46,281 nt of DNA from a virus. The notes beneath the pieces were generated by a model that did not search any database, had not been told where the DNA came from, and saw only the letters and a program-made list of their open reading frames with translations. Positions 1 to 46,281 of this stretch are shown one piece after another. Made by a program: the position numbers and the translations under genes. The DNA lies in the IMG/VR virus record IMGVR_UViG_3300017971_000396. The stretch is one strand, 5' to 3'. The stretch's first letter is position 1; each line of letters starts with the position of its first letter.

Positions 1-240
1 AAAATTAATGATGTCAATGAAATAACAGAGAATATTAAATCTTATAGCTCTAAAATATTTCAAGTATCAAAAATAGAATTAATCGGTTGGATTGCAGTAA
101 CAGGTTTTGCTGGATATACTATCTATATTATTTGTGAAATTTGTAGTTTAGGTGGATTATAATTTTTTTAAAGTTAATTATACTTGTTAATAATCTATGT
201 TATATTATTATAAGTAGAGGTTATATATTTGGAGGAATAA

Positions 241-822
241 ATGAGAAATCTAAGAGATGATATTATTTCTTATTACGATCTTGAACAACATATTGGAAAA
301 GTTGTTAATAGTATCATTCAATTTTGTCGTAAAAAATGTAGAGAAAATTTATTGCTTGCTAAAGAACTTCAATTCGATGATAACATTATTATTGATGAAG
401 GATTAGTTGAAAGATTCTCCATAGAAAACGATAATCTTATTATAGTAACAGATCGAAATGAAGTTATTTATATTCCAATGGAACATATCAATGATTGGAA
501 ACAATACTTTGATAACTTTTACGAAAGCTTTTTTCAAGATGAAATTAAATATTATGACGTAGATTGCGGCGCTACAGCATATCAGATAGCGGATGAACTA
601 CGGCGCGGTGGAAACACAATATGTGGTATAACTTGGCGCCATGATCCAGAAAAACCTGCTGGAGCTGCAACTCTATATTGTGATATCGCGATTGATATCT
701 TAGATCAACAACCAACATTCATTCCTGATTTTGGAAAGCCTGTTAAACATGTAACAACACAAAAAGACGATCTTCACATCGGCCCTGATGTTTTACGTCT
801 ACAAATTGCTTTGGAAAAATAA
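241..822 (+). CDS. hypothetical protein
   Basis: 193-aa ORF with GGAGG 7 nt upstream of the ATG. No motif recognised. Confidence 0.6.
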   Translation: MRNLRDDIISYYDLEQHIGKVVNSIIQFCRKKCRENLLLAKELQFDDNIIIDEGLVERFSIENDNLIIVTDRNEVIYIPMEHINDWKQYFDNFYESFFQDEIKYYDVDCGATAYQIADELRRGGNTICGITWRHDPEKPAGAATLYCDIAIDILDQQPTFIPDFGKPVKHVTTQKDDLHIGPDVLRLQIALEK

Positions 823-823
823 T

Positions 824-1138
824 ATGAAAACTAGAACCGGATTTGTAAGTAATAGTTCATCTTCAAGTTTTATTCTTAGTACAACTTTATCTGCTGAAGA
901 AGTTAAAGAGAGTTTCATTGAAATTCTTAATGGTATGTCTAAGCTTAGTCAAAATACTATTTACGAAGATATTGCAACACAGCTTAAAGATGATGTAGCT
1001 ATGTTTGATGTTGAAAATCATAAAGATGGTGTTGCAGTTTATGATACTTATGATAATGGCATGCCATTTATTATTCGTCAAATTATTGAAGATATGTGCG
1101 AATATACTGGCGGTTATGGTCATGATATTGAATGGTAG
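824..1138 (+). CDS. small protein of the Ser-rich N-terminal-tag family (member 1)
   Basis: Begins MKTRTGFVSNSSSSSFIL, the N-terminus shared by five ORFs in this window. The ATG at 824 directly follows the stop of the upstream gene. Confidence 0.6.
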   Translation: MKTRTGFVSNSSSSSFILSTTLSAEEVKESFIEILNGMSKLSQNTIYEDIATQLKDDVAMFDVENHKDGVAVYDTYDNGMPFIIRQIIEDMCEYTGGYGHDIEW

Positions 1139-1147
1139 GAAATATTA

Positions 1148-1672
1148 ATGATTTATTGTATACTCGGCCCTAGTGGTGTTGGAAAAACCACAGTTGCATT
1201 AAGATTAGGACTTCCACAAATTATAAGTACTACAACGCGAGAAGTGCGTGAAGGTGAGATTCCTGGTAAAACTTATCATTATGTAGATCAAGATACTTTC
1301 TTTGAGCTTGATCTTCTTGAACGTATAGAATATGATAAAGACTGGTATGGTCTTCAAACAGAACATGTTCAAGATGCACTTGATACTGGTAAAGACCACT
1401 ACGTTATATTGAATGCTCTAGGTTGTTCAATAATGAAACGTATGTTTATGGATGTTCGAGTAATATATTTGAAGGCTCCCCCACGTGATTTAGTTGGATT
1501 CATGAAGAAACGTGGTGATTCTGATAAAAAGATAATTGGAAGACTTTGTACTATGATTGAACAAAAAGAATTTAGTAATGATCATATTGCTGATCTTATT
1601 ATTGATTCTATAAGTCTTGATGATATCGAAAATTGTATTAAAGCATTTATCAAGAATGGTGGTGATTTTTAG
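1148..1672 (+). CDS. gmk: guanylate kinase-like P-loop kinase
   Basis: GPSGVGKTT Walker A, STTTRevReGEipGktYHYVdqdtF, and downstream YG...TG motifs laid out as in bacterial Gmk. Confidence 0.65.
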   Translation: MIYCILGPSGVGKTTVALRLGLPQIISTTTREVREGEIPGKTYHYVDQDTFFELDLLERIEYDKDWYGLQTEHVQDALDTGKDHYVILNALGCSIMKRMFMDVRVIYLKAPPRDLVGFMKKRGDSDKKIIGRLCTMIEQKEFSNDHIADLIIDSISLDDIENCIKAFIKNGGDF

Positions 1673-1703
1673 TAACCGTTAACAAATAAAAAGGAGATAC
1701 CAC

Positions 1704-2159
1704 ATGTATCATTCCGCAGACAAAAGAGTAAAATCACTCTTTAAATTCATGGAGAAGAAAGTTGAATTCTTCAAATGGAAAAATGAACGCAATTATGGTG
1801 GAATTCACACTTCCAAGAAAGCATCCATTTGGATGGATGTTCATGAAAATGACATTGAAATTGGTTTGAAAACCGATGGAAAGAATTTATCTTTTAAAGA
1901 GATTGCTATTTATCTTAATAGCAAGGGTTTGCTTAATACTCCTCTTTATAAAGGTTATCAATTGAATATCATGCCAGCTCCACGTAAGAAAGATGGAGTA
2001 CATGTAACTCTTAAAATTCCAATTACAAATTGGGATGTACTATCTGATGAGAATCTACGTGATGATCTTATTATCATCTATACAATTCTTGTTTTGAAAT
2101 TTAAAGGTTTGGTTAAACCACGTAAACTACGTGAATATAATAAAACAAAAGGTAATTAA
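1704..2159 (+). CDS. hypothetical protein
   Basis: 151-aa ORF following an AAAGGAG RBS. Confidence 0.5.
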   Translation: MYHSADKRVKSLFKFMEKKVEFFKWKNERNYGGIHTSKKASIWMDVHENDIEIGLKTDGKNLSFKEIAIYLNSKGLLNTPLYKGYQLNIMPAPRKKDGVHVTLKIPITNWDVLSDENLRDDLIIIYTILVLKFKGLVKPRKLREYNKTKGN

Positions 2160-2163
2160 CAAA

Positions 2164-2712
2164 ATGAAAATCCTTGGTGATAAAATTCTACATGAAACAC
2201 GTTGGCTAAAACTTGTTGAACGTACATATCTTAATAAAGATAATGAAGAACAGAAATGGGTTTTGGCTCAGCGAAATAATGATTGTGCTGCTGTCATGAT
2301 TATTCCTTATCATTACGATGAAAATGGTAAGAAAACATTAGTTATTACCAAGGAATTTCGCCCTGCTCTTGAAGGTTATGAATGGGGATTCCCTGCTGGT
2401 CTTATTGATGATAATGAACCAGTTCTTAAAACTGCAATGCGTGAATTGCATGAAGAAACTGGTCTTGAACTTGATGAAGTTATCATGGTTTCCCCTCCAG
2501 TTTATAACTCAGCTGGTATGACTGATGAAAGTATTTCAATGGTTTGGGTTAAATGTAGTGGTACACCAACTAATAAGTATCAAGAACCTGGTGAAAATAT
2601 TGAAACATTTCTAATGACTCCAACCGATGTTGATAAACTTCTTAGAAAGAATGTTAAGATCGGTGCTAAGAGCTGGATTATTATGAAACGTTTTACAAGA
2701 GATGAAGAATGA
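2164..2712 (+). CDS. Nudix hydrolase (NudE-like)
   Basis: Nudix box GfpaGlidDnEpvlkTAmRELhEETGL. Start chosen at MKILGDK, which has an AAAGG RBS; the longer track ORF 2131-2712 overlaps the previous gene. Confidence 0.7.
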   Translation: MKILGDKILHETRWLKLVERTYLNKDNEEQKWVLAQRNNDCAAVMIIPYHYDENGKKTLVITKEFRPALEGYEWGFPAGLIDDNEPVLKTAMRELHEETGLELDEVIMVSPPVYNSAGMTDESISMVWVKCSGTPTNKYQEPGENIETFLMTPTDVDKLLRKNVKIGAKSWIIMKRFTRDEE

Positions 2713-2915
2713 AAAAGAAAACAAGAGATATTGTTGTTAATGATATCGCATATAAATGGATGGTTAAAGAAAATACTGAAGTATTTCTACCTACACTTCC
2801 AACAGTAGTAATTTGGAAAGCTGATAGTAAAGTTCCTATTTTTAAAGATAGTCTTGAATTTAATGATTACCCAGTTACTCCAAGTATAATTGAAAAGGTT
2901 ATTAAAAGTTTATGA
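2709..2915 (+). CDS. hypothetical small protein
   Basis: 68 aa, ATGA overlap with the upstream gene. Confidence 0.45.
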   Translation: MKKKTRDIVVNDIAYKWMVKENTEVFLPTLPTVVIWKADSKVPIFKDSLEFNDYPVTPSIIEKVIKSL

Positions 2916-3487
2916 CAACAAGAACTTTTACAGTTGGGAAAAACATGCCGCCACAAGGTGTAGCGCCGGCAGTATGTTTGATTAATCCAAAATATGATCG
3001 AAATGTTTCAGCAGCTTTGCGTGCATGTTCATGTCTTGGTGCTAAACAATTATGGTGGACAGGTAATCGAGTTCGTCTTGAAGAAGGACAAAGACTTCCA
3101 AGAGAAGAACGTATGAAAGGTTATATGGATGTTGAGATGCGTCAATACGATAAACCGTTTGATCACTTCCCTAAATGTACACCAGTTGCAATTGAAGTAC
3201 GTGAAAATGCAATTCCGCTTTCACAATTCGAACACCCTGAAAATCCATTATATGTATTTGGACCTGAAGATGGAAGTATTGATCAAAAATATCTTCGTCA
3301 TTGTCACAGATTTGTAGTAATGGAAACAGAACATTGTACCAATTTGGCTGCAGCAGTTTACTTGATACTTTATCATAGACGTTTACAATTAATTAGAGAT
3401 GGTTTACTTGATCCATATGATTTAGTACCTGGTGTACATGAAAATCGTGGATGGGCAGACTATGAAAACACAGAGGCAATAGGATGA
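2912..3487 (+). CDS. SPOUT (SpoU/TrmH-class) RNA 2'-O-methyltransferase-like
   Basis: NvsAAlRacsclGakqLw motif and a later FGpEdGsid...h...LaAAvylil motif, laid out as SpoU motifs 1 and 2/3. Confidence 0.5.
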   Translation: MTTRTFTVGKNMPPQGVAPAVCLINPKYDRNVSAALRACSCLGAKQLWWTGNRVRLEEGQRLPREERMKGYMDVEMRQYDKPFDHFPKCTPVAIEVRENAIPLSQFEHPENPLYVFGPEDGSIDQKYLRHCHRFVVMETEHCTNLAAAVYLILYHRRLQLIRDGLLDPYDLVPGVHENRGWADYENTEAIG

Positions 3488-4056
3488 TTATTAAATTAAA
3501 AGGTCAGTATCGTTTTGGCGACTATCTTGATACAGAAGATATTCGTTTTTTACAAAATACTGTTGGCGGAAAATGGCATATTCATACACATGATGGAAAC
3601 GGAAAACATAGTACAGATGCAACAATATGTAGAGTTTATGGAAATTATTATGAAGATATGCCTCGAAATAAAAGTATTGATGAACTTCCAGTAGATGCAG
3701 AGATTTGTAAAACATGTGCTAAAATTGTAGCTAAATATGTTGACATCATTAAAAAATGTGAAAAAGCTGCAAGCGAAGAAAGTCAAAAACAAATTTATAA
3801 TAGTGTAAAAATTGCACCAGAGAAAAATGTTAATATCAATTTTGGTATGACATCTCCAGATGGTGACGTTAGTATTCAAGGAACTATCCCAGCAAAAATG
3901 GCAAACAGAATTATTGAGATGATTTCAAAAGAAATTCTTAATATTCCAAAAACAATGGATAATATCGAAGAATATTTGAATAACCCTGTTCCTACTACAC
4001 ATACTCCATGTTTAAGTAGTAACATCGCATTTAATAATTCGTCAATATCTGGTTAA
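3484..4056 (+). CDS. hypothetical protein
   Basis: 190-aa ORF, translationally coupled to the upstream gene. Confidence 0.5.
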   Translation: MIIKLKGQYRFGDYLDTEDIRFLQNTVGGKWHIHTHDGNGKHSTDATICRVYGNYYEDMPRNKSIDELPVDAEICKTCAKIVAKYVDIIKKCEKAASEESQKQIYNSVKIAPEKNVNINFGMTSPDGDVSIQGTIPAKMANRIIEMISKEILNIPKTMDNIEEYLNNPVPTTHTPCLSSNIAFNNSSISG

Positions 4057-4117
4057 AAATAACTATACACATAAATTTTTCATGTTATTTTATTTTAACA
4101 ATTAAAGGAGTACCAAC

Positions 4118-4894
4118 ATGGAAATCTCATTAGAAAGACCGAATGGAACAATTCTTCCGAAATCATTTGAAAATGTTAAATCTATTTGGACTGATGAACC
4201 TCATGAAAGAGTTAAAGGACGATATAAATTTATCTCCACAATGAATGTTATTGATACTTTAACTGATGCTGGATGGCATCCTGTTAGTGCTTCTGAAAGT
4301 CATACTCGTCTTGATCAGTATAGAGGTTTTCAAGGACATATGGTTCGTCTAAGAAATGCTCGACAACTTCCTAAAATTAATGATACTCATGTTGAATTGG
4401 TAGTTAAAAATTCACATGCAGGATTTACATCATTTGAATTCTTGGCTGGTCTATTTCGTTTGATTTGTTCAAATGGTTTAGTAATTGCTGATAAGACTTT
4501 TGAATCTAAAAAGATTACTCATGTTGGTTATCAAGCTGAAAAAGTCTTGGAAATCGTAGCTAACCTTGCTGACAATACTACAATGATTTCTAAACACATT
4601 GATGAAATGACATCAACTGTTTTACAAGAAAAACAGAAATTAGAATTCGCTGAAAGAGCTGGAGAAGTTAGAGGTTGGAAAAAATTTGAACCAACTGAAA
4701 TCATTCATCCTCGTCGTAATGAAGATAATGGAAATGACGTTTGGTCAGTCTTTAATGTTATCCAAGAAAATCTTATGAAAGGTGGTATTGATCTTAATGG
4801 GCGACGTTCCAGAGCTATTAAGTCAATTGATAAATCAGTATCACTTAATCAAGACCTATGGGAATTGGCTGAAGAATACGCGGGAATTGTATAA
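4118..4894 (+). CDS. hypothetical protein
   Basis: 258 aa with AAAGGAG 8 nt upstream. Confidence 0.55.
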   Translation: MEISLERPNGTILPKSFENVKSIWTDEPHERVKGRYKFISTMNVIDTLTDAGWHPVSASESHTRLDQYRGFQGHMVRLRNARQLPKINDTHVELVVKNSHAGFTSFEFLAGLFRLICSNGLVIADKTFESKKITHVGYQAEKVLEIVANLADNTTMISKHIDEMTSTVLQEKQKLEFAERAGEVRGWKKFEPTEIIHPRRNEDNGNDVWSVFNVIQENLMKGGIDLNGRRSRAIKSIDKSVSLNQDLWELAEEYAGIV

Positions 4895-5100
4895 TGGAAT
4901 TTGTTCTTTATATTATTTTAGCTTGGGGAATTACAAGTGGTATAATGTTTATTATAAACTTTGCTACTTCTTTTGGTCAATATAACCAACCCAATTGGAA
5001 ACAATATGTGTTTTTCTGGTTAGTTGGAGGTCCAATTGCATGGGTATTTACAACTCCAATTATTTTATGTATTATGATTTATAAGAAACTTGGTGATTAA
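4894..5100 (+). CDS. small membrane protein (2 TM)
   Basis: 68 aa with two hydrophobic helices. Confidence 0.45.
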   Translation: MEFVLYIILAWGITSGIMFIINFATSFGQYNQPNWKQYVFFWLVGGPIAWVFTTPIILCIMIYKKLGD

Positions 5101-5101
5101 A

Positions 5102-5575
5102 ATGAAAACTAGAACAGGATTTGTAAGTAATAGTTCATCTTCAAGTTTCATTATTTTAACTGGTGGAAATTGTAAATGCGATAAATGCGGGGTTGATAGT
5201 TGGGAATTGTTTGTAAAGATGATATCTGAAAGTTATAGTTCAGATGATGAAATCGAAGAAATAAACATAGAAGATTATATCAAAGATATAAATACTGAGA
5301 TTCTAAAGCTACAACTTCAAATCGATGATTATAAAAGATATAACAGAGATGAAGTTTACTATAGTAGCATCGGTTTTGAAATTACATACGGTGAAAAAAT
5401 TGAATGGTTGGAAGAAGAAATTCATCAACGTGAAACAAGAATTGCAGAAGTTGTAGAAAAATCAAAAGAGCGAAATTTTCGCAATGTAGCAATTACTTCA
5501 ATCTCATATCATAATGACGCCGCTAGTAATCTGATGGAACAACTTCAAAAATTAAAAGTCATTGAAGTATTATGA
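5102..5575 (+). CDS. small protein of the Ser-rich N-terminal-tag family (member 2)
   Basis: Begins MKTRTGFVSNSSSSSFIIL. The ATG at 5102 lies just after the upstream stop. The C-terminal part is coiled-coil-like. Confidence 0.6.
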   Translation: MKTRTGFVSNSSSSSFIILTGGNCKCDKCGVDSWELFVKMISESYSSDDEIEEINIEDYIKDINTEILKLQLQIDDYKRYNRDEVYYSSIGFEITYGEKIEWLEEEIHQRETRIAEVVEKSKERNFRNVAITSISYHNDAASNLMEQLQKLKVIEVL

Positions 5576-5832
5576 CAACAGAAAAAGATAAAATAGAACT
5601 TGAAAATTCTGATATAGATCCACGTGATGAAAAAATTGCTGAGCTAGAAAAAGAGCTTGCAGAACTTAAGCTTCGATTTACAAAATCAACTGAATTAGAA
5701 GCAGAAGATCATGATCTTCTGATGAAACATGAAGTTAAGATAAGAGAAATATATTCCACATTATTTGGTAAAAGAACATGGCTCGGTAAATTATTTTTCA
5801 AAACACAAGAAGAAAAATCATCCAAGAATTAA
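5572..5832 (+). CDS. small coiled-coil protein
   Basis: 86 aa, rich in E/K heptads. Confidence 0.45.
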   Translation: MTTEKDKIELENSDIDPRDEKIAELEKELAELKLRFTKSTELEAEDHDLLMKHEVKIREIYSTLFGKRTWLGKLFFKTQEEKSSKN

Positions 5833-5929
5833 TGTGTTTAAATTAATAAAAAAGTTGTTTTTACTTTTTAATCTTTGAGGTTATATTATAATACAAATGG
5901 AATTATAATTAACTGAAAGGGGTTAAAAA

Positions 5930-6172
5930 ATGATATCACGACTTGTTAATGAACACATGGAAACGCTAATAGTATTGTTCTTAGCACTCTTCTTTATCAT
6001 CAAATACGTTGGTCGCTTTATCTATAAAATTGCACTGTGGATTCTAGTAATCAGCGGATCATATATTCTTGGTCGTAAAGCATGGAATATGGCAATGGGT
6101 GATCGTGATGTTACTTTAGCAAATATTCTTTCTGCAATCCAAACTTGTAAAGATGGTAGAGAGACTAAATAA
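5930..6172 (+). CDS. small membrane protein
   Basis: 80 aa, 2 TM, GAAAGGGG RBS. Confidence 0.5.
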   Translation: MISRLVNEHMETLIVLFLALFFIIKYVGRFIYKIALWILVISGSYILGRKAWNMAMGDRDVTLANILSAIQTCKDGRETK

Positions 6173-6429
6173 TGAACGATCAAGAATTTGCAAAGTTAAT
6201 TAAAGATGGTGATAAAGTAGCTTTTAATTTTAAAAATATTGCAGGTGAATTCACAGTAATACTTCTCTGGATTTTTATAATGTTTTTAGAATACAAAGAA
6301 GAAAATTTTAGTTATGTCTGGTATACGGGAATATTTTTTATTGGAGGACTTTCGATATCATTAGTAATTAGATTGATATGGTTTTTCTATCATATTACTT
6401 TTAATATTTCTTTTGGTAGTGATGAGTGA
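6172..6429 (+). CDS. small membrane protein
   Basis: 85 aa, 2-3 TM. Confidence 0.45.
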   Translation: MNDQEFAKLIKDGDKVAFNFKNIAGEFTVILLWIFIMFLEYKEENFSYVWYTGIFFIGGLSISLVIRLIWFFYHITFNISFGSDE

Positions 6430-6434
6430 AGATT

Positions 6435-6770
6435 ATGAAATGGCTTTTAAATAAGATTGCAAAAATGAGAGCAACGGCTGCGTGGCGTGAATATAGAGTT
6501 GAGCATATTTTTGAATTAGAATTACTTAAGCTTTTAAGAAATAGGGCTAAAGAAAATCTTGATATTTTAACTACTCAAAAGAATGAATGCGTAATTCGTA
6601 ATCGTAAAGAATATAATGGCTTACCTCTTTCAAAAATTCATACAAGAATTATGGATCTTACTGAGTATATTGAAAGTGTTGAATTCGATATCAAAAGCCA
6701 TGAGTTAATTGGTGAAACTATGAAAAAGAAAATATTTGAACAATATGGAGTAACAAATGAGTTGGCCTGA
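6435..6770 (+). CDS. hypothetical protein
   Basis: The ORF track starts at GTG 6426. The first ATG (MKWLLNK) is at 6435, just after the upstream stop. Confidence 0.45.
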   Translation: MKWLLNKIAKMRATAAWREYRVEHIFELELLKLLRNRAKENLDILTTQKNECVIRNRKEYNGLPLSKIHTRIMDLTEYIESVEFDIKSHELIGETMKKKIFEQYGVTNELA

Positions 6771-7314
6771 TAATGTTTGCCCAATATGCAATGAATTACC
6801 TACCTTAGTTGGAAGAGATTTTTTCCGACACAGTCATTGTAAAAATGACCATATTTGGCATACTTGCACGAATTGTCAAGTTATTGTCAAAGGAAAAAGA
6901 CCTAAGATTAGTTTACAAATTAATGATTGTTCTTGTCCTTCAAATATTAAAGAAATTTTTAATATTGCAAATTCTGAAGAAGCTAATTTAGATAGCAAAT
7001 CAATTGATGAAATTTTCAAATATATTCATGGTTGTAGCCGTCTTGAAAGAAAAACAATTCTTGAAATGCTTGGTAAGTTAGCTGAAGAAACTGGTGAAGT
7101 TGCGCAAGAAATTCTTATTAGTGAACGTTCACCTGGTATGACTCATAAAGAACCAAGTGAAGATGGTATCCTTGGAGAATGTGTTGATACAATAATTGTG
7201 GCTGCATGTATTGCATTTAAAACTGGTGCTAGTATCGAACAGATGAGTGATAAATTTGTTGAGAAACTTAATAAATGGAAAAAAGTAAGTATCAACAATA
7301 ATAAAGATAAATAA
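6757..7314 (+). CDS. Zn-finger protein with possible MazG-like NTP pyrophosphohydrolase C-terminal domain
   Basis: N-terminal CPIC...HC...CTNC cysteines. C-terminal LaEEtGEvaqEil ... resembles a MazG EExxE helix. Confidence 0.35.
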   Translation: MSWPDNVCPICNELPTLVGRDFFRHSHCKNDHIWHTCTNCQVIVKGKRPKISLQINDCSCPSNIKEIFNIANSEEANLDSKSIDEIFKYIHGCSRLERKTILEMLGKLAEETGEVAQEILISERSPGMTHKEPSEDGILGECVDTIIVAACIAFKTGASIEQMSDKFVEKLNKWKKVSINNNKDK

Positions 7315-7571
7315 TGAAATTAATTTTACAAATTATTGGTACATTACTTTATGTTATTATCTGTTGTTTATTTATAGTTCTAACAATAGTATTATTCATT
7401 CCATGTACACCATTTATATTATTAGGTGCACCAGCTATTATGTGCTATGGTTCAACTAAATTTGATAATTGGCCAATGTGGGCAATCATTACTACTTGGC
7501 CATATCACTTCTATCATAAAATGATATGTAAAATTATTGGTACTAAACAAAATTTGGAATGTTATGGATGA
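7314..7571 (+). CDS. small membrane protein
   Basis: 85 aa, 2 TM. Confidence 0.45.
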   Translation: MKLILQIIGTLLYVIICCLFIVLTIVLFIPCTPFILLGAPAIMCYGSTKFDNWPMWAIITTWPYHFYHKMICKIIGTKQNLECYG

Positions 7572-7921
7572 ACAATAATATTATACAGATTCTTAAGTCG
7601 ATGGGATATCGAGAAATGGCTCCTGAAAAATGGGCTAAGCCAGTAGGATATAGTCTATTAACATTTGACAATTATAAAGAAGAATGGCAAATAACATGTT
7701 GGTGTCCAAAAGGATGTAGTGCTGATATGTCAGATGGAAAACACTATCGATGGTCTGCTAAAAGTATTAATATTGACGAAACTGATTTTGAAAAACTAAA
7801 GCATGCTTTTCAATATAAAGAAAATGAAGTTTTACGTCAACAATGGAACTATGGTGATTTCTCATTTTTAACAACAAAAGAAATTGCTGAATTTGAAATG
7901 GAGTGTTATGATGAGTTGTAG
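7559..7921 (+). CDS. hypothetical protein
   Basis: 120-aa ORF. Confidence 0.45.
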   Translation: MLWMNNNIIQILKSMGYREMAPEKWAKPVGYSLLTFDNYKEEWQITCWCPKGCSADMSDGKHYRWSAKSINIDETDFEKLKHAFQYKENEVLRQQWNYGDFSFLTTKEIAEFEMECYDEL

Positions 7922-8327
7922 AATTTTAGATCATGATGATTGGTCGTTTGAGGTTGCCGATGATGGTTTTGTACATGCATCAAAACGTTATCTAACTAAT
8001 GAAGATGGTTACATATACTCACCGTATCAAATACATCGACCTACAGATTTTATTGTCAAAAGTGATCGTCTATATCATGATATAGATCCTTCTGAAACTT
8101 ACAGTGTAGTAAAAGGAATACATTGTTATCTAAATTATGATCATAGTGGTGGTGCGGTTTGTATGGAAGTATTAATCAAACCTGAAGATATAGTTATGGT
8201 TGGTTCATTTGGTGGCAATGATTCTATTGTAGCAATGCAAGTTGAATTAAAAGAGAAATTCACACATGCTGGAAAACATTACCAACTTATTAAAACACCT
8301 AGAGGTATAAAAGTATTATGGGTTTAA
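7908..8327 (+). CDS. hypothetical protein
   Basis: Start moved to MMSCRIL, which has GGAG upstream. The track ORF 7884-8327 overlaps the previous gene. Confidence 0.45.
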   Translation: MMSCRILDHDDWSFEVADDGFVHASKRYLTNEDGYIYSPYQIHRPTDFIVKSDRLYHDIDPSETYSVVKGIHCYLNYDHSGGAVCMEVLIKPEDIVMVGSFGGNDSIVAMQVELKEKFTHAGKHYQLIKTPRGIKVLWV

Positions 8328-8647
8328 GATTATTTGGAAGTTCCAGTTCTTACGATTCAGATTTTAATCAACCATTACCAAATCCAGATCCATCAAACTT
8401 TAAGATTCTTACATATATGCAATATGATTCTGGATACATTATTTTACTAGTACAATATTTAGATTGTACAAATTATGAAGGTAAAAAGATTATGGTCTAT
8501 GAATCAACATATAAAGAAATTATAGAACAGAAATCATTAGATCCTCATTTTAGTGAGAATAAAACAAAGATTTCACCTATTGCAAGATTTGAACCAACTG
8601 ATAAAGGTTGGTCAATGGCAAATAGATTTGTTAAATCTCTACAATAA
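8318..8647 (+). CDS. hypothetical protein
   Basis: 109-aa ORF. Confidence 0.45.
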   Translation: MGLRLFGSSSSYDSDFNQPLPNPDPSNFKILTYMQYDSGYIILLVQYLDCTNYEGKKIMVYESTYKEIIEQKSLDPHFSENKTKISPIARFEPTDKGWSMANRFVKSLQ

Positions 8648-8742
8648 TATACTTTTAAAATAATTAAAAGTAAATTATACTTTTAAACTTTCATAGTTAT
8701 ATTATATCATCTAAATAATATAATTTAAATAAGGACAACAAA

Positions 8743-17629: not shown

Positions 17630-18520
17630 TTAGTCATTTTTTAATGCTTTCTTTTGTTTTTTATCTTCAATCTTTTTCTTTTTCAATTTAGCTTCATTTA
17701 CAATTTCACGTGTAAAGATTGATTGATTGATTTTTTCTTTACCATTTTTCCATCCATGCTTCTTAACTGTTTCCATAGATTCAACAGTTTCTTCTAAAGC
17801 GGCGCGATGTCTATAGAGAAGAATCACTAGATAGATAACAATGCCGATAACTGAAATACCACCAATAATTGCAACAACTATTGGATTTGATCCCATGAAA
17901 TATGCTGAACTTAGAACGACAATTGAAATAGCACAGATTAAAAATCCAGTATTAATAAAACCAGATTTTGTATAAATGCCCCAAGCAATCATTGCAACAC
18001 CTGCTACAATACCCGCTGCTCCAATTCCCATAAGAATTCTCATAATAACAGCAAAGTTTTCATCAGTCTTCATTGCTATATCAGTAAGCATTTTATTAGC
18101 TTTATCTAATTCTTTTCTAAGTTCTTTATTTTGTTTAAGTACTTGTTTGTGCTGCTTATCAATATCTTTAAGATACTTATTCATTAAAGATAATTGATAG
18201 TTAAGTTCAATTAATTCATCAATACTTTTAGTAGCTTCATCAAGCTTAGTAATTACTTGTTTACTATTACCAGATATTTTCGTTGAATGTCGTTTGATAG
18301 TATTGTCTTTAGAAGTTTTAGTAATTTCATTTGCAAGAATTTCATTCTCATTTGTAATTGCTTTAGCAATCCCAACACTTTTATCAAGAGTTTTAACAGC
18401 ATTCGCAACACCTTTCTCAATTTGTGGAGGTTTGATATCTGGTGGAAGTTCAGGAAGCTTCCTAGTCGAGAGGCAGCCTACGAGAAATAAACAGATAAAT
18501 ACGAAAGTTAGCTTTTTCAT
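17630..18520 (-). CDS. lipoprotein with coiled-coil and three C-terminal TM helices
   Basis: MKKLTFVFICLFLVGC lipobox, a long K/E-rich coiled coil, then three hydrophobic helices. Confidence 0.55.
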   Translation of the reverse strand: MKKLTFVFICLFLVGCLSTRKLPELPPDIKPPQIEKGVANAVKTLDKSVGIAKAITNENEILANEITKTSKDNTIKRHSTKISGNSKQVITKLDEATKSIDELIELNYQLSLMNKYLKDIDKQHKQVLKQNKELRKELDKANKMLTDIAMKTDENFAVIMRILMGIGAAGIVAGVAMIAWGIYTKSGFINTGFLICAISIVVLSSAYFMGSNPIVVAIIGGISVIGIVIYLVILLYRHRAALEETVESMETVKKHGWKNGKEKINQSIFTREIVNEAKLKKKKIEDKKQKKALKND

Positions 18521-18561
18521 AACGACAATCCTTTTAATCTATTTATTATAACTAAACTGAA

Positions 18562-19560
18562 TTATCGCAAAGTAATTGAAAAAGCTTTATTTTGAATACT
18601 TGAACCTTTCCAAGATGGAATTCCATCAATTTTAATATTCTTAAGATTCTTTCTAATATGTTTAGGATCAAACGTTAAGATTCTATCTCCGTTAGCTAAG
18701 ACCATATAATCATAGCCTTCACATTTATGATAGTACTTAAACGAGAAAAGAAAGAACTTTTCCCAAAACTTTTCCTTATCAAAACGTCCCACATCATTAA
18801 TACAATCTTTGACCCATTTCTTAATCTTCCATTTTTTAGTTTGTCTATAAAGAAGATGTAATCCACCAGCAATAATATCTGCGACATCATCAGATGTCAT
18901 TTTCCCATCAAGTATTAATTCAGTTGATAATTCTTCAACATACCAAACATTTCTTTTATAGAAATTATATTTGCCAGGATCTTTAGAAAGTTGACGTCCT
19001 GCATATTCTGAGAATTTCTTACTCATATACAAACCAACACTTTGTCCATCACCATAAGCTCTTGGTCCAATAAGACAGCCACGTTTTCCTTTAACTTCTA
19101 TATGGTTATGACCTAGTATTGCATCTCCCCATTCCATATTACCTGGCTTACGGCCACCTTTAAATAAGATAGCTATGGCAGCTTCAGCGATGCCTGCGGG
19201 TGGTGTAGTTCTCCAAACAAGAAGCATCAACCATCTAATTAATTCAGGATCAATACCTCTTGTTTCAAACAGTTTTGGTAGATCAACTATCTTATCAAGA
19301 TAGTCAAAAAGATCAATATCTCTATTATCGAGATATTCACAGAATTTATCTAAATTCTTAAATCTGAGAAGCATAGTATCAATAACTAATTCTACTACTT
19401 CTTCAGGTATGTTAATTTCAATTAGAAATTGTTTTAATTTGGTTTCCTTGTGCTCATCTAATGAGAGCATGTTACGCATCTTTTCCAACTTAATAGTTGA
19501 TATTTTAAAGCTGCCGTCTTTGAGGATTTCTACTATTTCATTCCGTAGTTCCTTGTTCAT
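18562..19560 (-). CDS. hypothetical protein
   Basis: 332-aa ORF. Confidence 0.55.
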   Translation of the reverse strand: MNKELRNEIVEILKDGSFKISTIKLEKMRNMLSLDEHKETKLKQFLIEINIPEEVVELVIDTMLLRFKNLDKFCEYLDNRDIDLFDYLDKIVDLPKLFETRGIDPELIRWLMLLVWRTTPPAGIAEAAIAILFKGGRKPGNMEWGDAILGHNHIEVKGKRGCLIGPRAYGDGQSVGLYMSKKFSEYAGRQLSKDPGKYNFYKRNVWYVEELSTELILDGKMTSDDVADIIAGGLHLLYRQTKKWKIKKWVKDCINDVGRFDKEKFWEKFFLFSFKYYHKCEGYDYMVLANGDRILTFDPKHIRKNLKNIKIDGIPSWKGSSIQNKAFSITLR

Positions 19561-19654
19561 GTTTATTATCCATATCTAATGCATGTACCTTATAAGGTAT
19601 CCTAAGATAAGATAAATCAACAAACATCTTTGTAAACTCTATTAAGAAATTATT

Positions 19655-20017
19655 TTACCAATCGTACTCAAAACCTTTACTACTGCTTTCGTTTTGTAAG
19701 ATATCTTCTTTAATAATATTAATTTCTTCTTTAGTATAATCTTGATCATCTTCACTAAGACGTTCTATAAAATCTACAAATGAAATTGTTTCATAACGTT
19801 CCATACATAAATCATCATAGTGATTAAAATCTTTATCATCTAAAATCTTGTGAGAATAATAGCAACTATAATAATAGTGAATAATTCCACAGTCACAAGC
19901 TTTACAATATGCTTCCCATCTTTCATCTAAATTGAGATCTTTATTAGTTAAAAATTCTTTTAAGTCTTTTCTAAATACTTCTAATGTATTACTTACGTCT
20001 TCAATTGCTTTAATCAT
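19655..20017 (-). CDS. hypothetical protein
   Basis: 120 aa, Cys/His-rich middle. Confidence 0.45.
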   Translation of the reverse strand: MIKAIEDVSNTLEVFRKDLKEFLTNKDLNLDERWEAYCKACDCGIIHYYYSCYYSHKILDDKDFNHYDDLCMERYETISFVDFIERLSEDDQDYTKEEINIIKEDILQNESSSKGFEYDW

Positions 20018-20499
20018 GTAACTGTTAGTCCTGCATTAATAAGATTTTGTTTGAATATTTCCATTTCTTCTTTATTATCGGTGATATCTTCAATAATAGT
20101 GTTATGATCAATTGAGATATTATATCTTGATTCCCATGTACCATTATCTGGTTGAGCTAATATAAAATCACCTAGAGAATATTCTTGTTCATAACCACGA
20201 ATAAAATATCTACTAAGCGAATAATCTTTTCCTGGATAAAATCTTGAAACAAATTCTTTGTCATTTAATTTATTAACAATCTTATATTTCCGGCCTTTTT
20301 CTAATGTAACGTTGTATTCATCGATAAAACAATCTTTTAACTTCATTATATCGATTTGTTCACCACTATAAAAATATAAATTTAACTTTCTATCAGCTAC
20401 AATAATTGTAACTTCAGCAAATCCATAACCTTTATCAACAAGTTTTATTTCTTTAATTTCACGTTTATGAGATGCTACACGCTTCAATTCATTTATCAT
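20014..20499 (-). CDS. hypothetical protein
   Basis: 161 aa, overlapping start/stop. Confidence 0.5.
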   Translation of the reverse strand: MINELKRVASHKREIKEIKLVDKGYGFAEVTIIVADRKLNLYFYSGEQIDIMKLKDCFIDEYNVTLEKGRKYKIVNKLNDKEFVSRFYPGKDYSLSRYFIRGYEQEYSLGDFILAQPDNGTWESRYNISIDHNTIIEDITDNKEEMEIFKQNLINAGLTVT

Positions 20500-20525
20500 A
20501 TTAATCTTACTTTATTAAAATTTAA

Positions 20526-20762
20526 TTAAGGTTTATAACTATGATATAATCTATCATAAGTTTCTTTATATGATTTAATACTATGTGCAATAAAAGCACA
20601 TTTAATTTCACTCATCTTTTTATCAAAATCTAGAGCAGCCTTTTTCTTAGCATCTTCTAAATCTTTTTTAGCATCTAAAACTTCTTGTGGTGTACATTGT
20701 GTACAGTAGCCAAAATCTATACCTTCAAAAGCTCCACAATTACTACAATCATAATGTGCCAT
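20526..20762 (-). CDS. small Zn-ribbon-like protein
   Basis: CSNCG...CTQC. Confidence 0.4.
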   Translation of the reverse strand: MAHYDCSNCGAFEGIDFGYCTQCTPQEVLDAKKDLEDAKKKAALDFDKKMSEIKCAFIAHSIKSYKETYDRLYHSYKP

Positions 20763-21213
20763 AATCTTTATCCTTTTCGTATATCCATTGTTCTTCTATT
20801 TTTTCTCCACAATGTCGACATACATTTTCTTCTTTTGCACATTTAATACAAAGTACTTTAATGTTATTATCATAAAATGGAAATCGCCAATTATGTTTTT
20901 CACAGTATGCATCACCCATTACTTCCATTCCAATACTACCATGTTCAATATATTTTTCAGCACATGTTACACAAACATGATCATCTCTGAGATCTCTTGC
21001 GTTTCTATTTCGTTGGCGTATAAGGAATTCTTCCATACGTTTTTTACGTTCTTCAGATGTTTCTTCAATTGGTTCAGATTGAAATAGAGCAAATGCTGAA
21101 AACTTAGATGGATTCATTGGTTGAATCTTTGGATTTTCAGATAATTCAATAAGCTCTGGTTCTATTTTTCGCAAATTTGGAATTTTAATTGTTGGCACTT
21201 TTTCATAATTCAT
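20749..21213 (-). CDS. Cys-rich hypothetical protein
   Basis: CVTC...C.KH and CIKC...CRHC pairs. Confidence 0.45.
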   Translation of the reverse strand: MNYEKVPTIKIPNLRKIEPELIELSENPKIQPMNPSKFSAFALFQSEPIEETSEERKKRMEEFLIRQRNRNARDLRDDHVCVTCAEKYIEHGSIGMEVMGDAYCEKHNWRFPFYDNNIKVLCIKCAKEENVCRHCGEKIEEQWIYEKDKDYGTL

Positions 21214-21339
21214 CTATAATTATCTCTTTAGTTTTTTCTTTCCATAACTTTTCCATTCTAATAGAAACATCATGACATTCTGTACATTTATTACCAACTG
21301 TTGCAATATTTTTACATTCTAATATAGAGCATTCTAATA

Positions 21340-22320
21340 TCATCTCCAATTCTTGTTCTTCTCGTACCATCCAATAGTCCTTTTAATTCCTTCCTCAAAT
21401 GAAACTCTTGGTTCCCATTTTAGTTTCTTTTTCGCTTTTGTTGCATCTATTGCATATCTACGATCGTGCCCTTTACGATCTTTTACAAATCTAATATATT
21501 TATTCTTATCAATATTAATTGTATTACAAATTTTATCAATTACATCGATATTTGAATAAACTGTATTTGCTCCAAAATTATAAACTTCACCAATTTTTCC
21601 TTCATCAGCGGCTCGCAAAAAACCTTTAATATGATCATCTACATAGATCCAATCACGTTCATTTAAACCGTCACCATATAGTGGAAATTCTTCAGATTTA
21701 CATAACTTTCTTATCAATTTAGGAATTAATTTTTCTTCATGTTGATAAGGACCATAATTATTAGAACAGTGAGTTATAATAGCAGGAAACCCATGGGTTT
21801 TAATGAAAGATTTAACCAACATATCAGCAGCAGCCTTACTAGATGAATAAGGCGAACTGGGGTTATATGGAGAGTCCTCTGTAAAAAAGCCTTCACCTAA
21901 TGGAAGATCTCCATAAACTTCATCAGTAGACATATATACAAAACGAAGTTTGAAATCTTTATCATGATATTGACGTGCTTGCATATAATGCATAGATTCG
22001 CTTAATAATACATGTGTACCTTCAATATTAGTATGGACAAATGCTGTAGCATCTGCAATAGAATTATCTACATGAGACTCAGCAGCTAAATGTAAAATAT
22101 GTGTTGGTCTAAAACATCTAAGTGTTTGTCTTACTATATTAATATCACATATATCAGCAATAACTAAACCACAATTCATATTGTGAATTTCTGGATTAGC
22201 GGCATAAGACATATTATCTATTACACAGACTTCATCACCTCGCAATAACAATAGTTCAACGAGGTTTATTCCAATAAACCCAGCACCACCAGTAACTAAA
22301 TATCTATCTCTATTAAACAT
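21340..22320 (-). CDS. NAD-dependent sugar-nucleotide 4,6-dehydratase (RfbB-like, extended SDR)
   Basis: TGGAGFIG Rossmann motif, YMSTDEVYGD, and the YssSKaaaD catalytic YxxxK. Confidence 0.7.
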   Translation of the reverse strand: MFNRDRYLVTGGAGFIGINLVELLLLRGDEVCVIDNMSYAANPEIHNMNCGLVIADICDINIVRQTLRCFRPTHILHLAAESHVDNSIADATAFVHTNIEGTHVLLSESMHYMQARQYHDKDFKLRFVYMSTDEVYGDLPLGEGFFTEDSPYNPSSPYSSSKAAADMLVKSFIKTHGFPAIITHCSNNYGPYQHEEKLIPKLIRKLCKSEEFPLYGDGLNERDWIYVDDHIKGFLRAADEGKIGEVYNFGANTVYSNIDVIDKICNTINIDKNKYIRFVKDRKGHDRRYAIDATKAKKKLKWEPRVSFEEGIKRTIGWYEKNKNWR

Positions 22321-22393
22321 AATTACTATTTTCCCGTTATTTTTTCTTTGATCATTCTCAGCAGGCTTTTCTTATACTTATTATATAGATTAT

Positions 22394-22708
22394 TTACTTG
22401 TCTAATAAAAGTCTTTTTACTTTAATGATAGCATTGGGAATGTCATCAGTACTATGTCTTAAAGTTTCATCACAGTCAATACACATTTTACATTGATCTT
22501 CACCAGCCCATTGAAAAGTTCTCATATATCCATTAGGTGGAATTTCTTTATTGCAAATTCTACAATGAAATGAGATATTTCCAATTCCCACGGCTTGAAA
22601 ATGCCAATCGGCATCATGTACATATACAACTGTGTCAAAATGATCCATATTTTTATCACATTGACATGATGCTTCTTTTTGTAATTCTTTTATTGTTACT
22701 GTTTTCAT
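22394..22708 (-). CDS. Cys-rich small protein
   Basis: CQCD...HCRICN...CKMCIDC. Confidence 0.45.
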   Translation of the reverse strand: MKTVTIKELQKEASCQCDKNMDHFDTVVYVHDADWHFQAVGIGNISFHCRICNKEIPPNGYMRTFQWAGEDQCKMCIDCDETLRHSTDDIPNAIIKVKRLLLDK

Positions 22709-22710
22709 CT

Positions 22711-23901
22711 TTACTTATCGTATGGGTTATTTACTTGTTGACTAACTGTATAGAATGTAGCACATTTTGGCATATCTTTAATTTTACGAGCTCCAATATA
22801 AGTACAAGCAGAACGTACTCCACCAAGAATATCTTGAATGGTATTAATTACTGGGCCACGATATGGAACGAGAACTTCACGACCTTCGGAAGCTTTATAA
22901 TCATCCTGTTTCCCATAATGTTTTTCCATAGCTTTAGTACTAGACATACCCCAGAATTGTTTGAACTTCTTTTCTTCATATACAGGTTCGTAATATGGAC
23001 GAGGATTAATATTATACCATTGTTCTTCTTCATCACTTTGTGGTAATAATCCACTAACACCGTCAACAAATGATTGTACAGAATTATATTTAGCGTCTTC
23101 TAAAGTTGAATGTGATACATTATATTTAGATACAATCTCACCATCACATTCATCATGACCTGCAAACATACCACCAAGCATTACGAAGTCTGCTCCACCA
23201 CCAAAGGCTTTAGCAATATCTCCTGGATTAGTACATCCACCATCAGACATAATATATCCACCAAGACCATGAGCAGCATCAGCACATTCAACAACAGTAG
23301 TAAATTGAGGACGTCCTACACCAGATTTAATTCTAGTAAGACAAGCGGAACCGGATCCAATACCAACTTTAACACAGTCAGCACCGCGCGTAATAAGTTC
23401 TTCGACCTGTTCTGCCGATACTACATTACCTGCAATCATAAAGATTTTCGGGTTTTCTTTTCTAATTTTGGAAACAAACTCAAGAAATCTTTCAGTGTAT
23501 CCATTAGGAACGTCAATTAATAAAGTTTCAGCGGATAGTGAATGTACTTTCTGCATAACCTTATATTGTTCGTATTCATCGACAGAACGAATTCCTATTG
23601 TAGGAAAAACTAAACTATCATGTATTGCGCTACAATAAATTTTATCCCAATCATCGAGTGTAGTAAATTTACTCATAGCTGTCATCATCTCATATTCTGA
23701 TAATGCTTTTGCCATATCAATCGTAGCGATATTATCCATATTTGCCGCAACGATTGGAACGCCAGTTATTAGTTTATCAGGATTCCATCGACCTCTAAAT
23801 TCTCGTACGAGCGAGACGTCTGCACGCGACGTCAAAGATGAACGCTTTGGTTTCATCATCACTTGAGAAAAATCAAGTTGTGGTTGTTGTATAAGTTGCA
23901 T
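22711..23901 (-). CDS. IMP dehydrogenase/GMP reductase family protein (no CBS pair)
   Basis: GIGSGSACLTR catalytic Cys loop. MSDGGctnpGDiaKAfggGAdfVMLGgmfAG. Confidence 0.65.
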   Translation of the reverse strand: MQLIQQPQLDFSQVMMKPKRSSLTSRADVSLVREFRGRWNPDKLITGVPIVAANMDNIATIDMAKALSEYEMMTAMSKFTTLDDWDKIYCSAIHDSLVFPTIGIRSVDEYEQYKVMQKVHSLSAETLLIDVPNGYTERFLEFVSKIRKENPKIFMIAGNVVSAEQVEELITRGADCVKVGIGSGSACLTRIKSGVGRPQFTTVVECADAAHGLGGYIMSDGGCTNPGDIAKAFGGGADFVMLGGMFAGHDECDGEIVSKYNVSHSTLEDAKYNSVQSFVDGVSGLLPQSDEEEQWYNINPRPYYEPVYEEKKFKQFWGMSSTKAMEKHYGKQDDYKASEGREVLVPYRGPVINTIQDILGGVRSACTYIGARKIKDMPKCATFYTVSQQVNNPYDK

Positions 23902-24237
23902 TTAACAATCCTTTATTTTTTCAATAATACCAGCTTTTACTAGTTTTTCAAGAAAATCATATCCTTTTTCATCATCATAATCAATTGAAATTTCATAAAT
24001 ATCAGCTTCATTTTCTGTATAAAAGTTAAGTTCTTTTTCATATTTTTCAATTTTAGCTATATTATTCTTTTCTTTATACCATTCAAGTTCGTCTTCAATA
24101 TGTTCTTTTATCCAATCATCTTTATGAACATACATATCAAACCACAAATTTTCGAATTTAGTTTGAGGTTTTTCTTTTACTAGAATAATAAACGATGAGC
24201 TACTACTATTACTTACAAATCCGTTTCTACTTTTCAT
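23902..24237 (-). CDS. small protein of the Ser-rich N-terminal-tag family (member 3)
   Basis: Begins MKSRNGFVSNSSSSSFIILV. Confidence 0.6.
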   Translation of the reverse strand: MKSRNGFVSNSSSSSFIILVKEKPQTKFENLWFDMYVHKDDWIKEHIEDELEWYKEKNNIAKIEKYEKELNFYTENEADIYEISIDYDDEKGYDFLEKLVKAGIIEKIKDC

Positions 24238-24532
24238 TTTCTCTCCATTTCAACATTCTTAAACAAGATTCCCATTTTAAAAATTGAATACTAATATCTG
24301 TATGCTCTTTAATAAACCCTGTTATAACATCATAACCGACATATTCATTTTTATAATTTTCATTATATTTACATTTAATGATAAAGCAATCACTATTTTT
24401 ATCATAGCTTTCATTATCATTATGATCAATAACTACAACCATTTCTACTTTATGAAATAATTGAGGATTAAAAGTTCGTGTTACAATACTTCTAATTTCA
24501 TCAACTGAATAATCTTTTAGTCTATCTATCAT
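24227..24532 (-). CDS. hypothetical protein
   Basis: 101-aa ORF. Confidence 0.45.
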   Translation of the reverse strand: MIDRLKDYSVDEIRSIVTRTFNPQLFHKVEMVVVIDHNDNESYDKNSDCFIIKCKYNENYKNEYVGYDVITGFIKEHTDISIQFLKWESCLRMLKWRENEK

Positions 24533-25094
24533 GCTTATTTTTCATTATTTTAAAATACTTATGATCTCTGCCATTAATAAAGTTTCCAATATCTTCACCA
24601 AGACCTCTATCAAAACTTACCTTTTGTAAATACCAAGGACTTAATTTATGATCATTAAAATAACTATCAGCGATATGTTTAAAGACACGTTTTAATAAAA
24701 CCATCTCTTTAGGTTCTTTTATTTTCTTAATTTCCCATTTATCAACAACAAGATAATCTTCCATTAAAGCTTTAAATTCTTCCATTGTAATTTTTGGATT
24801 TAATGGAATACAAAAAGTTGCATCTGTAATAGTACTCATAAAAGATTCACCCATACATGTACAGTTAATATCAAGCATCATATCATATAAAGATCCTTCA
24901 CCATATACAACTTCTGATTCAGTATCATTATAAAATTGTTTAAATTGAATCATGTATTTGTATTGTTGAGGATTTATATTTGCATAAAGCCAATCATCAT
25001 GACATTGTTTACAAATATAACTTTCTCCACATGGATCAATATTTGTAGTCTCAATTAGTTTGCTACACTGATAACAAAGAATCGTATATGACAT
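24522..25094 (-). CDS. Cys-rich hypothetical protein
   Basis: 190 aa. CYQC...C.C near the N-terminus. Confidence 0.5.
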   Translation of the reverse strand: MSYTILCYQCSKLIETTNIDPCGESYICKQCHDDWLYANINPQQYKYMIQFKQFYNDTESEVVYGEGSLYDMMLDINCTCMGESFMSTITDATFCIPLNPKITMEEFKALMEDYLVVDKWEIKKIKEPKEMVLLKRVFKHIADSYFNDHKLSPWYLQKVSFDRGLGEDIGNFINGRDHKYFKIMKNKHDR

Positions 25095-25387
25095 TAATCT
25101 TTCCTTAACATAGGTTTACCATAAAATAGTGAGCCTTGATATGTATAATTACCATAGAGTTCACTTGTAAATTTATACCAAAAATCTACTTCCCATCCAT
25201 TAGTTTCACCGCCATCCATTTCAAAAGAAAAACCAATTGCTAACATTGCTTCTTCTATATGACTAACAGGTATAAGTTCATCAAATGATAATGTTTTTTC
25301 ACCAGATTCAACGAATTCAGAAACTTTTACTTTAACTTCATCTTTATGCATTAGGTAATCTTCCCATGGTTGTTTTTTCGTAAGCAA
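25094..25387 (-). CDS. hypothetical protein
   Basis: 97-aa ORF. Confidence 0.4.
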   Translation of the reverse strand: MLTKKQPWEDYLMHKDEVKVKVSEFVESGEKTLSFDELIPVSHIEEAMLAIGFSFEMDGGETNGWEVDFWYKFTSELYGNYTYQGSLFYGKPMLRKD

Positions 25388-26444
25388 TATTTAGAAGTGC
25401 GAAACTTCCAGTTAGTTTATAAGTTTGATCTTTCCAATCAAATACTACACCTTCAAACGGTGCAGGTGGACCGGGGAGTTGAGCAAATACGTCCATATAA
25501 CTTGAGTCCAAAAGCCCTTTGTTAGAACATTCCATAAATACATCTACTGCAAGTAATCTATGATCATCTTTACTTGTAAGTGACATAGTACCCTCAGAAT
25601 CATCAAGTAGCAAATCACCCATTTTAAAAATGTTTAAATCAACATGTAATCTAATAGCTCTCATTATTTGATAACGTTGTTTTTTATCAATCTGTGTAAA
25701 CTCAGAAGAGTACTTAGGATCTAAATTAGATTTAATTTTTACCATATTAGATGTATTTCTCATAACCCAACGATCAAGAATATCATCAGCCGCCTTAGTA
25801 ACATCCATATTGAAATGTTCTTTCATATGAAGAATAAGACGTTCTTTATAAATTTGATTTAAAGTGACATCTTTTGGAACAGTTCTTAATAGAGATTCTT
25901 TATAACGTTCATAACGATGATTATCAATGATATAAGTAATTTGATTAGGACCACGAACATTAAATTCAATACCGTCACCAATCATACCACGAATATAATT
26001 TGGACATTCTTTTGTTTTTACATTACCTTTTTCATCGAAAGTAACAATAGAATGCATAACGATTGTTGGTTTATATTTAAACATACGATTTGTAAAATCA
26101 TTCATAATCTCAAAATTGATAAATTCTCCGCTAAGATCATAAATATGTGCATCACGTAATAATTGTTCTAATTCACGAGCAGCACTAATCATAACATTTG
26201 CAGCTTCATCATTACTAATCATTCCAATAAGTTTTTCAGGAACAATTGGTTCAACTGCAGTTGTTTTGTTTCGTGCAATTACTGCTTTTCCACCACGCAT
26301 TGTTAAATGAAGATTAATACCATCAACCTTTTCATAAGTTGGAGTATCACCTTTGACAATGGAATCAAACATGTCAACAAGATCTTGACCAGTAAGATTT
26401 ACATTTTCAAAGGGATGTTTCATATGTCCTGCTGCTCCACCCAT
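25344..26444 (-). CDS. hypothetical protein with KxDG motif (possible ATP-dependent ligase/nucleotidyltransferase-like)
   Basis: Start reassigned to MGGAAGHMK, with GGAGG 10 nt upstream. YEKVDGINLHLT resembles ligase motif I, and a C-terminal FEGVVF...YKL resembles motifs IV/V. Weak. Confidence 0.3.
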   Translation of the reverse strand: MGGAAGHMKHPFENVNLTGQDLVDMFDSIVKGDTPTYEKVDGINLHLTMRGGKAVIARNKTTAVEPIVPEKLIGMISNDEAANVMISAARELEQLLRDAHIYDLSGEFINFEIMNDFTNRMFKYKPTIVMHSIVTFDEKGNVKTKECPNYIRGMIGDGIEFNVRGPNQITYIIDNHRYERYKESLLRTVPKDVTLNQIYKERLILHMKEHFNMDVTKAADDILDRWVMRNTSNMVKIKSNLDPKYSSEFTQIDKKQRYQIMRAIRLHVDLNIFKMGDLLLDDSEGTMSLTSKDDHRLLAVDVFMECSNKGLLDSSYMDVFAQLPGPPAPFEGVVFDWKDQTYKLTGSFALLNIAYEKTTMGRLPNA

Positions 26445-26445
26445 A

Positions 26446-26973
26446 TCAGTCACAGCCTCCACAGTCACTACTACCAGAATCATAAGATGAACTTCCACTA
26501 CTATAAGAAGTATCATTATCATAACTAGAACTTCGTGTTGGTTCTGGATCTGGAGTATAAGAAGATTCTTCAGTAGCTTGTGAGATACTAGAAGAAATCA
26601 TATCATTATCACTAAGTACTGATTCATATTCATTAATCATTACAGGTTCTTCGTAATACATATCACCTTGTTCTAATTCGTAATAAACTTCTGTAAATGC
26701 ATCAACAAGCATTACCAACATGAGAAAATCGTCTTCATCGAAGAAAATATCTTCATCCATTTCAGGATATTTAGTTCGGACTTGTTTATTAACAACACCA
26801 TCTTTCATACGAGCTTTCATTGTAGGTGTTACTTCCTTTTTCAAAGCATCATATTTTTCTTGACGTTCGTTAATTTCCTCACGAAGCTTTTTCATTTCTT
26901 CGAGTTTAGATTTAAGTTCAGCTTTTGTTAGTTCTTTTTCTTTTTTACCAAATAATTTACCAAAGAATCCCAT
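26446..26973 (-). CDS. hypothetical protein with coiled-coil N-terminus and Ser/Tyr-rich tail ending CGGCD
   Basis: 175-aa ORF. Confidence 0.5.
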   Translation of the reverse strand: MGFFGKLFGKKEKELTKAELKSKLEEMKKLREEINERQEKYDALKKEVTPTMKARMKDGVVNKQVRTKYPEMDEDIFFDEDDFLMLVMLVDAFTEVYYELEQGDMYYEEPVMINEYESVLSDNDMISSSISQATEESSYTPDPEPTRSSSYDNDTSYSSGSSSYDSGSSDCGGCD

Positions 26974-26996
26974 TTGAAATTCTCCTTATTTTATTG

Positions 26997-27569
26997 TTAA
27001 TGCCACTCAGTTTGTTCACTTGATAACTCACCAAGCAACTGAAATACTTCTTCTTTAATTGGTCCATTTACATGTGTTGGAATATAACTATTAAACTTTT
27101 CCAATCTTCGATATTGTAAATCTTTTCTAAAATCGGATGCGGATATTGGAAGTGGAGATGCATCAAACGTAATATCATCAATAATGTTAATACTTGAATT
27201 ATGTTCTTCCATATATTTTTTAATGCCAGACCAACGTCTATCTAATTTACCATCTTTGTTTGAACCACCAACAATTACATCACAATCTTTTAAAGTTTCA
27301 ATAAAATCATATGCACCTTTAACCGGAGATGGAGCTTGAGAAATACTAATCCAAACATTTGGTAGATGTTGACAATAAATATCAAGTAACGTAAGCGCAA
27401 TTTGAGGATCAATTGGTTTGTTATTTATTGTTCTTAAACTCTTGGATGTTGGACCAGGAGCAGAAATCATAACATAAACTTTATCAACCGCTTTTGAATA
27501 CTTTTCAATCATCATATAATGACCGATATGTGGTGGTTTAAAAGAACCTGGAATTACTGCTATTTTCAT
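26997..27569 (-). CDS. cytidylyltransferase-fold nucleotidyltransferase (NMN/NaMN adenylyltransferase-like)
   Basis: AViPGSFkPpHiGHy matches the (H/T)xGH motif. A later ISAsdfR resembles the ISSTxxR-type motif. Start set at MKIAV. Confidence 0.55.
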   Translation of the reverse strand: MKIAVIPGSFKPPHIGHYMMIEKYSKAVDKVYVMISAPGPTSKSLRTINNKPIDPQIALTLLDIYCQHLPNVWISISQAPSPVKGAYDFIETLKDCDVIVGGSNKDGKLDRRWSGIKKYMEEHNSSINIIDDITFDASPLPISASDFRKDLQYRRLEKFNSYIPTHVNGPIKEEVFQLLGELSSEQTEWH

Positions 27570-27576
27570 AATTTTT

Positions 27577-28026
27577 CTACCAATATAATCCATATCCACC
27601 AATATCAATTCGTGGAACTTTGTTGCTTGTCTTATTATACTTTAAATCTGGTTTTCCAAGTTTAGCTATTTCTAACCAAAGTATATCAAAATCCATTTCA
27701 CAGAAAAAACATTCGAATTTTTTTGTATCTTCAAGTTCTTCAAATGATACATCAATATCATCTTCATATTCTTCCATTGCATATTTAAGATCATCGTCGT
27801 TTAATATACCATGTTTATAAAGCTTCTTAAAATCACCAATAGTAATACTGATATCTTCATATTCTGATGCACAATCTTCTTGAAGATTAACTCCACAGAT
27901 TTTAACACCTTCAGAATACGCTTCTAATAATTCACGTTGATTTTCACAATTAACTTCATAATATTGATCATCATATTTACCATGTCCATCTCGATGACTA
28001 TCACCTATTCTTAAATTTACAAGCAT
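27577..28026 (-). CDS. acidic hypothetical protein
   Basis: 149 aa with GDSHRDGHG near the N-terminus. Not assignable. Confidence 0.45.
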   Translation of the reverse strand: MLVNLRIGDSHRDGHGKYDDQYYEVNCENQRELLEAYSEGVKICGVNLQEDCASEYEDISITIGDFKKLYKHGILNDDDLKYAMEEYEDDIDVSFEELEDTKKFECFFCEMDFDILWLEIAKLGKPDLKYNKTSNKVPRIDIGGYGLYW

Positions 28027-28697
28027 TACTTACTCCATTTTTCAATAAATAATTTTTCACTTTCATGCCATACTGGATCATTTCTAAAATCTCCAACACT
28101 ATAATGAGTAACATCAATAGGAACTGTTCCAATTGTGTAACCTTTTTGGTGGGCGGATAAACAGAAGTCCATATCATAATGATGGAATGTAAACTGCGGA
28201 TCAAATTTTACATCTTTGAAAACTTTTACTTTAGCAGCAATAAACAAACCATCAACAATAATACAACGTTTTCCGATTGGTCCAAAATTTGTATCCCATT
28301 CTTTTCCTTGATGCGAATGACGTACCAAACCAGACCACTTAGATTTATCAGAATTATGCCAGACAGCTGGACTTTTTAATGTCCATGAAGATGTTCCAGC
28401 TAAACCCATAATATCAAATTCTGATTCTTCTAATATTTTTTCTAATTTAGATAAGTTTTCTTCAAAAATATTCCAATCATCAGATTCCATATTGATAGTA
28501 ATATCATCATGCATCATAATAAAAATATTATCGTCATTTTGTGCACACTTATAATCAAGCACTTCGTTATATCGTTCGCTAAGACCTTTAGTATTCTCAT
28601 AGAAAATAACATGAGATGTACCACTAACAAAGTCTGCAAACTTCGTTTCTAACCATTCGTCTTTAGATTTTCTTGTACAAATTACTATCGTAATCAT
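28026..28697 (-). CDS. glycosyltransferase (GT-A fold, family 2-like)
   Basis: IVICTRKS N-terminus and a DxD-like MMHDDI motif. Confidence 0.5.
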   Translation of the reverse strand: MITIVICTRKSKDEWLETKFADFVSGTSHVIFYENTKGLSERYNEVLDYKCAQNDDNIFIMMHDDITINMESDDWNIFEENLSKLEKILEESEFDIMGLAGTSSWTLKSPAVWHNSDKSKWSGLVRHSHQGKEWDTNFGPIGKRCIIVDGLFIAAKVKVFKDVKFDPQFTFHHYDMDFCLSAHQKGYTIGTVPIDVTHYSVGDFRNDPVWHESEKLFIEKWSK

Positions 28698-29102
28698 TTA
28701 TGAGCGCTCGAAATGTACTAATGAATTTTTAGGAAATTTAATTGCATCAAAAGCATCACTAGAATTTGGACTATAACCATAGATTTCTTTAAACTTTCTT
28801 ATAGCTTCATTATCATTATAAGAATAACCATCTTCCAACTCATCTACTTCTTCTTTAGTAAACTTATCTGAAAGATTATCTAAAACATATTCGGGACATT
28901 CCCAAAGATAACCAACCTCTTGAGAAAATATAACACATTCTTCACCAAGAAATGTTTTTGTTTTATCTTCTCTAAAATCTTTCATTAATGCTTTTTGAAT
29001 ATCATCGAGTGAATTCATGAATTCTTTTTCTTCAGTTTTTGGAAGAACTAATACGAATGAACAACTACTACTGTTACTTACAAAACCACTTCTACTTTTC
29101 AT
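28698..29102 (-). CDS. small protein of the Ser-rich N-terminal-tag family (member 4)
   Basis: Begins MKSRSGFVSNSSSCSFVLVLP. Confidence 0.6.
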   Translation of the reverse strand: MKSRSGFVSNSSSCSFVLVLPKTEEKEFMNSLDDIQKALMKDFREDKTKTFLGEECVIFSQEVGYLWECPEYVLDNLSDKFTKEEVDELEDGYSYNDNEAIRKFKEIYGYSPNSSDAFDAIKFPKNSLVHFERS

Positions 29103-29105
29103 AAT

Positions 29106-29708
29106 TTAATTTCTTTCCATTATTTCTGCTTGCTTTAATCCAAGCTTATCTTTTTCATTCATTTCCAATCCCATTTTAAATTTAATTAACGCGATCGTTG
29201 CACAAATATTATGGCCATCATTAATATAATTTAATGAACTTTTCTTAAGCATATCAAAATAGATATCCTTAATTAAACTATCCATCTTCTGTGCTTCTTC
29301 TTTACTTTCATAACGGCCACTTTCAGCATATTCGCCATCAGGTCTTCCAAGATAAATATCAATACTTGGAAAATCAGCTTCATATGACTTATAAAGGTTG
29401 ATTAATTCTTTTTGGAAGTTGGCACCGTACTTAATACTATATGCAACAGCTAATAATGGCGAACTATCTGTAATAATCATATTGGCTCCATTATTAAGAA
29501 AGATTGTTTCTTTCCTAATTTGTTTACTAAATAGATACAACTGATCATATTTAGTAATTTGTTTTCCTTCATAAGCCCATGATTTAACATGTTCATCAAC
29601 TTGTTCAATATTAAGACCAAGTCTATCAAGCTTAGCAAAAATTGTTGCGGTTGAATTTGTTTTACCAACTCCAGGACCTGCCAAAAGATTTATACGTCGG
29701 ATTTTCAT
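29106..29708 (-). CDS. P-loop NTPase (putative nucleoside/nucleotide kinase, NadR-RNK/AAA_28-like)
   Basis: LLAGPGVGKT Walker A, ITDSSPL Walker B-like. Confidence 0.45.
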   Translation of the reverse strand: MKIRRINLLAGPGVGKTNSTATIFAKLDRLGLNIEQVDEHVKSWAYEGKQITKYDQLYLFSKQIRKETIFLNNGANMIITDSSPLLAVAYSIKYGANFQKELINLYKSYEADFPSIDIYLGRPDGEYAESGRYESKEEAQKMDSLIKDIYFDMLKKSSLNYINDGHNICATIALIKFKMGLEMNEKDKLGLKQAEIMERN

Positions 29709-29748
29709 ACTTTATTTCTCATTAAATCATCTTTACATTTATTATCAA

Positions 29749-30363
29749 TTATCGAATTCTTCCTTCATGATCAAATTGAATATCTAATGAATCCATTTTT
29801 TGACGAACTTGAGAAAAAGTAACTGGTTTATAATCCCATGCATCAACACCTACATCAAAAGATTTTCCATGACCAGGTAGAAGTCCATGAGAGTGACCAT
29901 ATAAATGCCAAGATCCACGATGAGAACAATCCCAAACTCTCATTGAATAATGACATAGAATAATCTTTTGTTTATCCCAAGTAATTTTATTAAGTTCTCT
30001 GATACTTGCAAAAACATCAGCAGCCTTTTTGAAAATCTTACGGTTATCATGATTACCACGAATAAGATGGATATGACCATTAAGACGTCCAATAAGTTCT
30101 CTAAGTCTATCTTCAGAAGTTACAAAAGCAATATCACCGAGACAATAAACAGTATCTTTTTGACCAACTGTTTTATTCCAATTAGCAATCAATGCTTCGT
30201 TCATTTCGTTTTTGCGTTCTTCAGCAATATGTTGATCAACCCAAACTAATTGACCTTCTTCATTTTTAATTTCATCACCATCTCGTAACCACGGTCGTTT
30301 ACAATATCGAATAACATTAGCGTGATCTAAGTGTAAATCTGATGTAAATAATGGTTCGCTCAT
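29749..30363 (-). CDS. calcineurin-like metallophosphoesterase
   Basis: SDLHLDH, GDIA, GNHD, HYS.., GHSHG motif series. Confidence 0.7.
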   Translation of the reverse strand: MSEPLFTSDLHLDHANVIRYCKRPWLRDGDEIKNEEGQLVWVDQHIAEERKNEMNEALIANWNKTVGQKDTVYCLGDIAFVTSEDRLRELIGRLNGHIHLIRGNHDNRKIFKKAADVFASIRELNKITWDKQKIILCHYSMRVWDCSHRGSWHLYGHSHGLLPGHGKSFDVGVDAWDYKPVTFSQVRQKMDSLDIQFDHEGRIR

Positions 30364-30376
30364 TCTACTCTCTTAA

Positions 30377-30817
30377 TTATTTTACTTCGAACTTCTGTTT
30401 GAGTCGTTCGTATTCAGCGCGTTCGTTTAATTCTTTTAGCGCTTCTTTTTCACTATCTCTTTTCTCTTTAGCTAAACGTTTAGTTTCACGTCGTTTTTCA
30501 TCAGCTTCACGTTTACGTTTACGAAGATATTTAAGATGTTCTTTATATTCAATACTTTCGTGAATATCCCAATATTCAGCAGTTGCTTTATATACACTAT
30601 CAACAATAAGATCTCGTTTTTCGAACTTACATTGTGCTGCCCAATTACAAACTGCTTCAAAAGAATGAAATTCAGAAATACCGCTTCTTTCTTCAAACTG
30701 ATGACCAGGTGCTATTCGATATTCGGCGATCCAGATTTCATCGCCTTCTTCATATTCTTCGCAATTTTTAAAATGCATAAATAACCTGTTAAATAAAAAT
30801 GGATTTTTGTTACTCAA
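30377..30817 (-). CDS. hypothetical protein with K/E/R-rich C-terminal helix
   Basis: The track ORF begins at a TTG. The first ATG (MHFKNC) is at 30778. Confidence 0.45.
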   Translation of the reverse strand: MSNKNPFLFNRLFMHFKNCEEYEEGDEIWIAEYRIAPGHQFEERSGISEFHSFEAVCNWAAQCKFEKRDLIVDSVYKATAEYWDIHESIEYKEHLKYLRKRKREADEKRRETKRLAKEKRDSEKEALKELNERAEYERLKQKFEVK

Positions 30818-30846
30818 TATAATATAACATGGAATTTAACAAAGTA

Positions 30847-30911
30847 TAGTAGAATGTATCATATTTTAATCACTAAGTAATATAATGTTACATATATGAT
30901 ACATTCTACTA
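30847..30911. repeat. perfect 18-bp inverted repeat with 29-nt spacer
   Basis: tagtagaatgtatcatat (30847-30864) is the reverse complement of atatgatacattctacta (30894-30911). Confidence 0.85.
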
Positions 30912-31059
30912 AAGAACTTCTAACTAGTAAAAGTTGTTTTATTTCCCAAAGTACAATTACAAATACCACTTCCGCCATTTATGGGATTATTTGAACATTC
31001 TAAACATGGATCATTATAATCACCACCAAGTGTTATTGTATAATTGTCAGGAAATTTAA

Positions 31060-31836
31060 CTATTTGCCAGTCCAGCCTTTCGGGGGTTTGGCGAATTTCC
31101 CAAAAGCTGAAGGGAAACCCACCTTGCTTGACTTTTTTTCGAGGGGCACTCCCATCTTTTTCAGATCGGATTTTGTGCCATAATATAATTCAAAAGTGGT
31201 TGAATAAGTACCTGGTTTAAATTCAACCATGGTTGCAGAATCTTGAACTTCCTTACCCCAAGTAGTACCAACACTAAAAGATGGTTCAGGTTCAGGAGTT
31301 GTAGGTCCAGCAGATGCCATTAATGGTACACTTAGATCACCATATTCACTCCCGTCAGATACAGTTGTAGTATAAGAACAATCCGTAGTATTAGAATCGT
31401 AAGTAAAGCATCTTACATCTGAACTTTTACTTCTATAAATTACATTTGGTTTTGGTTTGGGTGCTTCTTCAACCATCATAACACCGATAACACCATTATT
31501 ACCAGGTTTACCAGCACTATTACAATAACTTTTACCAGATTTGCAGAATTTGAATTCGCCAACTGTTTCAAGATCTTGTCTAAAACCTTTAATAGTTGAA
31601 GAACTACGTGCATCAATAACATATCCAGGTCCTTCATCTTCTGCAGGTTCACCCGAAATAACATTGATACCATCTACAGAGACTATAGCAAGTACTCTTT
31701 TATAGGAATTGTTTTTAAGTTTGATTGAATAAGTGGAGTTTGGACGACCTTCAACGAAGATACGACCATCATGTGGATACTCGCGTACAGGTTTGCCGTT
31801 TACGAGCACAATTAGTTCGTAGTCATTATTGCGCAT
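31060..31836 (-). CDS. hypothetical protein (Gly/Ser/Thr/Pro-rich)
   Basis: 258 aa. The 3' end is unusually GC-rich for this genome. Confidence 0.55.
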   Translation of the reverse strand: MRNNDYELIVLVNGKPVREYPHDGRIFVEGRPNSTYSIKLKNNSYKRVLAIVSVDGINVISGEPAEDEGPGYVIDARSSSTIKGFRQDLETVGEFKFCKSGKSYCNSAGKPGNNGVIGVMMVEEAPKPKPNVIYRSKSSDVRCFTYDSNTTDCSYTTTVSDGSEYGDLSVPLMASAGPTTPEPEPSFSVGTTWGKEVQDSATMVEFKPGTYSTTFELYYGTKSDLKKMGVPLEKKSSKVGFPSAFGKFAKPPKGWTGK

Positions 31837-31881
31837 TGTTACGCTTCCTTTTCTACTGCCTCTCTACAGAGGACTTCATTT

Positions 31882-31923
31882 TTGATCATATGATCAACGT
31901 GATGGGGTCACTGTGACCCCATC
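31882..31923. promoter_or_regulatory. 16-bp perfect palindrome ttgatcatatgatcaa followed by GC-rich hairpin gatggggtc-actgt-gaccccatc
   Basis: Read directly from the sequence, between two - strand genes. Confidence 0.6.
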
Positions 31924-31929
31924 ATAAAA

Positions 31930-32283
31930 TTAGGTAACTTTAGAATCATCACGCCATAGATTAAGTTCATCAGCAAGCGCTACTAAAATTTCATAACCGT
32001 CATCCTTAAGACCATCTTTAAGATCTGCTTGGATGCCTCGCTTATCATCACCATAAGCTTTTGCTACACTAAGTTTAAGTGCATCAATTTCTTTAACTTT
32101 AGAAAGATTCTTAGTTGCTTCATTCTCTTCGAGTTCTTTAAGTTTTGGCCAACTGGTTTTTTCACCATAAGGTCCAATTGACTTCATTAAATCATCGAAA
32201 ATATCTTCAACTTCTTTTCTTGTATAATGTGCACGTCTTGTTTGTTCATAAAGACGTTGTAAAGTTTCTTCAAATTTACTCAT
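31930..32283 (-). CDS. hypothetical protein
   Basis: 117-aa ORF. Confidence 0.5.
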   Translation of the reverse strand: MSKFEETLQRLYEQTRRAHYTRKEVEDIFDDLMKSIGPYGEKTSWPKLKELEENEATKNLSKVKEIDALKLSVAKAYGDDKRGIQADLKDGLKDDGYEILVALADELNLWRDDSKVT

Positions 32284-32323
32284 AGAAATTTCTCCAAATG
32301 TTATAACAGAATTATTTATAACA

Positions 32324-32653
32324 TTAGTCTAGAACTTCATCAAATTCACAATTAGTATATTTGATTGTATAAATACGCCCAGACCATTCTTTGTCGATAC
32401 ACCATTTAACAAGAATTTTAAATTCTTTATTATCAATAACTTCAGGAGTATTGATTGTTTCATCATTTTTAACCATGACCGTATCAACATCATCTTTAAT
32501 AATATCAACAACCATTTTACGAATTCTTTCTTGAAGATCTTCAGTATTTAGTTCTCCAAAAGAAATAGTATATAAAGCTGTTGGAATTTCATAATCTAAT
32601 TTAGCTTGTAATTCTTCATTCATCTTGAACAACCTCATAAGGAAATTGACCAT
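32324..32653 (-). CDS. hypothetical protein
   Basis: 109-aa ORF. Confidence 0.45.
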   Translation of the reverse strand: MVNFLMRLFKMNEELQAKLDYEIPTALYTISFGELNTEDLQERIRKMVVDIIKDDVDTVMVKNDETINTPEVIDNKEFKILVKWCIDKEWSGRIYTIKYTNCEFDEVLD

Positions 32654-32921
32654 CTTTTACAATAATAGATGTCTTATGATCTTTTGGATAAAAAGCAGTT
32701 TGATTCCATTTGAGCTTTGCTTTATTTTTATGATCTGGCCAATTAGCTATCATAAGCTGAGAATTTTCAAAAGTAAATTCAGACCAATCAAGAAATACTT
32801 CCAAAAGATCTTTATCAATAAAACGTTCACCGACAAATCGAGCTTTCATACCAACATCAAATGGAATAGTATCATAATCTGGATCACTTTTAAGTGCTTC
32901 TGTAAATCTAAGTATTTTCAT
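32616..32921 (-). CDS. hypothetical protein
   Basis: 101-aa ORF. Confidence 0.45.
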   Translation of the reverse strand: MKILRFTEALKSDPDYDTIPFDVGMKARFVGERFIDKDLLEVFLDWSEFTFENSQLMIANWPDHKNKAKLKWNQTAFYPKDHKTSIIVKDGQFPYEVVQDE

Positions 32922-33634
32922 CTTTGTTTCCTCATTTTAATGCATTCTTCTTTAAATGCACACCATTTGCAGCCCCAACCTTCATTATATTGACTGCCAT
33001 CACATTCACGCATCTTTTTAATAAGAGTACGTGCATCAGTTAGAAATTCTTCTTTGTCATTAAAATCAAGTAAAATATGTGGTTTCTTATGAAAAAATCT
33101 AACAAACCAAAATTCCATTGATACAGGCTTAGTTTCTAGAAATGGCAAAGAATATAATCTGGTCTGCCAGTTCTTTTTAAGTTCGTCTGTTTCGTATGGA
33201 TATTTACCACTTTTAATATCAACGATTTTAACGTGATCATCAAGTTCTGTTTGACGGTCAACGCGTATAATAACACCAACATCGTCAATTTTATATTTCA
33301 ATTCAAATTCTGGTCTGGAAATTTCGTAGTTATCAAACCAACCCATTTTCTCAGCATTTTGAATTAACATTGGTAGACGAGCAGTATCTGCTGCATTTAA
33401 ATCATGTTCTTTGCATGCAGCTTTAATTAAGCTACGTGGATCAGAATATTGGTCCATTCCCTTCTGTTTAGCAAGAAGCGATAGTTCTAGAATTTTGTGA
33501 ATTGCAAGACCTAATTTAATAGCTTCTGTTGGTTCTGGACGTGGAATCTTCTTAACATAAAATGCCCACCATTTTCTCTGACATTCCTCAAACATCGACA
33601 GTTGAGTTGCCGAGATCATTTTTACCTTGTTCAT
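32918..33634 (-). CDS. Cas4/RecB-like PD-(D/E)XK exonuclease with Fe-S cysteine cluster
   Basis: VDIKSGK core, the QxxxY motif (WQTRLY), and a C-terminal C...C..C.....C cluster (CDGSQYNEGWGCKWCAFKEEC). Confidence 0.6.
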   Translation of the reverse strand: MNKVKMISATQLSMFEECQRKWWAFYVKKIPRPEPTEAIKLGLAIHKILELSLLAKQKGMDQYSDPRSLIKAACKEHDLNAADTARLPMLIQNAEKMGWFDNYEISRPEFELKYKIDDVGVIIRVDRQTELDDHVKIVDIKSGKYPYETDELKKNWQTRLYSLPFLETKPVSMEFWFVRFFHKKPHILLDFNDKEEFLTDARTLIKKMRECDGSQYNEGWGCKWCAFKEECIKMRKQR

Positions 33635-33740
33635 ATTTTTCTCTTATTTTGTTTTAGTTAATAGAATATAAACAAGAAAAGGAAAAAATAAACTAAGATG
33701 CGAAAAAAGTTATAAATATTTTTCAACTGGAGGTTTTCAT

Positions 33741-33983
33741 ATGTTGGGCGAAGGTTATAGCGAAATTAATAAAACCGTTGTATCACAAAAGATACTTTGT
33801 CCGAAATGTAAAAAACAGATTCACTTCCTATGTGATAACATTGATTGTCCGTATTGTAAAACAAAGTTTAAATGTGAAGCTGTCTCAGTCTATATGACAA
33901 GTGTAGATATGGAACCCCTATCAGGACGAATGTTAAAAAGGAGCTCCTTTTTAATAGAGCTCCTTAAAAAACTATGGAATTAG
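33741..33983 (+). CDS. small Zn-ribbon protein
   Basis: CPKC...C...CPYC. Only + strand gene in this region. Confidence 0.45.
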   Translation: MLGEGYSEINKTVVSQKILCPKCKKQIHFLCDNIDCPYCKTKFKCEAVSVYMTSVDMEPLSGRMLKRSSFLIELLKKLWN

Positions 33984-34165
33984 AAATACTTTAACCACAA
34001 AATGTAATTTTCTAAAAGTATTTCATATGTTTCTACTTTCATTTCAGATATTGGACAAGTAATTATTTGAGGGTTATCATCTATTTTATGATTGATAACT
34101 TTACCATCTTCTATTGAAATTTTCTGATCGCAAAAAACACATTCTAAATTTTTATTATCATCCAT
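33980..34165 (-). CDS. small hypothetical protein
   Basis: 61 aa with CVFC...C. Confidence 0.35.
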   Translation of the reverse strand: MDDNKNLECVFCDQKISIEDGKVINHKIDDNPQIITCPISEMKVETYEILLENYILWLKYF

Positions 34166-34166
34166 A

Positions 34167-34625
34167 TCATTTTACTAGTTTCATTCTTGCAAGTGTACTT
34201 GCTACTTTACCATCAAATTGACCATCAAATTTTTCTTTGAGCAGTTTCATTATTTTACCCATGTCTCGTGGATTATCAAATCCATTTTCCTTGATCATCG
34301 TATCAATAGTGTCTGAAAGAAATTCTTCAGTTAATTGAGCAGGAAGATAAACTTTAACAGTACCAGCTTCTGCTTGTAATTGTGCTACTTCAAAATCGTT
34401 ATTAATACATTGTGTTTTCTTAATATCGATCATTTCTTCTAATCCCTTAAGAAATTTACGAATAACATTTTGTACTTTAACATCGTCTTCTTGGTCAATT
34501 TTTTCAAGACGTTGTACCTCACTAAAAAGAGTAGTTAGCGTTTCATATTTTTTAATGTTACCATCTTTTTTAGCAAGAAGTCTATCTTTTTTAATTTCAT
34601 TAATAATCATAAATATCGTCTCCAA
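34167..34625 (-). CDS. GatB/YqeY domain protein
   Basis: YLPaQLteEfL...GfdnprDMGKiMkllkekfdGqfDGKvastLarmkL matches the YqeY C-terminal signature. Confidence 0.65.
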   Translation of the reverse strand: METIFMIINEIKKDRLLAKKDGNIKKYETLTTLFSEVQRLEKIDQEDDVKVQNVIRKFLKGLEEMIDIKKTQCINNDFEVAQLQAEAGTVKVYLPAQLTEEFLSDTIDTMIKENGFDNPRDMGKIMKLLKEKFDGQFDGKVASTLARMKLVK

Positions 34626-34854
34626 ATACTTTTAATAATACTTTTTCGTATGCTACAAGCTTGCCATTAATTTTTGCAAGTTCAATCAAAATTTCAGTTA
34701 TACGACTATCTGTTGGTTTGTTATTTTTATAAACTTCAGTTTCTTCAAGAAGTATTTCATTTCTAATATTGAGACGTTTTGTTTCTTCCTCAATATATTC
34801 TGCTAATTCATTCTCTTTCATTATCAAAATCTTCCGACAAAGTAAATTCAACAT
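34600..34854 (-). CDS. small hypothetical protein
   Basis: 84-aa ORF. Confidence 0.4.
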   Translation of the reverse strand: MLNLLCRKILIMKENELAEYIEEETKRLNIRNEILLEETEVYKNNKPTDSRITEILIELAKINGKLVAYEKVLLKVFGDDIYDY

Positions 34855-35332
34855 GTTTTAATTTTTCTGATGCGATTAATGAAGCTAAAATATTAACTGA
34901 CATTACTCCACAATAAATCATTGCTAGATTTTTACTAAATGGTAACAAAATTACTGTTCCAATAGTGCTTGCATATAATGCAAATAATACAACTTTTGTA
35001 TATTTCAAAAAACATTGTTCATGACATGCTTTTACATATTCTAATTGATCTTGGTTCATTTTTGTTGCAATTAAATATGAACCAAGTATATTACATATAG
35101 CTAAAGCAAAATGTAGAAGTGTAATAGTAATTACTAAACCTACAATATCAGCACTAATCGAAAGCCATAGTATTAATTGTGAACATAAATAGATAATTAA
35201 TACAAATATTTCTTGACGCTTAACTGCTTGAATTTTTTCTTGAACAAGCATTTGTTTATATGCTTGTACCATTTGAAAAAGTGTACTCATTTTTTCATTA
35301 TCTATATTTTGCTGCTGCTCTTTTTCTTCCAT
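34808..35332 (-). CDS. membrane protein (4 TM)
   Basis: 174 aa with multiple hydrophobic helices. Confidence 0.5.
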   Translation of the reverse strand: MEEKEQQQNIDNEKMSTLFQMVQAYKQMLVQEKIQAVKRQEIFVLIIYLCSQLILWLSISADIVGLVITITLLHFALAICNILGSYLIATKMNQDQLEYVKACHEQCFLKYTKVVLFALYASTIGTVILLPFSKNLAMIYCGVMSVNILASLIASEKLKHVEFTLSEDFDNERE

Positions 35333-35344
35333 TAGTTTGTATCC

Positions 35345-36355
35345 TTAAAATTTGTCCTTTCCAAACATTAACATTATTTTCATCTGAGATGCTTTCAAAA
35401 ATTTGCTTTCCAATTCTTCCCCATCAGCAAATAATTTTACATTTCCAACTTCAACAACATATTCATTAACGTCTTTATAGGGACAATCTTTACTCCAACA
35501 ATAAACTAATGTTTCAGGATTTGTCTGAGCTAATTTAAAAATGTTTTTCTTTGATGTTTCGTCAATCCAAGGATTGTCTGGAAATAATACTAGTCTCCTA
35601 TTGATAAGATAAGGTTGTAAAATCTCCATTTGACCAATTGTTGGACTTACGCCACCAATAGCAATACAATTTTTTACAAATATCGCATCAAGTACACCTT
35701 CAGTATATAAAATATAAGGATAAGATAAATCAAGATCATCTGCTCCAAATATATCTTTAGGCATATTTTTCGGAAATAGGTACTTGCAATTCTGCTTTGC
35801 GTTAATAGCACGACATTGATAGTACCTCATTTTACCACTTCTATACCATGGAATAACAATTCTGTTCATTTCATTCTCATAGAAAAGTTTCCATGTTTTT
35901 GGCAAGAAGGGAGCTTTATCAATTAAACGATCTTCGAGAATCTTTACAGCATCGGGGCTTTTATAAAGGTCCACCCACGAATTTTTAAAGTTGAGTTCTT
36001 CCCTTTCCTCAACTGGTTTTACTTGGATTTCTTCAGTATCGTCATTAATAAAGACTTGGTTGAGTAGGCTACTTGCGGACATATCCTTAAACTCATAAAT
36101 AATATCCTTTTTAACGTCTTTAAGTTCTTTTCCCTGCAAAATAGCAAGAAACTTATATGCGCTATAATTCGCTCCGCAATTAAAACAATGATACGAAGAA
36201 TCCTTTTTATAAAGGTGACCACGTTTTTTAACTTTGGATTTCTTTGAATCTCCACAAAAAGGACATCTAAAATTTAAACCATAAGAATCTTTAACCTTTG
36301 GTCCAGAAACATATTCATAAACCTTTTGTAGTGAATAATTATATAAATCAATCAT
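35345..36355 (-). CDS. 61: DNA primase, T4 gp61-like
   Basis: N-terminal Zn ribbon FRCPFCGDSKKS...RGhlY...HCFNCG aligns with T4 gp61 (FRCPVCGDSKTD...HCYNCN). The C-terminal LFPDNPWIDETSKK...CWSKDCPYKDVNE aligns with gp61 LDNEPRHPDT...WDKSPWKSKDVND. Confidence 0.75.
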   Translation of the reverse strand: MIDLYNYSLQKVYEYVSGPKVKDSYGLNFRCPFCGDSKKSKVKKRGHLYKKDSSYHCFNCGANYSAYKFLAILQGKELKDVKKDIIYEFKDMSASSLLNQVFINDDTEEIQVKPVEEREELNFKNSWVDLYKSPDAVKILEDRLIDKAPFLPKTWKLFYENEMNRIVIPWYRSGKMRYYQCRAINAKQNCKYLFPKNMPKDIFGADDLDLSYPYILYTEGVLDAIFVKNCIAIGGVSPTIGQMEILQPYLINRRLVLFPDNPWIDETSKKNIFKLAQTNPETLVYCWSKDCPYKDVNEYVVEVGNVKLFADGEELESKFLKASQMKIMLMFGKDKF

Positions 36356-36395
36356 TATTTTTTCTCACAATTGATACGATATTTCTTTAACATAA

Positions 36396-36719
36396 TTAAA
36401 ATTTGTCTCCCTTTGCTTGGTTACAAGCATAACAAGCAACTACTAAATTACTTTCATCATATCGTAAACCACCTTTAGATAAGGGTTTAACGTGATCAAT
36501 TGTTGCAAGATTTTTTGGTTGTTTTTTACCTATAGGATCTTTAAGAAGATCCTTTTTCCCACAATATGTACATACTAATGGCTTATTACGATCAAGAAAA
36601 TCATCCCTGAATGCTAACCATTCCGCAACCTCATTCTTCTTATAATTTTGGCAAAGTAATACCAAAGCAGCTAAAGATTTTAAATGAGGTTCCTCTACGA
36701 GAACCGTATGACGTTTCAT
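36396..36719 (-). CDS. HNH endonuclease (freestanding, putative homing-type)
   Basis: CtYCGkk ... DHvkPlskGG ... NlvvaCyaCNqaKg. Confidence 0.65.
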   Translation of the reverse strand: MKRHTVLVEEPHLKSLAALVLLCQNYKKNEVAEWLAFRDDFLDRNKPLVCTYCGKKDLLKDPIGKKQPKNLATIDHVKPLSKGGLRYDESNLVVACYACNQAKGDKF

Positions 36720-37363
36720 CCTTCAGTGATCATCAATTTCCGACCAGTAGAAACATTAATTACTTCTACGTCTAAGGAAGCTGGAACCTTTCCAAATGCT
36801 TTAGTAATATGAGAAGGTGAGACACGGAAAATATTTTCATGTCTATGCATTTTAATAACTTTAGCAGTTGGAGAAGCAATTGCTACGTGAGGTTCTTGTA
36901 TTGTAATACAGTTTTTATCTGTTTCAATAACAAGTTTAACTTCGTCACCTTTAAAAGCGATATAATCCATATGATAACCACTTACAGTAAATCGACCACG
37001 ATTATCATAAGTATCACCAGCTCGTTTTCTTCGGCTTGGATTTGAATTACTTACTTTGGTACTAGATTGTGGATTTGGATTTTTAGAGATAACGAAATCC
37101 TGGGGATCGAAAGTATTTTCGTGATATAGATTAAAGTTAATTCCATCTTTAGTTACATTTGTCATAATGAAATTATCTGCATCCCAGTTAGATTGAATTT
37201 GTGATTCAATCTCAGCAACGATGTCATGATGGATATCACGGTGTTTAATATCGTGACCAAAATCTTGTTGTAGACGTAAAGTTACATTAAATGCTGTGAA
37301 GGCATCTTCAGTCATAAAGAGGTCTTCAATAACATCAATCATATGTTTTCTAATATCACTCAT
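36716..37363 (-). CDS. hypothetical protein
   Basis: 215-aa ORF. Confidence 0.5.
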   Translation of the reverse strand: MSDIRKHMIDVIEDLFMTEDAFTAFNVTLRLQQDFGHDIKHRDIHHDIVAEIESQIQSNWDADNFIMTNVTKDGINFNLYHENTFDPQDFVISKNPNPQSSTKVSNSNPSRRKRAGDTYDNRGRFTVSGYHMDYIAFKGDEVKLVIETDKNCITIQEPHVAIASPTAKVIKMHRHENIFRVSPSHITKAFGKVPASLDVEVINVSTGRKLMITEG

Positions 37364-37432
37364 AATAAAATACTCCTTGTATAAGATAATATAACCGCTA
37401 AAAATTCAAAGTATAGTGGACTTATAAAATAA

Positions 37433-37639
37433 TTAATTATTTTTCTTTGAAAAATTCATTTTAATGCATATTTCTTTTTGCGTCAATGACCAAGAATATA
37501 CTTTTTCGTTCAGTGGATCCAATGCGATTGTTTTTGTTTTTGCAATATATCCACAATTTGGACACCAATAGAGTCCCTTTCCATATTGGTCTCTCATTTT
37601 CAATTCTAAATCAACATCTGGACAACACTGACATTTCAT
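37433..37639 (-). CDS. small Zn-ribbon protein
   Basis: CQCC...CPNCG. Confidence 0.4.
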   Translation of the reverse strand: MKCQCCPDVDLELKMRDQYGKGLYWCPNCGYIAKTKTIALDPLNEKVYSWSLTQKEICIKMNFSKKNN

Positions 37640-37640
37640 T

Positions 37641-46281: not shown

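Follow-up and report, generated by a model that had tools for sequence, protein, structure and literature searches.

Whether a phage that carries a PARP also rebuilds its NAD+ is the question raised by two minus-strand genes of a virus (IMG/VR record IMGVR_UViG_3300017971_000396). The window, that is, the whole stretch of 46,281 nucleotides analysed here, contains open reading frames for a candidate nucleotidyltransferase (NTase, 26997..27569) and a P-loop kinase-like protein (29106..29708), both confirmed on the minus strand, and it was proposed in the initial annotation that their products together replenish the NAD+ consumed by the PARP. The PARP itself was recovered as an eukaryote-type protein with WGR, PARP_reg and catalytic domains (41729..43042, minus strand; Pfam PARP 2.3e-30, WGR 7.7e-13, PARP_reg 6.2e-6). 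The Nudix gene suggested to act on ADP-ribose (2131..2712, also read as 2164-2712, plus strand) is likewise real, and its product is predicted to be an ADP-sugar pyrophosphatase-type Nudix hydrolase: the best NCBIfam match was the 'ADP compounds hydrolase' NudE (6.1e-14, 52 bits, below the cutoff of 169), followed by YffH/AdpP (7.3e-9). NAMPT and PnuC were not found among the Pfam matches of the window genes scanned, a set without some small ORFs. What the NTase makes and with which protein it works are considered below.

The NTase is a protein of 190 aa belonging to the HIGH superfamily (HxGH / ISxxxxR) of adenylyltransferases. Its start codon is the ATG at 27569, and an alternative ATG at 27593 gives a 198-aa product (P0001). 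The Pfam model CTP_transf_like was matched with an E-value of 4.5e-6 (27.3 bits vs a gathering score of 21). The HxGH motif reported earlier lies within PPHIGH (residues 12-17, nt 27519-27536), and residues 142-148 (nt 27126-27146) form the second motif of the superfamily, ISASDFR; both the (H/T)xGH and the C-terminal ISSTxxR-type motif of NMN adenylyltransferases (NMNATs) are found in this protein. Among 42 family members, conservation reaches 90% or more at residues P7, G8, P12, P13, G16, H17, S143 and R148, the signature motifs across the family being PGSFKPPHxGH, PSPV and GxSxKxxDxxRW, and the active site is predicted from these motifs to be intact. At least 566 homologues were detected at E<=1e-3 in a representative library, and a tblastn search of phage records gave zero matches. 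Because a word-index search had returned only 2 close homologues, the first AlphaFold model was built on a 2-sequence alignment and is of low confidence (pLDDT 61), so that fold searches with it serve as support only.

Comparison of the family with enzymes of known substrate placed PPAT first and NMNATs close behind. When the family profile was searched against the PDB, the best match was the PPAT 3nd5 (6e-10, 42.5 bits, full length), and NMNATs followed at 35.4, 31.6 and 30.6 bits (E 1e-7 to 1e-6), including the archaeal NMNAT 1f9a (8.6e-8), the NMNAT domain of the phage NadR-like protein Bas30_86 (PDB 9X6F, 1.3e-6; PMC13464706) and NadD 1kam (2.6e-6). Pairwise hhalign probabilities were 94.7% for E. 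coli CoaD, 80% for the NMNAT domain of NadR and 53% for NadD, and the top 17 Foldseek hits of the low-confidence model were all PPATs. The best PHROG was the NMNAT family phrog_3462 (2.3e-9, 152 residues aligned). Over the 42 members, the NCBIfam matches comprised PPAT (TIGR01510) in 38, NMNAT/NaMNAT models in up to 27 and FAD synthase in 4, with no other kinds among the most-matched families listed. The window NTase stays below every curated NadD/NadM/NadR threshold in NCBIfam (TIGR00482, 28.2 bits vs 112; TIGR01526, 22.3 vs 341; TIGR01527, 16.6 vs 181; PRK08099, 20 vs 201), and it scores about 13 bits vs about 400 for bifunctional NMNAT/Nudix models. None of the 42 members passes the NMNAT equivalog cutoffs, the best E-values being 1e-7 to 1e-9, and the PPAT equivalog TIGR01510 gave 31 bits vs 103.3, with the single protein aligned at residues 3-37 only.

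Since no curated threshold is reached, and since PPAT is the best match with NMNATs close behind, the substrate of the NTase is not readable from homology. At the level of sequence, the protein is nevertheless an adenylyltransferase of the PPAT/NMNAT kind and not a cytidylyltransferase. A sugar-phosphate or glycerol-phosphate cytidylyltransferase identity was considered and rejected, no such model being among the most-matched NCBIfam families listed for its members. The clade is best regarded as an uncharacterised and mostly phage-borne one, lying about as far from PPAT as from the NMN/NaMN adenylyltransferases. The earlier label of NMN/NaMN adenylyltransferase is therefore retained in part: the general kind and the NMNAT PHROG agree with it, but all curated models lie far below threshold. 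Of the two identities against which that label was to be compared, PPAT proved to be the best match and glycerol-3-P cytidylyltransferase was not among the most-matched families. The HxGH motif alone does not justify annotating such a gene as 'NMN adenylyltransferase' or 'cytidylyltransferase'.

The kinase-like gene (29106..29708, minus strand; 200 aa) encodes an AAA_28 P-loop protein resembling nucleoside/nucleotide kinases, and its membership of AAA_28 was upheld (E 2.8e-8, 34.6 bits vs 27 in Pfam), with a Walker A motif GPGVGKT at residues 11-17 and a Walker-B-like IITDSS. Its proposed likeness to the RNK domain of NadR fared less well. The alignment with this domain of E. coli NadR (231-392) is full length (148 columns) but weak (hhalign probability 32-59%, score 33-37), in comparison with control scores of 35-40 for Adk, CoaE and T4 Pnk, which aligned over the P-loop only, and 29.5 over 122 columns for Tmk. 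Its PHROG is phrog_2107, 'thymidylate kinase' (7.8e-9); no solved NadR RNK was matched by the kinase profile in the PDB at E<=10, nothing significant was found there with the single sequence or a 4-sequence profile, and there were zero NCBIfam matches. Three genes separate the kinase from the NTase. In the closest relative, L009, the block is otherwise syntenic and the NTase is kept, but two unrelated genes occupy the place of the kinase, which argues that the kinase is not a fixed partner of the NTase. Its homologues were found elsewhere in unrelated contexts without the NTase. Of 80 viral loci, 26 (from marine T4-like phages) have another AAA_28 gene at a distance of about 2 kb downstream from the NTase; the relation of this gene to the window kinase is at family level only (hhalign probability 18%). 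The reading best supported by these comparisons is that of a separately inherited nucleoside/nucleotide-kinase-like gene.

A different partner, not mentioned in the initial annotation, recurs. The ligase-like domain described below is present in the same polypeptide in 54 of the 149 best NTase representatives, in the order ligase-then-NTase in 49 fusions and NTase-then-ligase in 5; conversely, 81 of the 120 best matches of the ligase-like family contain the NTase domain. Three of the fusions, and only these (P0090, P0104 and P0125), additionally contain a 2H phosphoesterase with both HxT motifs. Fusion also occurs in Microcystis phage Mel-JY01 (WWT39297.1), where the protein is annotated as 'cytidylyltransferase like protein'. 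The unfused genes lie near each other in independent gene-order contexts: in the window, the order is NTase, a 175-aa protein, ligase-like protein, and the T4-like contigs L002 and L003 have ligase-like, a 308-aa protein and NTase directly after gp23, the 308-aa and 175-aa genes being non-homologous. Among the viral loci with both domains, 11 are fused, 4 have them about 1.25-1.3 kb apart, and in 1 the two are consecutive ORFs in different frames overlapping by 4 nt. When all proteins of the window were compared with the extra domains of the long fusions, none but the NTase and the ligase-like protein gave a match. The roughly 180-aa N-terminal extension of the NTase in marine T4-like phages is of low complexity and bears no relation to the ligase-like domain (hhalign probability 0.2%). 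The association is not strict: where the NTase has 5 kb or more of flanking sequence on each side (28 viral loci), the ligase-like gene is absent from the stretch examined in 19; occurrence of the NTase without it fits an enzyme making a diffusible small molecule such as NAD+. The 80 viral NTase loci represent few lineages and are not independent observations. On these sequence grounds, the recurrent partner of the NTase is most plausibly the ligase-like protein and not the AAA_28 kinase. No description of the NTase/ligase-like family was found in Pfam, PHROGs, NCBIfam or the literature searched.

The ligase-like gene (25344..26444, minus strand) is located two genes downstream of the NTase and encodes 366 aa, predicted from fold and motifs to be a covalent nucleotidyltransferase resembling the RNA ligase Rnl2. 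Its model is confident (pLDDT 88) and has the covalent nucleotidyltransferase fold; the nearest solved folds are those of the RNA ligases NgrRnl, T4 Rnl2, REL1 and Trl1. The motif I lysine in KVDG and motifs III-V are invariant in the family, and all of 45 sequences share K38, D40, G41, E111, E330, G331, V333 and K342. Motif IV reads EGVVF and motif V YKLTG, an hxxFEN-type N-terminal segment lies about 25 residues before the lysine, and a large helical insert separates motifs IIIa and IV. After motif V the model contains one helix only (residues 347-358) and no OB-fold domain. The family comprises at least 1265 proteins, and only 2-3 phage records were matched by tblastn. Searches with its profile against the PDB gave no ligase below E 2, and the Pfam models RNA_ligase and DNA_ligase_aden were each matched by 3 of 17 members (best E 1.4e-3 and 2.7e-3); with no significant link from sequence profiles to solved ligases, the assignment rests on predicted fold and motifs. 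A DNA ligase or mRNA capping enzyme was rejected as the identity of this protein because the OB domain is missing and RNA ligases rank first. The best-supported assignment is thus an RNA-ligase-like (Rnl2-like) protein, with the joining of RNA ends as a putative activity.

Compared with characterised ligases, the protein shares with T4 Rnl2, NgrRnl and REL1 the fold, motifs I (KVDG), III, IV and V, the hxxFEN-type segment and the lack of an OB domain. The fungal/plant tRNA ligase Trl1 consists of ligase, kinase and 2H CPDase, and bacterial Pnkp of kinase, metallophosphoesterase and ligase. Some of the fusions resemble Trl1 in having a ligase-like domain, a middle domain and then a 2H phosphoesterase in a single polypeptide; unlike in Trl1, the HIGH NTase sits where the kinase would be, and this middle domain is not a polynucleotide kinase. 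The window resembles Pnkp in that a P-loop kinase and a metallophosphoesterase are neighbours some 3 kb from the ligase-like gene, but neither of them adjoins that gene, and the kinase is not conserved. Hen1 and Tpt1 were not seen.

The remaining genes of the block were compared with those of L009, whose order is phosphoesterase, 132 aa-GT-153 aa-NTase-188 aa-ligase-86 aa. The calcineurin-like metallophosphoesterase (29749..30363, minus strand; 204 aa; Metallophos_2 5.7e-8, phrog_547 5e-52) lies immediately upstream of the kinase, and its L009 copy is 71% identical. The family-2-like glycosyltransferase (GT; 28026-28697, minus strand; Glyco_tranf_2_5 4.6e-8, phrog_20092 2.1e-8) and the 149-aa protein without assigned function encoded upstream of the NTase (27577-28026, minus strand) occur in L009 in the same order with 61% and 48% identity. 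The gene between NTase and ligase-like protein (26446..26973, minus strand) encodes 175 aa without a Pfam or PHROG match; the N-terminus resembles a coiled coil, the C-terminus is acidic and rich in Ser, and the gene is kept at the same position in L009 (56% identity over 87 aa). An ADP-ribosylglycohydrolase is present in L009, and an RmlB-like dehydratase in the window, in which no tRNA genes were found. A search of 80 other viral NTase loci for the kinase, phosphoesterase, GT, Nudix and PARP of the window had no hit. A search of positions 26000-31000 at the DNA level against 50,697 phage records gave two short matches only, both in the phosphoesterase gene.

The explanation we prefer, with about an even chance of being correct, is that the NTase and the ligase-like protein form an undescribed module of a HIGH-NTase plus an RNA-ligase-like enzyme for RNA-end repair or modification. 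The pair would act on broken or 5'-modified RNA ends; in the window phage its members would be supplied by separate genes of one co-directional block, and in about one third of family representatives by one polypeptide. The NTase would transfer AMP from ATP onto a phosphate to yield an A(5')pp-X product, as is shared by all its class. If X is NMN, the product would be NAD+, to be spent in an NAD-using step of the module or by the ADP-ribose enzymes of the phage; alternatively, X may be a phosphate-bearing RNA end or a cofactor. The kinase and the adjoining metallophosphoesterase could heal RNA ends, or the kinase could phosphorylate a nucleoside.

Among the rivals, a split NadR-like salvage survives best, and we consider it unlikely though partly supported. 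The NTase would be an NMN adenylyltransferase and the kinase a nicotinamide-riboside kinase, leading from NR to NMN to NAD+ as in NARP3, and the NAD+ that the PARP consumes or that host NADases destroy would be replenished. Known phage NAD+ pathways use such domains (PMC7824862, PMC13464706). The NMNAT PHROG, the profile matches to 1f9a, 9x6f and 1kam, the NMNAT/NaMNAT models matched by 27 of 42 members and an HxGH motif like that of NMNATs, where E. coli PPAT has TxGH, are in its favour, and so are the AAA_28 class and weak full-length RNK alignment of the kinase, the recurrence of an AAA_28 gene close to the NTase in another phage lineage, the frequent lack of the ligase, the PARP and Nudix genes of the window and the ADP-ribosylglycohydrolase of the relative. 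It is opposed by NMNAT scores far below cutoffs (e.g., 22 bits vs 341 for NadR), by the lead of PPAT in profile, hhalign and fold comparisons, and by a kinase that has no solved NadR match at E<=10, is absent in L009 and is related to the marine AAA_28 gene with a probability of 18% only; it also leaves the pervasive RNA-ligase-like fusion unexplained. NadR-type NMNAT+RNK (NARP3 Bas30_86, 9X6F/9X6H; E. coli NadR) likewise combines a HIGH adenylyltransferase with an AAA_28-type kinase, both of which the window phage encodes; in the window, however, they come from separate genes with three others between them, no PnuC was seen, and NadR models give the NTase 20-22 bits against cutoffs of 201-341. 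NadV/NatV (NARP2; vibriophage KVP40, jumbo phages) similarly brings an NMNAT-like HIGH domain and Nudix into one phage genome, but it consists of NAMPT and an NMNAT-Nudix fusion, whereas the Nudix of the window is unfused, 24 kb away and on the other strand, with no NAMPT in the window. The proposed NAD+ replenishment by NTase and kinase thus keeps its NMNAT-type matches and its PARP, but loses force from the kinase missing in L009 and from the lack of NAMPT and PnuC in the window.

A rather improbable possibility is that NTase and ligase-like protein form an undescribed RNA-end enzyme system of a more specific kind, in either of two versions. In the first, the NTase would work directly on RNA or recharge the ligase: 5'-pppA-RNA would replace ATP, and addition of NMN or phosphopantetheine would cap the transcript post-transcriptionally with NAD or dephospho-CoA. 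A review (PMC11253889) reports that pppA-RNA is a substrate of E. coli PPAT in vitro. In the second, the NTase would regenerate NAD+ from NMN released by an NAD+-dependent RNA ligase, the first of its kind. Either could be tied to the PARP, Nudix and vault-protein genes of the phage.

Very improbable is a PPAT-like enzyme acting on 4'-phosphopantetheine, which would make dephospho-CoA or cap 5'-triphosphate RNA with it. PPAT ranks top by 3nd5 (6e-10), hhalign (94.7%), Foldseek (17 hits) and TIGR01510 (38/42), and the NTase is similar to CoaD/PPAT in size and in the arrangement of the motif that follows strand 2 (ISxPxxK in the NTase, SPSKK in PPAT); however, 31 bits compare with a 103-bit cutoff, HxGH replaces TxGH, the margins over NMNATs are small (42 vs 35 and 31 bits), and the partner is ligase-like, with no other CoA-pathway gene nearby. 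Least credible of all is a role like that of TagD or HldE domain II, in which the NTase would activate a sugar phosphate or a polyol phosphate to serve the GT two genes upstream, a reading for which the adjacency of GT, 149-aa gene and NTase, their joint conservation in L009 and the RmlB-like dehydratase speak, but against which stand the absence of TagD, HldE and ethanolamine-phosphate cytidylyltransferase from the listed 25 NCBIfam families that the 42 members match most often and the occurrence of the GT in 0 of 80 other viral NTase loci.

Rebuilding of NAD+ by phages (NARP1-3) and RNA repair by T4 Pnk/Rnl are both central in the contest with NAD+-depleting and tRNA-cutting bacterial defences. 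The family described here is widespread, mostly on phage-sized metagenomic contigs, and joins a PPAT/NMNAT-like NTase to a divergent enzyme resembling RNA ligases. Should the module repair or cap RNA, it would be a new enzyme combination in RNA healing and sealing; should the NTase prove to be an NMNAT, NAD+ supply would be physically linked to an RNA ligase. Both outcomes are directly testable, because the fusion is carried by a cultured phage, Microcystis phage Mel-JY01.

Two minus-strand genes of the AT-rich window (~30% GC), in which the minus strand carries the genes from ~11.8 kb onward, had been proposed in an initial annotation to encode an NMN/NaMN adenylyltransferase and a NadR-RNK-like kinase that together could replenish the NAD+ consumed by a phage PARP. 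An ORF check of the window found both reading frames in place, and the Nudix and PARP genes that accompanied the proposal are likewise real. The nucleotidyltransferase (NTase; 26997-27569, minus strand) comprises 190 aa from an ATG at 27569, or 198 aa (P0001) from an alternative ATG at 27593 chosen by the gene caller used elsewhere. Its sequence reads MKIAVIPGSFKPPHIGH..., with a literal HIGH motif inside; the second superfamily motif, ISASDFR, occupies residues 142-148, and Pfam CTP_transf_like is matched at 27.3 bits, above the gathering score of 21. The kinase (29106-29708, minus strand; 200 aa) carries a Walker A motif (GPGVGKT) and a Walker-B-like motif (IITDSS), and matches AAA_28 at 34.6 bits, above the threshold of 27.

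As a single sequence, the NTase falls under every curated cutoff (PPAT TIGR01510, 31 bits vs 103; NadD TIGR00482, 28 vs 112; NadR, 22 vs 341; archaeal NMNAT, 17 vs 181), and its best solved relative is a PPAT (E 0.009). With HMMER, run in full over 1.84 billion representatives, 566 homologues were recovered at E ≤ 1e-3, of which 137 passed E ≤ 1e-10. The family profile, built from 42 stand-alone members with the signature PGSFKPPHxGH, ISxPxxK, PSPV, GxSxKxxDxxRW and ISAxDxR, reached PPAT first among solved structures (3nd5, 6e-10; S. aureus PPAT, 1.4e-8; both full length), then the archaeal NMNAT 1f9a (8.6e-8), and also matched a phage NadR-like protein (9x6f, 1.3e-6; Bas30_86 according to PMC13464706) and B. 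subtilis NadD (2.6e-6). Across the 42 members, NCBIfam returned PPAT in 38, FAD synthase in four, and several NMNAT/NaMNAT models in 27, 26, 19 and fewer members. The AlphaFold model of the window NTase was poor (pLDDT 61, alignment of two sequences), and Foldseek on this low-confidence model gave PPATs interspersed with NadD and NMNAT. In hhalign comparisons, E. coli CoaD scored best (94.7%, score 51, 145 columns), ahead of the NMNAT domain of E. coli NadR (80%, score 42, 163 columns) and E. coli NadD (53%), a ranking that formally speaks against the proposed NMNAT identity, if by a small margin only. The HxGH adenylyltransferase class of the initial annotation is supported; its NMN/NaMN specificity goes beyond the sequence evidence, every NMNAT model staying below its cutoff. 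Judged from sequence, the NTase is a PPAT/NMNAT-type adenylyltransferase that forms a separate clade, with an acceptor substrate beyond the reach of homology.

Many NTase homologues are long proteins of 600-2000 aa with the NTase domain at approximately residues 420-600. When every protein of the window was compared with them by BLAST, the N-terminal 400 residues of the long proteins proved homologous to the product of 25344-26444 (minus strand), two genes downstream of the NTase gene, and jackhmmer confirmed this homology. Fusions were counted among the best 150 NTase representatives and the best 120 matches of this ligase-like domain: the domain was present in 54 of 149 NTase representatives (49 with the ligase-like domain first, five in reverse order), and the NTase domain in 81 of the 120 ligase-like matches. 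The ligase-like family has at least 1265 members in a profile search, nearly all labelled 'hypothetical', and the window protein has no model in Pfam, PHROGs or NCBIfam. Its AlphaFold2 model was confident (pLDDT 88.2, pTM 0.86; 45-sequence alignment). The residues invariant in the alignment, namely K38-x-D40-G41 (KVDG, motif I), R57, E111 (motif III), E330-G331-x-V333 (motif IV) and K342 (motif V), are those of a covalent nucleotidyltransferase. The model contains a helical module of ~150 residues between motifs IIIa and IV and lacks an OB domain after motif V. Predicted fold and motifs together point to an RNA-ligase-type fold; by sequence profile alone, solved ligases stay out of reach, and weak matches to Pfam RNA_ligase or DNA_ligase_aden came from only three of 17 members.

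A 2H phosphoesterase in which both HxT motifs are present is added in three long fusions (P0090, P0104 and P0125); the arrangement in P0125 is ligase (5-404), NTase (423-600) and 2H (624-755). These fusions resemble the fungal tRNA ligase Trl1 (ligase-kinase-CPDase), but carry a HIGH NTase where Trl1 has its kinase. Enzymes of the 2H type open 2',3'-cyclic phosphates, and the presence of this domain connects the module with RNA ends that bear cyclic phosphates. Another NTase-ligase fusion, the 1580-aa P0138, has a 91-residue stretch in common with the product of window gene 13859-15184 (minus strand), which is a paralogue of 16244-17527 (minus strand; 427-441 aa, 42% identity over the full length, no Pfam match).

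The two genes also occur close together. The NTase is followed in the window by a 175-aa gene and then by the ligase-like gene, and the matching block of the closest relative, L009, whose NTase is 83% identical, reads 132 aa-glycosyltransferase-153 aa-NTase-188 aa-ligase (378 aa)-86 aa, then ADP-ribosylglycohydrolase. The last gene (L009 5752-6648; Pfam ADP_ribosyl_GH) lies two genes past the ligase-like gene, at a position where the window carries three small unrelated genes. In T4-like contigs, ligase (411 aa), a 308-aa gene and NTase (197 aa) directly follow the major capsid gene, and in the cultured Microcystis phage Mel-JY01 both domains form a single 639-aa protein (WWT39297.1) annotated as 'cytidylyltransferase like protein'. 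The NTase profile retrieved 80 viral loci, which represent few lineages; the ligase-like domain was found at 16 of them (11 fused, four at ~1.25-1.3 kb), and at the remaining one of these the two ORFs are consecutive in different frames with a 4-nt overlap. Of the 28 loci where the NTase is flanked by 5 kb or more on each side, 19 lack the ligase-like gene in the available stretch, and such loci fit an enzyme making a diffusible product. In marine T4-like phages (L033 9386-10549 and ~25 similar viral loci), the NTase makes up the C-terminal half of a ~385-aa protein, the N-terminal 180 residues of which are Lys/Glu/Pro-rich, probably disordered, and end in a conserved TTEGETFxVNLARKAL segment.

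Besides AAA_28, the only family match of the kinase was phrog_2107 'thymidylate kinase' (7.8e-9), and NCBIfam gave no match. A four-sequence kinase profile found nothing significant among solved structures (adenylate kinase, 0.045; deoxyguanosine kinase, 0.054) and no NadR at E ≤ 10. With hhalign, 148 columns of the RNK domain of E. coli NadR were aligned at a probability of 32-59%; the controls Adk, CoaE and T4 Pnk (sequence verified) equalled the NadR score on the P-loop alone, and Tmk aligned over 122 columns. L009 keeps the calcineurin-like phosphoesterase (29749-30363, minus strand, in the window; 71% identical) and the downstream block, with two unrelated genes in the kinase's place, and kinase homologues occur in other settings: in L007 the neighbours include Thg1 and a histidine phosphatase, and the L004 surroundings carry no annotation. 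This distribution marks the kinase as independently inherited: its AAA_28 P-loop assignment stands, and it is no fixed companion of the NTase, being absent from the L009 block. Around L007 3930-5543, the homologue (47% identical) lies ~2.5 kb downstream of the Thg1-family 3'-5' polymerase and the phosphatase; genes of a dnd-like DNA phosphorothioation set come further downstream.

In the PPAT/NMNAT/FMNAT class of the HIGH superfamily, AMP is moved from ATP onto a phosphate, which yields A(5')pp-X, and RNA ligases of the partner's fold work through lysyl-AMP and AppRNA intermediates. The catalytic motifs are intact in both proteins, and the pair is fused or adjacent in several lineages, in both orders. 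We infer, at an even level of confidence, that the two are partners in a module that repairs or modifies RNA ends, to which the NTase would contribute a pyrophosphate-linked adenylate. That its product is NAD+, whether through salvage or within the module, is a possibility held tentatively. NAD+ synthesis in the salvage sense is unlikely: the proposal as written amounts to a split form of phage NARP2 (NadV/NatV) or NARP3 (PnuC plus NadR-like), from which the window pair departs in thresholds, partner genes and co-inheritance of the kinase. One observation speaks for the proposal: 26 of the 80 viral loci, from marine T4-like phages that have UvsW and PTPS, carry an AAA_28 gene ~2 kb downstream of the NTase, a different gene related to the window kinase at family level only (hhalign 18%). 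E. coli PPAT was reported to cap pppA-RNA with dephospho-CoA in vitro (review PMC11253889), which makes capping by a ligase-fused HIGH NTase conceivable; direct capping of RNA, or recharging of the RNA ligase by NAD+, is considered improbable. A PPAT-like role, after the nearest solved relatives, is very improbable, and a sugar-nucleotide role is hardly credible, as glycerol-phosphate/sugar-phosphate cytidylyltransferase models are absent from the 25 NCBIfam families matched most often by the 42 members.

Several other window genes deserve mention. An 821-aa major-vault-protein-like product (37886-40351, minus strand; Pfam MVP_shoulder 4.9e-27, Vault_3 1.9e-10, Band_7) is encoded 1.4 kb from the eukaryote-type PARP (41729-43042, minus strand; WGR, PARP_reg and catalytic domains), a pairing in a phage that recalls the eukaryotic vault (MVP and vPARP). 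Bacterial MVP homologues and an 'RNA vault' are the subject of preprints. Five small genes, at 824-1138 and 5102-5575 (plus strand) and 23902-24237, 28698-29102 and 40941-41387 (minus strand), have a common 18-residue N-terminus, M[KR]xRxGF[IV]SNSSSxSF, and diverge completely after it; phrog_7397 covers residues 1-25 only. This motif may serve as a peptide for targeting or for packaging, and one of the five sits between the kinase and the glycosyltransferase (28026-28697, minus strand), inside the span considered here. For nucleotide and sugar-nucleotide metabolism, the window also encodes an IMPDH/GMP-reductase-like protein without CBS insert (22711-23901, minus strand; Pfam 4.9e-66), an RmlB-like NAD-dependent dehydratase/epimerase (21340-22320, minus strand) and a guanylate kinase (1148-1672, plus strand). 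Among products linked to RNA or otherwise unusual, it encodes a SpoU/TrmH-type methyltransferase (2912-3487, plus strand), a YqeY (GatB-like) domain protein (34167-34625, minus strand), an RNase T-type exonuclease (44312-44890, minus strand) and a DUF932 protein (4118-4894, plus strand), and contains no tRNA genes.

A review (PMC7824862) covers sets of kinase, phosphoesterase and ligase from jumbo phages and, for NAD+ synthesis, HIGH NTases joined to a Nudix or P-loop kinase domain; a HIGH NTase-ligase fusion goes unmentioned there. A limited search of sequence libraries and literature found no description of the HIGH-NTase and Rnl-like module, which would represent a new form of RNA healing and sealing alongside T4 Pnk/Rnl, Pnkp/Hen1 and Trl1.
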